A stretch of DNA of 64,000 nucleotides from an uncultured delta proteobacterium (GTDB lineage Bacteria; Myxococcota_A; Polyangia; Polyangiales; Houyiibacteriaceae), in assembly GCA_963699755.1 (NCBI GenBank), contig CAVOVB010000011.1, positions 1-64,000 on the forward strand, written 5' to 3'. The notes under the pieces are model-generated. The model saw only the letters and a program-made list of their open reading frames with translations, had not been told where the DNA came from and did no database searches. Shown one piece after another: positions 1 through 64,000 of the stretch. Position 1 is the first letter of the stretch; each line of letters starts with the position of its first letter. Made by a program: the position numbers and the translations under genes.

Positions 1-73
<73 letters not shown>

Positions 74-78
74 GCCTG

Positions 79-106
79 TTTATAGTCATGGGCTTTGACT
101 TGTCAA
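79..106 (-). promoter_or_regulatory. sigma70-type promoter of tRNA-fMet
   Basis: Minus strand TTGACA (106-101), 16-nt spacer, TATAAA (84-79), directly upstream of the tRNA. Confidence 0.65.
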
Positions 107-133
107 AACGAGCCCATGCACTAAATTTTCCCG

Positions 134-1219
134 ATGAATTCGGGCGTTTTCCGGCGACTTGCGTGGCTGCTGCTCGGGCTATCACCGATGGCCCTTGGCT
201 GCGAGGGCGAGGCGCCGGCGAAGAGCGGCCCCAATGGGCCTCCGCCGGCGCGTGTCTGGGTCGCGGAGGTGCGCGCGGGGAGCGTGAAAGCCGAGTGGTC
301 GTTCCTCGGTGACGTGAGCGCGCTGCAGCACGCACAGCTCGCGGCCGGCGCCTCGGGCGAAGTGCGTCGCGTGCTCGTGCGCGTCGGGGACCGGGTCAAG
401 AAGGGTGACTTGCTCGTCGAGATCGATCCATCGCTCGCAGCCGCGCGCGTTCGCGCTGCATCGGCCTCCAAGGAAGCGGGCGCGGCCCAACTCGAGCGGG
501 CGCAGCGCGACGCGGAACGATTGAGCACGGCGGGGCCGGACATCGCTGCGCGCGCCGAAATCGAACAAGCGACGTCGGAACACAAGCGCGCGGCAGCCGA
601 ACGTGGGCGGCTCAAAGCTGCGGAGGCTGAAGCCCGCGCCCAGCTCGGACGCCATCGCATCACGGCGCCGTTCGACGGTGTGGTCGCAAATCGTCGAGTC
701 GATCCCGGCGATTGGGTCGACCCGGGAGTCGAAGCGATCGAGCTCATCGACGATCGCGATGTCGATATCCTTGCATCGGTTCCACCTGAGGTCGCGAGCT
801 TCCTGTCCGTCGGCGACAAGGCGAATCTGCAGCGCAGGGGCGACACGACGCCGGCAACCATTCGAGGCATCGTCCCGGCGCTCGACAGCGAGTCTCGCAC
901 CATGCTCTTGCGCCTGGCGCCGGACGAACCGCCTGTCTGGCTGTTGCCCGGCGCCGCAGTCGACGTGATCATCACCGTAGAGCGCAGCGAAGAAGGCGCG
1001 CTGGTCGTGCCGCGCGATGCGTTGGTCTATGGGATTGCCAAGACGCAGGTCGTGAAATCCGTCGAGGGGAAGGCGGCCCCGATCTCGGTCGAGGTCCTGG
1101 CGAGCGGGCGAGAGGCGGTTCTGATCGGGGCCGACGATCTGGCTGCCGGAGACTTGGTGGTCACGCGCGGCAACGAGCGCGTGTTCCCGGGGCAACCCCT
1201 GATCGTGCTGGAAGACTGA
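134..1219 (+). CDS. RND efflux periplasmic adaptor (membrane fusion protein), probable lipoprotein
   Basis: Signal peptide ending ALGC, lipoyl-like halves (VRVGDRVKKGDLL, ITAPFDGVV), helical hairpin, C-terminal GDLVVTRG; immediately upstream of an RND permease. Confidence 0.92.
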   Translation: MNSGVFRRLAWLLLGLSPMALGCEGEAPAKSGPNGPPPARVWVAEVRAGSVKAEWSFLGDVSALQHAQLAAGASGEVRRVLVRVGDRVKKGDLLVEIDPSLAAARVRAASASKEAGAAQLERAQRDAERLSTAGPDIAARAEIEQATSEHKRAAAERGRLKAAEAEARAQLGRHRITAPFDGVVANRRVDPGDWVDPGVEAIELIDDRDVDILASVPPEVASFLSVGDKANLQRRGDTTPATIRGIVPALDSESRTMLLRLAPDEPPVWLLPGAAVDVIITVERSEEGALVVPRDALVYGIAKTQVVKSVEGKAAPISVEVLASGREAVLIGADDLAAGDLVVTRGNERVFPGQPLIVLED

Positions 1220-1223
1220 GCGC

Positions 1224-4200
1224 GTGACGCACGACGAGAAGCATCCGCCCGAGGAACAGCCCGCCGGGCTTTCGTGGCTCGCGATCCAGCGACCGATCAC
1301 GGTCATCGTGGGCATCGTGCTGGTCGTCCTCTTCGGCGCGCTCTCGGTGATGGACTTGCCGATTCAGCTCACGCCCGACATTGCAACGCCCACGATCAGC
1401 ATCAGCACGGTTTGGCCAGGCGCGGCGCCGGTGGAGATCGAAACGGAGATCCTCGAACCCCAGGAAGAGGTCCTGAAGAATGTCCAGGGCCTGACCCGCA
1501 TGGAGTCTAGCGCCAGCATGGATAGCGGTAGCATCACGCTTGAGTTCGAGGTCGATACGGTCATCGAAGAAGCGCTCGTTCGCGTGACCAACAAGCTCAG
1601 CCAGGTGGCGAGCTACCCAGAAGCCGTACGAGAGCCGGTAGTGGAAACCGCCAATAGCGCGGGGCCGCCACTGGCCGTCATCGCGATCCGAGATCCGAAC
1701 GAGGGCAATGTCGGGGCCTATCGGACTTGGGTTCAGGACGAGATTCTCCCCGAGCTCGATCGCATTCCGGGCGTGGCCGGCATCTTCTTTATTGGCGGCC
1801 AGGACACCGAGGTTCACGTGCTGTTCGATGCGCAAGCCCTGGCCGCGCGCGGTTTGTCGGTACAGGGGGTCGCCGATCGGGTGCGGAGCGAGCTTCGTGA
1901 CCTGTCCGGCGGGGACGTGACACTCGGCAAGCGCCGCTATCTCGTACGCACATCGATCGCGCCACGAACGCCCTCGGCCCTCGAACAGGTGGTGCTGGGC
2001 GCGACTAGCGACGGCACGCCCATTCTGCTCGGAGACGTGGCCACTGTGAAGCTTGCGCTTCGGAAGCCGATCGGGGTTGCGCTGGTTCAGGACCGACCTG
2101 CAATGGTGATGCTCCTCTCCCGAGAGGCAGGGACAAACGTGCTCGAGGTCACGCGCGAGGTGCACGACGTCATCGAACGCTTGCAGCGCGAGAAGTTCAA
2201 CCGGGAAGGCCTGCAAATCGAGCTCCTCGCCGACCAGGTCGAGTACATCGAAGGCGCGCTCGACCTGGTCGAGCAGAACCTGCTCCTCGGCGCAATCCTG
2301 GCCGTCGTCGTTCTCTTCCTGTTCCTGCGAACGTTCGGTGCTTCCGCAGTGGTCAGCGTCGCCATTCCGGTCTGCGCGTTCGCCACTGCGCTCGGCATGC
2401 AAGCGCTCGGCCGCACGATCAACGTCGTGTCCTTGGCGGGCATCACCTTCGCCGTTGGCATGGTCGTGGACAACTCCATCGTGGCGCTCGAGAGCATCGA
2501 CACCTGGCGGACCCGGGCGCCGAACACGAAGCTCGCAGCGTACCGGGGCATCCGCGAGGTCTGGGGAGCGCTGATCGCATCCACCGCGACGACGGTCGCG
2601 GTGTTCATTCCCATCGTGCTCTGGCAGGGCGAAGTCGGCGAGCTCCTACGCGACGTGGCGGTTGCCATCGCCTTGGCGGTCTCGGTCTCGCTCCTGGTGT
2701 CCGTGCTCGTCATCCCGAGCCTCGCAGCTCGCCTGCTCTCGCAGGGCCAGACCCTCGACATCGGCGGCCTCACCGACTTCGGCCGCAGGTTCCGCTCACG
2801 GGTCACCGAGCAAGTGCGCTGGCTCTGCAGCTCGACGCGGCGTTCCGGGGCGACCGTCGCGATCGCCATCATCGGATCGGCACTGGCGACCTGGGCGCTC
2901 TTGCCGCCGATGGAGTACCTGCCGACCGGGAATCGCAATCTAGTCTTCGGAATTCTTGTGCCCCCTCCCGGATACTCGATCACCGAGCTCGAATCGACGG
3001 GCAACCGGCTTCAGGGTGAGATGACCCGATACACCGGCCAGGAAACCGACGGTGAGGTGAACATCCAACGGAGTTTCTTCGTCGGGAGCCCGGACCGGGT
3101 CTTCGCGGGCGCCGTGGCCGAGCACGACGAGGACGTCGGCCGTATGCTCGATCTCATACGACGCGTGCAGGCGAAGATCCCCGGCATGATCTCCTTCGCC
3201 ACGCAGGCTTCGCTTTTCGGGCGCACCATAGGCGGAGGCCGCGTGGTCGAGATCGACATTCAGGGCCCGGACTTGCAGACCTTGACTGCCGTCGGGGGCC
3301 GCCTCTTCGGGGATCTTCGCACCGCACTGCCGGGCGCGCAGATTCGACCGGAGCCGAGTCTGGATCCTGGGGCGCCCGAGCTGCATGTCATTCCGAGGCG
3401 GAAGGAAGCGGCACGCCTTCAGATGGGAGGCGCCGAGCTCGGGCTGGTGGTGGACGCGTTGATCGACGGCGCGATCATCGGGGAGTACACGCCGACGGGC
3501 CAACCCAAGCTCGACGTCGTTCTTCGCGCCGTGAACGACGAGGATCAACTGCTCCCCGATGCCGCCGCACTACTCTCGGCACCGGTCGCCACTCCGAGCG
3601 GCCTGACCGTACCACTCGGCGCGCTCGCAGAGATCGAAGAGGAGCTCGGCCCCTCGGTCATCCGGCATCTAGAGCGACGCCGCGCGATCACGCTCAGCGT
3701 GTCGCCTCCGGAGGACCTGGCCCTTGAAGACGCGATCGATGCGATTCGCGACGACGTGATCGGCAAGCTCGAAGCCGAAGGCGCAATTCCCGCGGGAGTC
3801 GAGCTCGGTCTGAGTGGTGCCGCGGGGAAGCTCGAGCTCGCACAGAAGCAGTTTGGCAACATCCTCTTGCTGGCCGTTGTCATATGCTTCCTCTTGATCG
3901 CGGCGCTCTTCGAGGATTTCTTGTCTCCGATCGCGGTCCTCGTGAGCGTGCCCTTGGCCGCCGCTGGTGGGGCGGGCGGCCTCTGGCTGGTCAACGCCTT
4001 GCTCGGCAAGCAGCCGCTCGACTTGATGACCGCGCTCGGATTTCTGATCTTGATCGGCGTGGTCGTGAACAACGCGATTCTGGTCGTCGACGGTTCGATC
4101 ACCCGCCTTCGATCGGGATCGAGTCTCAGCGATGCGGTCCCACTCGCGGTCGAAGCGCGCGTTCGTCCCATCTTCATGACCACCGCGACATCGCTCGCGG

Positions 4201-4367
4201 GCCTCTTGCCGATGGTGATCTTTTCGGGCTCTGGCTCGGAGCTTTATCGCGGGGTCGGGGCGATCGTTCTAGGCGGCCTTCTGCTCTCGACGGTGCTCAC
4301 ACTCTTCGTGGTTCCGAGCGCATTCACGCTCCTTTGGCGGCTCCGCGGACGCGGCGGGACGGATTGA
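1224..4367 (+). CDS. RND efflux permease, AcrB/AcrD/AcrF family
   Basis: 1047 aa, multi-pass membrane protein with two large periplasmic loops; motifs GMVVDNSIV, GVVVNNAIL, RVRPIFMTT. Confidence 0.95.
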   Translation: MTHDEKHPPEEQPAGLSWLAIQRPITVIVGIVLVVLFGALSVMDLPIQLTPDIATPTISISTVWPGAAPVEIETEILEPQEEVLKNVQGLTRMESSASMDSGSITLEFEVDTVIEEALVRVTNKLSQVASYPEAVREPVVETANSAGPPLAVIAIRDPNEGNVGAYRTWVQDEILPELDRIPGVAGIFFIGGQDTEVHVLFDAQALAARGLSVQGVADRVRSELRDLSGGDVTLGKRRYLVRTSIAPRTPSALEQVVLGATSDGTPILLGDVATVKLALRKPIGVALVQDRPAMVMLLSREAGTNVLEVTREVHDVIERLQREKFNREGLQIELLADQVEYIEGALDLVEQNLLLGAILAVVVLFLFLRTFGASAVVSVAIPVCAFATALGMQALGRTINVVSLAGITFAVGMVVDNSIVALESIDTWRTRAPNTKLAAYRGIREVWGALIASTATTVAVFIPIVLWQGEVGELLRDVAVAIALAVSVSLLVSVLVIPSLAARLLSQGQTLDIGGLTDFGRRFRSRVTEQVRWLCSSTRRSGATVAIAIIGSALATWALLPPMEYLPTGNRNLVFGILVPPPGYSITELESTGNRLQGEMTRYTGQETDGEVNIQRSFFVGSPDRVFAGAVAEHDEDVGRMLDLIRRVQAKIPGMISFATQASLFGRTIGGGRVVEIDIQGPDLQTLTAVGGRLFGDLRTALPGAQIRPEPSLDPGAPELHVIPRRKEAARLQMGGAELGLVVDALIDGAIIGEYTPTGQPKLDVVLRAVNDEDQLLPDAAALLSAPVATPSGLTVPLGALAEIEEELGPSVIRHLERRRAITLSVSPPEDLALEDAIDAIRDDVIGKLEAEGAIPAGVELGLSGAAGKLELAQKQFGNILLLAVVICFLLIAALFEDFLSPIAVLVSVPLAAAGGAGGLWLVNALLGKQPLDLMTALGFLILIGVVVNNAILVVDGSITRLRSGSSLSDAVPLAVEARVRPIFMTTATSLAGLLPMVIFSGSGSELYRGVGAIVLGGLLLSTVLTLFVVPSAFTLLWRLRGRGGTD

Positions 4368-5079
4368 GGTACTTCTTCTTGAGCTGCTGAAGCTCGTCAC
4401 GCGTGAGCTCCCGATATTCGCCCGGCCGCAGTCCTTCGATGCTGATGCCTGCAAACGACTGGCGAGCCAGCCGCATGACGCGGCGGTGAATCGCATCGCC
4501 CATGCGGTGAATCTGTCGGTTCTTGCCCTCGGTGAGCGTGAGCTGCACCCAGGTGTGGGTCCGCTCCTGGCGCAACACGAACGCCTCGGCAGGCTTGGTG
4601 CGATAGCCGTCGTCCAGCCGCACGCCGTTCCGAAGCGCGTCGAGCTCCTCGACATCGAGGTGGCCCTGAAACTTCACGGCGTAGATCTTGGGCACCCCGG
4701 AAACCGGCCGTAGAAGGGCGTCGATCATCTCGCCGTCATTGGTCGCCAAGATCGCACCGCTGGTGTGATAGTCGAGCCGGCCGACGGGCACGACACGCTC
4801 CGGGATCTTCCGCAACAGGTCCGCAATGGTCGCCCTGCCCTCGGGATCATCGAGCGTGGTCACCATCTCCCGCGGCTTGTGAATGAGATAGTACACCGGC
4901 TTCTCCGAGACCAGACGCCTCCCGTCGACCTCGACCCGGTCCTTGTGCGGGTCTACCTTGGTCCCGAGCTCGGTTACGATGCGCCCATTTACACGCACGC
5001 GCCCAGCGAGGATCAATTGCTCGGATGCACGCCGAGAAGCAACGCCGGCACGGGCGAGAACCTTTTGTAGGCGTTCCAC
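4324..5079 (-). CDS. rluB: rRNA pseudouridine synthase, RsuA/RluB family
   Basis: N-terminal S4 domain (ERLQKVLARAGVASRR), catalytic VGRLD, EGKNRQI motif. Confidence 0.85.
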   Translation of the reverse strand: MERLQKVLARAGVASRRASEQLILAGRVRVNGRIVTELGTKVDPHKDRVEVDGRRLVSEKPVYYLIHKPREMVTTLDDPEGRATIADLLRKIPERVVPVGRLDYHTSGAILATNDGEMIDALLRPVSGVPKIYAVKFQGHLDVEELDALRNGVRLDDGYRTKPAEAFVLRQERTHTWVQLTLTEGKNRQIHRMGDAIHRRVMRLARQSFAGISIEGLRPGEYRELTRDELQQLKKKYLNPSRRVRGAAKGA

Positions 5080-5116
5080 CGGCGGACCCTAGCATGCGGA
5101 ATCAGGAGCGTGTCCC

Positions 5117-5794
5117 CTACTGGCTGGCTTCGCTCGATTGTTGGTTGGCAAGGGCGGACTTGTGCAGCCGGTCTTCGTCTCGGTCCCAGCGGTCGACTTT
5201 GCCGTCGCCGTTGACGTCGGTACCGATGCGGACAGTTCGACCGTCGATGTAGTATTCCCAGCGATCCGGGCGCCACTGCGCGATGGTGCTACGGTTCTTC
5301 ATATCGCGCTCGGCTCTCACGGGCTGGCCGGCTTCGTAGAAGATCTTGGTATCGATCATCCCGTTGCCGCTCGTGTCGATTTCCTGGAGGCTCACGCGGC
5401 CGTTGTCATAGTGGGTCACCTCATCGATACGGCCGTCGAAATCACGATCGGACTCCTCGCGCATCGGTCTGCCCTCATCGGTGTAGAGCCGCACGATGTC
5501 CTTGCGGCGGTCGCCGTTCAAATCCGCCTCTCGGCAGACCAAAACCAGCCGCGCAAGGCTGCCCTCGCCCATGGTTTTGAAGAGTTTTCGCACATCAGGC
5601 GTGGTGTCGCCGGAGGTGTCGTATTCGTTGACTTCGTAGCCTGGGCCGTGGGGCAGGCAGCGCGCACCATCGGCGACCTCGCCACCCGAGGTCGACTCGG
5701 CCTGACCCGCGCCGGGGCTCTTCACCGGCTGGGGATCCTGCGAACCACAACCGAGCACCGCCAGCCCCAAGAGGCAGAGCAGAAAGCGTTTCAT
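5117..5794 (-). CDS. lipoprotein with repeated DxNxDGxxD-type motifs
   Basis: Start MKRFLLCLLGLAVLGC (ATG 5794 overlaps the upstream TGA); repeats DLNGDRRKD, DRDFDGRID, DTSGNGMID, DVNGDGKVD. Confidence 0.8.
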   Translation of the reverse strand: MKRFLLCLLGLAVLGCGSQDPQPVKSPGAGQAESTSGGEVADGARCLPHGPGYEVNEYDTSGDTTPDVRKLFKTMGEGSLARLVLVCREADLNGDRRKDIVRLYTDEGRPMREESDRDFDGRIDEVTHYDNGRVSLQEIDTSGNGMIDTKIFYEAGQPVRAERDMKNRSTIAQWRPDRWEYYIDGRTVRIGTDVNGDGKVDRWDRDEDRLHKSALANQQSSEASQ

Positions 5795-6474
5795 AGCTTG
5801 CCCTTCTCGCATCGAAGCGCGTCGTCGGCGGGTCCCATGCTCTGTAGCGGCATGTCTCGGCTCCGATCTGGTTCGCCATCCGCATTGTCATCGTATTGAG
5901 TCAGCACGAGCTTGCCGCCCCGAAACGAATCCCACTTCTCGACGCGACCGTCGTTGTCGTCATCGTACTTCGCCTCGGTGAGGAGGCCCTGCTCGTACAG
6001 TTCCCAAACGTCGACTCTGCCGTCACGCTGTCGATCGCGCTCCGCCCGCACCACCCAGCCGTCGCCGCACCAGAGCCAGGTATCAATCGCGTTGTCGAAG
6101 TCCGTGTCGAGCTCCTTGCGAACGAGCGTGCCACCTTCGAAGTAAGACAGCTCGTCGAGGCGCCCATCGAAGTCGAAGTCGTGGCGCTCTTGCGAGACCT
6201 GTACTCCGTCCTCTTCGTAGAAGCGCTCCAGGTCGATCTTGCCGTCGAAGTTCATGTCTGCTTTCGTGCAGAAGCGACGACCGTTGCGTTCAACGTGTTC
6301 AATATCCACGCGCCCGTCTTCGTTGACGTCGGTCGCGATGGCCTGATTCCCTTGGCACCGAGTGGCGTCCATGGAGCCCCGCGGAGCCGTGTTCGACGAA
6401 CCCTTGTTGCACCCGAGCCCCGCCAGGCTCACCAAAACGGCAAGCCCGAGCAGAGCATGCGCGAAATTGCTCAT
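5791..6474 (-). CDS. lipoprotein with repeated DxNxDGxxD-type motifs (paralog of its neighbour)
   Basis: Start MSNFAHALLGLAVLVSLAGLGC; repeats DVNEDGRVD, DMNFDGKID, DFDFDGRLD, DTDFDNAID, DRQRDGRVD, DDDNDGRVE, DDNADGEPD at about 22-aa spacing. Confidence 0.8.
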   Translation of the reverse strand: MSNFAHALLGLAVLVSLAGLGCNKGSSNTAPRGSMDATRCQGNQAIATDVNEDGRVDIEHVERNGRRFCTKADMNFDGKIDLERFYEEDGVQVSQERHDFDFDGRLDELSYFEGGTLVRKELDTDFDNAIDTWLWCGDGWVVRAERDRQRDGRVDVWELYEQGLLTEAKYDDDNDGRVEKWDSFRGGKLVLTQYDDNADGEPDRSRDMPLQSMGPADDALRCEKGKL

Positions 6475-6564
6475 GTTTGTGGCCACTCTTAGGTCCCCCC
6501 TGAACCCGCTCTCCATAAGAATACGGTCGATCGAGAGGCCTGCGCAAGTCTATGGCCCCTTCGA

Positions 6565-6593
6565 TTGACAATATATATGGTGCCATGTAGTTT
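6565..6593 (+). promoter_or_regulatory. sigma70-type promoter of the RHH gene and lepA
   Basis: TTGACA (6565-6570), 17-nt spacer, TAGTTT (6588-6593), 21 nt before the RHH start codon. Confidence 0.65.
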
Positions 6594-6614
6594 CATGCCA
6601 CTTCTGAGGACCGA

Positions 6615-6809
6615 ATGGCGCGCAAAAAGATCTCGACGACGGTCTACATCACGCCCGAGCAAAACGAGCGACTCAAGCTCCTGCACGAGCGCACGAAAGT
6701 GCCTGTCGCGGTATACATCCGCGAAGGCATTGATCTCGTCTTAGACCGCCACCAGGACGAGCTCCCAGGACAGATGTCCCTGGATGCGGCGCCACCCAAA
6801 AAGGGTTAG
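6615..6809 (+). CDS. ribbon-helix-helix DNA-binding protein
   Basis: 64 aa; beta-ribbon KISTTVYIT followed by two helices (PEQNERLKLLHERTK, VAVYIREGIDLVL); SD GAGGA. Confidence 0.85.
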   Translation: MARKKISTTVYITPEQNERLKLLHERTKVPVAVYIREGIDLVLDRHQDELPGQMSLDAAPPKKG

Positions 6810-6857
6810 CAACGGCGCATTGCTGTGGGCCTGGCGCAAGGCTAGAGAGGTCGCAGT

Positions 6858-8654
6858 TTGGCGCAAGATCTCCAGCACATCCGGAACTTCTGTATCATCG
6901 CGCACATCGATCACGGCAAGAGCACCCTTGCCGATCGGTTCCTCGATGTCACCGGGGTGGTTTCGGCGCGGGAGCAGAAGTCGCAGCTGCTCGACCGGAT
7001 GGAGCTCGAGCAGGAGCGAGGCATCACCATCAAGGCACAGGGCGTCCGGCTCCCATTCACCGCCGCCAACGGTGAGAAGTATCAATTGAACCTCATCGAC
7101 ACGCCCGGGCACGTCGATTTCAGCTACGAGGTCTCGCGGTCGCTCGCGGCCTGCGACGGAGCCCTCCTGGTCGTCGACGCGACGCAAGGCGTCGAAGCGC
7201 AGACCCTGGCCAACGTCTATCTCGCCGTAGAGAACGATTTGGAGATCATTCCGGTCTTCAACAAGGTCGACTTGCCGAGCGCGGACGTGGAGCGGGTGCG
7301 CAAAGAGGTCGAAGACGTCATCGGGCTCGATTGCTCCGAGTTGCTCGCCTGCAGCGCCAAAACAGGTGAAGGCGTTCGGGAAATCCTCGAAGCGGTCGTC
7401 CAACGGGTGCCTCCGCCGGAGACGGATGACAGCGGTTTCCTGCGAGCGTTGATTTTCGACACCTGGTACGACAGCTATCGGGGCGCCGTCTGCATGATTC
7501 GCATTAAAGATGGCACGGTCCGCAAAGGCGACAAGGTCCGTTTAATGGCCACCGGGGCCGAGCACGAAGCGACCGAGCTCGGTGTCTACACGCCATTTCA
7601 AGAGGAGGTCGACCAACTGGGACCCGGCGAGGTCGGCTACCTCGCCGCAAGCATCAAGTCACTCCAGGACGCCAAGGTCGGCGACACCATCACCTTGGCG
7701 AAGAACCCGGCCAAGGAAGCGCTCGCCGGTTTCAAGGAAGTCAAGCCAATGGTGTTCTGCGGGATCTTCCCGACGGACAGCGACCAGTACCCCGAGCTCC
7801 GCGACGCGCTCGAGAAGCTGAATCTCAACGACGCCGCGTTCATGTACGAGCCGGAGACGTCCGACGCGCTCGGCTTCGGGTTTCGTTGCGGCTTCCTCGG
7901 GCTCTTGCACATGGAGATCATCCAAGAGCGGCTCGAGCGCGAGTACAATCTCGGGCTCATCACAACGGCGCCGAGCGTCGTGTATCGGGTGCACACCGAA
8001 GAGAAAACTATCGACGTCGACAACCCGTCGCAGATTCCCGATGGTCGCATCCGAATCGAAGAGCCCTACTTCAAGGTTTCGATCCATGTGCCTGCCGAGT
8101 TCGTCGGCTCGGTGATCAAGCTTTGCCAAGACCGCCGCGGTGAACAACAGGGCATTCAATATGCTTCCCGCGAGCGCGTGATCATTACTTATTCGATGCC
8201 GCTCGCCGAAGTGCTCTTTGATTTTTTCGACAAGCTCAAGAGCGCCACCAAGGGCTACGCCTCGATGGACTACGAGCTGGCCGGGTACCGCGAGAATCCT
8301 CTCGTTCGCCTCGACATGCTGCTCAACGGCCAGAAGGTCGATGCCCTCAGCGCGGTCGTTCACAAAGACAAGGCCTACTACTTGGGGCGTGCGCTCGCCG
8401 CGAAGCTCAAGAAGATCGTGCCGCGACAGCAATACGAGGTGATCATCCAAGCCGCCATCGGCTCCAAGGTCATCGCTCGCGAAACCGTTCGCGCCCTACG
8501 CAAAGACGTCACGGCCAAGTGCTACGGCGGCGACATCTCGCGAAAGCGCAAGCTTCTAGAAAAGCAAAAAGAAGGCAAGAAGCGCATGAAGGCTGTGGGC
8601 AGCGTCGAGATTCCGCAGGACGCGTTTCACGCGATTCTCAAAGTAGACGACTAG
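6858..8654 (+). CDS. lepA: translation elongation factor 4 (LepA)
   Basis: [47 protein letters not shown]-terminal [18 protein letters not shown]. Confidence 0.98.
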
Positions 8655-8818
8655 CGCAGATCTCATCACCCTCGACCGAGGAGCGCGCGGCGCGGGTGCG
8701 CCAGGTGCTGCGTCCACGAACCGAGGAATAGCAACGCAATTTCGAGCGTGAGGGGATGGCCGGACATGGCGTGCCCCCGCAAGCGAGCCGACCGAGGGGG
8801 TGACGAGATGCGCTCTAG
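8651..8818. mobile_element. putative MITE / miniature inverted-repeat element flanked by CTAG
   Basis: Left end CTAGCGCAGATCTCATCACCC versus reverse complement of right end CTAGAGCGCATCTCGTCACCC: 17/21 identical. No credible ORF inside. Confidence 0.55.
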
Positions 8819-9804
8819 TGTCGTTTGCCTCGCCGGCGGCTCTCCTTCATGTCGTCGGGCAGAAGCTCGTTAGTGCCGAGAGTCGAGGTGTTGGCGACCT
8901 GAACTTCGAACTCTTCGTTGATGTCGATGCTCTCCGCGCCCTCGGGTGTTTGGACGAGGAGGCGGTCCGCGGCGGTACCGTTCGCCGAGGCATCGGATTC
9001 GAGGGCATTGAGGTCGAGGATAATCTGGCCGTTGGCCTCTGAGGTCATCGACTCGACGGAAATGAGAATCTCTTCGTCGGGGAACTCGATGCTCTGCGGA
9101 AGGGCCAACTGCTGCACGGTGACGTTGAGCATGATCTCGTCGCCGACCCGATCGACCAAGGTGTACGTATTCACCTGCTGAATGTCGAAACCGTAGGCCT
9201 TGATTTGCCGGCGAGACTCCCATCGCGCGCCCAGGCCGACCGCCTCCGCGGGAAGTCGGACGCGCGTCAGGGTTTCGCGAGAATTGAGGATCATGCGGAG
9301 CAAACGCACCGGCACATTGGAGCGCTTGGTCTGCTCGTTGAGGGCACCGTCGAGCATCTGGCCGCGGTCGTCGATCTCGACCCAGCCGCCAACGCTCTGC
9401 GCTAGCGCGGCGCCGTCTCGGAGCTGCTCCGCCAGGCTCTCGTCGAAGCCTTCCGGCACCACCGCCTCGGAGCGCACCACGTCGACCTTGAACTTCACGC
9501 CACGCTCGGTGGGCTCTGCGGGGCCCGACACGATGTCGAGACGAAGGCCCGGGAGGATCGTAAGTGCTGCGTTTTCCTGACTGGTCATGAGGCTCGCGAC
9601 TCGAAACGTCGTCGTAGAGCTCGTCGTCGTGCCGGCGGCAACGTGGTAGCGAAGCTCAGACCGCGGCCTCTGTCCCTTGTCGAGCAAGCGAACCCCGCTG
9701 TGATCTGCTGTCGCAGCGTCTGCGGCCGTTTGGGTTTCCTTGCATCCGCTCAGCGCCAGTGTCGCGCAGGCTAGTGCCAGCGCTCGGATCATCGATCGCG
9801 TCAT
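8815..9804 (-). CDS. hypothetical lipoprotein
   Basis: Lipobox LALSGC after MTRSMIRALALACAT; beta-rich body containing LPAEAVGLGARWE; function not assignable. Confidence 0.7.
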   Translation of the reverse strand: MTRSMIRALALACATLALSGCKETQTAADAATADHSGVRLLDKGQRPRSELRYHVAAGTTTSSTTTFRVASLMTSQENAALTILPGLRLDIVSGPAEPTERGVKFKVDVVRSEAVVPEGFDESLAEQLRDGAALAQSVGGWVEIDDRGQMLDGALNEQTKRSNVPVRLLRMILNSRETLTRVRLPAEAVGLGARWESRRQIKAYGFDIQQVNTYTLVDRVGDEIMLNVTVQQLALPQSIEFPDEEILISVESMTSEANGQIILDLNALESDASANGTAADRLLVQTPEGAESIDINEEFEVQVANTSTLGTNELLPDDMKESRRRGKRH

Positions 9805-9814
9805 TTTGGAACCT

Positions 9815-10864
9815 CTACTCCTCGGGGAATACCGCATTCCAGTCGTTCTTCATCGAGACGATCAACCAACCCGACCCTTCCACGGCATCGAGCGCCTGGT
9901 CTAGCTTGCCCACACTACTGGCGCGATCATAGGCGTACTCACGCTCGGCGTCATCATGGTGGAGAAGGAGACCAAGCCGGGCCCCGCTGCTGCCCATTGT
10001 GGCCCACTGCAGCATCTCGAGGTCGCCGTCCGAGTTGCCGAACGCGAGAATCGGACGCCGCCCGATGTGTTTGTGAATTCCCACGGGCTTACCGGCCTTG
10101 TCATCGACGTGGTCGATGGCGGGCAGGCGCAGAAGCGAAGGTTTGCCAGCTTGAACCTCGTAACGCGTCTCGATCGACGTCCCGATCACCCTCTCTGGTG
10201 GAATTCCGTACGCTTCCTCCGCAAAGGTTCGAATGAACTCCACGGTGCCGCCCGAAACGATGAAGGTCTCGAAGCCGTTGGCCTCGAGGTACCGCAAGAG
10301 CTCGAGTTGGGGCTCGTAGACGAGCTTGGTGTATGCCTTCTCGAGCTCGGGGTGACGAGCGTCACGGAGCCACTCGGCGACGATCGTCTCGAAGAGCGTT
10401 GTGCTCATGCCCGTGTGTGAGGCGACGACGATTTCCACCAGGCCCCGCGTCCCAGCAGACACCAGGGCGTTCCGGTCCCCCTCGAGGATGGCCTTGAACG
10501 GCTGCTGGTCCTTCCATTCGGGGTGAACCTTCGCGAGGTCTTGGACGCGATGAAGCGCAAACGCCAGCTCGGTGTAGATGGGTTGTTCGACCCAAAGGGT
10601 CCCATCGTTGTCGAAGGTCGCTACACGCTCAGCTGGCTCGACATAGGCGGGATCGTCCGGGTCGGCCACCGCACGGACGAAGTCGATGATCCTGGCCTTG
10701 GTGGCATTGTCGTTCCACGAGGGGAGCGGGTCGACCTGCTCCTTCACGTTCGTAGCGGCGCTTGGACCCTGCACCCCCGGCGTCTGAGTGCTCGCGCAGC
10801 TCGACAGGAACAGGGCAAGGGCCAGGATGCTTGCCGGGCCTAAGCGGCCTGCGGTGAAAGTCAT
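9815..10864 (-). CDS. HAD-family hydrolase / acid phosphatase, lipoprotein
   Basis: HAD motif I FDNDGTLW, IVSGG, AFGNSDGD; lipobox FLSSC; start taken at MTFTAG. Confidence 0.88.
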   Translation of the reverse strand: MTFTAGRLGPASILALALFLSSCASTQTPGVQGPSAATNVKEQVDPLPSWNDNATKARIIDFVRAVADPDDPAYVEPAERVATFDNDGTLWVEQPIYTELAFALHRVQDLAKVHPEWKDQQPFKAILEGDRNALVSAGTRGLVEIVVASHTGMSTTLFETIVAEWLRDARHPELEKAYTKLVYEPQLELLRYLEANGFETFIVSGGTVEFIRTFAEEAYGIPPERVIGTSIETRYEVQAGKPSLLRLPAIDHVDDKAGKPVGIHKHIGRRPILAFGNSDGDLEMLQWATMGSSGARLGLLLHHDDAEREYAYDRASSVGKLDQALDAVEGSGWLIVSMKNDWNAVFPEE

Positions 10865-10997
10865 GGCGCGAAATGTACGAGGGTGCCCTGGAAGCGTCCA
10901 GGCCGGCCCAGCGGCTTCTTGGGCCCGATGCGTAGAGCACAGCGAGAAGACCAACGGGCTACACGGATGGCAACGACGCCGACACGGCCACGGCCTT

Positions 10998-11042
10998 AAA
11001 AGGGTCGCCCGGTCGTTGGAGGGGGGGAGATACGACCGGGCG
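10998..11042 (-). terminator. terminator-like hairpin ending the candidate sRNA
   Basis: Perfect 11-bp inverted repeat CGCCCGGTCGT (11006-11016) / ACGACCGGGCG (11032-11042); minus-strand UUUU at 11001-10998. Confidence 0.6.
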
Positions 11043-11123
11043 GGGATTAGCCGGAGGATTTATGGGGGGGTCCGCCGGCGAAGTTCTTTTGTTGTTGCGT
11101 CGGGAGCGGCTTCGCTCTCAGAA
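10998..11123 (-). ncRNA. candidate small RNA with three stem-loops and two C-rich loops
   Basis: Own promoter, three hairpins, A/C-rich linker, final perfect 11-bp stem followed by ACCC-UUUU; no credible ORF. Confidence 0.65.
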
Positions 11124-11128
11124 ACTAC

Positions 11129-11157
11129 AATCTAAGTATTGGGACTGAACGCGTCAA
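11129..11157 (-). promoter_or_regulatory. sigma70-type promoter of the candidate sRNA
   Basis: Minus strand TTGACG (11157-11152), 17-nt spacer, TAGATT (11134-11129). Confidence 0.7.
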
Positions 11158-11193
11158 TGGTACCGCGCTAGGCGAAGCTGGATTTCCAGTGCA

Positions 11194-11583
11194 TCAGCTC
11201 ACATTTCTGTTCGAATAGAGATGCCAGGCACCGGCGCCGGCAACGCTGCCCACGAAGTCGGCGACGACATCGGCGAGCTCCGAGGATCGACCCGGCACGA
11301 ACGCCTGATGAATCTCGTCCGAAAGGCCCCAGAGCACCGACACGAAGACCGCAAACGCCGCGGTTCGCCAAGCCGAAGCAGACGGCCAGCTCCGCATCGA
11401 AGCAGCCGCGGAGAGCCAGCCTAGCACCGCGTACTCGACGAAGTGAATGCCCTTGTCGCGTAGCGGCAGGAATCGAACGCCAGGCACCTCGACCTCGAAC
11501 GACGAGATCACGAAGATGAGCGCCATATACAGAAGCGCAAAGCGCCACGGGTGAAGGCCCTTCCAGTACGAATCCTTGGTCAG
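11194..11583 (-). CDS. VanZ-like family membrane protein (probable CTG start; first ATG at 11526)
   Basis: VanZ motifs DKGIHFVEYAVLG and SDEIHQAFVPGR; frame open upstream to a CTG that overlaps the miaB stop and has a GGAGG SD. Confidence 0.82.
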   Translation of the reverse strand: MTKDSYWKGLHPWRFALLYMALIFVISSFEVEVPGVRFLPLRDKGIHFVEYAVLGWLSAAASMRSWPSASAWRTAAFAVFVSVLWGLSDEIHQAFVPGRSSELADVVADFVGSVAGAGAWHLYSNRNVS

Positions 11584-13013
11584 GCTGCCCCTCCCACGCC
11601 GAGCAACGAGAGTCGCTTGCGTCGGCCGCGTCCAGGGAGGCCTTCCGCACCTGCCGTGTAACCTGACAAGCTATGCCGAAACGGCTCGTCGATGGTGACG
11701 GTCACCAGCTCGCCCGTCGGGTCGCGGCCCTCGGCGGCGACCAGGTGAACGATTTCGTTGCGCTCGCTCCGACCGGCGAAACGGCCGGTGTCACCCGGCG
11801 ATGGGCCTTCGACCAGAACCTGCAAGTCTTGCCCGACCAACGACTGAAGGTGCGCCTGCTGTTGCATCTCCACCAAGGCGAATAGGCGAGCGAGACGATC
11901 ATCCTTCACCTCTTCGGGAACCCCATCGCCAAGCTTGCGTGCCGGCGTATACGGTCGCGGTGAGTACTTGAAGCCAAACGCAGCAACGAAGCCAACGCGC
12001 TCAGCGAGCTCCAGGGTCTGCGCAAAGTCTTCTTCGGTTTCGCCCGGAAAGCCGACGATGAAATCCGTGGAGAGGGTGAGCCCGGGTTTGGCCTGCTTGA
12101 GCGCATCGGTTTGCCGAATGTAGTCTTTGGCGGTGTAGCGGCGCGCCATTCGCCGCAGCAAGCGATCGGACCCCGACTGAACCGGCAAATGCACGTGGGC
12201 GGGCAGCACCTCGAGCTCCGCGTGGGCCGCTACCAGGTCAGCTGTGATGTGGCGCGGGTGCGGTGAGGTGTAGCGGAGCCGCCCGAGGTCCGGGACCTCC
12301 TCCGCGATGCGTCGAAGGAGCGAAGCGAAGCGGGACGTGGACCCGGCCAGCCTCGACTCCGGCTTGCTAGCCTCAGCCTCCGCCACAGGCTCGTGCCAGG
12401 AGTTGACCGTCTGCCCGAGCAAGGTGATCTCCCGAACCCCCCCTGCGACCAGCTCGCGAATCTCGCCAACGATCTCGTCTGCCGGCCGGTAGCGCTCCGA
12501 ACCCCGTGTATGAGGAACGATACAAAACGTGCACCGCTCATCACAGCCCTTCATGACCGTCACATACGCGGTGACCTCCCGGCGATCTGCATGAGGCTTG
12601 GCCCGGAGGAATTGCGGGTCGTCCATGTCGAACACCGTTCTGGTGATCGGAGGGGCCCCATGCTCGACTTCGCGAATTAGGGCTGGCAGCTCGGGGATGT
12701 TGTCCGGCCCTAGGACGATGTCCACGAAGGGCGCCTTTCGGAGCAGGCGCTCCCCTTCCTGCTGCGCCACGCAGCCTGTGACCACCAAGACCACGCCTCG
12801 ATGAGCCTCTTTGAACGGCCGAAACGTCCCGAGAAGGCTCATCAACTTGTGCTCTGCCTTCTCGCGGACGCTACAGGTGTTGATGAGCAGGAGATCGGCC
12901 AAAGCAGGCTCGCTTGCCTCACGGTGGCCGCTCGCCCGCAGGACCTCCTCGATGCGGCGGGAGTCGTGCACGTTCATCTGGCAGCCGAAGGTCTGGACGA
13001 AGTACTGCTTCAT
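11580..13013 (-). CDS. miaB: tRNA-i6A37 methylthiotransferase MiaB
   Basis: TFGCQMNVHDS, NTCSVREKAE, radical SAM CxxxCxxC (GCDERCTFC), C-terminal TRAM domain. Confidence 0.97.
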   Translation of the reverse strand: MKQYFVQTFGCQMNVHDSRRIEEVLRASGHREASEPALADLLLINTCSVREKAEHKLMSLLGTFRPFKEAHRGVVLVVTGCVAQQEGERLLRKAPFVDIVLGPDNIPELPALIREVEHGAPPITRTVFDMDDPQFLRAKPHADRREVTAYVTVMKGCDERCTFCIVPHTRGSERYRPADEIVGEIRELVAGGVREITLLGQTVNSWHEPVAEAEASKPESRLAGSTSRFASLLRRIAEEVPDLGRLRYTSPHPRHITADLVAAHAELEVLPAHVHLPVQSGSDRLLRRMARRYTAKDYIRQTDALKQAKPGLTLSTDFIVGFPGETEEDFAQTLELAERVGFVAAFGFKYSPRPYTPARKLGDGVPEEVKDDRLARLFALVEMQQQAHLQSLVGQDLQVLVEGPSPGDTGRFAGRSERNEIVHLVAAEGRDPTGELVTVTIDEPFRHSLSGYTAGAEGLPGRGRRKRLSLLGVGGAA

Positions 13014-13120
13014 GGCGCGGTGACGATACCTGTAGCAGCCGGCAGGACGGTCGCCAAACGGCCGAAATCACGCCGTTCGCTGGCGGAATTGGGGCTCCCC
13101 GCGGTACAAGCACTAGGTAG

Positions 13121-15265
13121 ATGGCTGGCCGGCGATGCATCTGCCTCCTGCTCGTTCTGGCGAGCGGATGCAAGACGATCCCAGAGGATGCGTACGGCAT
13201 CGACCGGATCCGTTTCAGCGGGATGGAGGAGCTCGATCCCCAGGCCCTGAGGGCCTGCCTTGCGACCCAGGAGCGCGACCGTGTCACGGTCTCTTTTGGC
13301 ACTAGCGCGGACCCGAGTTGCGGTGTTCCACCCTTCGACGGAAAGCGGGTCTCCTTCGACCTGTGGAAGAAGCTCCGCAAGGGCTGGCCGACCTTGGATT
13401 CCGCCGTGTTCGACCGCGACGTCCAGCGGATCGAGCGCTGGTACCAGGCGCGCGGCTACTACGACGCGGCCGTCGTCAGCACCGAGTTCGACCCGCCCTC
13501 CGCCGCGGGCGACGACCGGATCATCGTGGCGCCTGGCGGGCAAGCCCCTTGCGACCGGGAGGGGGCCGACGAGGGCTGCAAGCTCAGCATCGAGATCGAC
13601 GTCGAGGAGGGCAAGCCAGTCTTGGTGAAATCGATCGAGGTGAGCGGCCACGAAACTTTGGACTTGGAGAGCCGGACAAAGCTCGAGAAAGCCGTCGAGC
13701 TCGAGGTCGGCGAACCGTTCGACGAAGCGATCTACGAGCGGAGCAAGCGCGCGATTCGCCGCCAGTTGAAAGAGGCGAGCTATGCCTGTGGCAACGTCTC
13801 GGGGCGCGTCGAGATCGATCGGGAAACCAGAGAGGCTTCGGTCGGGCTCTTTGTGGACACCGGACCCCCGTGCACGCTCGGCGACATCACCGTCACCGGC
13901 AGCGGCACACTGCCTCCAGACACGATTCTGGATGTGGCTGACCTGAAGACGGGACGAGCCTTCCACTTGAACGACATCGCGGACGCTCAGCGAGCGGTCT
14001 ACGCCTTGGGCGCGCTCGCATCGGTGAACGTGACCTCGACTCCGCGACGCGACGGGGAGGAGCAGTGCACAGGAGTCGTCGACGTCAACATTGCCGTCGA
14101 GCCCGGCAGGAACATCCGCTGGGGTATCGGCGCCGGCGTCCAGAGCGGTACGATCGCCACCCTGACCCTCGAGCAAGACACCCGCATTTCGGACGTTCAC
14201 TTGTTCGGTCTATTCGAACACCGCAATTTCATCGGTGGCTTCCGGCGACTCCGTATCGAGGATCGCCCGAAAATCGTCGCCCGCGACCCGTTCTTTCGCT
14301 TCGGCGCAGGATTTCTGTTTGGAAACGAGCTCCGCGTGGAGTACCGGCGACCCGCGTTTCTCGAGCCACGCACCACATCGGCGATTCAATTTCGCCACGA
14401 CTGGGGCCCCGACCCCTACGAGCTCTTTCGCCGTCATGATCTTCAGATTCGCGGAAGCCTCTCACGACCATTCTTCAACGGCCGGCTCCTACTCGTCGGC
14501 GCCTTGAACTACGATACCTATCTGGTGGTCGACAAGGACCCTCGATATCCAACGAGCTACCAGGTCGTCTTCTTCGACGAAAGCGTCATCGTCGACCTTC
14601 GAGACGACTCACGCAGCCCCCGCGCCGGGTTCTTCTTTCAGGTAGGCAGTCAGCAATCTCCCGCCAAGCTGAAGCGGAGCTGGCAGTATGTCCGGGTCAC
14701 GCCGGAGGTCCGAGGCTACGCGCCCTTACCCCTGTCTTCGACGCTCGCATTTCGCTTCGGCATGGGCGCCATGTTCATATTTTCGCGAGACCAGAACCGC
14801 TTGGACCTCATCGGGCAGGAGCTCGGGCCGCAGAACTACCGTCTGCGCTCGGGCGGCCCCACGAGTCACCGTGGCTTCTTCGGCGGTTTCCTGGGCGACC
14901 CGGGCAGCATTGATTCACTGAACCGTGAAGGTTCTGACGCGCGAAACGACGGTGGCCTTCGACGTTGGGAAGCGGGGGTCGAATGGCGCCTTCCCGTCAC
15001 CCAAGCTTTCGCTACCGCCATCTTCATGGACTTCGGCGACGTGAATCGCGGTGAAGTGTGGCGCTTCAACTACATTCGCGCCGCGGCGGGGTTCGGGTTC
15101 CGCTATCAAACTCCGGTGGGCCCGATCCGGCTCGACTTCGGTTTCCTGATTCCCAAATGGCAGGTCGTTGGCGGAGACGCGCCCCCTAACGCCTTTAACA
15201 TTTTCAGATTCATTCGCGGAGGCGTGCCTGGTGCCTTTCACTTCACGATCGGTGAGGCGTACTGA
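13121..15265 (+). CDS. tamA: Omp85/TamA-family outer membrane protein with POTRA domains
   Basis: POTRA-like WYQARGYYDA, barrel C-terminus GFGFRYQTPVGPIRLDFG...FHFTIGEAY; coupled to a TamB-like gene. Confidence 0.82.
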   Translation: MAGRRCICLLLVLASGCKTIPEDAYGIDRIRFSGMEELDPQALRACLATQERDRVTVSFGTSADPSCGVPPFDGKRVSFDLWKKLRKGWPTLDSAVFDRDVQRIERWYQARGYYDAAVVSTEFDPPSAAGDDRIIVAPGGQAPCDREGADEGCKLSIEIDVEEGKPVLVKSIEVSGHETLDLESRTKLEKAVELEVGEPFDEAIYERSKRAIRRQLKEASYACGNVSGRVEIDRETREASVGLFVDTGPPCTLGDITVTGSGTLPPDTILDVADLKTGRAFHLNDIADAQRAVYALGALASVNVTSTPRRDGEEQCTGVVDVNIAVEPGRNIRWGIGAGVQSGTIATLTLEQDTRISDVHLFGLFEHRNFIGGFRRLRIEDRPKIVARDPFFRFGAGFLFGNELRVEYRRPAFLEPRTTSAIQFRHDWGPDPYELFRRHDLQIRGSLSRPFFNGRLLLVGALNYDTYLVVDKDPRYPTSYQVVFFDESVIVDLRDDSRSPRAGFFFQVGSQQSPAKLKRSWQYVRVTPEVRGYAPLPLSSTLAFRFGMGAMFIFSRDQNRLDLIGQELGPQNYRLRSGGPTSHRGFFGGFLGDPGSIDSLNREGSDARNDGGLRRWEAGVEWRLPVTQAFATAIFMDFGDVNRGEVWRFNYIRAAAGFGFRYQTPVGPIRLDFGFLIPKWQVVGGDAPPNAFNIFRFIRGGVPGAFHFTIGEAY

Positions 15266-18200
15266 TGCGCTGGATCTCGCGCCTCGCGAGCTGGTTTCTC
15301 GGCTGGCCGCTCTTCGCGATCGTCTCGCTGCTCTCGAGCGTTCTCTTCCATCTGGACACCGAGCTCGGTCGCCGGATCGGCCGCGACATGCTGAACGAGT
15401 TCGTGTCGGACCAGATGGTCGGAACCATGCACGCCGGCTACATCACACAGCTTCGCCTCTGGCGCACGATCGTCAAAGACACGTTCGTCTACGATCCGGA
15501 CGGGAGAGCGATCATCTACGGAGAAACGGTCGAGCTAGGCATCGACCCCATCGCGGGCCTGCGTGGGCGCCTCCGTTTCTACTACGCCAACCTGATCAAC
15601 GGATGGGTCGACCTGGTCGACGACGGTGAGGGCGCGCCGACGTTCCTCGCGGCGTTCGAGGCAGCCGATCAGTCCCCGACCGTAGGAGAGCCGTTTCACG
15701 CGATCGTCGACAACATGGACCTGCAGAACCTCGAGGTAACAGGGGAGTTGCTCGGATTGAAGGATATCCGCGTCGTCGATTTCGATACCAAGGGCCGAAT
15801 GGAGTTTTACTGGATCACCGACATCGAGGTCTGGTCTGCGCAGGGGCGCATGGTGAAACCATTCCCGTTCGAAGCGAGCATCGACAACATCGTCGGCAGC
15901 GTTCACACGGATGTGAGGGGTGCGCAGGTCACCGCAGAGGCAAGCCGAGGCGAGGAGAAGGTGACCGCAGAGCTGGTCTACAGCCCGCGCGAAGATTCGG
16001 CTGAAGAAGACCCCTGGGACCTCGATCTCTTCGTGCGCGTGGAGCCGGTTCGCGCCAAGACTCTCCACGAGGTCGGCTTCGACTGGGCGGAATCGCTCAA
16101 AGGAGAGGCCAGCGGATGGGTGCGCCTTTGGGGACCGGAGGAGACGTATCGCCTCCAAGCCGACGTACAGACCGCAGGAGGGCGCGCGCGAATCAACGGG
16201 GATCTTCCGGCGGAGGGCGTGACTCGAATCGAGATCGCCAGCCCTCGCCTCGAGCTGAGCGAAGTGGTCGGCGGTGCACCGGAGATCACGGTCGGCGGTC
16301 GCATCGAGATGACGAGCGACCCTGCAAACGAAGATGTCCTCGGGGTCGAGATCGAAACCGAGGGCTTCCTCTACGAAGACATCCAGGTCCCGGCCCTGTT
16401 TGCAAGGATTCGGGCCCGCGACGACGGGCTCGACGTCGATTCGGTTGACGCGGAATACGCAGGCGGTGACCTCCATCTGGATGGACGCGTGGAGTACGCG
16501 GGGATCACGGACATCCACGTCGTTGGCAACATTCCCGAGGTGAGCGGCGATCCGAATTTCGAGCAGTTCGTACCAGGCCTCGAGGGCGGCGCGGAGTTCG
16601 ACCTACGGATTCGCCAGACTGTCCGCGACGACTTCGAGGCTAAGGGTCGCGTGCGCTTCGATCACTTCGAGTATGGCGCACTCAGCGCGCACTTCCTCAT
16701 CCTCGAAGGGCGAGTTTGGGGGGATCCCCTCAAGCCCAAACTCGACCTGGCGCTCGACGGTGCGGCGCTGCGGGTTGCTGGATACCCGATCGGCAATGGG
16801 CAGGCACTTCTCAAAGGAGGTCCCGAGGAATACACGGCCGTGGGCGAGTTCACGGCGCCCGTCGATCGCCGCGTCCAGTTTCAAGCCCGCGTGGCCGCCA
16901 ATGAGGGCGTCTATCGTCTAGATGTCGACGAGGTGGAGCTCGCCGTGGGTGATCTCTCATGGAGGGGTTCGGTCAGCAACGCGACGCTGGACCCCGACAA
17001 GGGGCTCTCTTTCGATCGGGTGCTGATCGGCAAAGGACCACAGCGTCTCGACGCCAAGGGGGTATGGCTTTTCGATGGGCCGGATGACATCCGCGCCGAC
17101 CTAGACAATTTCGATTTGGCCGTGTTGAAGATTCTCTATCCGCGAACGGCACCCGATTTCTCGGGGGGGGTCGACCTTCACTTCGAGTTCCGTGGCGACC
17201 TCGACCGAGAGCCGACAATCGTCGCGGAGGGTACCCTCACCGATGCGGTCCTTTGGGATATCTCTCCGGTCAACGCTGCTTATCTGATCAACTACGACAA
17301 GGGGCTGCTGGACGCGGATGCGCAAGTCGACTTCGGTGGGCGAGGCAACTTCACGCTGAGCACGACAGGCTTCGTAGACCCGATGCCCGGCGGGATTGCC
17401 GAGTCCCTGCGCGAAGGCGTCTATGAGACGACGCTGAGCACTGGGGCGATGGACCTGACGCTGCTCGAGTTGATTCTGCGGGAGGACATGCCCAACGTGC
17501 GGGGCTACGCTGATGCCAGCATTCGCTTCTCGGGCCCAATCGATGCAGCTGCATTCAAAGGGAACATCAGGATCCCAGGGTTTTTCGTCGACCGCTGGGG
17601 TCCCGTCGAGCTCGCATCCGATTTCCGGTACGAGTATGGTGCGCTGCTGGCCCAAGTTCGCATGGCGGATGACAAAGGCGAGCTGATCGAAGCCGAAGGC
17701 AGCCTCCTCGTCGACTTGGTTCACTTGGCCCAGGTGCCGAGCGAGGCTGTGGAGGCGCTGGCGACGTCGCCGTGGCGAGTTTCGCTGCGCATGCCGCCAA
17801 GGCGGTTGAGTGCGTTCCCGAAGAAACTCGGCGAGCTCTTCGTCCCAGATGCGGACCGTCTGAGGCTCGCGGCCAGCTTCACCCTCGCCGGCGGCGCGTT
17901 CCGAACCCGGGGCGATTTCCATTCCAGCGTCGATTGGCTCTCGGACTCCTCGGAGGGCCTATGCGGGAGCGAAGCCCACCCTCGCGCGACGCTCAGAGCG
18001 CATCTGGAAGACGGGGTCACCGAGCTGACCATTGAGGGCGTGGTCGGAAACGCAAAGGTGCTCGACTTGCAGGCCTCTTTGGCGACGCCGCTGGACGATT
18101 GGTTGCGAAAGGCCGAGATCCCCGCATGGCCAGTGACCCAGATTAGCGCGGACTTCTACGATGCGCCGACGGAGAACTTGCCTTACCTCTGTCGGTACGC

Positions 18201-19872
18201 CGCAGGGGTCCTATCGGCGCAACTCAAGGGCACGGGTCTGTTCAGCGACGACCCGAAGCTGTCGTTCTCGATGGAGTCGGACGAGCTTCGCGCTCGACGC
18301 CTCGAGCCGGGCCGGCGGGCCGGGATGGTCAATACCATCGTCGACACACCACCTGCGGTCAATCGAATATCAGGCGCCTACCAAGACGGAGTTGGGACGA
18401 TGGACGTGGACATGCGCTGGTGGAACGGCGGCTTCACCAAGATTGCGGCGAAGGTGCCGTTGACCTGGGATAGCGAGCACCCGATTCCGGAGCTGGCCAA
18501 GAAGGGCGACGTCGAGGCCAACGCAAGCTTCGACAGGATGCCGTTGCAGGCCGTGCTCGCTTGGATGGCCGGCGTCGTCAATGTCGAGGGCATTCTCCAA
18601 GGTAGCGTGTCCGCTCAGGGCCGAGTCCGAGACCCGAAGCTCGTTGGAAGCGTCGATCTCTCCGATGGCCGAGTCAACCTTCGCGCCGTTGGACAGACGC
18701 TCGAGAAAGTGAGCGGGCGCGCGATCTTCGATGAAGATGGTGTTGAGATCAGCAATCTTACGTTGACCGACAGCGACGGGTCGGCGAAAGTCGACGGTCG
18801 GGTGGGGTTCAAGGCGCTCAAGCTCGAAAAGGCGGACTTCATCGTCGAGGCGAATGATTTCCCTCTGCGCCAGGAGGGTTCAATCATGGCACGGCTCAAG
18901 GGAAGCGCCCGCTTGATGGCCACGTTCGAGGAGGGCGGCCTCGACGGAGCAGTGCGCATGAGAAAGCTCGAGATCGACATCCCAGAGAGCTCGGTGACCC
19001 CACAAGATCTCGCTCCGCATCCCGAAGTCTTCCTCGTGGGTGAGGTCTACGAACCCGCCGGACCATCTAAACCGTATCGGGTAGGGCTCAAGCTTCGGTC
19101 GGAAGATCGACTGGTCATTCGCAGCAAGGATCAAGGCTTCTACGTCGAAGCGAGCGCCGATTTGGATACCATCATCGCCAAAGAGCTCAGCGTTACCGGT
19201 ACGATCAATCTTCAGCGGGGTAACTTCAAAGTCTTCGGGAAGCGGTTTGAGGTCCGCTCCGGCAGCATGAGCTTCGACGGCGGCTCGGAGATGAACCCCA
19301 AGGTCGACATGGTCGCCGAGCACTCGTTGCGTGGGAGCAACGACACGGTGACCGTCGAGGTCTCCGGTCGGCTCAGCGACCCGACGATCGAGTTCAAATC
19401 GAGCGTTCCGACCACCAGCCAAGCCCAGGTGATCGCCCTACTCGTCACTGGCACCACCCGCCAGCAACGGGGAGTCAACACGTCGACAGCCCAGGCATCT
19501 CAGGACACGACCGACTTCTTGAGCGGCGTCGCGGCAGGTCTGTTCTCCGCTTCCCTGCAGTCTGAGTTTGGCGGATTTGCGCCGACGTTCGGCATCACAC
19601 AAGGACAAGGTGTGGCTGACGACACCGAGGGTGACACCGCCGTACAGGTCGGTTTCAACGTAGACAGCGTGCTTCCCGACAATGTTCCAATCCGCGGTCT
19701 CTATGTCGAGGGACAATTCGTTGCGCGACGTAGTGAAGGCGGGCCGAACACGACGGCACAGGCTCAGCGACCGGGTTTTTTGATCGAGGCGCTTTGGCCA
19801 CTAAACTTCGTGACGACGGGCACCTTTGCCCCACCGTCGAACTGGAGTATCGACGTTACGTGGGAGCCGTGA
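15265..19872 (+). CDS. tamB: TamB/AsmA-like translocation and assembly module protein
   Basis: 1535 aa; N-terminal membrane anchor, beta-rich body, DUF490-like C-terminus (G-F-VFGKRFEV...VSGRLSDPTIEF). Confidence 0.8.
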   Translation: MRWISRLASWFLGWPLFAIVSLLSSVLFHLDTELGRRIGRDMLNEFVSDQMVGTMHAGYITQLRLWRTIVKDTFVYDPDGRAIIYGETVELGIDPIAGLRGRLRFYYANLINGWVDLVDDGEGAPTFLAAFEAADQSPTVGEPFHAIVDNMDLQNLEVTGELLGLKDIRVVDFDTKGRMEFYWITDIEVWSAQGRMVKPFPFEASIDNIVGSVHTDVRGAQVTAEASRGEEKVTAELVYSPREDSAEEDPWDLDLFVRVEPVRAKTLHEVGFDWAESLKGEASGWVRLWGPEETYRLQADVQTAGGRARINGDLPAEGVTRIEIASPRLELSEVVGGAPEITVGGRIEMTSDPANEDVLGVEIETEGFLYEDIQVPALFARIRARDDGLDVDSVDAEYAGGDLHLDGRVEYAGITDIHVVGNIPEVSGDPNFEQFVPGLEGGAEFDLRIRQTVRDDFEAKGRVRFDHFEYGALSAHFLILEGRVWGDPLKPKLDLALDGAALRVAGYPIGNGQALLKGGPEEYTAVGEFTAPVDRRVQFQARVAANEGVYRLDVDEVELAVGDLSWRGSVSNATLDPDKGLSFDRVLIGKGPQRLDAKGVWLFDGPDDIRADLDNFDLAVLKILYPRTAPDFSGGVDLHFEFRGDLDREPTIVAEGTLTDAVLWDISPVNAAYLINYDKGLLDADAQVDFGGRGNFTLSTTGFVDPMPGGIAESLREGVYETTLSTGAMDLTLLELILREDMPNVRGYADASIRFSGPIDAAAFKGNIRIPGFFVDRWGPVELASDFRYEYGALLAQVRMADDKGELIEAEGSLLVDLVHLAQVPSEAVEALATSPWRVSLRMPPRRLSAFPKKLGELFVPDADRLRLAASFTLAGGAFRTRGDFHSSVDWLSDSSEGLCGSEAHPRATLRAHLEDGVTELTIEGVVGNAKVLDLQASLATPLDDWLRKAEIPAWPVTQISADFYDAPTENLPYLCRYAAGVLSAQLKGTGLFSDDPKLSFSMESDELRARRLEPGRRAGMVNTIVDTPPAVNRISGAYQDGVGTMDVDMRWWNGGFTKIAAKVPLTWDSEHPIPELAKKGDVEANASFDRMPLQAVLAWMAGVVNVEGILQGSVSAQGRVRDPKLVGSVDLSDGRVNLRAVGQTLEKVSGRAIFDEDGVEISNLTLTDSDGSAKVDGRVGFKALKLEKADFIVEANDFPLRQEGSIMARLKGSARLMATFEEGGLDGAVRMRKLEIDIPESSVTPQDLAPHPEVFLVGEVYEPAGPSKPYRVGLKLRSEDRLVIRSKDQGFYVEASADLDTIIAKELSVTGTINLQRGNFKVFGKRFEVRSGSMSFDGGSEMNPKVDMVAEHSLRGSNDTVTVEVSGRLSDPTIEFKSSVPTTSQAQVIALLVTGTTRQQRGVNTSTAQASQDTTDFLSGVAAGLFSASLQSEFGGFAPTFGITQGQGVADDTEGDTAVQVGFNVDSVLPDNVPIRGLYVEGQFVARRSEGGPNTTAQAQRPGFLIEALWPLNFVTTGTFAPPSNWSIDVTWEP

Positions 19873-19879
19873 AGCAATC

Positions 19880-21247
19880 ATGAGTCGAAAACTATTCGGA
19901 ACCGATGGCATTCGCGGCCTCGCGAATCGCGGGGACATGACACCAGAAGTCGCCTTTCGGATCGGCGCCGCGATCGCATATCAGGCGGGCAAGCGAGTCG
20001 AGCACGCGCCGCGAATCGTGGTCGGAAAGGATACGCGCCTGTCGGGCTACCTCTTTGAGACGGCGGTGGCTTCCGGCGTTTGCGCCCTCGGAGGCAAGGT
20101 TCTGCTATCGGGCCCGCTGCCAACCCCGGCAATTGCGCACCTCACCACGAGCATGCGGGCAGACGCAGGGGTGGTGATCAGCGCCTCGCACAACGCCTAT
20201 CAGGACAACGGTATCAAGATTTTCGGGCCAGACGGATTCAAGCTTCCCGATGAAGTCGAACAAGAAGTCGAGTCTCTGATCTTCGGATCCGAGCTCGACA
20301 AGAAGCGCCCGACGGGGACTCGTGTCGGCCGCGCGGAGCGCTTGGACGATGCGCCAGGCCGATATGTAGCGTTCGTGAAGGCGTCATTCCCCGACGAGCT
20401 GACCTTGGAAGGAGTGAAGATCGTCGTCGACGCAGCACATGGCGCAGCGTATCGAACCGCGCCGCTGGTTTTCTCCGAGCTCGGCGCGACGACCTATTCG
20501 ATCGGCGTGCGTCCCAACGGCAAGAACATCAACAGCAAGGTCGGTGCACTGCACCCGGAAGCCTGCGCGAAAGAGGTCCGGAAGCGTGGCGCGGATCTCG
20601 GCATTGCTCTGGACGGCGACGCCGACCGCATCATCATGATCGACGAAAAAGGCAACCAGATCGACGGTGACACGATTATGGCCCTCTGCGCTACGCGCAT
20701 GCTCCGCGCCAAGCGCCTTCGCAGGCGGACACTGGTCGCCACGGTCATGAGCAACCTCGGCCTCGAGCACGCGATGGAAAACGACAATGGCAAGCTCTTG
20801 CGCTGCGACGTCGGCGACCGCTACGTCGTCGAAGCCATGCGAAAAGGTGGCCTGAACTTTGGAGGGGAACAGTCTGGCCACTTGATCTTTCTCGACCATG
20901 CGACCACAGGCGATGGCTTGGTTGCAGCCATGCAAGTGCTGGCCATCTTGCTCCGCGAACAACGGCCACTCTCCGAGCTCGCAGCCGAGGCGATGCAGCG
21001 CGTTCCGCAGGTGCTGATAAACGTCACCCTACCCAATCGCCGCCCGCTCGAGGACCTGCCCAAGACCAGTCGAGCGATTGCGATCGCGGAAAAGTCTCTC
21101 GGCAAGAACGGTCGAGTCCTTGTCCGATGGAGCGGAACCGAGCCGAAGCTCCGCGTCATGATCGAGGGTCCCAAGCAGGACCGAATCAAGGCCATGGCCA
21201 ACGGCATCGCCGAAGAAGCGAAAAGGGAATTCAAGGCAGCCCGATAG
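19880..21247 (+). CDS. glmM: phosphoglucosamine mutase
   Basis: MSRKLFGTDGIRG, ISASHN, DGDADR, GGEQSGH, RWSGTEPKLRVM. Confidence 0.96.
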   Translation: MSRKLFGTDGIRGLANRGDMTPEVAFRIGAAIAYQAGKRVEHAPRIVVGKDTRLSGYLFETAVASGVCALGGKVLLSGPLPTPAIAHLTTSMRADAGVVISASHNAYQDNGIKIFGPDGFKLPDEVEQEVESLIFGSELDKKRPTGTRVGRAERLDDAPGRYVAFVKASFPDELTLEGVKIVVDAAHGAAYRTAPLVFSELGATTYSIGVRPNGKNINSKVGALHPEACAKEVRKRGADLGIALDGDADRIIMIDEKGNQIDGDTIMALCATRMLRAKRLRRRTLVATVMSNLGLEHAMENDNGKLLRCDVGDRYVVEAMRKGGLNFGGEQSGHLIFLDHATTGDGLVAAMQVLAILLREQRPLSELAAEAMQRVPQVLINVTLPNRRPLEDLPKTSRAIAIAEKSLGKNGRVLVRWSGTEPKLRVMIEGPKQDRIKAMANGIAEEAKREFKAAR

Positions 21248-21249
21248 AC

Positions 21250-21272
21250 GGCGAGAGGGGAAGCCCCTCGCC
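21250..21272. terminator. GC-rich hairpin between convergent glmM and cdaR
   Basis: GGCG-AG-AGGGG / AAG loop / CCCCT-CGCC; no U-tract. Confidence 0.35.
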
Positions 21273-21292
21273 CCCGCAAGACCGCTTCGCGC

Positions 21293-22261
21293 TCACGGCG
21301 CTGATGGGGCGGGGTCGTTCAGCAAGACCGTGATGGCCGCGGGCTCGATCTCGAGCACCTCGATCTCCCCGGGCAGGCCGCGAAGCTCGACTGGGACCGA
21401 CACTGGACCCTTCTTCATGGACATGTCACTCAAGTTCACGATGGCGAGCACCGAGGCCGGATTCAGCGCATCGACGAGCGCTTCGGGACCCCGAATGCGG
21501 GCGGCGACCGCGCGAGGTCGAAGCGTACGGGGAACCATGCCCTCCGCATCGACCCGTAGTGGCGAGAGCACGCGCGTGCTCAACTTGGGCTGAACGCGCA
21601 AGGTGACCAAGACACTTTGAGGCTCGAAGGTCGTATTCGCCGGGGCTGCGACGAGTTGAACCTCGCGCCGTACCACGCCTTCTTCGAGCGCGGAGACGTC
21701 GAGCCCCACCGAGCGAACGGTGCGCATCGAGTTGACGACATCGCGCGGGCCATCGACTTCGATGGTCTCGGGAAACACTTCGGGCTGGCCGGCCCACTCG
21801 AGGCCCGGAGCCAACTTGCCCTCCAGCAATGCTTCGATCGGAATCTCACGGACGGCCCGAGGCACCCACCTGAACACCAAGGACGGTGGAACGACCTGCA
21901 TCACCGAAACGCCCGCCGGCAAATCGAACATTTCCTTTTCGAAATAAAAGCGCGGGTCTTCACGGGTCTTGAGCTCGACGTCTACCGCCGGCAGGTTCTC
22001 TTGGCGGATCGCATTGAGGCGGGCTCGGCTGCCTTTGAGGCGCACGCGAACCCGATCTGGCGTTTCAGTCACGAGGATCATGTCTTGCGCATCGGGTGGA
22101 GGCCGAACGACCACGTCGACATAGACGTTTCGCTCCATGTCCTCTGCGCCGTGCACGAGCGAGAACATGAGGATCGCAATCCCGAGCGCGCTGGCTTTGA
22201 GTCCCAGGTTCTCGGTGACGAAGAGCCGCACGGAATTCAGCGATTCGACGAGCGCGCTCAC
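21293..22261 (-). CDS. cdaR: CdaR/YbbR-like diadenylate cyclase regulator
   Basis: N-terminal membrane helix (ENLGLKASALGIAILMF) plus repeated YbbR-like beta domains (V-V-L-GS, I-V-GP); overlaps cdaA. Confidence 0.85.
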   Translation of the reverse strand: MSALVESLNSVRLFVTENLGLKASALGIAILMFSLVHGAEDMERNVYVDVVVRPPPDAQDMILVTETPDRVRVRLKGSRARLNAIRQENLPAVDVELKTREDPRFYFEKEMFDLPAGVSVMQVVPPSLVFRWVPRAVREIPIEALLEGKLAPGLEWAGQPEVFPETIEVDGPRDVVNSMRTVRSVGLDVSALEEGVVRREVQLVAAPANTTFEPQSVLVTLRVQPKLSTRVLSPLRVDAEGMVPRTLRPRAVAARIRGPEALVDALNPASVLAIVNLSDMSMKKGPVSVPVELRGLPGEIEVLEIEPAAITVLLNDPAPSAP

Positions 22262-23187
22262 CGCGTTTCCTCGACCTTTTTGACGGTAATGACGGACTCG
22301 GAGCTCTGCGAACGGCTCGATTCGGGAGGTGCCAAGGTCGTGCGGCGATCGGCCGCCTTACGACGATTGCGCTTGGGTGCATAAAACAGGCCGTAGAGCG
22401 CGTCCCGCAGCGAGGCCACGTCTAGGTTCCGAACGATGTTGCCGTCGAAGCAGAGCGAAATGGCGCCGCGCTCTTCACTGACCACGACCACGACCGCGTC
22501 GGTTTCTTCGGTGATGCCGATGCCGGCGCGGTGACGCGCGCCCAAGGAACGGTCCCCTCCGGCGGAGCCCGCCATCGGCAGGAACACGCCTGCCTGCCAG
22601 ATGCGTCCTTCACGAACGATGACAGCGCCGTCGTGCATCGGATTCTCGAAGCTCGGTACGAACACGCTATGCAAGAGCTCCTTGCTAACAGCCGCATCGA
22701 CCTCGGTCCCGCGTTCGATGAACTCGTCGAGCGCAGCGCTTCGCTCGAAGGCGATCAACGCGCCAATTCGCTTCTGTGCAAGCGTTCCTGCAGCTTTGAT
22801 CACCTCTTCGATGGTTTGCGTCTCCTTTGCGGTGCGCTGCCCGCGCAGCAAGGGTCGCCTCCCCATTCGCGCCAAGGCGCGCCGAATGTCTGATTGGAAG
22901 ATGATGACGACGATGACCGCGAGGTAGGCGAGCACCGAATCCAAAATAGTCGTGACAGTCACCAAGCCGACACGACGCGCAAGCAAATAGCCGACAAAGA
23001 CTAGGCACAGGCCGATGGCCACCTGCATCGCGCGGGTCCCGCGCAAGATGACCAAGGCCCAGTAGATCAGGACCGCTACCAGGCCTATGTCGAGGCAGTC
23101 GTGAAGCACGTCCCAAGGGCTTCGCTGGAAGAAGCTCGAGAAGCCGGCGCCGAGCTCGCTCAGCACGCTGGTAAGCACGTCGATCAC
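22258..23187 (-). CDS. cdaA: diadenylate cyclase CdaA/DacA
   Basis: N-terminal membrane helices, IIFQSDIRRAL, catalytic HDGA and GARHRAG motifs, VVSEERG. Confidence 0.95.
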   Translation of the reverse strand: MIDVLTSVLSELGAGFSSFFQRSPWDVLHDCLDIGLVAVLIYWALVILRGTRAMQVAIGLCLVFVGYLLARRVGLVTVTTILDSVLAYLAVIVVIIFQSDIRRALARMGRRPLLRGQRTAKETQTIEEVIKAAGTLAQKRIGALIAFERSAALDEFIERGTEVDAAVSKELLHSVFVPSFENPMHDGAVIVREGRIWQAGVFLPMAGSAGGDRSLGARHRAGIGITEETDAVVVVVSEERGAISLCFDGNIVRNLDVASLRDALYGLFYAPKRNRRKAADRRTTLAPPESSRSQSSESVITVKKVEETR

Positions 23188-24029
23188 GGAGGGCCTCCTC
23201 CTGCATCGCGCAGCGCCTCGCTGAAGCGGATCAATTGATGCATCGCGAATACGTCATGTACACGGACGGCATCGACTCCGGCCGCCACGCAGGCCGCGAC
23301 TGCCGCGGCCGTGCCGCCCAGGCGCTCATCGGCGGACGGATGCTTTCCGCCTCGGTTAGGCGCAAGCTCGGCGATGAAGGATTTCCGCGAAGGCCCCACA
23401 AGTATACGGTATCCGGTCTTTCGAAAACGCCCAAGAGAACTTAGAAGCGCCGCGGATTGAGCCGCCGTCTTGGCGAACCCAAGCCCCGGATCGAGCCAAA
23501 CCGAGCCCCGCGGCACCCCGGCACGCTCCACGCGTTCAGCTGCCGCCAAGAGCTCGCCCAGGACGTCCTCAACGACGTCTCCGTAGTCGATGTTTGGCGA
23601 GCACACTTCGCCGCTCCCACGGTTGTGCATGATGACGTAGTCGGCGCTTGCCGCCGCAGCGGCCTCCGCAAGCGCCGGAGCCTCAGCGCAGCGCACGTCG
23701 TTGACGATCACTGCGCCAGCGGCGAGAGCGGCGGCAGCGACCTCGGGCTTGACCGTGTCGATGGAAATCCGGGCGCCCAGCTCGAGGGCGAGCTTCTCGA
23801 TGACGGGCACTACGCGCAAAATCTCCTCGCCGGCGGGCACCCGGTCGAAACCTTCCCCGTAGGTCCGGCCTGCAGGCCTCGAGGACTCCCCCCCGACATC
23901 GAGCACATCGGCGCCCTCCCCTAGCAAGCGCCGCCCATGATCGACAGCCGCGCGGGGATTGAGGTACTTGCCTCCGTCGCTGAATGAATCTGGCGTCACA
24001 TTGAGGACGCCCCACAGCTCGGGCATCAA
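23184..24029 (-). CDS. folP: dihydropteroate synthase
   Basis: GVLNVTPDSFSDGG, DVGGESSRP, DPGLGFAK, SRKSF, RVHDV. Confidence 0.96.
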   Translation of the reverse strand: MMPELWGVLNVTPDSFSDGGKYLNPRAAVDHGRRLLGEGADVLDVGGESSRPAGRTYGEGFDRVPAGEEILRVVPVIEKLALELGARISIDTVKPEVAAAALAAGAVIVNDVRCAEAPALAEAAAAASADYVIMHNRGSGEVCSPNIDYGDVVEDVLGELLAAAERVERAGVPRGSVWLDPGLGFAKTAAQSAALLSSLGRFRKTGYRILVGPSRKSFIAELAPNRGGKHPSADERLGGTAAAVAACVAAGVDAVRVHDVFAMHQLIRFSEALRDAGGGPP

Positions 24030-24041
24030 GACCTCCGTCTA

Positions 24042-25985
24042 CTACCCTGCGCTTGGGACCTCTCGCGGGCGAGGCTGAAAGATAGCTCCCTTTCGCTTTT
24101 CTTCGCTTTCGCGGCGCTTCTCCGCGTAGGTCGGCACGCTCACGATGACCGGCGGCGGCAAATCCTTGCCGCTCATGATCGCCTCGATTTCGTCTCGACC
24201 GAGGGTCTCCCGCTCGAGCAAGGCCTGGGCGATGGCATCGAGCTCTGCCCGGTGCCCTTCGATGACAACCTTCGCACGGTCGTATTGAGCGCTGATGATA
24301 CGGCGGACCTCATCGTCGATTTCCTTGGCAGTCTCTTCGGAGTAGTCTTTGTGATACGACTGACCGAGGAAGCCGGACTCTTCCTTCTCGACGTAAGAGA
24401 GCGGACCGAGGCGGGTGCTCATGCCCCATTCCGTCACCATCGAGCGAGCGAGCTGGGTCGCCTTCTTGAAGTCATCGGAGGCGCCCGTCGTCAGTTGGCC
24501 GAAGACCACCTCTTCGGCGAGTCGACCACCGAGGGCCATGGCAATTCTGTCACGCACCCACTCGGCGCTATAGCTCTGTCGGTCTTCTTCGGGCAGGGCC
24601 ATCGTGAGGCCGAGCGCCGGACCGCGCGGAATGATCGTGACCTTGTGAATTGGGTCGTGGTTCGGCAACATCCACGCCACCAGCGTGTGTCCGGCTTCAT
24701 GGTACGCCGTGGTCTTGCGCTCGTGCTCGCTGATGACCATCGAACGACGCTCGGAGCCCATCATGACTTTGTCCTTGGCCATCTCGAAGTCCGACATCGA
24801 GACGAGGTCCTTGTCTTGACGCGCAGCCAGGAGCGCAGCCTCGTTGACGAGGTTCTCGAGGTCGGCGCCCGAAAAGCCCGGAGTGCCACGTGAAATGATG
24901 TCGAGCTGCACGTCGTCACCGAGCGGAACACGCCGGGTGTGCACTGCGAGGATGCCCTGGCGCCCGTTCAAGTCCGGCCTGGGCACGATGATCCGCCGGT
25001 CGAAACGGCCCGGACGAAGGATTGCCGGGTCGAGGACATCGGGCCGGTTGGTCGCGGCGATGATGATGACGCCTTCGCTCGATTCGAAGCCATCCATCTC
25101 GACCAGGAGCTGGTTCAAGGTCTGCTCGCGCTCGTCGTGACCACCGCCGAGGCCGGAGCCACGATGACGGCCTACCGCATCGATCTCGTCGATGAAGATG
25201 ATGCAGGGCGCATGCTTCTTGCCTTGCTCGAACAAATCACGGACGCGTGAAGCACCGACGCCGACGAACATCTCGACGAAGTCCGAGCCCGAAATGCTGA
25301 AGAAGGGAACGCCCGCCTCGCCCGCGATCGCGCGAGCGAGCAGCGTTTTGCCGGTGCCAGGAGCACCCATCAGGAGCACGCCCTTCGGGATGCGGCCGCC
25401 GAGTCGCTGGAACTTCTTCGGATCTTTGAGGAAGGCGATGATCTCTTCGCAGTCGTCTTTGGCCTCGTCGATGCCAGCGACGTCCTTGAAGGTCACCTTG
25501 TTCTGGGACTCGTTGAGCAAGCGCGCACGCGACTTACCAAAGCTCATCGCCTTGCCGCCGGACGCCTGAAGCTGGCGCATGAAGAACAGAAGGATGCCAA
25601 CGAGGAAGATCATAGGAAGCCAGGTCACGAGGATGCTCGTCCAGAGACTGTTTTGATCTTCGGGCAGATACTCGACGCTGACTTCGTTATCGAGGAGCTG
25701 CTGGTTGATCTGCTCGCCCATGATCCCAACGGTAACTTTCTCGTTGCGGACGCCCCGCTGACCTTGTGTGCTTTCGTCTGCAGCCTTGAGCCAGTACGTG
25801 TACTCGCCGCTGTTGTCTTGTGGACGGATTCTGACTTTCTTGACTTTGCCCGCAGCGACGTCGGTGACGAACTCGCTAAACGGAACGCTCCTCGGCTGCT
25901 CCTCGCGCGCGACGAAGTTGAAGATCACGATGCACATCAGGATCACGAGAACCCAGAAGAGCAGTGTTTTTTGGCTTTGTTTCAT
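24042..25985 (-). CDS. ftsH: ATP-dependent zinc metalloprotease FtsH
   Basis: Two membrane helices, Walker [21 protein letters not shown] zinc motif; start MKQSQKT. Confidence 0.97.
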
Positions 25986-26108
25986 ATGGTAAGGCGGGAG
26001 GCGAGACTGAGCTGTCGAGCGAGCTGGGAGCCGCAACCCCTCTTCATCTTTGTGAGGCCGCAGAGCCCACTTGGCAACCTTCGCCCGCTTTGGCGACTCG
26101 AGGGCGAC

Positions 26109-27071
26109 TCAGGAGCGATTGCTGCGTGTTCTTCGGTGCTCACGATATTCCAACGAAAGCCCGCCGCTTTGCCGACGGGCCAACCACCCTGATCCTAGCA
26201 GGACCTCCCCCTGAGCCGTAAGAAGCCTGCCGAGCTCGACCAGGTGGCTGCGATGTGGGGTTAAGCCCGTTTCCTGCGCGATCCAGCCCCGTAACCATCG
26301 AATCCGAATCGGCGCGGCGATCTCGTTCAGTCTGTCGATCGGGATCCTCCGCACGCCCAGCGGCGGCAGCTCGGGAACCTGTGCGTCGAGGTAGGTATTG
26401 AGCTCGGCGGCCTCGTCACCGAGTGCGCTGAGATGCTCGACCAGTCGAGGGTCCTCGACCAGGAGCGCCGGCAAGATCTCGTGACGAATCCGAACCCGCT
26501 CGAAGGCTCGTTGATGATTCGACGGGTCATCGACGAACGGAAGCCTCCGATCGAGCGCATAGGCTCGAAGATCGGATCGCCGGCAATCGAGCAGCGGACG
26601 GATCACCCCATCAGCGCGTCGCGCCTCGATTCCCCCGAGGCCGCGAATCCCCGCCCCGCGCAGAATCCTAGCAAGCACCGTTTCGGCCTGGTCGTCCTGG
26701 CTGTGTCCCACCGCGATGCTCGCTGCGCCTCGCGACCGCGCGATCTCTTGAAGTGCCCGATAGCGGAGCGTGCGCGCCCGTCCCTGAATCGAGGCCCCTT
26801 CCCTCGGCACTTCGACCCGGGCTGTATGAAACGGAACCCCGAGACTATTGCTCAATGAAGCGACCTGCTCGACCTCCAACGCGGATTCAGGTCTGAGGCC
26901 GTGATCGATCGAAGCCACGCAGAGGGTGATGCCAAGCTCGACACGCAGGCGATGGAGCACGTCTACGAGGGCCGTCGAGTCCGGCCCTCCAGAGCACGCG
27001 ACCAGCACGTGGTCTCCGGGAGAAGCCAGGCCGCGCTCGCGTACGGTCCGCCGCACCCTCGAGGTGATCAT
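26109..27071 (-). CDS. tilS: tRNA(Ile)-lysidine synthase (short form)
   Basis: SGGPDS PP-loop, DHGLR, GHSQDDQAET, DDPSN...R-RIR. Confidence 0.94.
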   Translation of the reverse strand: MITSRVRRTVRERGLASPGDHVLVACSGGPDSTALVDVLHRLRVELGITLCVASIDHGLRPESALEVEQVASLSNSLGVPFHTARVEVPREGASIQGRARTLRYRALQEIARSRGAASIAVGHSQDDQAETVLARILRGAGIRGLGGIEARRADGVIRPLLDCRRSDLRAYALDRRLPFVDDPSNHQRAFERVRIRHEILPALLVEDPRLVEHLSALGDEAAELNTYLDAQVPELPPLGVRRIPIDRLNEIAAPIRIRWLRGWIAQETGLTPHRSHLVELGRLLTAQGEVLLGSGWLARRQSGGLSLEYREHRRTRSNRS

Positions 27072-27080
27072 GAAGGGACG

Positions 27081-27689
27081 CTAAAACACGCCCGACGCGA
27101 GGGAAAGCCGCATCTCGGTTCGGTCGCGGAGGCCACCCATTCGTGCGGTTTCGGCATCTCGCTGGGCCCGTCTAGAAAACGAAAAGCCTGGCGCGGCGAC
27201 ACGAAGTCCCGAACGTGAGCGCCGAAGAAGCCCGGGCCCTGCCTCGGCGGTCTCGAATGCGCGTTGCTCCCTTTCGCTTCGGAGCTCGATTTGCGGCGAT
27301 GGCTCCCAGCGATCCTGTCGCTCCTTTCGGACGCCTTTGAAGGTGGCCAGGATGGCAGGCATCACGCCGGCCAAGCCGACGACGAGCGCTGCGATCGAAC
27401 CCTTCTCACGGCCGGGTTTGTCGAGGGCAAAGTACCCTGCAAGCGCACCGCCGGTAGCGCCGATGATCGGGAACACCGATAGCGCCCAAGCTTTGTTGAG
27501 GCCCGAGACGGAAGGAATGATCAGCCCGAGCTCGGCGCCGACCAGGCCGAGGCCGATGGTGCCCTTCGGTGTGGCCCGAAGCTCGCCGAAGCTCGTCGAG
27601 GAGCCCTGAGCTTCGGCCGCGTGCGGGACAGCCGACAGTGAAATCACCGCCGCAAGTGCCCATGCACATCCGAATCGTTCCCAGCTCAC
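27081..27689 (-). CDS. hypothetical membrane protein
   Basis: Signal-like N-terminus and three Gly-rich hydrophobic segments; 9 nt upstream of tilS on the same strand. Confidence 0.65.
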   Translation of the reverse strand: MSWERFGCAWALAAVISLSAVPHAAEAQGSSTSFGELRATPKGTIGLGLVGAELGLIIPSVSGLNKAWALSVFPIIGATGGALAGYFALDKPGREKGSIAALVVGLAGVMPAILATFKGVRKERQDRWEPSPQIELRSEREQRAFETAEAGPGLLRRSRSGLRVAAPGFSFSRRAQRDAETARMGGLRDRTEMRLSLASGVF

Positions 27690-27810
27690 ATCCCCCTCCG
27701 ACTGCCTGAGCGCCTACAGTACACGCCGGCCGAAACGGCTGCAACCACGCGAGGTTGCGCCCGGGACCATTTGCCTTGAATTCGCCGGATGTCCACCCAA
27801 GAATCCGGCG

Positions 27811-28590
27811 ATGAAGGAGCGCGATTTTCAATCCCTGCTCGTGGAGCTGAACGGGCATATCGTCACCCTGACGTTCAACAAGCCAGAAAAAAAGAACCCT
27901 CTGAGCCAGGAGCTGGTAAACGAGCTTCTTTGGGCCCTCGACGACGCCGAATCCTCCGATGACGTGCGGGTGATCGTTCTCACCGGCGCCGGGAACGCGT
28001 TCAGTGCAGGCGCAGATCTGAAGGGCATGAACGCGGAAAGGGGAAAGCTCGAAAAGAAAGGCGAGTTCGATGATTTGCTGCTCCGCTTCGACTCGATGAA
28101 GAAGCCGATAGTGGCCCGCGTTCCAGGGTACGTCATGGGCGGGGCGATGGGGATCGTCGCATGTTGCCACTTCGCCATCGCGTGCGAGAGCGCGATTCTC
28201 GGAACACCGGAGATCAAGCGTGGCTTGTTCCCGATGATGATCATGGCTGTGCTACAGCGGGTCATACACTCGCGCGAGCTCCTGAAGCTCATGCTGCTGG
28301 GCGACAAGATCACGGCGGCCAAGGCGAAAGAGATCGGCCTACTCACCGAGGTAGTGCCCGACGATCAGCTCGATGCCCGAGTCGCTGAGCTCGCGGGCCA
28401 GCTCGCAAAGCAATCGCCCAATGCGATGCGGATGGGCCTCAACGCCTTCAACGAGCAACGCCAGATGCCGGTAGAGAAGGCGCTGCCCTATCTTCGCGAG
28501 CAGCTCTATGCGCTGCTTGCTAGCGAGGACGCCAAAGAAGGTCTCGCTGCGTTCTTTCAGAAACGCGAGCCTCAGTGGACCGGGCGCTAG
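27811..28590 (+). CDS. enoyl-CoA hydratase/isomerase (crotonase) family protein
   Basis: AFSAGADLK, VMGGAMG, PEIKRGL, EDAKEGLAAFFQKREPQW. Confidence 0.92.
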   Translation: MKERDFQSLLVELNGHIVTLTFNKPEKKNPLSQELVNELLWALDDAESSDDVRVIVLTGAGNAFSAGADLKGMNAERGKLEKKGEFDDLLLRFDSMKKPIVARVPGYVMGGAMGIVACCHFAIACESAILGTPEIKRGLFPMMIMAVLQRVIHSRELLKLMLLGDKITAAKAKEIGLLTEVVPDDQLDARVAELAGQLAKQSPNAMRMGLNAFNEQRQMPVEKALPYLREQLYALLASEDAKEGLAAFFQKREPQWTGR

Positions 28591-30263
28591 TCCAGCACGT
28601 CCTTCACGAGGAGCTCGACGGAGCGCCCGCCCATCCAGTGGTCGGGCTGGAACTCACCGACTAGCTTGAGGTCTGCGCGTCGTTCCACGCGCGAGAACAT
28701 CCCCGGCGCGAATGCGCGAATCGAATCCTGACCCACGCGCAACTTGAGCTTTCCGTGGACCAGGCCTTCCCCGACTCCGATCGCTTCGACGACGTGCGCA
28801 TCGAGCAAGAACGTGGGTGCCGGGTGACCTTCGCCAAACGGGCCGAGGCGCTGCAAGTCCTCGACCGTCGGAACCCTGAACGCCCCACCAAGAGCAACGT
28901 CGATTTGGACTTCCCGCCGCTCGCCCCCCAAAGACCCCTGCGTCGCCTCTAGAAAGCAGGCGCGAAAGGCATCGAGCGCGCGCCTCTGCAGCGAAAGCCC
29001 CGCTGCCGCCCGGTGGCCACCCCATGCACTCAGATGCGCTGCACAGTCGGCGAGGGCGCGATAGATATCGACGTGGGCCGTCGTTCGAACGCTGCCATGG
29101 CCGTGCGCCCCGTCGAAAGCGATTGCCACCACAGGGACCCCGAATTCGTCAACCAGGCGGGCCGCCACGATACCGACGACCCCGCGGTGCCAGGTATCGC
29201 CTGCGACCACCATACCCTGCTCCGGTGCCTCGCCGTAGAGCTCGAGCACCTGCGCGCGTGCCTCCTCCGTCGCCTGCTTTGTGAGCAACTTTCGCTCATC
29301 GTTTCGTGCCTCGACGTCCTGGAGCAAGCTCCACGCCTCCTTTGCGGTCCTGGCGGTGAGGAAAAGAAGGGTGAGGTCGGCGACGCCGAGCCTGCCTGGA
29401 GCATTGAGCCGGGGCGAGAAGCGAAAGGCCACGTCGCGGGCGGTGAGCTGTGCCGACTCGGGGATCTTGGTCGCTTGCCGAAGCACTGCGAGCGCCGGCC
29501 TCCCATGGACGGAGCCGATGGTCTTCAAGCCGGCTCGAACCAAACGCCGATTGTCGCCGGTCAGCGGTGCGACGTCGGCGATCGTTCCAATCGCGACCAG
29601 GTCCAACCAGGCGCGGAGATCGAGCGCCGCGCCGAGCTTGCTGCGAAGCGCCGCGCCAAGCGAAAAGGCGAGACCTGCGCTGCAAAGGCCCTTGTAGGCA
29701 AAGTCGCAGTCCGGCCGATGCGGATTGAGAAAGGCAAAAGCGGGAAGCGCCTCTTCGGGGACGAGGTGGTGATCGACCACGATGACGTCCACGCCGGCGG
29801 CCCTGGCCTTCTCGATTCGCTCATGATCGCTCGAGCCGCAATCGCAGGTGACGAGGAGGCTGGGCCGTTCGGAGAGGCAGCGATGCACGGCCTGCTCACT
29901 GAGTCCGTATCCACCATGGAATCGGTCGGCAATGAGCGTCCGCACTTGTCCGCCGAGGGCGCCGATGACCTCACTTAGAATCACCGCCGAGGTAGTGCCG
30001 TCAACGTCGTAGTCGCCGAAGACCACGATGCGCTCACCGGCGCGAATGGCTCGCGCGATCCGCTCCGAGGCCAATGCCCGGTCTGCCATTTGTTCCGGGT
30101 CGCTCAGGCCGCGCAGCGTGGCATCGAGGAACGGCTGGGCCTCGTCGCCATCACGGATACCCCGATTCAGAAGCACCTGAGCCGCCGTTAGCCCGAGGCC
30201 CGAGGAGTCGGCCAGCATGCCTGCCGCCCGCTCGTCGGAAGGCTGCACCCGATACCGATCCAC
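28587..30263 (-). CDS. recJ: ssDNA-specific exonuclease RecJ
   Basis: GDYDVDG, TCDCG, VDHH, IGTIADV, PRLNAPGR, WGGHRAAAG; GTG start just after the secF stop. Confidence 0.94.
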   Translation of the reverse strand: MDRYRVQPSDERAAGMLADSSGLGLTAAQVLLNRGIRDGDEAQPFLDATLRGLSDPEQMADRALASERIARAIRAGERIVVFGDYDVDGTTSAVILSEVIGALGGQVRTLIADRFHGGYGLSEQAVHRCLSERPSLLVTCDCGSSDHERIEKARAAGVDVIVVDHHLVPEEALPAFAFLNPHRPDCDFAYKGLCSAGLAFSLGAALRSKLGAALDLRAWLDLVAIGTIADVAPLTGDNRRLVRAGLKTIGSVHGRPALAVLRQATKIPESAQLTARDVAFRFSPRLNAPGRLGVADLTLLFLTARTAKEAWSLLQDVEARNDERKLLTKQATEEARAQVLELYGEAPEQGMVVAGDTWHRGVVGIVAARLVDEFGVPVVAIAFDGAHGHGSVRTTAHVDIYRALADCAAHLSAWGGHRAAAGLSLQRRALDAFRACFLEATQGSLGGERREVQIDVALGGAFRVPTVEDLQRLGPFGEGHPAPTFLLDAHVVEAIGVGEGLVHGKLKLRVGQDSIRAFAPGMFSRVERRADLKLVGEFQPDHWMGGRSVELLVKDVLD

Positions 30264-30267
30264 GGTG

Positions 30268-31401
30268 TCAGCCCCGCGAACGACTGAAGAAACGCCGATC
30301 CATGAACTCGGTGATGGGCGCCGCGATGAAGATCGAGGACAGCGTACCGACCACGATACCGATGCCAAGCGCGAAGGCGAGGTCCCGAATGACGCCCGTA
30401 CCCAGGAAGAAGAACGCGGACACCGACAAGAGGGTCGTCAACGAGGTGATGATCGTTCGAGAGAGCATCTGCGAGGTGCTGATGTTGATCAGCTCCCGTA
30501 GGCTCTTGTCCCGAACGCGCACCATGTTCTCGCGGATTCGGTCGAATACGACAATCGTGTCGTTGATCGAATACCCCATGATGGTCAGCAGCGCGGCCAC
30601 CGTCGTGAGATTCACTTCCTTCCGCAGAAGGACGTAAATACCGAGCGTGATGAGCGCGTCGTGGAACATCGCAACTACGCCGCCGGGAGCGAAACGCAGG
30701 TCGAAGCGGAACGCGACGTACAGCATGATGAATGCGATGGCGTACAGAAGAGACTGAATCGCCGCGTCACGAAGCTGCGCACCCGCCTTCGGACCAACCC
30801 ATTCGACACGAAGCGCTTCCTTCGGGGCGCGGTCGCCGAATTGCTCGCTAAGCTGGGCGGTGAGCTCGTCTGCAACTCCGACGAGGTTTGCCTCGTAACG
30901 CTGATCGCTGCCCCCGGTGATGGAATTGATCGAGCGCACGTGTGCGCCGCCGGCGAGGAGCGCCTCTTCGAGCTGCTGCTCCTCGACCAGCCCCGAGACG
31001 CGAATGGTGATCTTGTCGCCGCCCGGGGAAACCTTCATCTCCTGAACGACGCCCTCTCCGAGAACCGTGTCGACTGCCTCTCGGATCTTGTCGACTTGGT
31101 GCTCCGGCAGGGAGGACACCTCTTGAACGCGGATGATGTACTCGTTGGGGCTCCCCTCGACGCTGATCACGTCGGGGCGCGCATAGCCCCCCTTTACGAG
31201 GGCTTCGCGGACCTCCGCGGGGCTCGTCGCGCCATTGAAGGCGAGCTGGACCTCAGTGCCGCCGGCGAAGTCGATGCCGTAGTTCGGCCCTGGGTAGACG
31301 AGCGAGATCAGGCTCAGAGCGGACAAGAGACCGAGGACGGTGACCACCGGCCCGCGGTACTTCATGAAGTCGAAATAGGTGCCGGGTTTGATGAACTCCA
31401 T
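30268..31401 (-). CDS. secF: protein translocase subunit SecF
   Basis: NYGIDFAGG, VGPKAG, GYSINDTIVVFDRIREN; start MEFIKPG. Confidence 0.96.
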   Translation of the reverse strand: MEFIKPGTYFDFMKYRGPVVTVLGLLSALSLISLVYPGPNYGIDFAGGTEVQLAFNGATSPAEVREALVKGGYARPDVISVEGSPNEYIIRVQEVSSLPEHQVDKIREAVDTVLGEGVVQEMKVSPGGDKITIRVSGLVEEQQLEEALLAGGAHVRSINSITGGSDQRYEANLVGVADELTAQLSEQFGDRAPKEALRVEWVGPKAGAQLRDAAIQSLLYAIAFIMLYVAFRFDLRFAPGGVVAMFHDALITLGIYVLLRKEVNLTTVAALLTIMGYSINDTIVVFDRIRENMVRVRDKSLRELINISTSQMLSRTIITSLTTLLSVSAFFFLGTGVIRDLAFALGIGIVVGTLSSIFIAAPITEFMDRRFFSRSRG

Positions 31402-31402
31402 G

Positions 31403-33202
31403 TCAGCCCACCCGCAGTCGCTGCACGCGCGCGCCGCGTACGAGCCAGTCGAAGAGCACCTTCGAGCAGAACGTGCCGGTGAAGAGCGAGGTGCCAATGC
31501 CGATCAACAGCATCGTCGCGAAGCCCTTGATCGGGCCTGTGCCAAACTGCCATAGGACCACGCCCGCGATGGCCGTCGTGAGCTGGCTGTCGAAGACCGA
31601 CGAATACGCCCGAGCGTACCCTTGCTCGACGGCGGAGCGTGGGGACTTCCCCAGCCTCAGCTCCTCGCGGATGCGCTCGGTGATGAGCACATTCGCGTCG
31701 ACCGCCATACCAACCGTGAGCGCGATCGCCGCAACGCCCGGCAGAGTCAGGGTGGCCCCGATCCCAGACATCACGCCGAGCAAGAGCTGCAAGTTCAACA
31801 AGACCATGGCGTCCGCGACTAGCCCGGCGACCTCGTAGTACAGCGCCATGAACACGAGCACGAGGATGACCCCGACCAGCGCCGCCACGGCACCCTTGCG
31901 AACCGAGTCCTGACCGAGCGTCGGGCCGATGAGTTGCTCGTTGGCGGGGCGAAGTGGCGCGGGAAGCGCGCCCGCCTGAAGCACCACGACGAGGTCTTTG
32001 GCCTCTTGTAGAAGCTCATTCCGATCTTGGTAGGCACCTAGCGTGATGCGACCGCGCGCCCCGATCTGGCCCTGAATGACCGGCGCGGACTCCACACGCT
32101 CATCGAGCACGATCGCCATACGCTTCCCGATGTTGCGGCCCGTGAGGTCTGCCATGCGTGATGCGCCGCGCGTGTTCATCGTGAAGTCGACCTCCGGGCT
32201 TCCGCTCTGGGGGTCGAAGCCGACCGACGCATCATCGAGGTCCTCACCGGTCGCATCGGCGACGCGGTAGACGTAATAGGTCCGCCAACCCTCGCCGCCT
32301 CGCTCGGGGTCGGGCGCCTGACGACCGATCGAAAGCTCGTGGTCATCGGGCACCGGGAGTGTAGCGATGTATGCGCGGAGGCGATCTCGAGCATCCTCGC
32401 CAAACGCCTCGGCAAAGGTCTGAGCGCCCTGGTCGAGGTAGATGCCCTCAGGCGGCGTAGTGAAAATCGACCGAGAGTCGGATTCGTCGTCGACGATCTT
32501 GAAGCTCAGTTGCGCGGTTCGGCTGATGATCGACTTGATGCGCTCGAACGAGCTCTCCTCCGCGCCTGGAATCTCGATGATGATATCACCGTCGTTCGGG
32601 CGCGCGATGATGGTTGGCTCGAGGACGCCCATGCTATCGATACGGTTGGTGATGGTGCGTTCGGACTGGCGAACCGCCGTCTCGCGCATGTTGGTAAGCT
32701 GCTCTTCGCGCATGTGAAGGTCGACGACGAGGTCGCCCACGCCGCTCGCCACTCGGAGGTCGCGGAAATAGTCCTTCACCCAAGTCTTGGACAGCTTGCC
32801 GGCGTCTTCTTGATTCGAAAACGTGATTCGAATCGCGCGAACGGCCCCGCCTTCCTTGTCGACGCGTTCGACTGTGCATCGCTGTCGAATCTCATCGAGC
32901 TTGGCTCTATCGATGTCGTCGACCTCCTCCTCGGGAACGACTCCGATCAAGACGCCGCACTGGCGCTGCACCTGCTCTGCGATCCGGTCGCGACGGTCAC
33001 GGATGTACTCATCGACTTCGACTTCATACATCAGCCGTAGGCCGCCCTTGATATCGAGGCCGGGGTTGATTTGATTTTCGAAAGTCTCCTTGACGATGTC
33101 CGGGCAGGGCAACCAACGGTCGATGCTCGGCCACAGGGCGAGAAAGCCCAGGACAGACGAGCCGACGACGATTGCCAAACGAAAATACCAGCCTCGATCC
33201 AT
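31403..33202 (-). CDS. secD: protein translocase subunit SecD
   Basis: GLDIKGG, NRIDSMGVLEP, AGALPAPL, GMAVDANVLITERIREEL. Confidence 0.96.
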   Translation of the reverse strand: MDRGWYFRLAIVVGSSVLGFLALWPSIDRWLPCPDIVKETFENQINPGLDIKGGLRLMYEVEVDEYIRDRRDRIAEQVQRQCGVLIGVVPEEEVDDIDRAKLDEIRQRCTVERVDKEGGAVRAIRITFSNQEDAGKLSKTWVKDYFRDLRVASGVGDLVVDLHMREEQLTNMRETAVRQSERTITNRIDSMGVLEPTIIARPNDGDIIIEIPGAEESSFERIKSIISRTAQLSFKIVDDESDSRSIFTTPPEGIYLDQGAQTFAEAFGEDARDRLRAYIATLPVPDDHELSIGRQAPDPERGGEGWRTYYVYRVADATGEDLDDASVGFDPQSGSPEVDFTMNTRGASRMADLTGRNIGKRMAIVLDERVESAPVIQGQIGARGRITLGAYQDRNELLQEAKDLVVVLQAGALPAPLRPANEQLIGPTLGQDSVRKGAVAALVGVILVLVFMALYYEVAGLVADAMVLLNLQLLLGVMSGIGATLTLPGVAAIALTVGMAVDANVLITERIREELRLGKSPRSAVEQGYARAYSSVFDSQLTTAIAGVVLWQFGTGPIKGFATMLLIGIGTSLFTGTFCSKVLFDWLVRGARVQRLRVG

Positions 33203-33219
33203 GATCCTCGCCTGTGCGT

Positions 33220-33606
33220 TCAGCTTTTCTGTTCGGTGGGTTGGTCCAACCCGGCGATGTGGCTCCGCAACACCTTGATGCGGGTCCGCTCCGCGACCTC
33301 GACGGTCACATCGCGCTCGTCGAGCGCCGTAATCTCGCCGCGGATTCCGCCATTGGTTCGGACGATGTCACCCTTCTTCAGGGCGCCGATCATCGCGTCG
33401 TGCTGCTTGGCGCGCTTCTGCTGCGGGCGGATCATCAGGAAGTAGAGGACCGCGAACATCAGGAGAAGGAAACCGATTTGCTCGGTTCCGCCGCCGCAGC
33501 CTAGGGGTCCCGGCACCGGTCCACCACCACCACCGGTCGGAGGCACGGGGACGGGGCCGCCGCTGACGTCCGGCTGAAGCAAAATGTGAAGTAACGAGTA
33601 GAGCAC
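33220..33606 (-). CDS. yajC: preprotein translocase subunit YajC
   Basis: YFLMIRPQQKR, LKKGDIVRTNGGIRG; N-terminal Pro/Gly-rich extension. Confidence 0.92.
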   Translation of the reverse strand: MLYSLLHILLQPDVSGGPVPVPPTGGGGGPVPGPLGCGGGTEQIGFLLLMFAVLYFLMIRPQQKRAKQHDAMIGALKKGDIVRTNGGIRGEITALDERDVTVEVAERTRIKVLRSHIAGLDQPTEQKS

Positions 33607-33768
33607 TGCTAACCCTCAATGCGAATGGAGCCCGGATGCACACCGCTATCCAGGCTCCTGAAGCGCGGGCGTTTCTACTCCATGCCCCGAAGGAGGTCAA
33701 CTCAGCGTAATTGCGTATTTATGCTACAACCGCGCGACCCCCGCTTGGCGGGGGTGTAAGGAGCAGCC

Positions 33769-34689
33769 ATGGTGGACAAAGTGGACAAGATCTGGCTCGA
33801 CGGGAAGCTCATTCCTTGGGACCAGGCGAACGTCCACGTATTGACGCACACCCTTCACTACGGGCTCGGCGTCTTCGAGGGAATCCGCTGTTACAAGCTC
33901 GAAGACGGCCGAAGCGCGATCTTTCGTTTGGATGAGCACATCCGGCGCCTATTCGATTCCGCCCAGATTTGCATGCTCCCAATGCCCTACAGCCAGGAGG
34001 AGATCGTCGAGGCATGTCTCGAGACGGTCCGGGCCAACGGCCTCGACGAGTGTTACCTGCGCCCTATCGCCTTCATGGGCGATGGTGAGATGGGTCTGGG
34101 CGCGAGGACGAACGCCACTCGTGTGTCGGTCATTGCGTGGCGCTGGGGCGCGTATCTTGGAGAGGAAGGCCTTCGCCAAGGCATTCGAGCCAAGGTGAGC
34201 TCGTTTCAGCGTGCCGGCATCAACACCTTGATGTCGAAGGGCAAGATCAACGGCCACTACGTCAACTCGATTCTCGCCAAGCGGGAGGTTCAAGCCATCG
34301 GCTACGACGAGGCCATCATGCTGGACACGCAGGGCTACGTCTCTGAAGCCTCCGGCGAGAACATCTTCGTCGTCCGCGACGGCGAGATCGCCACCCCACC
34401 GATGGGCATGTCGATCCTCGGCGGCATCACTCGAAACTCAGTGATGCGCGTCATGCAGGACCTCGCCCTGACGGTCCACGAGCGATTGATTTCACGCGAC
34501 GAGCTCTACATCGCAGACGAAGTCTTCATGGTCGGCACAGCAGCAGAAGTGACCCCGGTGCGCGAGCTAGATGACCGAACCATCGGCATCGGCAGCCGCG
34601 GGCCGATTACGGAAAAGGTCCAGAGCGCATACTTCGACGCGGTGCGCGGAGTGAAGGTGCCGGACGAGAGTTGGCTGGCGATCGTCTAG
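33769..34689 (+). CDS. ilvE: branched-chain amino acid aminotransferase
   Basis: LHYGLGVFEGIR, KINGHYVNS, EASGENIF, ILGGITR, GTAAEVTP. Confidence 0.95.
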   Translation: MVDKVDKIWLDGKLIPWDQANVHVLTHTLHYGLGVFEGIRCYKLEDGRSAIFRLDEHIRRLFDSAQICMLPMPYSQEEIVEACLETVRANGLDECYLRPIAFMGDGEMGLGARTNATRVSVIAWRWGAYLGEEGLRQGIRAKVSSFQRAGINTLMSKGKINGHYVNSILAKREVQAIGYDEAIMLDTQGYVSEASGENIFVVRDGEIATPPMGMSILGGITRNSVMRVMQDLALTVHERLISRDELYIADEVFMVGTAAEVTPVRELDDRTIGIGSRGPITEKVQSAYFDAVRGVKVPDESWLAIV

Positions 34690-34751
34690 TCGGCAGGACC
34701 GTGGCGGTGCGGCCGCGGGAAGCTCGTGGGTGACCGACAGGGCTCTAGGGC

Positions 34752-35465
34752 TCAGTCCTCGATGACGGATTTGTGAATGATAATCCGCCGGCAGTGTGGA
34801 CACTGGTGCATTTCGTTCGCGCGCCGCAGCTCGATCGTGAGTTGTGGGGGTAGCGCCATGCGGCAGGCGGTGCAGTTGCCGTCGCTGATGATGATCACGG
34901 CGTTGGGGATGCCAGTCTTGAGTCGCTCATACCGCTTGACGATCGTCTTCGAGACCTTGGCGACAAGCGCATCACGGCCGTCGAGGAGCTTGGCGCGCTG
35001 CTCCTCGAGCTCGACGACGCGAGCCTTGGAGGATTCTTCGTCCGCCTGAAGAGCGCTCTTGGTATCCTCGAAGTCTTTTTCGCGTTCGGCGAGTGAGGCC
35101 GTCTTGGCTTCAATCGCCTCGGCAATTCGGCCGAGCTCGTCTTCGCGCTCTTTGATGGCGCGACGATTGGCTTCGACTTCGCGCTCTGCCGCGTTGGCTT
35201 CTCGAATGTTCGATGCCTGAGCAATCTTCTTGCGAGCCCGTTGAAGCCCTTCGTTCCGATCCTTGAGCTCGCCGCTTTGTTGTGCCTTGAGCTGTCCGGC
35301 TTCGTGAAGCTGCTGCCGCTCCTGGGCCAACATCTTCTCCAACTGCTGAACGCTCTGCCTCAGCTCTTCGAGGCGCTCCGGAATCTGTTTGAGCTCGGCG
35401 TCGATGTCGCGAGCCGAGTCATCCATCTCAGCAAGTCTAGCAAGCGCTACGAGCTCTTCGCGCAA
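34752..35465 (-). CDS. coiled-coil protein with C4 zinc ribbon (DUF164/CT398-like)
   Basis: Long coiled coil then CTAC...CPHC; position downstream of rpoD-tRNA. Confidence 0.88.
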   Translation of the reverse strand: MREELVALARLAEMDDSARDIDAELKQIPERLEELRQSVQQLEKMLAQERQQLHEAGQLKAQQSGELKDRNEGLQRARKKIAQASNIREANAAEREVEANRRAIKEREDELGRIAEAIEAKTASLAEREKDFEDTKSALQADEESSKARVVELEEQRAKLLDGRDALVAKVSKTIVKRYERLKTGIPNAVIIISDGNCTACRMALPPQLTIELRRANEMHQCPHCRRIIIHKSVIED

Positions 35466-35656
35466 AGATCGCCTCCGTCATCGGCCAAAGCTGGCGAGCC
35501 TCTAGCGTGCCTTGCCAGACGGTGCAAGATGGCAGGGCGGCGAGCCCGCGCGACAACGACAGCTGGGACGGCTGTTCTTATTTCGCGTGGCTTCGCAAAG
35601 GTGCCGCTTCGCGCCGCCCACAGGGCGCGCTGAATGCGCGAAGCGCTGTTGAGCGG

Positions 35657-35730
35657 TGGGCCCACCTGGACTCGAACCAGGAACAACCCGGTTATGAGCC
35701 GGGGACTCTAACCAATTGAGCTATGGGCCC
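35657..35730 (-). tRNA. tRNA-Ile2 (CAT, lysidine-modified)
   Basis: Reverse complement GGGCCCATAGCTCAATTGGTTAGAGTCCCCGGCTCATAACCGGGTTGTTCCTGGTTCGAGTCCAGGTGGGCCCA. CAT anticodon; GGGCCC acceptor and location after rpoD favour Ile2 over elongator Met. CCA not fully encoded. Confidence 0.88.
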
Positions 35731-35811
35731 TAGGGGCATTACTAGCCCGATCACCCACTGAACGCGAATGAAACGCGACCATGTGAACGGGGCTCGGAAA
35801 AAAGTGCCCGG

Positions 35812-37662
35812 TCAATTATCCATGAAGGACCGGAGTTGCTTACTCCGACTTGGATGCCTGAGCTTGCGGAGAGCCTTGGCCTCGATTTGGCGGATGCGTT
35901 CTCGGGTGACTTCGAAGTCCTGGCCGACTTCTTCGAGGGTGTGGTCGCTCTTCTCGCCGATGCCGAAGCGCATGCGAAGGACTTTCTCTTCTCGGGGCGT
36001 CAGGGTTTTGAGGACGCGGCGGGTCTGGTCCTCGAGGTTACCGCCAATGACGGCATCCACGGGGGAGACGGCGTTCTTGTCTTCGATGAAGTCACCGAGG
36101 TGGCTGTCTTCCTCCTCACCGATCGGGGTCTCCAGGCTGATCGGCTCCTTGGCGATCTTCAGAACCTTGCGGACCTTCTCGAGCGGCATCTCCATGCGCT
36201 CCGCGATCTCCTCTGGATCGGGCTCACGGCCGAGCTCCTGAACCAGGTAGCGCGAGGTCCGGATGAGCTTGTTGATCGTTTCGATCATGTGGACCGGAAT
36301 GCGGATCGTTCGAGCCTGATCGGCAATCGCCCGCGTGATCGCCTGTCGGATCCACCAGGTGGCGTAGGTCGAGAATTTGTAGCCGCGCCGGTACTCGAAC
36401 TTGTCGACGGCCTTCATCAGGCCGATGTTGCCTTCCTGGATCAGGTCAAGGAACTGCAAGCCACGGTTCGTGTACTTCTTTGCGATCGACACGACGAGAC
36501 GAAGATTGGCTTCGACTAGCTCGGCTTTCGCCCGCTCGGATTGGCGCTCGCCTTCCGCGAGAGCCCGATAGGTTTCGCGCAACCGTTGGACTGGTTGCCC
36601 CATCGCATCTTCGACGTCGACGATCGCCTGTTGCGCATCGCGGATGTGTTCCTCGGAGCGAAGAATCTGCTCTTCGGAGCCGTACTTGCGCTGAACCCGC
36701 TTTTCGACGGCCTTGCTCTCTTGCATGTCGCGCACCACGCGCTTCATGTCTTTGTAGCTGAGGCCTCCGACACGCTCCTCGGCTTCGTTCATTTCGCGCT
36801 CCGCCCGCTCGACGCGGCGGGTGTAGGCTTTGATCCGAGCGACGACGCGATCGATCTGCTTCTTGGTGAGATTGAGCTCCCTCAGAAGCGCTATTCGCTC
36901 TTGAAGATGTTTCTCGAGCTGTACGGCTTGCTGCTTCTTGCTCCGTTCGGAAATCCTCTGTTTGCCATCGAGCTCGCCCAGGACCTTCGTCATCGAAGAC
37001 TCGATTCGCTTGACCTTATCAAAGACCTTGAGAGCCCGAACTTTCGCTGCCTCGAAGTCGACCTCTTCTTCCTTGTCGAGATCTCGGACGACGTCCTTGA
37101 CGCGAAGCTTGCCCTTGCGGAGCAACTCGCCGATCTCCAGAATCTCGCTCACACCCACGCGGGACTTCAAAATCACCTGAAAAATCTTGCTTTCGCCGTC
37201 TTCGATCCGCTTCGCAATCTCGACCTCGCCCTCGCGCGTGAGCAGCGAGACCGAGCCCATCTTTCGCAGGTACATGCGAACCGGGTCGTTCGACTTCTGT
37301 GCATAGCCGTCATCGGCAGGAGGCGGAATCGTCGATGCGCGACGCGCTGAGCTTCGCGTCGCCGCAACCGGAACTTCGCTCGTTCGGCTTTGGCCCTCGG
37401 GCGCCCCATCGACTACGTCGATGTCTTCGCTCTTGAGCCACACCATCAGGTCGTCGATCTGGTCGGACGTCACCATGTCGGGTGGAAGAGCCTCGTTGAG
37501 CTCGTCGTATGTCAGGTGACCATGGATGCGCCCTCGTTCGAGAAGGACTTGTACTTCCTTCCGCTCTCGGCCTTTCGTCTTCGGCACGACACGCGATACA
37601 GGTTCAGAGTTGAACTTGGATGCAGTCGATTCCTCGGTACGCTCTGAGCTCTTGCCCGCCAT
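35812..37662 (-). CDS. rpoD: primary sigma factor RpoD (sigma70)
   Basis: Region 1.1, [42 protein letters not shown]. Confidence 0.98.
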
Positions 37663-37664
37663 GT

Positions 37665-39497
37665 TCACCTCTGTTTAGTGTTCGACTTGAGCCTGTGTGC
37701 GCTGCGCGTCAGCTCCACAAACTCTCGAGTGAGCCCTGCCGCCAGTGCATCGTCGCCGACTCGGCGCGCTTCGACGATGCGCTGTTGCAAACGGGGCAGC
37801 TCATGTTCGATGTTTTTTCGTTCGAGAAGTGGAAGGCCCTCGTCGAGAATTTGACGCGCTTCCTCTAGGTCGTGCTCCTGCACAGCCAACTTCGCTTCCA
37901 ACCACGGCCTGAGTTGATTGTCGTTCAACTCGTTGAGCAATGCCGCGCCACTGAGCGATCCCTGCCTATCCACCATCCGCAAGATAGAGTCAAAGATGGC
38001 GCGAAGATCAGGGCTCGTCAAAAGCTTCGGGAGCTTATGCACGCCTTCGTGGTGAACCAAGCTCGGTTGATCGATCAGCAAGGAAATCAACTTCGACTGT
38101 AACTCCGACACCGTTGGTGCAATCGGCTGCTGCACTGCGTCACGGCGAGGGATAGGTCGATCGCCATGACGCCCGAGTCCGCGGCGCAACTCGCGACGCA
38201 CCAGACCAAGGTCCGTGATCCCAAATTTGCGGGCAACGCGTTCGACGTAGAGACCGCGTTCGATTGGACTTTCGACCTTGGCAAGAATCGGACCAAGTTT
38301 GGCAATGGAATCAGCCTTCGCATGGGGATTCGGCTCGGTCGTCGCCGCCGAATCGTCGATCAAATATTCAATTATGGTGGGGGCGCTCACGATTCGAGCG
38401 CGCAACGAGTCGGCTCCATGCTCTCTCAGAAAGCTGTCCGGATCGGCGCCCTGCGGCAGTGTTACGACGTGCGCCTCGAGCCCGGCTTTGCTCACGACGC
38501 TATAGGCTTCGCGAACCGCCTTGCGGCCTGCCTTGTCGCCATCGAAGAGGAAGACCACCTTCTGAGCGAAGCGTTTGAGCAACTTGGCGTGCGCTTCGGT
38601 AAAGGCGGTGCCCATGGGGGCAACCGAGTTTTGAAAGCCGGCCTGGTGCAACGCGACGAGATCGAAGTTCCCCTCGCACAGGACACTAGTGTCTTCGCGC
38701 CGGATCTCCACGCGGCCTTCGTGCAAGCCGTAAAGGACCTCGCCTTTGTGATAGAGCTGGTTCTCCGGGCTGTTGAGGTACTTCGCAGGTGGCTCTTTCT
38801 GCTCCTCCATCGATGGCGCGGGCGCCAGCGCTCGGCCGCTGAACGCTACAATTTTGCCGTGCACGTCGGCGATGGGAAACATCAATCGATGGCGGAACCG
38901 GTCGTAGTGTCCGCGGCCCGAGCGACGAGGGACAATGAGGCCGACAGCTTCTGCGTCGGCAGGTGATGCGCCGGCACGTTCCAAGAAACGTACGAGCGAG
39001 TCCCATCCGTGTGGCGCATAGCCGAGGCGAAACTTGCGCGCGGACTCTTCGCTGATGCCACGATCGAGTAGCTCGCTGCGCGCGATGCCGCCATCGGGAT
39101 GCTCGAGGAGCTGCGCACAATAGAAGTCGGTGGCCAGTTCGATCAAGGACGCCAGGCGCTCGGACTGCTTCCTGTGGCGTTGGTGCTCTGCTTCGCGCTG
39201 CGCGTCATAGACCGGCAACTGCACGCCGGTTTGCTCAGCGAGATCGCGCGCAACTTCTGGGAACGTCTTTCCTTCGACGTGCATCAGGAACGAGAAAATG
39301 TCGCCTGACGCCTTGCAGCCGAAGCAATGGTAAAAGCCCCGGTTCGGATGCACGTAGAAGGAGGGGCTCTTCTCGTTGTGGAATGGGCACAGGCCCTTGA
39401 GGCTGCTGCCGGACTTCTTGAGCGCGACGTAGTTGCCAATGACCTCTGCGATGGGGGCGCGGTCGCGGATCTCAGCAATCTTGTCTTCGGAAATCAC
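37665..39497 (-). CDS. dnaG: DNA primase
   Basis: [11 protein letters not shown]...CFGC zinc finger, KYLNSPE, TOPRIM EG-FD and FDGDKAG. Confidence 0.97.
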
Positions 39498-39597
39498 CGC
39501 AGCTTCTCACCTGTGCTTGTCGTCCCTGCGAAGTGGGCGCAGTGTAGACTTCGCCTGGTTCTTGGCAAGCACCGCTTGCCGCTGTAGTTGTGGCGCG

Positions 39598-40338
39598 ATG
39601 GCTTCAGCACGAACATCGCTCCCACGAATTGTATCGGTGTACGTCCTAGTGAGTGCCGCTGTGTTCACGGCGACCCGGCTCGAACAAACCGCCGTCGTCG
39701 GGCAGTACGTCCACCTGCTCGTCGCCGCCATCTTCCTACTGACCTCGATCCGACTCACACGCAGCGACCCGGCACACTTCGGCCTGGCGCTCGGCGGGCT
39801 ACTCGAGCCGCCCACGGACGATGAAGCAGGGGGCCCGCTTGGAATCTTCGAGCTAGGCCGCGCGCTTCGCAAGGCGCTCCCGTCTGCAGCGACGGAGCTC
39901 GGGATTGCCCTGTGTATTGCAGGAGTGGTGTTTCCTCTCTACGCCATTGGCTTCTCCTGGTGGAGTCAACCTGCCGGTTCTTTCTCCTTGTCGTTTCCGC
40001 CCAAGGTCGCGAGCTTCCTCTTGGCACAGCTCGTCGTGGTCGCTCTGCCCGAAGAGGCATTTTTCCGTGGCTATCTGCAAACCGCGTTACGCGACTTGCA
40101 GAGAACGCGACTCCGCATTGTCGGAGTCGAGCTAGCGCCGCTCGCCTGGCTCTTTCAAGCGATCCTGTTTGCAGTGCTCCACTTCATCGTAGAACCCCAC
40201 CCGGCGCGGCTCGCAGTCTTTTTCCCAGCCCTTCTATTCGGATGGACGCGTGCATGGCGCGGCGGAATCGGCGCCGCGCTGGCCCTCCATGCCATGAGCA
40301 ACCTTTATTCCGAGATTCTGGCGCGGAGTTGGCTATAA
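39598..40338 (+). CDS. CPBP (Abi/Rce1-type) glutamic intramembrane protease, myxosortase-like
   Basis: PEEAFFRG, FAVLH, HAMSN motifs plus RLAVFFPALLFGW; several membrane helices. Confidence 0.85.
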   Translation: MASARTSLPRIVSVYVLVSAAVFTATRLEQTAVVGQYVHLLVAAIFLLTSIRLTRSDPAHFGLALGGLLEPPTDDEAGGPLGIFELGRALRKALPSAATELGIALCIAGVVFPLYAIGFSWWSQPAGSFSLSFPPKVASFLLAQLVVVALPEEAFFRGYLQTALRDLQRTRLRIVGVELAPLAWLFQAILFAVLHFIVEPHPARLAVFFPALLFGWTRAWRGGIGAALALHAMSNLYSEILARSWL

Positions 40339-40345
40339 CTCCGGT

Positions 40346-41194
40346 ATGCAGGTCAGTCCGCCGGCTCCCACCATTCTCGCGGAAACGGTTCGTCGTGCGC
40401 TCTCGGAGGACATCGATCGCGGAGACCTGACCAGCGAAGCCTGCATCGAGCCCAGCACGATCGGCACGGCCGCGCTCAGCGCCCGTGAGCGCGTCATCGT
40501 CTGCGGGCTCCCGATTCTCGAAGAGGTGTACGCGCAGATCGATCTTCTGGTCGACGTGGAGAACCACGTGCAGGACGGAGACCAGATCGAAGCAGGCATG
40601 ACGCTCGCCACGATTTCTGGGCCGGCGATCTCGATTCTCCTTGGCGAGCGCGTCGCGCTCAATTTCATGCAAAGGCTCACGGGGGTTTCGACCATGACCA
40701 GGCGATTCGTAGACGCCCTGCCTGACGGTTCCCCCACCCGGGTCGCCGACACCCGCAAGACGACTCCGGGGCTCCGGGCCTTCGAGCGCTATGCCGTGCG
40801 CTGCGGCGGCGGCCACAACCACCGCCAGGATTTGGGGGCCGCCGTCTTGATTAAGGACAATCACATCGCAGCAGCGGGTGGTGTCAGCCGGGCGATCCAG
40901 CGCGCGCGCGCGTACGCTCCGCATACTTGCCGCATCGAATGTGAGGTCGATACTCGGGAGCAGCTCGAGGAAGCGCTCTCGGCCGGGGCCGACATCGTCA
41001 TGCTCGATAATTTCGATGATGCGCAGGTGCGTGATGCGCTCAGCCTCGTCGATGGGAAGGCACTAGTCGAGGTGTCCGGCGGCGTCACGCTCGAACGCGT
41101 TGCCAGGCTGGGCGCACTCGGAGTCGACGTGATCAGCGTCGGCGCGCTCACGCACTCTTCTCCCTCCTCTGACCTCGGTCTCGACTGGACCTGA
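40346..41194 (+). CDS. nadC: nicotinate-nucleotide pyrophosphorylase (carboxylating)
   Basis: ERVALNF, DTRKTTPGLR, HNHR, LIKDNH, MLDNF, ISVGALTHS. Confidence 0.96.
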   Translation: MQVSPPAPTILAETVRRALSEDIDRGDLTSEACIEPSTIGTAALSARERVIVCGLPILEEVYAQIDLLVDVENHVQDGDQIEAGMTLATISGPAISILLGERVALNFMQRLTGVSTMTRRFVDALPDGSPTRVADTRKTTPGLRAFERYAVRCGGGHNHRQDLGAAVLIKDNHIAAAGGVSRAIQRARAYAPHTCRIECEVDTREQLEEALSAGADIVMLDNFDDAQVRDALSLVDGKALVEVSGGVTLERVARLGALGVDVISVGALTHSSPSSDLGLDWT

Positions 41195-41197
41195 CTG

Positions 41198-41980
41198 GTG
41201 ATCGACGATCTTCGACCGGAACGACTTGGCGAGTTGATCGAGGGTGACTGGGGTCGGTCCTTGACCGTGCAGGAGTGCACCGACTCGACGATGGACGACG
41301 CCTCCAGGGCAGCGGCCCAGGGTGCGCCGGATGGGCATGTCATCCTTGCCGACCAGCAGCGTCGCGGAAGGGGAGCGCACGGACGAGAGTGGGTTTCGCC
41401 GCCGGGCACCGACCTCTACTTCTCAGTGGTCGCGCGCCCACTGGTCGAGCCCTCTGCAACTGCCCTCGTCACACTTGCCACGGGGCTCGGGGTGCGCGAC
41501 GCAGTTGCGAGCTGCCTGCCCGGCCGCGCGGTCCACGTGAAGTGGCCCAACGACATCTGGGTCGATCGTCGCAAGTGCGCTGGCATTTTGGTGGAAAGCC
41601 GCACCCTTGGAACGCGCATTGATTCGGTCATCATCGGTGTAGGCTTGAACGTGAACCGCATGCAATGGCCGACCGAGCTGGATGGCGCGGCAACTTCGCT
41701 ACGGAGCGAAACTGTGGGCGCAGAACCGCTCGACCGTGCCGAAGTCTTGGCCGCCCTGCTCTTTCGCATGGAGCGCTGGGTGAAGCGCCTCGTCATCGAT
41801 GGCGCATCGGTCGTCGTCGACGCCCTCCGGCCGAGCCTTGCATTGGTTGGCGAACGAATTCGCTGGGAGGATGGGGAGGGCGTGTTCGATGGCATCGATC
41901 GGGATGGCGCCGCGCGTGTGCGGACGCATGCTGGCCTCCGATCTCTTCATGCGGCACATATCGAGCCCCTCGAAGGCTGA
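41198..41980 (+). CDS. birA: biotin-protein ligase without N-terminal HTH
   Basis: DSTM, QRRGRGAHGREWVS, KWPND, KCAGILVE, GVGLNV. Confidence 0.92.
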   Translation: MIDDLRPERLGELIEGDWGRSLTVQECTDSTMDDASRAAAQGAPDGHVILADQQRRGRGAHGREWVSPPGTDLYFSVVARPLVEPSATALVTLATGLGVRDAVASCLPGRAVHVKWPNDIWVDRRKCAGILVESRTLGTRIDSVIIGVGLNVNRMQWPTELDGAATSLRSETVGAEPLDRAEVLAALLFRMERWVKRLVIDGASVVVDALRPSLALVGERIRWEDGEGVFDGIDRDGAARVRTHAGLRSLHAAHIEPLEG

Positions 41981-42024
41981 GCCCTGCGCTTGCCTATGCC
42001 CGGCTCGCGCACCAAAACTCGCCG

Positions 42025-42951
42025 ATGACCCATGCAAACGAGCTCGACTGGTTGCAACGCTCCGTCGGGGCTCTCGCTCTAGAGGAGCGGGCGATCCTGT
42101 CAGTCGCAGGGGACGACGCACGCGGCTGGTTGCAAGGGCAGGTCAGCAACCAACTCGAAGGGGTCGAGCCCGGGGGCTCGGTCTATGCCTTCGTACTCAC
42201 CTTGAAGGGCCGAATCTTGGCCGATGTGTACGTGCTCGTTCGCGAGGACGAGCTCTGGGTAGATGTCCCAGCCGCGCAGGTCGACGCGCTGCTCGAGCGC
42301 TTCGACCGATACATCATCATGGAAGACGTCGATATCGAACACCGCAAGGACCTGCACCTCCTCACGGCGCAAGGTCCGCGCGCGGCCGAGCTCGGCAACG
42401 GCGGATGGCCGGCGGATCGACTTGGCGTCGGAGGTCGGCAATGGGTCGTCAGTGATCAAGATTTCGAGTCGGAGCTTGGGAACCTAGTCGCGCGCAGTCA
42501 CGAGTTGGACGGCGGCGCCGTGAGCAGAGCGACCTGGGCGCAAGCGCATGTCATTCGCGGACGCCCCCGCTTTGGCGTCGATTTCGGCGAGTGGACCTAC
42601 CCCCAGGAAAGCGGCCTGAACCCGCTCGCCGTTTCGTTCCAGAAGGGTTGCTACATCGGGCAGGAGACGGTCGTGATGCTCGAGAACCGGGGAAAAGCCC
42701 CCAAGGTCCTCTGGCGCTGGGCTATCGAGGGCTCGGAGGCCCCCGCGGCCAAGTCGCCCATCACGATGGACGACACCATCGTGGGGGAAATCACCTCGGC
42801 CGCCTCCGCTGCTCAGGGTGTGCTGGCCCTTGGTTTTCTCAAGCGTGGGTACGAGTCGGCAGGTCCCGAAGGCTTTGCGATCGCGGGCTTCGCGGCGCGA
42901 GCGCTCGGGCCGGTCCAAACAGGCCCTGGCGTTTGCCCCGCGGCAGCATGA
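42025..42951 (+). CDS. ygfZ: folate-binding protein YgfZ (GcvT-like)
   Basis: Signature SFQKGCYIGQE; GDDARGWLQG; LTLKGRI. Confidence 0.9.
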   Translation: MTHANELDWLQRSVGALALEERAILSVAGDDARGWLQGQVSNQLEGVEPGGSVYAFVLTLKGRILADVYVLVREDELWVDVPAAQVDALLERFDRYIIMEDVDIEHRKDLHLLTAQGPRAAELGNGGWPADRLGVGGRQWVVSDQDFESELGNLVARSHELDGGAVSRATWAQAHVIRGRPRFGVDFGEWTYPQESGLNPLAVSFQKGCYIGQETVVMLENRGKAPKVLWRWAIEGSEAPAAKSPITMDDTIVGEITSAASAAQGVLALGFLKRGYESAGPEGFAIAGFAARALGPVQTGPGVCPAAA

Positions 42952-43017
42952 CCTTACGGAAGCGCCGAGCTGGCGCGATTGCACCCCTGACCTTATAGTG
43001 CGGGGCAAAGGAGCACC

Positions 43018-43341
43018 ATGCTAACCCTCACCCCCCGCGCCGCAGACAAAGTCAAAGAAATCCGAGACGCCGAAGGGCTTGCCGAACAAGGGCTTCGCGT
43101 ACGGGTCATCGGTGGTGGTTGTGCTGGGTTTTCGTATGATTTGTTCTTTGAGGATGAAACCTCCGACCTGGATCAGACCTTCACCTCGCACGGGATTTCC
43201 ATTTACGTGGATATGATGAGCGCGCAGTACGTCGAAGGCACCGAGATCGACTACGTAGAGGGCCTGCAGGGCGCTGGATTCAAGTTCCAAAACCCGCAGG
43301 CTAGCCAGACCTGCGGCTGTGGTTCCAGTTTTTCCACCTGA
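43018..43341 (+). CDS. erpA: A-type Fe-S cluster carrier (ErpA/IscA family)
   Basis: GGGCAGFSY and C-terminal TCGCGSSF. Confidence 0.9.
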   Translation: MLTLTPRAADKVKEIRDAEGLAEQGLRVRVIGGGCAGFSYDLFFEDETSDLDQTFTSHGISIYVDMMSAQYVEGTEIDYVEGLQGAGFKFQNPQASQTCGCGSSFST

Positions 43342-43370
43342 TTCCTCTGCAATTTCAACATGCTGTGATG

Positions 43371-43391
43371 CTTGAGCGACTTTTGCTCAAA
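43371..43391. promoter_or_regulatory. HAIR-like inverted repeat (candidate operator)
   Basis: CTTGAGC-N7-GCTCAAA in the AT-rich region upstream of the RpoH-type sigma gene. Confidence 0.4.
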
Positions 43392-43518
43392 ATTGTTCTT
43401 GCGTCTGTCGCATTCTTGTCTAAGTATTGTCTTGTTTTCATGGACGCAATCTAGACAACGCTCTTCCTCCTAGACAGTGACGTAACGTAACGGTAGGGAG
43501 CGCATATAGGACATCATC

Positions 43519-44355
43519 ATGCAGTCATCCGCATCACTCGACCGATACATCCAGCAAGTTCGGGCCATCCCCAAGCTGACCCGCGAAGACGAGCACGAGT
43601 TGGCCGTGCAGTGCCGTCAAGGGAACCAGGAGGCCGCCGATGCCCTGGTCGAGGCCAACCTTCGTTATGTGGTTGCGATCGCCCTTCAGTATCGACGCTA
43701 CGGCGTGGCGCTCGGTGACTTGATCGCTGAAGGGAGCGTCGGCCTGGTGACGGCGGTTCGGAAGTTCGATCCGGATCGTGGCACACGGTTCGTGACGTAC
43801 GCCGGCTATTGGATTCGCGCGTTCGTGCTCGAAGCAGTCGTTCGCTCGAGCACGATGATCGGCGCCGGCTCGGGGCCTTTCCGTTCGAAGCTGTTTTTCC
43901 GGCTTCGACGTGAGCGTGCGCGGCTCTCGAACCTGATTGCCGATCCGCAGGAGCTGATCGAGACGCTCGCGGTCGATTTCGAAACTACCCCGGCCAAGAT
44001 GACGGAGTTGCTCCGCCGCCTCGACCAGCGCGAGGTTTCGCTCGACGCGCCTGCCTATCACGACTCGGATGCGACCCTCGTCGAGGTCCTGCCTGGCTCC
44101 ACGGAGCCGCAAGATGACGTCGTCGCACGACAACGACGACAGAGTGGCATCCAGATGCGCCTTGCAGGGGCGCTTTCGTTGCTCGATGACCGCGAGCGGC
44201 TCATCGTCGAAAAGCGAATCCTGAGCGACAATTCGGCGTCCCTCGCCTCCCTCGGCCGCGAGCTAGGTGTGAGTCGGGAACGCGCACGGCAACTGGAGGC
44301 ACGGGCGAAGAAAAAGCTTGCCGATGAGCTCAGGGACCTGGCCCCCGCTGCCTGA
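43519..44355 (+). CDS. RpoH/sigma32-family alternative sigma factor
   Basis: ANLRYVV, KFDPDRGTRFVTYA, RpoH-box-like RSKLFFRLR, GVSRERARQLE; no region 1.1. Confidence 0.9.
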   Translation: MQSSASLDRYIQQVRAIPKLTREDEHELAVQCRQGNQEAADALVEANLRYVVAIALQYRRYGVALGDLIAEGSVGLVTAVRKFDPDRGTRFVTYAGYWIRAFVLEAVVRSSTMIGAGSGPFRSKLFFRLRRERARLSNLIADPQELIETLAVDFETTPAKMTELLRRLDQREVSLDAPAYHDSDATLVEVLPGSTEPQDDVVARQRRQSGIQMRLAGALSLLDDRERLIVEKRILSDNSASLASLGRELGVSRERARQLEARAKKKLADELRDLAPAA

Positions 44356-44438
44356 CCTACCTGCTCAAATGTAGGGTGTTCGCTCACCCAATGAGGCCAA
44401 TGCGATTTTCGCAGAGCCAGAGTAGCATGTAGGTCACG

Positions 44439-47400
44439 ATGGTGTTCGAGGACGGGGACAGCACGGTATTGCGCCGCGAGGCGACGCAGGCGTTGGAACA
44501 AGACGATCTCGTCGACGAACCAGACGTTGCCCTGCCCCCTGCCATCCCAGTCCCCCGAGCGCCCCGCGCGCCAGAAAAGGCTGCGCTCTCCGAGGCGGAT
44601 CGCAGCCGGCGCGCGCGCGACTGGATCGGAGAATGCGAACGAGAGCTACGCGAGCAACCCGACGTGCGGCGCGCGGCCCGCCTCTACTTCGAAATGGGAC
44701 GCAGCTGCGAAGGTTCGCTCAAAGATGCGCGACGCGCACTCGAGTACTACCAGGCGGCACTGGAGCGCGCACCAGACTATGTGCCGGCGATTCGCGCCAC
44801 CCGCCGCCTCCTGCTCGGCGCACGTATGTTCAAGGAGGCACTACCGCTCTTCGACGCCGAGGCGCGAATCACCAGGCAGCCGAGCGACAAAGCGACCCTG
44901 TTCTTGCTGAAGGGGCGACTGCTGGAGGACGTGCTCGGCAATCGCGATGCCGCAGAGCAGGCGTACCATACGGCCCGCGCATTGGATCGTTCGCATGCAG
45001 CGATTCTGCGAGCCACCGAGCAGCGCGCATTCGCCAGGCAAGCCTGGCCGGATGTCGATCGTAATCTCGCCGAGCTGGCCAACGCTGCGGCATCGGACGA
45101 CAGGCATCGAGCCGCTTTGATCATCCGTCGGGCCCAGCTGCTCGAAAGCCGGCAGCAACGTCCGGAACAAGCGGCCGAGCTTTACGAGACGGCCTTGCAG
45201 CTGGACCCCAACGCCGTCATCGCGTTGCAAGCGCTAAAACGACTCTACTATGGGCAACGTCGCTGGCGCGACCTCATTCGGACGCTCGAAGCCGAGGCTC
45301 AGTGGGCGACCGAACCGTCCCTAAAGGCCTCTTCGCTATACCGCGCGGCACGCATTCACGCCGAGCTGCTTGGAAATCGCGACGGAGCAATCCAAGCCCT
45401 AGAGCAGGCCCGAAGTTTACAGCCGGACGATCCGTTGATCCTGGGCGAGCTCGCGAGGCACTACGAGTCCGGGCAGCACCTCGAGGCGCTGGTCGAAACC
45501 CTCGAAGCCCTGACCAAAGCAACCGATGATCAAACGGAGAAGCTCACCTTCACCCAACGCATTGCACGGCTGTACGAAGAGGAGCTCCGCGACGTCGATC
45601 AGGCCATCACCTGGCATGAACGCGCGGTGGAGCTCGACCCTACTTCACTTTCGAGCCTGCAGGCCTTGAGCTTGCTCTACCGGATTCGCGGCGCCTGGCC
45701 AAAGCTGATCGACATGTGTCTTCGCGAGGCGCGCTACACGACCGACGCCGAACGGCGAGCCGACTCCCATGCACGCGCCGCGGAGATCTACGAGACCCGG
45801 CTCAATGCGATCGACGATGCCATCGAGCACTATCAGCGCGCCCTCAACGCAACGCCTGACCACCCCACCGCGTTCAAGGCGCTGGCACGGTTGCTTTCCG
45901 ACGTGCACAAGCCCAAGGAGCTGATCCAGCTGTATGAGAACGCCTTGGATCGCGCCAGCGGGTCGCGAGCGGTCTCATACCTGCTCAAGATTGGGCAGAT
46001 CTACGAGGATTCGCTCGGAGAGCCCGCGCTGGCCGCTCAGACTTACAAGCGCGTCCTGCAGCAGGACCCGGCGCACCTCTTGGCGGTTCAGGCTTGGCAA
46101 CGTTCGGCCGCCCGTGCGCATCGGCCCCGGGAGCTCCTGGAGGCGCTCGACTACGAGATCGAGCTGACCGTCGAGCGCGATCGTTTGGTTGCGCTCTTGC
46201 ACCGAGCCGGAGAGCTGCTCAATGAGCACCTAGACGACCGGGACGAAGCCATCACCCGCTACCGCCGAGCGCTCGAGAAGGACCCGCGTCACGTTCCGAC
46301 GCTTTCGAGCCTCGGACGCCTCTACTACGCCGCCGGCCGCTGGAACGACCTGCTGGATGTCTATGGCCAAGAGCTCAGGCTGACGTCCAGCAAGCACCGA
46401 AGGGTGGCCCTTTTGCAGAAGATGGCCGAGATCTCCCGCGACCGGCTCGGAAGCGACGAGGACGCGCTCCGGTATCACCGCGAGGCGGTCAGGGTCGACC
46501 CGTCGCATGCTCCTTCACTTCAGGAGCTGGCGCGTCAGCTCCGCGAACGCGGCGATTGGTCCGACTTGGTCGACGTGCTGGAGCTCCAGCTTCACCACTC
46601 GAGTGCCGTTCGTATTCGAGCGCGTGCAGCGTTCTTGCTCGGTCAGGTCTACGAGGAGCACCTCGCGGATCGAACGAAGGCAATGACGGCCTACGAGGCC
46701 GCAATCGCGGCAGACGCGAACTATCGGCCCGCGGTCGATGCTCTGGCACGGGTGCGAGCCGAAGAGCACGACTGGACCCATCTGCTGTCTGATCTCGAAC
46801 GCGAGCTCAAGCTCACCGAGGAGTCACCACGACGCGTCGCCCTATTTGCGCGAAAGGCACAAGTCTTGGAGCGCCAAGACAAGCACCGCCAAGCGATTCA
46901 GGCTTGGGAACAGGTGCTTGCAATCGACCCGAAGCATCTCGGAGCCCTATTGGCACTCGAGCAACTGTATCGGCAAGTCGGCGCGTGGCAGTCTCTATGC
47001 GGCGTGTATTCGGCGCAAGCCGAGGTGCTCGAAGATCCAAGCGGCAGAGTTTCCGCCCTCTACGAGCTTGCCCGGCTCCTAGAGCACCAGGGACTCGGAG
47101 AGTACGATGATGTCATTGGAGCGTATCGACGGGTCCTCGAGGTCGCGCCTTCGGACTTGGGCGCCTTGCTCGAGCTAGAGCGCTTGGCCGCGGGTCGCTG
47201 GGATTCGGAGCTTCTCCGCGAAGTCGACTCCCTGGGCGCACGCTCTGCGCAGGATCCAGCCGTCGCGGCGGCCCATCGCACTCGCCTGGCTGAGCTGGTC
47301 GAGGGCGAAGAGGATACCCAAGCGATCGAGCAGTTCCGCGCAGCGTCCATGGCTGACCCATACCACATCGGCGCAGCCCGAGGGCTGACCCGCGTGGCGG

Positions 47401-49511
47401 AGGAAACCGACGACCCAACCGCGCTGGTCGACGCACTCCACCGGGAAGCCGAAGCCGAACGTGACCCAAAAGCCTCTTCGGACCTCTATGTGCAGAGCGC
47501 GTTGGTCCGCCTGGAACGCATTGGAGACCACGACGGCGCCAGACGCGACTTCGAGCGGGCGCTCGAGCTTTGGCCGGATTCCTCCAAGGCCGCAGAAGGG
47601 CTCGTCGACGTACTCACCATCGACGCCGCCTGGTCTTCGCTGGTGGACCGGCTTTCCCAAGCGGCTTCGGGCGCGCGATCCGTCGACCGAGCGAGTGCGC
47701 TCTGGCTGGTGGTGGCGCGTGTCCAGAGCGAGGAGCTAGGCGAGCTTCCGGCTGCCATCCGCACACTGCAACGCGTGCTGAAAGTGCAGCCCCGAAACCT
47801 CGACGCACTACATCGGCTCGCGGAGCATTTAGAGTCGAATCAGTCCTGGCACGAAGCGGCGGCAACAATGGAACAACTCCTCGCCGCTGCGCCTGGGAAT
47901 GGCCAATTACGAAGAGTGCTGCTCGATCTCGCGCGGCTCTATCGCGAGCGTTTGAACATGCCTGACAAGGCGCTGCGTCATGTCGAATTCGCCTTGGCGG
48001 CCGAGCCCGAAAACCCGGCAGCACTTCAAGAGCTTTCCCTGATTCACGAGGCGCTTGGGCATCTCCCGGAGGCATTGGCTGTGACCCGCCACCTGCTCGA
48101 CGTAAGCGAGGGACAGGTGCGAGGAGACGCGCTCGTTCGTCTAGGGCAGCTCGAGTACGCCACCGGAGACCCGGAAAATGCCAAGCTCGCTCTCCAGCGG
48201 GCGGTCGTCCTCGAAGGGCCCAGTAGTGATGCGGCTCGGACGCTCGAATCCTTGTGCGAAAGCCCGAACGACTGGCGGGCCTACGCGAACGCATTGCAGG
48301 AACATCAGGCCGAGGATGAGCGCGGCAGCGTGACCACCACTCTCGAGGTCGCCCGCGTGCTATCGGATTACTGCCGTGATGAGCTAGCGGCTATCGATGC
48401 GCTTCGAGGCGGGCTCGATGAAGGCGCCGCGAACGCGGACCTTCGGCGCGAGCTCGCGGTACGACTTCGCGCGCGAGGCGCCAACGCGGCAGCGGTCGAG
48501 CAACTCCAAGCGGTGCTCGCACAGGAGCCGATGCGCGAGGAAATCTGGCGCGAGCTTGCGCTGACCTATCAAACCGAAGGTCGCCCGAGGGAGGCGCGAA
48601 TCGCGAGCCTGCCACTCCTTCAAATGGGCGTGGCCGACGAACGTGACCTTGCACGGATCTCGGCTGTCGAGCCCTGGCCGGCTAAGGTTCGTCCTCTGTC
48701 GCTTCGCGGGCCTGTCTTGGATCAACTAGGCACGCCCCGCGCCGAGGATGCTGCAGCGGGCGCGCTCCTGGCCGCGCTTAGCCCGACGCTCGCTAAGCTA
48801 TACCCGCCTGACCTCCAAAGTTATGGCCTTGCGACACGCGACCGCCTCCCCACCGAAGCCAATCATCCGCTTCGAGATGTGGCGAACAGCCTCTCGTCGG
48901 CGCTCGACATCCGTAACTTCGATTTGTTCCTGCACCGAGTGCGAAACCGCGGCATCACCATCGAGTTCGGCGCCCACCCTGCGGTGCTCGTGCCAGCAAC
49001 CATCATGGAAAGGGATGCGCAGACGCAAACGTTCATGCTGGCGCAGCCGATGACGCAGATCGCTCGCGGCTATCATGCGATCGACAAGCTCACGCCCCGC
49101 GAGCTCGATGTTCTCTTGGCCTCGGCGGCCCGGATCGTGAAACCGGACTTCGGCATGGGCCTGACGAGCGAAGAGTTTCTGAACGAACAAACGCGACGTT
49201 TGCAAAGAGCGATTCCGCGACGAGACCGAAAGCTCGTGCGTGACGCCGCCCTGGCCTACTCGCAGGCCAAGCGCGTCAAGTTCGACCGCTGGGTTCATGC
49301 CGCCCAAAGGACCGCGATCCGCGCGGCCATGTTGCTCTGCGACGACCTTGACCCATTGGTTCAGGAAGTCCGGAGCCGCATCGCTCCGGAGCGAGAAGCC
49401 GAGGGCGAGACTTTCGACAAACATCCCACTTACATCTATGCGCTGAAGTTTTGGGCATCCCCAGCAGCGATGTTCTTGCGCGAGCACATGGGGATGATTC
49501 CTCCTCGCTGA
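44439..49511 (+). CDS. giant tetratricopeptide-repeat protein
   Basis: 1690 aa of tandem helical repeats (A..Y..AL..DP....A...L..LY) and a distinct C-terminal domain of about 290 aa; no signal peptide. Confidence 0.88.
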   Translation: MVFEDGDSTVLRREATQALEQDDLVDEPDVALPPAIPVPRAPRAPEKAALSEADRSRRARDWIGECERELREQPDVRRAARLYFEMGRSCEGSLKDARRALEYYQAALERAPDYVPAIRATRRLLLGARMFKEALPLFDAEARITRQPSDKATLFLLKGRLLEDVLGNRDAAEQAYHTARALDRSHAAILRATEQRAFARQAWPDVDRNLAELANAAASDDRHRAALIIRRAQLLESRQQRPEQAAELYETALQLDPNAVIALQALKRLYYGQRRWRDLIRTLEAEAQWATEPSLKASSLYRAARIHAELLGNRDGAIQALEQARSLQPDDPLILGELARHYESGQHLEALVETLEALTKATDDQTEKLTFTQRIARLYEEELRDVDQAITWHERAVELDPTSLSSLQALSLLYRIRGAWPKLIDMCLREARYTTDAERRADSHARAAEIYETRLNAIDDAIEHYQRALNATPDHPTAFKALARLLSDVHKPKELIQLYENALDRASGSRAVSYLLKIGQIYEDSLGEPALAAQTYKRVLQQDPAHLLAVQAWQRSAARAHRPRELLEALDYEIELTVERDRLVALLHRAGELLNEHLDDRDEAITRYRRALEKDPRHVPTLSSLGRLYYAAGRWNDLLDVYGQELRLTSSKHRRVALLQKMAEISRDRLGSDEDALRYHREAVRVDPSHAPSLQELARQLRERGDWSDLVDVLELQLHHSSAVRIRARAAFLLGQVYEEHLADRTKAMTAYEAAIAADANYRPAVDALARVRAEEHDWTHLLSDLERELKLTEESPRRVALFARKAQVLERQDKHRQAIQAWEQVLAIDPKHLGALLALEQLYRQVGAWQSLCGVYSAQAEVLEDPSGRVSALYELARLLEHQGLGEYDDVIGAYRRVLEVAPSDLGALLELERLAAGRWDSELLREVDSLGARSAQDPAVAAAHRTRLAELVEGEEDTQAIEQFRAASMADPYHIGAARGLTRVAEETDDPTALVDALHREAEAERDPKASSDLYVQSALVRLERIGDHDGARRDFERALELWPDSSKAAEGLVDVLTIDAAWSSLVDRLSQAASGARSVDRASALWLVVARVQSEELGELPAAIRTLQRVLKVQPRNLDALHRLAEHLESNQSWHEAAATMEQLLAAAPGNGQLRRVLLDLARLYRERLNMPDKALRHVEFALAAEPENPAALQELSLIHEALGHLPEALAVTRHLLDVSEGQVRGDALVRLGQLEYATGDPENAKLALQRAVVLEGPSSDAARTLESLCESPNDWRAYANALQEHQAEDERGSVTTTLEVARVLSDYCRDELAAIDALRGGLDEGAANADLRRELAVRLRARGANAAAVEQLQAVLAQEPMREEIWRELALTYQTEGRPREARIASLPLLQMGVADERDLARISAVEPWPAKVRPLSLRGPVLDQLGTPRAEDAAAGALLAALSPTLAKLYPPDLQSYGLATRDRLPTEANHPLRDVANSLSSALDIRNFDLFLHRVRNRGITIEFGAHPAVLVPATIMERDAQTQTFMLAQPMTQIARGYHAIDKLTPRELDVLLASAARIVKPDFGMGLTSEEFLNEQTRRLQRAIPRRDRKLVRDAALAYSQAKRVKFDRWVHAAQRTAIRAAMLLCDDLDPLVQEVRSRIAPEREAEGETFDKHPTYIYALKFWASPAAMFLREHMGMIPPR

Positions 49512-49527
49512 TTGTGCAGCGACTCGG

Positions 49528-50082
49528 TCAGATGCTGTCGTGGGTGTGCCGATCGATCCGATAGACGAGCCAGCCAAAGGCGAGCCCGATCGTCAAGAGC
49601 ATGACGAGCCCTGAGTAGAAGGCCGGGCTCGCGAAGAAGGGAGTGAGGCCATAAACACGATTGAATTGCCGGTAGGAACCGACTAGGGAGAGCCGGTTCC
49701 AGCCGAGCGGCCATACGGTCAACGCAACGAAGAGGACGCCGGCCGCGATCCGACGGGCGGCGGTGTCACGCGAAGCTCGACAGAGGGCCGCGCCGATTCG
49801 AAAGCCGAGGAAGGCCGCGCCGAGCAGGAGCACGGCGCCGAGCAAGCACCAGAACAACGGCGCTCCGGCTGTGTCGACCGAGTAGAAGAGAAACCAGTCC
49901 CCGTGAAATAGGTAGAAGTAAACGACGGTTGGCAAGAGGACCAGCGCGACGAAGAGCGCGTAGGCGAGGAAGGTCTCCATGCGCCAGACGGGGTCCGGGC
50001 TATCTCGAACCTCGTCGCGACCGGCATAGGCAGAAAACGCCCCGGTGGCGATAGCGATGAGCAGCAGGAAAAGTAGAGGCAA
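49528..50082 (-). CDS. hypothetical integral membrane protein
   Basis: 184 aa with about five hydrophobic segments. Confidence 0.7.
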   Translation of the reverse strand: MPLLFLLLIAIATGAFSAYAGRDEVRDSPDPVWRMETFLAYALFVALVLLPTVVYFYLFHGDWFLFYSVDTAGAPLFWCLLGAVLLLGAAFLGFRIGAALCRASRDTAARRIAAGVLFVALTVWPLGWNRLSLVGSYRQFNRVYGLTPFFASPAFYSGLVMLLTIGLAFGWLVYRIDRHTHDSI

Positions 50083-50152
50083 AGTGGTCCCCGCTGAAAG
50101 GCTACGTCCCCGGTTCGTGGACGGTCAACCAATCGAGCACCATAGTCAGGGG

Positions 50153-51472
50153 ATGCGGAAGGCTGCCGGGGTCGGTTTGCTGGGCTTTGTCGCCGCTTTG
50201 GTTGCGGAGACTCATGCGTCCGCCGACAGCCTCAGTCAGCTCACCGGGCCCTTTGCGACCGCATTGCGAGACGGTAGCTACCTAGGCGCATTGGGACTGG
50301 TCTTTTTAGCAGGGCTAGCCACCTCACTGACCCCCTGCGTGTATCCGATGATCGCCATCACCGTCAGCGTATTTGGCGCGAGGCAGGCTGAGAGCCGCGC
50401 TAGGGCGGCCCTTCTCTCGAGCGCATTCGTTCTGGGCATTGCGGCGCTCTTCACGCCGCTCGGGGTGCTTTCTGCGTTGACCGGAAACGCGTTTGGAAGC
50501 GCCTTGGCGAGCCCCTGGGTAGTTGGGGCGCTGTCGGCCTTGTTCGCTGTGATGGCGTCGAGCATGTTTGGCTTGTTCGACCTCGCCTTGCCCACGGCGC
50601 TGCAGAACCGGCTCGCACAGGTTGGAGGCTTCGGGGCGCGCGGCGCATTCGTCCTCGGCTTCGCCAACGGGCTCATTGCAGCCCCTTGCACTGGGCCGGT
50701 GCTCGCCGTCTTGCTCACATGGGTGGCCACCACGGGGAACGTAGCGTTCGGCGCTCTTTCTCTGTTCGTCTACGCGATTGGCATCGGCGTGTTGTTCTGG
50801 TTCGTTGGAACCTTCGCGATCACGTTGCCAAAGTCGGGTCGCTGGGTCGAATGGACCAAAAGCGCGTTCGGCATCGCCATGCTTGCCCTAGCGTTCTACT
50901 ACTTGCGTGGGGTCTTGCCCTACCCGCGTCCGGCCGTACGCGATGAGACCTGGCTCGCTGTGGCCCTCGGTCTCCTGCTTGGGGGCGTCATAGTTGGCGC
51001 GATTCACCTTTCGTTCAAGAGCGGTGACTGGGGAGCGCGTGTTCGAAAGGCGATCGGTGTGACCGCGTGCGTGGCGGGCGTGCTTGGCATCGTTGCCTGG
51101 GCGGAGGCGCTGCCACCGGGCACGCACATCCACTGGATCGAGAGCTTCGATGTCGGCAAGGCACGGGCGGTCGCCGAAGAGAGGCCGATGCTCGTGGACT
51201 TCGGCGCCGACTGGTGTGGGGCGTGCCAGGAGCTCGAACGAGACGTTCTGAGTGACCCCCGAGTCGTGTCTCAGGCGCAGCGGTTCGTGACGGTCAAGGT
51301 CGATCTGAGCACCGACCAAGCCACAGACGAAAAATGGGCGCTGCTCAAGGCTTACGAGCAGCCCGGACTGCCCCTGGTGGTCCTTCATCACAGCGATGGC
51401 TCGGAGGCCTCGCGCATCACCGGATTGGTAGAGAGTGACGTGTTTCTGAAACTGATGGATGCTGTTCGCTGA
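50153..51472 (+). CDS. dsbD: DsbD/CcdA-type thiol:disulfide interchange protein with C-terminal thioredoxin
   Basis: SLTPCVYPMI, AAPCTGP, WCGAC; N-terminal Ig-like (alpha) domain absent. Confidence 0.85.
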   Translation: MRKAAGVGLLGFVAALVAETHASADSLSQLTGPFATALRDGSYLGALGLVFLAGLATSLTPCVYPMIAITVSVFGARQAESRARAALLSSAFVLGIAALFTPLGVLSALTGNAFGSALASPWVVGALSALFAVMASSMFGLFDLALPTALQNRLAQVGGFGARGAFVLGFANGLIAAPCTGPVLAVLLTWVATTGNVAFGALSLFVYAIGIGVLFWFVGTFAITLPKSGRWVEWTKSAFGIAMLALAFYYLRGVLPYPRPAVRDETWLAVALGLLLGGVIVGAIHLSFKSGDWGARVRKAIGVTACVAGVLGIVAWAEALPPGTHIHWIESFDVGKARAVAEERPMLVDFGADWCGACQELERDVLSDPRVVSQAQRFVTVKVDLSTDQATDEKWALLKAYEQPGLPLVVLHHSDGSEASRITGLVESDVFLKLMDAVR

Positions 51473-51508
51473 CCATCAGTCGGCCGTGCTAGCCTCCGCG
51501 CAGGAGTA

Positions 51509-51835
51509 TTGCGGATGAGTATGATCACCATTACGAGACGCGAGATGCTTGGCCACTCCGTGCGCCTCGCCCTGATAGGCTCGGCGCCAGCGCTGCTCAA
51601 CGCCTGTAAGAAACCAGAGCTTCATTGCGACGACCTGAGCGGCCTCAGCGAAGAGGATTCGAAGTTGCGGTTGGCGCTCAACTACCAAGACGTCTCCCCC
51701 CACGGCGACAACAAGAACTGTGCGAGCTGCTCGTTCTATCGCCCGGGCAAGAAGAACGAATGTGGACAATGCACCCTGGTCAAAGGCCCCATCCACCCGC
51801 AGGGATATTGCGACTCCTGGGCGGCAAAGCTCTGA
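51509..51835 (+). CDS. high-potential iron-sulfur protein (HiPIP), Tat lipoprotein
   Basis: Tat motif TRREML, lipobox LLNAC, HiPIP ligand pattern CASCSFY...CTLVKGPIHPQGYCDSW. Exact start uncertain (51509-51521). Confidence 0.82.
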   Translation: MRMSMITITRREMLGHSVRLALIGSAPALLNACKKPELHCDDLSGLSEEDSKLRLALNYQDVSPHGDNKNCASCSFYRPGKKNECGQCTLVKGPIHPQGYCDSWAAKL

Positions 51836-51847
51836 CTCCGGCACGAC

Positions 51848-52600
51848 ATGGCATTGTTCGAGGTACGCGGCCTGCGAAAGGCGTTTGGACAACACCTGGT
51901 CTTGAGCGGGCTCGACATCGACATCTTCGCCGGTGAGGTCATCACGATCATCGGAGAGTCCGGCTCAGGCAAGAGCGTCTTGCTCAAGGCGATGATGGGC
52001 CTCATCGAGGTCGACGCCGGCCACATTCGATTCGATGGCGTAGAGGTCGCCGGTCAGACCGAGCGAGAGTGGAACCGCACTCGTCGCCGCATCGGCATGC
52101 TGTTCCAGGAGTCCGCCCTTTTCGACTCCTTCACCGTGTTCGAGAACGTCGCCTATGCCCTACGTGAGCAGACGACGATGACCGAGGAGGAGATCACGAA
52201 GCGCGTGGCCGAAACGCTAGCCTTGGTCGCGCTGCCCGGGATCGAATCGATGTCCCCTTCGGATCTTTCAGGAGGCATGCGCAAGCGAGTCGCCCTGGCC
52301 CGAGCGGTTGCGGTCCGTCCGGAGGTCGTGTTCTACGACGAGCCCGCCGAGGGCCTCGACCCGATCAACGTCACGCGAGTCAATCGCCTGTTGCTCGGAC
52401 TGCAAAAGCGCCTGCACGTGACCTCGGTCGTCGTGACGCACAATCTCAAGGCCGCGTTCGCCATCAGCGATCGCATCGCCCTCATCCATGATGGAGTGGT
52501 GGCGGCAACCGGTGCCCCCGAAGGGTTTCTCGAATCGGAAGACCCGGTCGTGCGAGAGTTCATCGGCGATCGAATGATGAAGGTGCTACGTGCAAGTTGA
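51848..52600 (+). CDS. ABC ATP-binding protein, MlaF/Ttg2A-like
   Basis: GESGSGKS, GMLFQESALFDS, LSGGMRKRVALARA, YDEP, C-terminal DPVVREFI. Confidence 0.88.
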   Translation: MALFEVRGLRKAFGQHLVLSGLDIDIFAGEVITIIGESGSGKSVLLKAMMGLIEVDAGHIRFDGVEVAGQTEREWNRTRRRIGMLFQESALFDSFTVFENVAYALREQTTMTEEEITKRVAETLALVALPGIESMSPSDLSGGMRKRVALARAVAVRPEVVFYDEPAEGLDPINVTRVNRLLLGLQKRLHVTSVVVTHNLKAAFAISDRIALIHDGVVAATGAPEGFLESEDPVVREFIGDRMMKVLRAS

Positions 52601-53996
52601 GTTCGTCGGAGCGGTGGGGGGCGACGTCACCGGCTCGAGGCATATCGTTCACACCGAGAAGGCGCGCATTCTGCTCGACTGCGGCCTGTTCCAGGGTCGC
52701 CGGGCGGAAACCATCGAGCGCAACCGAGACCTGGGCTTTCGCGCAAGGGACATCGATGTGATGGTCCTCTCGCACGCTCACATCGATCACTCGGGCGCCC
52801 TCCCCCGACTCTATCGCCAGGGCTTCCGCGGGCCGATCTATTGCACACCAGCCACCCGGGACCTGTGCGCCGCGATGCTCGAGGACTCAGCCGAAATTCA
52901 GGCTCAGGACGCAGCCTACATCAATCGCAAGATCGAAAAGGACGGCGCCGACATGGACCCCGTTGAACCGCTCTACGAGCAGAAGGACGTCGTCGGGACG
53001 CTGGAGCTCATGGTCGGCGTTCCATACCACCGACCGCAAACGATCGCGGAAGGCGTGACTCTGACCTACTACGATGCGGGCCATGTCCTCGGAAGCGCCA
53101 TGGTTGCTTTGGATGTCGACGTGGTTGGCCAGGAGCGGCGTCTGGTCTTCTCTGGCGACCTCGGACGGCACAACATGCCCATCCTCAGAGACCCCGAGAT
53201 TCCGCCGGGGGCCTCGTGCCTCATCATGGAAAGCACTTACGGCGACCGGAATCACGATCCGATGGAGGAGATGGAGGGTCAGCTCGAGGAGGTCATCAAC
53301 CGCACAATCGGGCGCGGCGGCAAGGTGGTCGTCCCGTCGTTCGCCTTGGAACGCGCACAAGAAGTGATTTACTCGCTCAAGAAGCTCAAAGATCGAGGAC
53401 GGCTCCCCGACGTTCCGGTATACGTCGACTCGCCGCTGACGGTGAAGCTGACGGACGTCTTTCGGATGCATCCGGAGTGCTTCGACGACAAGGCGCGAAA
53501 GCTCTTGCTCGAAGGAGACTCGCCCTTTGACTTCGAGGGACTTCGCTACGTCTCAGCCGTCGAAGATTCCAAAGCGATCGACCGGAACGACGAGCCTTGT
53601 GTGATCATTGCGGCCAGCGGCATGTGCGAGTTCGGGCGAGTCGTCCATCACTTGGTGGCCACCCTCGAAAGTCGAAAGAACGCCGTGCTCATCGTCGGCT
53701 GGCAGGCGCAGCACACGCTCGGGCGACGCCTCGTCGAGCAACGGACGCGGGTTCGGATCTTCGGCGTCGAGCGCGAACGCCATGCGGAGGTGGTGGTGCT
53801 CAACGGATTCAGCGCGCATGCCGGGCAAGACGACCTTTTGGACTACGCGGAAGCGGTTCGCGAGGCAGGTCCGCTCCGACATGTGGCGCTGGTCCATGGT
53901 GAGAATCCGGGACGCAATACGCTCAAGGCGCTCCTCGAAGAGCGCGGCTTTCCGAGCGTCAGGACTCCAGTGCGAGGCGATCGGATAGACATCTGA
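52590..53996 (+). CDS. MBL-fold beta-CASP RNA-processing metallohydrolase
   Basis: VTGS, LDCGLFQG, SHAHIDHSG, AGHVLGS, MESTYGDR, FSAHA, LVHGE. Confidence 0.92.
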   Translation: MQVEFVGAVGGDVTGSRHIVHTEKARILLDCGLFQGRRAETIERNRDLGFRARDIDVMVLSHAHIDHSGALPRLYRQGFRGPIYCTPATRDLCAAMLEDSAEIQAQDAAYINRKIEKDGADMDPVEPLYEQKDVVGTLELMVGVPYHRPQTIAEGVTLTYYDAGHVLGSAMVALDVDVVGQERRLVFSGDLGRHNMPILRDPEIPPGASCLIMESTYGDRNHDPMEEMEGQLEEVINRTIGRGGKVVVPSFALERAQEVIYSLKKLKDRGRLPDVPVYVDSPLTVKLTDVFRMHPECFDDKARKLLLEGDSPFDFEGLRYVSAVEDSKAIDRNDEPCVIIAASGMCEFGRVVHHLVATLESRKNAVLIVGWQAQHTLGRRLVEQRTRVRIFGVERERHAEVVVLNGFSAHAGQDDLLDYAEAVREAGPLRHVALVHGENPGRNTLKALLEERGFPSVRTPVRGDRIDI

Positions 53997-54067
53997 GGCC
54001 AGGGGCCTTGACCTGAGGAGGGGTCTGCGCGCATCCTCGCGCGCGACTCGAACAATGAGGAGGGGCG

Positions 54068-54655
54068 ATGAGCAAGGGCTTGATCGGATGCGGTGTGATC
54101 GTGGTAATCGCGCTGATCCTCGTGGTAACCGGGGTTGGAAGCTACAACCGCCTGGTCAATCTGGATGAAGGCGTCGACAACGCTTGGGGCCAAGTCGAGA
54201 ATGTCTACCAGCGGCGCGCGGATCTGATTCCGAATCTGGTGGCCACCGTGAAAGGAGCCAAGGAGTTCGAGCAAGAGACGCTCACCCAAGTGGTCGAGGC
54301 GCGCGCCAAAGTCGGTCAGGTCAATTTCGAAAAGGCGCCTGACGCGGCGCAACTCCAGCAGTTCGAGGCGGCCCAGTCACAGCTCTCGTCTGCTCTGTCT
54401 CGCTTGCTCGTCGTGGTGGAGCGTTACCCCGAGCTCAAGGCAACCGAGGCCTTCCGTGACCTTCAGGCGCAACTCGAAGGCACCGAGAATAGAATCAGCG
54501 TCGAGCGCAAGCGCTTCAACGACGCGACCCTGGACTACAACAAGACCCGTCGGCAGTTCCCGACGGTCCTGCTCGCAAACATCATGGGCTTCGACGACAA
54601 GCCATACTTCGAGTCGACACCCGGAGCAGATGAGCCTCCGAAGGTCGAGTTCTAG
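54068..54655 (+). CDS. lemA: LemA family protein
   Basis: YQRRADLIPNLV, ERYPELKA, LEGTENRISVER. Confidence 0.94.
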   Translation: MSKGLIGCGVIVVIALILVVTGVGSYNRLVNLDEGVDNAWGQVENVYQRRADLIPNLVATVKGAKEFEQETLTQVVEARAKVGQVNFEKAPDAAQLQQFEAAQSQLSSALSRLLVVVERYPELKATEAFRDLQAQLEGTENRISVERKRFNDATLDYNKTRRQFPTVLLANIMGFDDKPYFESTPGADEPPKVEF

Positions 54656-54663
54656 CCCAGGCC

Positions 54664-55320
54664 GTGCCCCTGCGAATCGAAACCTTCTTTTCCAAGGCGG
54701 ATCGAGAAGCGATCCGTGCCGCGACGGCGGCCGCCGAAAGGAAAACCGCTGGCGAGCTCGTCGTCTATGTCAGCGAGCGCTGCGACCCGCATCCGGAGGT
54801 CGCATGGAAGGGTGCGCTCCTGGGCGGTGGGCTAGGGGCGCTCTGTGCGGCCATTTCGGGTTGGCGTTTCGGAGGCTGGGGGGTGCCCGACTATCCGTGG
54901 ATCTTGATCGGTCTTCAGCTCGGTCTCGTGGTCGGCTGGATCGCGAGCCGGTTCGACGCGGTCGCCCGACGGCTGATCTCGGACGAGGCTATGGATAGCC
55001 GGGTGGACGGCCGCGCGGCCGAGGCCTTCTTGGACGAACGCGTGTTCGCCACGCGTGAGCGCACCGGCGTCCTGATCTTCGTTGCGCTTTTCGAGCACAG
55101 GGTCGTCGTCCTCGCGGATGAGGGGATCGACGAAAGAGTTGCCGATGACGCTTGGGATGAGATCTCGAGCGAGCTTGCCCTAGGAATTCAGGGCGGCGCG
55201 CCCGCCCAGGCCCTGATCCATGCGGTGCAACGCTGTGCCGACCTCCTGGAGGCTCATGGCGTTCACCCCGCAGATTCTGAAAACGAGATTTCGGACGAGC
55301 CGAGGCTTCGCCATGACTAG
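54664..55320 (+). CDS. TPM-domain membrane protein
   Basis: AERKTAGELVV, TRERTGVLIFVALFEHRVVVLADEGI, NEISD. Confidence 0.85.
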   Translation: MPLRIETFFSKADREAIRAATAAAERKTAGELVVYVSERCDPHPEVAWKGALLGGGLGALCAAISGWRFGGWGVPDYPWILIGLQLGLVVGWIASRFDAVARRLISDEAMDSRVDGRAAEAFLDERVFATRERTGVLIFVALFEHRVVVLADEGIDERVADDAWDEISSELALGIQGGAPAQALIHAVQRCADLLEAHGVHPADSENEISDEPRLRHD

Positions 55321-56215
55321 AACGCAAGCACTCCTTGCGGCGCTTCTTCTGTGCTCGATCTCCGTCACCGCGCTCGCTCTTCGCGTCCCCGAGCTCTCGG
55401 GACGCGTCAACGACTACGCGAATCTAATCAGCCCTGGCCCCGAAGCCCGCATCGATGCCCTGCTGGCGCAACTCGAGGAAGATACCGGAACCCAAGTCGT
55501 CGTTCTCACAATCGACAGCCTAGAAGGCGAGCAGCTCGAAGAGTATAGCCTTCGGGTCGCCGAGGCCTGGCAGCTCGGCCGCGCAGATGCAGACGACGGC
55601 GCACTTCTACTCATCGCGAAGAACGATCGGAAGATGCGGATAGAGGTCGGATATGGCCTCGAGCCTGTGCTGAGCGACGTGCTCTCGAGAAGAATCCTAG
55701 ACCAGGTGCTACGTCCGCGCTTCCGCGCCGGTGACTTCGATGGCGGCATCGAGCGTGCGGTCGAGGCAATCGACGGCTTGGTCCGCGGGACGAGCACGCT
55801 GCCGCCACCGAGCCCGGGCGATACGGCGACCGCGACCGATTTCCCGATGAGGATCTTCGGCGGGCTTTGGCTCCTGTTCTTGGTCCCATTCATCTGGGTC
55901 GTGATCAGCACCAATCCCTATCAGTGGTTCCTCTATTTCTTCATGATCCCATTCATCGGGGCGGGTGGGATCGCCACCCTCGGCCCCAACGCGGCTCCCT
56001 TCTTCGTCGTCTTCTGGCTGATCGCAGCGCCGATCTTCTGGTCGTTCATAGGCCGACGACGGAAGAAACAGAAGCGAGCCCCCGGACGACGGCGTTCGGG
56101 CTGGTCGGGCGGGAGCTGGTCGTCGAGAGGAAGAGGAGGCGGTTGGTCCGGTGGGGGTGGTTTCTCGGGCGGTGGTGGCAGCTTCGGCGGCGGTGGCTCT
56201 TCGAGCAGCTGGTGA
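55313..56215 (+). CDS. TPM-domain (YgcG-like) protein with Gly-rich tail
   Basis: GRVNDYANLI, DRKMRIEVGYGLE, C-terminal GGGGSFGGGGSSSSW. Confidence 0.9.
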   Translation: MTRTQALLAALLLCSISVTALALRVPELSGRVNDYANLISPGPEARIDALLAQLEEDTGTQVVVLTIDSLEGEQLEEYSLRVAEAWQLGRADADDGALLLIAKNDRKMRIEVGYGLEPVLSDVLSRRILDQVLRPRFRAGDFDGGIERAVEAIDGLVRGTSTLPPPSPGDTATATDFPMRIFGGLWLLFLVPFIWVVISTNPYQWFLYFFMIPFIGAGGIATLGPNAAPFFVVFWLIAAPIFWSFIGRRRKKQKRAPGRRRSGWSGGSWSSRGRGGGWSGGGGFSGGGGSFGGGGSSSSW

Positions 56216-56218
56216 GCG

Positions 56219-56773
56219 CTACGGGTCGCTCTCGAGGCGGCCGTGCCAGTATACCCAGTTGGCCCAGGCTTCGGGAATAGAGCTCGCCGGGTCGACCCGA
56301 AACGCGACCAGGGGCAGCCACTTGGGTTTGACAGGAGGACGTCGCAAACGGAGGCCTGCCTGCCTGGGCGAACGATTGCCCTTCTTCTCGTTGCAGGCGT
56401 AGCAAGCCATCACGATGTTCTCCCAGTTGGTCTTGCCGCCTTGGGACTTCGGAAGCACGTGGTCGTAGGTCAGCCCTCGAAGGCGATGACGCACCCCGCA
56501 GTACTGGCATTTGAAGTCGTCCCGCATCGCGACGTTGATCCGTGAAAACTTGATCGCACGCTTCCGGCCGACGATCGTTCGCAGGAGCCGCACGACCGCG
56601 GGCATCTTGATGGTGATGCTGACCGAGCGAACGTCTTCGTCGTACTCTTCGACGACTTCGACCTTGCCATCGAAAATCATGCAGACGGCTCGCTGCCAAC
56701 TGATGATTCGGTGGGGCTCATAGCCCTGGTCTAAGACAAGGGTCCGCATTCCGTTCGAGGCTTCGTATATCAC
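56219..56773 (-). CDS. HNH endonuclease
   Basis: RDDFKCQYCG, TYDHVLPKSQGG, WENIVMACYACNEKKG; alternative ATG start at 56749. Confidence 0.92.
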   Translation of the reverse strand: MIYEASNGMRTLVLDQGYEPHRIISWQRAVCMIFDGKVEVVEEYDEDVRSVSITIKMPAVVRLLRTIVGRKRAIKFSRINVAMRDDFKCQYCGVRHRLRGLTYDHVLPKSQGGKTNWENIVMACYACNEKKGNRSPRQAGLRLRRPPVKPKWLPLVAFRVDPASSIPEAWANWVYWHGRLESDP

Positions 56774-56795
56774 ATGCTATACGCGGCGATCAAAA

Positions 56796-56869
56796 GTCCT
56801 CGTAGCTCAGTAGGATAGAGCAGTGGTTTCCTAAACCGAAGGTCGGAGGTTCGAATCCTCCCGGGGACG
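56796..56869 (+). tRNA. tRNA-Arg (CCT)
   Basis: GTCCTCGTAGCTCAGTAGGATAGAGCAGTGGTTTCCTAAACCGAAGGTCGGAGGTTCGAATCCTCCCGGGGACG; anticodon loop TTCCTAA; CCA not encoded. Confidence 0.93.
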
Positions 56870-56932
56870 CCCTCCGGCGGTTGACTTGATCGGCCGACCT
56901 GTACTAGTCCTGGTCAACTTGGGAGCAGCACC

Positions 56933-58057
56933 ATCTCTAGCGAACGACGATATCCGGCACCGGTCATTGCGGTTTCCAACCCCGCTCCTGCGGAGCAGCA
57001 GCACGGCGCCGCTCATCCCAAAACCAAACGGCGGAGCACGCTTCCCGACGATCTTCTGGCTCGGAGCGACGAAGAAGCGGCACGGCGCCTGGCCCTCAAG
57101 AGCCTCGGCGCCGCCCGGACGGCGGAGCGTCGACTGGACGATCGTTTCGATCGCGAGGCGCTGCATGATTTCCGGGTTTCCGTTCGTCGACTTCGCAGCC
57201 TATTGCGCGCATATCGAGCTCAACTCGATGGAGCGATACGGCCCAAGGACCGAAAGCGCCTCCGCGCAATCCAACAGGCGACTGGCGGCGGCCGTGAGGC
57301 CGAAGTGGCGCTCGAATGGCTGACCAAGCAGCAAGCCGACCTTGCGCCGGAGCATCTTGCGGGTCTCAACTGGCTCGCCTCTCTGCTGCTGGCGCGTCGG
57401 CGCGAGTGCGCCGAGGCGCTCGACACCGAGCTGCGAGAAGATTTTAGACGAACCGCCGAAAAGCTCGAAGAGCGGCTGGCGGTCATGCGAAGCGAACGGA
57501 ACCTGCTGGCGGATCAGTCGCACGTGACCTTTGCACGAGCGCTTGCAAACCAGACCGAGGCCTACGCTACCGAACTGCTCGTCAACCTCGGCGAAATCGT
57601 CAGCATGGACCACACCGAGCGGCTGCACGAGGCCCGCATCGTCGCGAAGCGACTCCGCTATCTCCTCGAGCCCATCCGAGCGTACGTGGGCGGAGCGCAG
57701 TCGGTCGTGAGGCGAAGCAAGAGGCTGCAGGAGCTGCTCGGCGAATTGAACGATGTCCACGTTCTCATGCGTGAAATCGATCAGTCTTTCGAGGCCTCGA
57801 TGCAGCAGAAGGCGAGCAAACTACGAGACTGCCTGCGCAGAGGCGACCTCGAACGCGCACGCCGTGAGGCCTCGGTCAGCGAATGGGCCGGCCTCGTCGA
57901 GCTCTACGGTCGACTCGACAAAGACCGCCGCCAGCTCATCGCAACCCTTCGTGATCGCTGGCTCGGCGGCGAGCTCGATGTGCTCGTGGCGCGAGCCCGC
58001 GACCTCGCGCAAGAATTGCGCATTGCGGACAGCCAGCTCAATAGTCCAGTATCGTGA
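56933..58057 (+). CDS. CHAD-domain (polyphosphate-binding) protein; start probably ATC at 56933
   Basis: Two CHAD motifs, ALHDFRVSVRRLRS and LHEARIVAKRLRYLLE, plus LQELLGELND. The first motif lies upstream of the ORF-track TTG at 57203, in the same open frame. Confidence 0.82.
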   Translation: MSSERRYPAPVIAVSNPAPAEQQHGAAHPKTKRRSTLPDDLLARSDEEAARRLALKSLGAARTAERRLDDRFDREALHDFRVSVRRLRSLLRAYRAQLDGAIRPKDRKRLRAIQQATGGGREAEVALEWLTKQQADLAPEHLAGLNWLASLLLARRRECAEALDTELREDFRRTAEKLEERLAVMRSERNLLADQSHVTFARALANQTEAYATELLVNLGEIVSMDHTERLHEARIVAKRLRYLLEPIRAYVGGAQSVVRRSKRLQELLGELNDVHVLMREIDQSFEASMQQKASKLRDCLRRGDLERARREASVSEWAGLVELYGRLDKDRRQLIATLRDRWLGGELDVLVARARDLAQELRIADSQLNSPVS

Positions 58058-58568
58058 CGACGCGGCTCGGGGCCAGCTTCTCGTTGCCTTCGAGGGCGGC
58101 CAAGTTGATCAGGAAGACGAAGGCTGCGACTTCGGCACCGCACTTGTGGACGAGATCTTTGGTCGCTCGCGCCGTGCCGCCGGTGGCGATCAAATCATCG
58201 ACCACCACGACCCGCTCATGCGGCCGGAGCGCATCTTGGTGGATCTCCACGGCGTCGCTTCCGTATTCGAGGTCATACTCGACGCGATAGGTCGCCGCGG
58301 GAAGCTTGCCTGGTTTTCGGACGGGAACGAAACCCACTCCGAGCGCGTCGGCCAGGGCCGCACCGAACATGAAGCCGCGCGACTCGATGCCGACGACCGC
58401 ATCCACCGTCTCTCCATCGAGAGGCTCCGCCATGAGTCGGATGCAGGTACGGAAGGCTTCGACGTCGGCCAGCAGCGGTGTGATGTCCTTGAAGAGGATG
58501 CCCTCCCTGGGAAAATTGGGCACGTCCCGGATGCGCCTGCGCAAGAGGCTGACGCGCTCATCGCTCAT
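58038..58568 (-). CDS. apt: adenine phosphoribosyltransferase
   Basis: IRDVPNFPREGILFKDITP, ESRGF, RKPGKLP, VDDLIATGGT. Confidence 0.96.
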   Translation of the reverse strand: MSDERVSLLRRRIRDVPNFPREGILFKDITPLLADVEAFRTCIRLMAEPLDGETVDAVVGIESRGFMFGAALADALGVGFVPVRKPGKLPAATYRVEYDLEYGSDAVEIHQDALRPHERVVVVDDLIATGGTARATKDLVHKCGAEVAAFVFLINLAALEGNEKLAPSRVVTILDY

Positions 58569-59329
58569 GGTTCCCCTTTCGATCCGGCCACGTACGCTGC
58601 GACGCCCAGATGGTCCGGCTGCGTGGCCTCGATGCTCAGAGGCGTGACGGAGATGAAGCCCGCATCGAGCGCTTCGGTATCGGCACCTTCGACTGGCTCG
58701 CTCGTGGCGCCCCCTGGACCGCCAATCCACAGGTAGTGCCGCCCCCGTGGATCGTCGCGCACCTCGACCTCGTCGGAATAGAGCCGAAGCCCGAGCCGCG
58801 TTGCCCGAACTCCCTTGGGCGGGACCGGAGGAAAGTTGACGTTGAGCAGAATGGCTTGCCCTGCGGGTGCGGTGGTCTGCAGAAGCTGCTTACAGAAGCG
58901 CTTGGCGTATTGAGCCGCCCCTTCCATGTCCGCGGAGCAGCTTGAAAAGGCGATCGACCGCACCCCGCGGAGCGCTCCCTCCCGTGCGGCCGCCACCGTG
59001 CCCGAGTAGTGCACGTCGTTTCCGAGATTGGGCCCATGGTTGATCCCCGAGACCACCATGTCCGGCCTGCGTGGCAAGAGGTCTTTGAGGAAGAACGCGA
59101 CGTACACGCAGTCCGCGGGTGTGCCGTCGACTGCCCAGACGTGCTTCTCGACTTCGTGAAAACGCAGCGGATGATGGAGCGTGATCGAGTGGCTCTTCGC
59201 GCTCTGCTCGGTCTGCGGGGCCACAGTGTAGACATCGGCAAACGTCGACAGGGCAGTGCGCAGCGCGATAACCCCCGGCGCATCGACCCCATCGTCGTTG
59301 GAAACCAAGAGCAGTGGGCGGTCCGACAT
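58565..59329 (-). CDS. surE: 5'/3'-nucleotidase SurE
   Basis: LVSNDDG, GTPADCV, SGINHGPNLG, YSGTVAAA. Confidence 0.96.
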   Translation of the reverse strand: MSDRPLLLVSNDDGVDAPGVIALRTALSTFADVYTVAPQTEQSAKSHSITLHHPLRFHEVEKHVWAVDGTPADCVYVAFFLKDLLPRRPDMVVSGINHGPNLGNDVHYSGTVAAAREGALRGVRSIAFSSCSADMEGAAQYAKRFCKQLLQTTAPAGQAILLNVNFPPVPPKGVRATRLGLRLYSDEVEVRDDPRGRHYLWIGGPGGATSEPVEGADTEALDAGFISVTPLSIEATQPDHLGVAAYVAGSKGEP

Positions 59330-59437
59330 GCGCTCAACGACCTATCGCGGATGCGCGATTCGGGCAACGGGATTGACCTTTGGGAGACCGAACGGTGGCC
59401 AATATCGGAATGCTGGCGGGCGGATACAAGCGGGTAT

Positions 59438-59475
59438 AAAAGGAGGACCGGCGGGCTTTCACCCTCCGGTCCGCC
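59438..59475 (-). terminator. intrinsic terminator after tRNA-Pro
   Basis: Minus strand GGCGGACCGGAGGG-TGAAAG-CCCGCCGGTCCTCC followed by TTTT. Confidence 0.7.
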
Positions 59476-59477
59476 AT

Positions 59478-59554
<77 letters not shown>

Positions 59555-59643
59555 TCCAACCTCTCGATGAGAGGCAGCCGACTGTAACGCAGGCCGCCTG
59601 GAACGCAAACCAAACATGAGCAAAAAGCGCCTGAAAAGCGTAC

Positions 59644-60099
59644 TCAGGCCTCTGGACCGCGCTTGACGGTCACCGGGACCACCTTGTGCACGGTCACCTG
59701 AAGGGGCGCAGTCTTGACCGGCTCACCCTGATCGCTGGAGAAGCCGTCGAGCAGCTCAGTCAACTGCTGGCGCAGACCAAGAAGCTCGGCGCGCAAGGCC
59801 ACCTCGCGCTGTGCGCGCGGCTCCGGAGGGCTGCTGCGCTGATGGAGACCCAGATCACGGATACGCTTGCGTGCACCGGGAATCGTGTAGCCCTGGTCAT
59901 GAAGGAGCTGGCGAATCAACATCGCGAGCTCGACGTCTTTGCGGCTGTACTGCCGATGCGCCCCGCGGGTTTTTTTGGGACGCAGCGCGGGAAACTCCGT
60001 CTCCCAGTAGCGTAGCGCGTGGGGCTTGACGCCGACGATGTCGGCGACTTCGCCAATCTTGAAGAACAGTTTGTCGGGCAGTTGGGTGCGCCGTGCCAT
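59644..60099 (-). CDS. MerR-family transcriptional regulator (ihfA-associated)
   Basis: [27 protein letters not shown]. Confidence 0.92.
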
Positions 60100-60107
60100 C
60101 GTTGAGC

Positions 60108-60428
60108 TCAGAAGCCTTCTTGCGAACCAGCGCCGTCCTCAGCGGTGCGATCCGGGTTGAGCACTGTTTTGAGTACCTGACTGGGCTTGAACGTCAACAC
60201 GCGCCGCGCGCTGATTGGAATTGGGGCGCCCGTCTGCGGGTTTCGGCCGATGCGCTCTTTCTTAGCGCGCACCACGAAGTTTCCAAACCCTGAGATTTTG
60301 ATTTTGTCACCATCGGCCAACACGTCCTTCATCGTGTCGAAAACGGCCTCGACGACCTCTGCAGCTTCTTTCTTCGAGAAGCCCCCAACCTTCTCGTAGA
60401 CGGCATCAATGATTTCCGCTTTCGTCAT
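60108..60428 (-). CDS. ihfA: integration host factor subunit alpha
   Basis: [32 protein letters not shown]; downstream of pheT. Confidence 0.94.
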
Positions 60429-60549
60429 TCGGTCTGTTCCTCCAGATGCCCGGTATGGCGGAGAGAACCACAAATCGGTTTGAATCTCAAGGGTTTGGCG
60501 CGCCCACCTCGATAGAAAGGTGCGTATTCTCGCACATCATGAGATATCC

Positions 60550-63030
60550 CTAGCGGATGGTCGCTCCAAAGCGATCGCTTGCCAGCCTGGCTAGCGACGC
60601 GTGGACTTTGTCCACCCTCTTGTCGGTCAGTGTTCCCTCCGGATCGCGGTAGGTCACTCGGAAGGCAAGGCTGCGATGGCCCTCCGGAATCTGATCGCCT
60701 CGGTAGAGATCGAAGAGGCGGACCGACTCCGCCAAACCCTCCGAAGCATCGCGGAGCGCGTCGGCGATCTCGCCGGCGTTGAACTGATCATGGACGAGCA
60801 TCGCGATGTCGCGCGCGACGGCCGGAAACCTCGGAAGGTCACGCGCCTGCCTCGGCCCGAGCTCTTCCGACAGGGCATGGAGCCCTGCCACACCCAGCTC
60901 CGCATAGATCACTCTACCGATGAGCCCCAGATCGAGGCCGACATCGGGGTGCATCTCTCCGACGAAGCCGATCGGGCGCGACGCAAGAGTCACGAGTGCG
61001 GAGCGCTTCGGATGCAAGAAGCTCGGCACCTCCCCCAGGACGAGCTCGGGGGCTTGCCCAAAGACGCGATCGACTATCGCTTGGACGACGCCCTTGCCGT
61101 CGTATAGGTCAAACGATTGCTCGCCACCAATCCAACCCGAGCGCTGCCCGGCCAAGACGATCGCCAGCACGGTGTCTTCGCGCGGAAGAAGATCGTCACT
61201 CGGCTGAAACGTTCGCGCAAGCTCGAAGAGCCTGACCTCGGTTGCCCCCCTTCGCTGCGCGCGGGTCGCCGCAGCGGTGAGCCCCGGGAGTAAGGACGTC
61301 CTCATGATCGAGCGCTCTTCGGAAAGCGGGTTTGCGAGCCGCACTGCAGCAGTGGATACTCTGGCCTTGCGCAAGTCGTCGACCGACAGAAATCCGTAAT
61401 TCACGGCTTCGTAGAGGCCCGCGGCCACGGCCGCCCCTCGAAGGCGATCGGTGAACTTGAGCAAGCTGGCCGTGCCCGATTCGGACGGATGAACGCGTGG
61501 CACCGCCGTCGGAATCTCTTCGTAGCCCCGTATTCGAGCAACTTCTTCGATGAGGTCGACCTCGCGACCGAGGTCAGGCCTCCAGCTCGGTGCCTCGGCC
61601 GTGATCGCATCGTCACTTGGATCGACGATGCGACAGCCGAGCGATTCGAGGATGCGAAGGCTTTCCGTTTTCGACACCGGTGTCCCGAGAAGCTGTGTAG
61701 CTCGGGCGGGGCGAAAGCGGATCGACCTCGCCTCATACGCGGTCGCGACGCGATCGATAGCAGTTGTCGCTGCAAGCCCACGTCCGAGCTCGGCGATCAG
61801 AGAGGCAGCGCTCGCGAGAACGCGCGGGACGGCCTCCGGGTCGACACCACGTTCGAATCGATAGCTCGAATCGGTCGACAGGCCCAGGCGCCGCGACGTG
61901 CGCCGAATCGACGTCGGATCGAAGTACGCACACTCGATGAGCACGTCTTTGGTCTCATCGCGTATCTCGGTACCGAGGCCGCCCATGACGCCAGCCACTG
62001 CGACCGGACCATTTCCGTCACAGATCAGTAGGTCGTCGCCGGTGAAGGTACGCTCGATTCCATCGAGGGTCGCCATCTTTTCGCCTGGCCTCGCCCGACG
62101 CACGACGACCTTGGATCCGCCGAGTCGGGCGAGGTCGAAACCGTGAATCGGATGGCCCCACTCGAGAAGAATCAGATTCGTCGCATCGACCACGTTCGAG
62201 AGCGCCCGAAGCCCGAGATTGTGCAGCCTGTAGCGCAGCCAAAATGGGGAAGGCGCGACTCGGACATCGACCACCAGTGCGGCGCCGTACCGAGGACAGC
62301 GATCGGCATCCAGGATTTCGACACGAATCGAGGGACACTCAGGGGCATCGGCGGCTTTGCTCCCGTCGTCCCAGAGTGCTCTGAGATCGGTCGTCGGCTC
62401 GCCGGACTTGAAAGCGCCGCCGGCGGCGAAGGTGCGCCGCGGCCCGGCCGATTTGCGAGAAGCGAAGCCCACGCCGTAAAGCACCCCAATCTCGCGGGCG
62501 ATCCCGACGTGGCCCAGGCAATCAGGACGATTGGGCGTAAGGCTGATATCCAGAATCACGTCATGAAGGTCGAGCGCATCGGCCACATCGACGCCTGGAA
62601 GCGCTTGGTTCTCGGCGTCGACGACGAAAATTCCATCACCGTCGGTGCCGATCCCAAGCTCGGTCTCGCTGCAGATCATTCCACTCGACTCGACGCCGGC
62701 GACCTTCCGCGGGGCGATCTGAATCCCGTTCGGCAGGACCGCGCCCGACCGGGCGAAGAGAACCTGGCCGCCTGGCTCGGGCACATTAGACGCGCCGCAG
62801 ACGACCTCAAGCTCGTTCTCTCCGTCGAAGACCGTAACCAGAGTCAGGTTGTCTTTCTTCGGATGAGGGCTCTTGGCGCGAACTTCCGCGATGACGACGC
62901 CGACGAGGTTCTTGCCTTTCTCTTCCATCGCCTCGACTTCGAGACCTGCAAGCGAAAGACGTTCCGCGACCTCGGCGACATCCGCGTCGACGGGACAGAG
63001 CTCTTGCAACCAGCGAAATGAAACCAGCAT
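60550..63030 (-). CDS. pheT: phenylalanine-tRNA ligase beta subunit
   Basis: MLVSFRWL, VVCGASN, SSGMICSETELG, TPNRPDCLG, DLIEEVARIRGY, FDX-ACB C-terminus. Confidence 0.96.
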   Translation of the reverse strand: MLVSFRWLQELCPVDADVAEVAERLSLAGLEVEAMEEKGKNLVGVVIAEVRAKSPHPKKDNLTLVTVFDGENELEVVCGASNVPEPGGQVLFARSGAVLPNGIQIAPRKVAGVESSGMICSETELGIGTDGDGIFVVDAENQALPGVDVADALDLHDVILDISLTPNRPDCLGHVGIAREIGVLYGVGFASRKSAGPRRTFAAGGAFKSGEPTTDLRALWDDGSKAADAPECPSIRVEILDADRCPRYGAALVVDVRVAPSPFWLRYRLHNLGLRALSNVVDATNLILLEWGHPIHGFDLARLGGSKVVVRRARPGEKMATLDGIERTFTGDDLLICDGNGPVAVAGVMGGLGTEIRDETKDVLIECAYFDPTSIRRTSRRLGLSTDSSYRFERGVDPEAVPRVLASAASLIAELGRGLAATTAIDRVATAYEARSIRFRPARATQLLGTPVSKTESLRILESLGCRIVDPSDDAITAEAPSWRPDLGREVDLIEEVARIRGYEEIPTAVPRVHPSESGTASLLKFTDRLRGAAVAAGLYEAVNYGFLSVDDLRKARVSTAAVRLANPLSEERSIMRTSLLPGLTAAATRAQRRGATEVRLFELARTFQPSDDLLPREDTVLAIVLAGQRSGWIGGEQSFDLYDGKGVVQAIVDRVFGQAPELVLGEVPSFLHPKRSALVTLASRPIGFVGEMHPDVGLDLGLIGRVIYAELGVAGLHALSEELGPRQARDLPRFPAVARDIAMLVHDQFNAGEIADALRDASEGLAESVRLFDLYRGDQIPEGHRSLAFRVTYRDPEGTLTDKRVDKVHASLARLASDRFGATIR

Positions 63031-63038
63031 CACCCTTC

Positions 63039-64000
63039 CTAAAACTGCGACAGGAACCGAACGTCGTTCTCGTAGAGGAGCTTGATATTCGGGATGCCGT
63101 ACTTCAGCATGGCGATGCGGTCGAGACCCATACCAAACGCGAATCCGGTGTATTTCTCCGGGTCGTATCCGACGTTCTCGAAGACGACTGGATGAATCAT
63201 TCCGCAGCCGAGGATCTCCATCCACCCGGTGCCTTTGCAGATACGGCACTCAGCGGTACGCGCCCGGTTGCCTTCCCAGGCCCGACAGAAGACGCAACTC
63301 ATGTCGACCTCGCCGCCAGGCTCGACGAACGGGAAGTAGCTCGCGCGAAAGCGAACCGCGATATGCTCATCGAATAGGCGGCGAAGAAAGAGCGTGAGCA
63401 CGCCCTTGAGCTCGGCAAAGGCGACGTCTTCATCGACGAGGAACCCTTCGAGCTGAAAGAACATGGGCGAATGGGTGGCGTCATCGTCGCGGCGGTACAC
63501 CGCGCCCGGAGAAACGATCGCAAGCGGGGGCTGACGCTTCATCATCTCGCGAATCTGGATGGTCGAGGTCTGCGTGCGAAGCAGCACGCTTTCGGTGTCC
63601 GATGCGCCGTCTTCGCGGATGAAGAAGGTGTCCTGCTCGTCGGTCGCGGGATGATCCGGCGGGAATCCAAGCTTGTCGAAGCAGTTTTCGTAGAGCTCGA
63701 CCTCGGGCCCATCGGCGATGTCGAAGCCGAGCGAAACGAAGATTTCGAGCACCTCGTTTCGAACGCGGGTGATCGGATGGAATCGGCCTGGCATCTGCCA
63801 GCGGCCCGGCAAGGTCACATCGAGCGCGGCACCTGTGAGCTCTGCTTCGCGCGCGCCCCGATGAATGTTCTGTAGAGCCTCATCGAAGGTCGATTGAATT
63901 TCTTGCTTGAGCGCGTTGGCAGCCTGACCAAGCGCGCGCCGCCGCTCGCCCGGGAGCTCTGGCATGAGCTTGAGGAGCTTGGTGAGCTCACCTTGCGGTC
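63039..64000 (-). CDS. pheS: phenylalanine-tRNA ligase alpha subunit (5' end outside window)
   Basis: HPATDEQDTF, YRRDDDATHSPMF, FPFVEP, GFAFGMGLDR; frame open to the window edge. Confidence 0.96.
   Translation of the reverse strand, partial: PQGELTKLLKLMPELPGERRRALGQAANALKQEIQSTFDEALQNIHRGAREAELTGAALDVTLPGRWQMPGRFHPITRVRNEVLEIFVSLGFDIADGPEVELYENCFDKLGFPPDHPATDEQDTFFIREDGASDTESVLLRTQTSTIQIREMMKRQPPLAIVSPGAVYRRDDDATHSPMFFQLEGFLVDEDVAFAELKGVLTLFLRRLFDEHIAVRFRASYFPFVEPGGEVDMSCVFCRAWEGNRARTAECRICKGTGWMEILGCGMIHPVVFENVGYDPEKYTGFAFGMGLDRIAMLKYGIPNIKLLYENDVRFLSQF

Follow-up and report, generated by a model that had tools for sequence, protein, structure and literature searches.

The interval between a vanZ-family gene and a HAD-family phosphatase gene in the window (the whole 64,000-nt stretch of DNA analysed) carries a conserved, single-copy, non-coding three-hairpin element on the minus strand. 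We consider it probable (about 0.7) that this element makes a stand-alone RNA of ~125 nt whose C-run loops pair with G-run ribosome-binding sites and block them without Hfq. Transcription would start from a sigma-70-type promoter, with a CRP-family activator predicted to sit at about -73.5 (or -62.5, -52.5). The two open C-run loops of the RNA would then pair with the G-run ribosome-binding sites of mRNAs and keep these from being translated, independently of Hfq and in the manner of actinobacterial 6C RNA, with surface-movement messages possibly among those blocked. The original prediction of a trans-acting C-loop sRNA fits the conservation, the covariation, the exposure of the loops and the lack of an ORF, while its targets are predicted. 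Judged from sequence, the unit is a candidate sRNA gene of 6C-like type, uncatalogued and confined to one genus, for which a CRP-type input is predicted.

The promoter, SL1, linker, SL2, SL3, ACCC and TTTT were each found exactly where the original prediction had placed them (Table 1), with a predicted transcription start near 11122. The proposed three-hairpin structure was reproduced by the predicted fold (z = -4.4), and none of 200 shuffles was equally stable. The SL3 loop consists of two CUCC anti-SD words flanking a C-run. The 3' end was borne out in part: SL3, ACCC and the U-tract are present, but they do not make a textbook terminator, and a terminator scan left SL3 uncalled because the four bases ACCC part the stem from the U-tract. 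Just one promoter-like site was found in 1.2 kb (shuffles, 0.2 +/- 0.4), and vanZ itself sits behind miaB at the locus.

Table 1 Features of the unit and its neighbours in the window.
Feature	Positions	Strand	Details
sigma-70-type promoter TTGACG-N17-TAGATT	11129..11157	-	TTGACG 11157-11152, 17 nt, TAGATT 11134-11129
SL1, small hairpin, sequence variable, without C-run	11102..11119	-	hairpin at 11117-11104; two-sided changes in 4/7 pairs; 83% of cells paired
A-rich single-stranded linker	11080..11101	-	unpaired in consensus fold; A-rich in 30 loci
SL2, loop CCCCCCCAUAAA, predicted seed 1	11050..11079	-	94% of cells paired; C-G/U-A swap in one pair
SL3, perfect 11-bp stem, loop AUCUCCCCCCCUCCA, predicted seed 2	11006..11042	-	99.7% of cells paired
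ACCC spacer and U-tract, predicted 3' end	10998..11005	-	AC(C/T)C(T/A) in 47/48 elements
CRP/FNR-type dyad TGTGA-N6-GCACT (predicted activator site; overlaps the stop codon of vanZ)	11188..11203	-	
vanZ-family gene, upstream neighbour (context)	11194..11526	-	PF04892
HAD-family phosphatase gene, downstream neighbour, outside the unit	9815..10864	-	PF12710, TIGR01488

BLASTN searches detected the unit in 32 of 36 genomes of the same genus, which we take to be the marine-sediment group SG8-38, and in none of 24 others. A covariance model built from 30 loci found it as a single copy in its own genome, in 49 of the 54 other genomes of the genus and in 0/33 genomes of 17 sister genera; 124 genomes from other families of the order and the vanZ/miaB loci of other genera gave no match. 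The proposed new myxobacterial family holds at genus level and not beyond it. Remote or diverged relatives may be missed because 22-38 of >1000 candidates were scored per genome; the divergent copy in genome G008 (30 bits) was still caught. The five genus misses look like assembly gaps: vanZ was not found in three of these genomes (G002, G024 and G206), in G004 the contig stops inside vanZ, and in G018 contig ends divide the unit. When 100 of 120 loci matching the pattern were scored, 99 carried SL3 only, at no more than 28.6 bits, and the remaining one was a copy from the genus, truncated at the end of its contig; inspected viral loci matching the pattern lacked the full unit. A looser two-C-run pattern, run on 401 genomes of the phylum, was dropped as too noisy.

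Mean pairwise identity among 47 elements was 0.92 for SL3 and the tail, 0.76 for SL2 and 0.72 for vanZ coding DNA, compared with 0.52 for the promoter spacer and 0.46 for the DNA immediately downstream of the unit. Outside the genus, vanZ mostly abuts the next gene or faces convergent lepA, as read by eye. The most divergent copy (L059, G008:C4:404539-404646) has no upstream vanZ that could be found, is followed directly by convergent lepA and ends in a canonical U7 terminator; it retains the promoter, dyad and SL3 C-run and has lost the SL2 C-run.

In the 30-locus alignment, 93.6% of cells pair, compared with 29-50% in slid control alignments, and 7 of 27 pairs show two-sided changes, giving the covariation that was sought. 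The 23 cells with two-sided changes were not equalled in any of 500 shuffles, a test that kinship inflates, and 9 of the 11 SL3 pairs are invariant. The minus strand is favoured by G-U/G-C/A-U interchanges; in 36 of 48 elements the opposite strand folds to a lower energy, which counts against a minus-strand RNA. These 48 distinct elements were chosen by a filter demanding SL3, TTGAC[GC] and TAnnnT, and their median fold z is -5.1. The C-run is unpaired with a probability of at least 0.86 in SL2 (47 elements) and at least 0.98 in SL3 (48/48). SL3 itself forms with a probability of at least 0.90 in 48/48, and therefore no competing fold is predicted. No reading frame is conserved across the 48 elements, in agreement with the earlier view that the interval holds no credible ORF. 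A small peptide was ruled out, with a 5' ATG in just 25 of the 48 and unrelated frames of 3-50 aa.

The -35 box TTGAC is present in 30/30 loci, with TAnnnT 17 nt away in 29 of them and a spacer of variable sequence. Upstream lies a dyad, GT(G/A)A-N6-N(C/T)AC, whose GT...AC positions are invariant in 48/48 elements; its left half overlaps vanZ codons, which weakens this conservation as evidence, while its right half lies beyond the vanZ stop in 40/48, and the dyad is retained where the stop has moved or vanZ is absent. The dyad stands 46 bp upstream of the -35 box in 44 of the 48 elements and 35, 35, 36 and 25 bp upstream in the other four, so that each change in length is about one or two helical turns. 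Helical-turn spacing is what a class I activator would be expected to show. With a dyad of GTG-N8-CAC type that keeps helical phase with the promoter, the site has the form of a CRP/FNR operator; two positions of its right half deviate from the CRP consensus. It also deviates at position 4 from the MrpC site, given as TGTYN8RAC in the accessible text of PMC4320627. In the unit's own genome, the CRP consensus gave 12 strand-hits in 0.56 Mb of intergenic DNA versus 2 in 4.8 Mb of coding DNA, a perfect palindrome being counted twice. The candidate regulator, encoded in 50 of 55 genus genomes, is a CRP-family protein whose recognition helix carries RETV; it would bind the dyad, and another dimeric regulator is possible.

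Two conserved tracts flank the dyad on the minus strand: a T-tract in the last vanZ codons (window 11212-11216), contrary to the GC-rich codon habit, and an A-tract just beyond the dyad (11182-11185). They are possibly alpha-CTD or bending elements. Elsewhere, near-perfect CRP-type sites cluster before lipoprotein, PKD-domain and Ada-like genes (G000:C3, about 226000-263000). The DNA directly before the CRP-family gene (L628-L639) is strongly conserved in 12/12 genomes viewed and contains a TTGACG box; autoregulation of this promoter is possible.

The conserved promoter boxes, their spacing and the phased dyad, all located between vanZ and the hairpins, count against the hairpins being merely the 3' end (a terminator or stabilising stem) of a miaB-vanZ transcript. 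Such a transcript end is favoured by the same stem sequence preceding U-tracts in unrelated GC-rich bacteria, by an alternative-terminator role proposed for C-rich stem-loops (cited in the accessible text of PMC6486639), and by RNA-run contigs. In three estuary metatranscriptomes, the only contigs come from relatives, are 90-95% alike or weaker and have a depth of 2-10; they span the promoter, covering vanZ, promoter and hairpins together, and are compatible with either the presence or the absence of a discrete RNA. However, the unit is also retained in G008, where vanZ was not found, and vanZ runs directly into the next gene in sister genera, and we consider a mere transcript end decidedly unlikely. 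The downstream side was likewise considered, since the original prediction had allowed for an attenuator or leader governing read-through into the HAD phosphatase gene. In 36 of 48 loci a same-strand HAD homologue does follow, and the ACCC spacer predicts a leaky terminator, but the HAD match lies anywhere between 21 and 1454 nt away (in 11 of the 36, by >700 nt), three loci have convergent lepA and no HAD (9 of the 48 having too little flank), and SL3 has no predicted competitor. Because the stems covary, the loops are open, no ORF is kept and the downstream DNA diverges at once (identity 0.46), such a leader is disfavoured and appears very improbable.

A third explanation accepts a real sRNA that would sequester a poly(C)-binding protein, as a decoy, rather than pair with mRNA. 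The C-runs are of low complexity, in two loops here and three in a sibling RNA described below, no specific extended target was found, and the SL3-loop 12-mer also ends a dispersed repeat of the genus. Against this, two CUCC anti-SD words are retained in the SL3 loop, G-run leaders are conserved within the genus, mRNA pairing has been demonstrated for 6C loops (accessible text of PMC6486639), and no candidate poly(C)-binding protein was identified. We regard a decoy as unlikely.

Candidate targets were ranked on rough gene calls for the unit's own genome (4682 genes), and no leader pairing score there beat shuffled leaders. Comparison with G014 (1.2 of its 4.5 Mb) gave 501 orthologue pairs, of which 8 and 6 fell in the top 5% of both genomes versus 1.3 expected; shuffled loops yield 6-9 conserved matches in the same pairs, as many as the real loops, and the excess reflects conserved G-richness, loop order not being what it tests. 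GGGGG is present in both leaders of six pairs, four of them within a stretch with GltC-, GltE-, CglF- and GltG-like genes (4/15 versus 2/486 elsewhere, the limits of this stretch having been drawn post hoc). The pilR-like leader carries GGGGG in 27 of 30 genus genomes versus GGGG in 0/5 sister-genus genomes. GGGG occurs in the pilC leader in 31/31 genus genomes versus 0/8 outside, two too-short loci being omitted, and GGGGG in the gltG-like leader in 29/30 genus genomes versus none seen in 4 sister-genus orthologues. This genus-versus-sister contrast is a single evolutionary event. A G-run also precedes a 3350-aa TPR gene in 28/28 genus genomes and the neighbouring cglF in 1/27, and the pilin leader is mixed (11/30 below the 5% line). 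For one loop, the pilus and gliding leaders take ranks of about 15-70 among 4681; the sibling RNA places most of them similarly, and the flank of loop 2 showed no covariation with the gltG leader in 27 genomes. Type IV pilus and gliding genes (pilR-like, pilC, gltG-like and the 3350-aa TPR gene, names that are best family matches mostly below curated cut-offs) would be the likeliest targets, as tentative, post hoc leads. Other candidates were rejected: mdh scored well in the unit's own genome but has GGGG in 3/39 genus leaders, ftsA/ftsZ was discarded with ftsZ at rank 1902 of 4680, and the crp leader is without a G-run.

A two-C6-hairpin descriptor matched one other place in the genome besides the unit. 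This second C-loop RNA candidate (G000:C8, about 7755-7900, minus strand; L570:2240-2400) lies between a clpP-linked gene and convergent sspB, and has three C6 loops, a canonical terminator and a conserved sigma-54-type promoter with about 270 nt of conserved upstream DNA. It was found in 46 of 54 genus genomes and 0/33 others, scores 29.5 bits with the 6C model, and could pair equally with the pilus/gliding leaders. In a broader scenario, which we consider doubtful, the genus gained these two unrelated C-loop RNAs, one under a CRP-family protein and one under sigma-54, as ribosome-binding sites before pilus and gliding genes changed from GGAGG to G-runs, giving a lineage-specific, Hfq-free, two-input surface-motility switch of 6C type outside Actinobacteria. 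Together, the unit, its phased CRP-type site, the sigma-54 sibling and the named leaders make a testable Hfq-less sRNA circuit in an uncultured lineage. A search for Hfq gave no match; the same search matched in 5 of 14 controls.

A dispersed palindromic, REP/MITE-like repeat of about 140-500 bp, frequently just past stop codons, was also observed (L506-L518 and L526-L533; worn copies at G000:C1:309810, C8:82800 and C5:94462). The 12-mer TCTCCCCCCTCC is common to its arm and the SL3 loop, and since the repeat was found via a loop search, this sharing is selected. More than 20 copies are present in G033, and no transposase was identified.

At the locus, Rfam gave only chance-level matches, none near a gathering score, in keeping with the anticipated novelty, and a literature search largely without subscription papers found no sRNA of this lineage. 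The named analogues, Pxr and the cuckoo RNAs, share features with the unit, but it is neither of them; the nearest known RNA is actinobacterial 6C. The unit resembles Pxr (RF01812, Cystobacterineae) in being myxobacterial and in having three stem-loops with C-rich loop sequence; in both, the last stem contains a GCCCGG/CCGGGC core, and 4 nt separate it from the U-tract. Pxr is described as having a sigma-54 promoter, a position behind pxrR/nla19 and its C-loop in SL1 (accessible text of PMC5568312 and PMC5684412), whereas the unit has sigma-70-type boxes, lies behind vanZ and carries C-loops in SL2 and SL3. The Pxr model (cut-off 80 bits) had no match at the locus, real Pxr loci scoring 82-129 bits, and the unit's model gave Pxr at most 16.9 bits. 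No Pxr match was obtained in any of 151 phylum genomes, so no inference is drawn on Pxr there. Direct targets of Pxr are still described as unconfirmed in the accessible part of PMC11928866. The alphaproteobacterial cuckoo RNAs likewise have adjacent hairpins with exposed, anti-SD-like C-rich loops, but these all read CCUCCUCCC (accessible text of PMC4615179), which is in neither loop of the unit in the 30-locus alignment.

The feature that names 6C, two adjacent stem-loops with at least 6 C per loop, is present in 44 of 48 elements, and a structural descriptor that recovers all 6 actinobacterial 6C loci is passed by 42 of 48. B11 of M. tuberculosis is a 6C RNA (RF01066). The loop words ACCCCCC and UCUCCCCCC and the CCC spacer before the U-tract are as in the RF01066 consensus, and the variable first hairpin and housekeeping-type promoter are shared. 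GlxR, a CRP-family protein, is reported near the C. glutamicum 6C promoter, in one replicate only, in the accessible text of PMC5014011. The unit differs in its unrelated stems, longer loops, A-rich linker and phylum; it was not found in Actinobacteria, its closest records being Polyangiales, Sandaracinaceae or Myxococcota MAGs. RF01066 found nothing at the locus up to E = 10 and nothing in homologue loci up to E = 5, and the unit does not reach the 47-bit cut-off, below which C. glutamicum's own 6C match also falls. Scored with the unit's covariance model, real 6C RNAs reach no more than 15.6 bits and unit members about 100-140; across 18 kb of actinobacterial DNA, the top match of this model is a 6C RNA, at 15.6 bits. 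Because the naming feature is present but the 6C model fails, we describe the unit as 6C-like in its predicted action and do not claim membership. Both descent and convergence are compatible with this relation, and the unit is relevant to the question of whether the 6C design was passed on by descent or evolved more than once among high-GC bacteria that lack Hfq.
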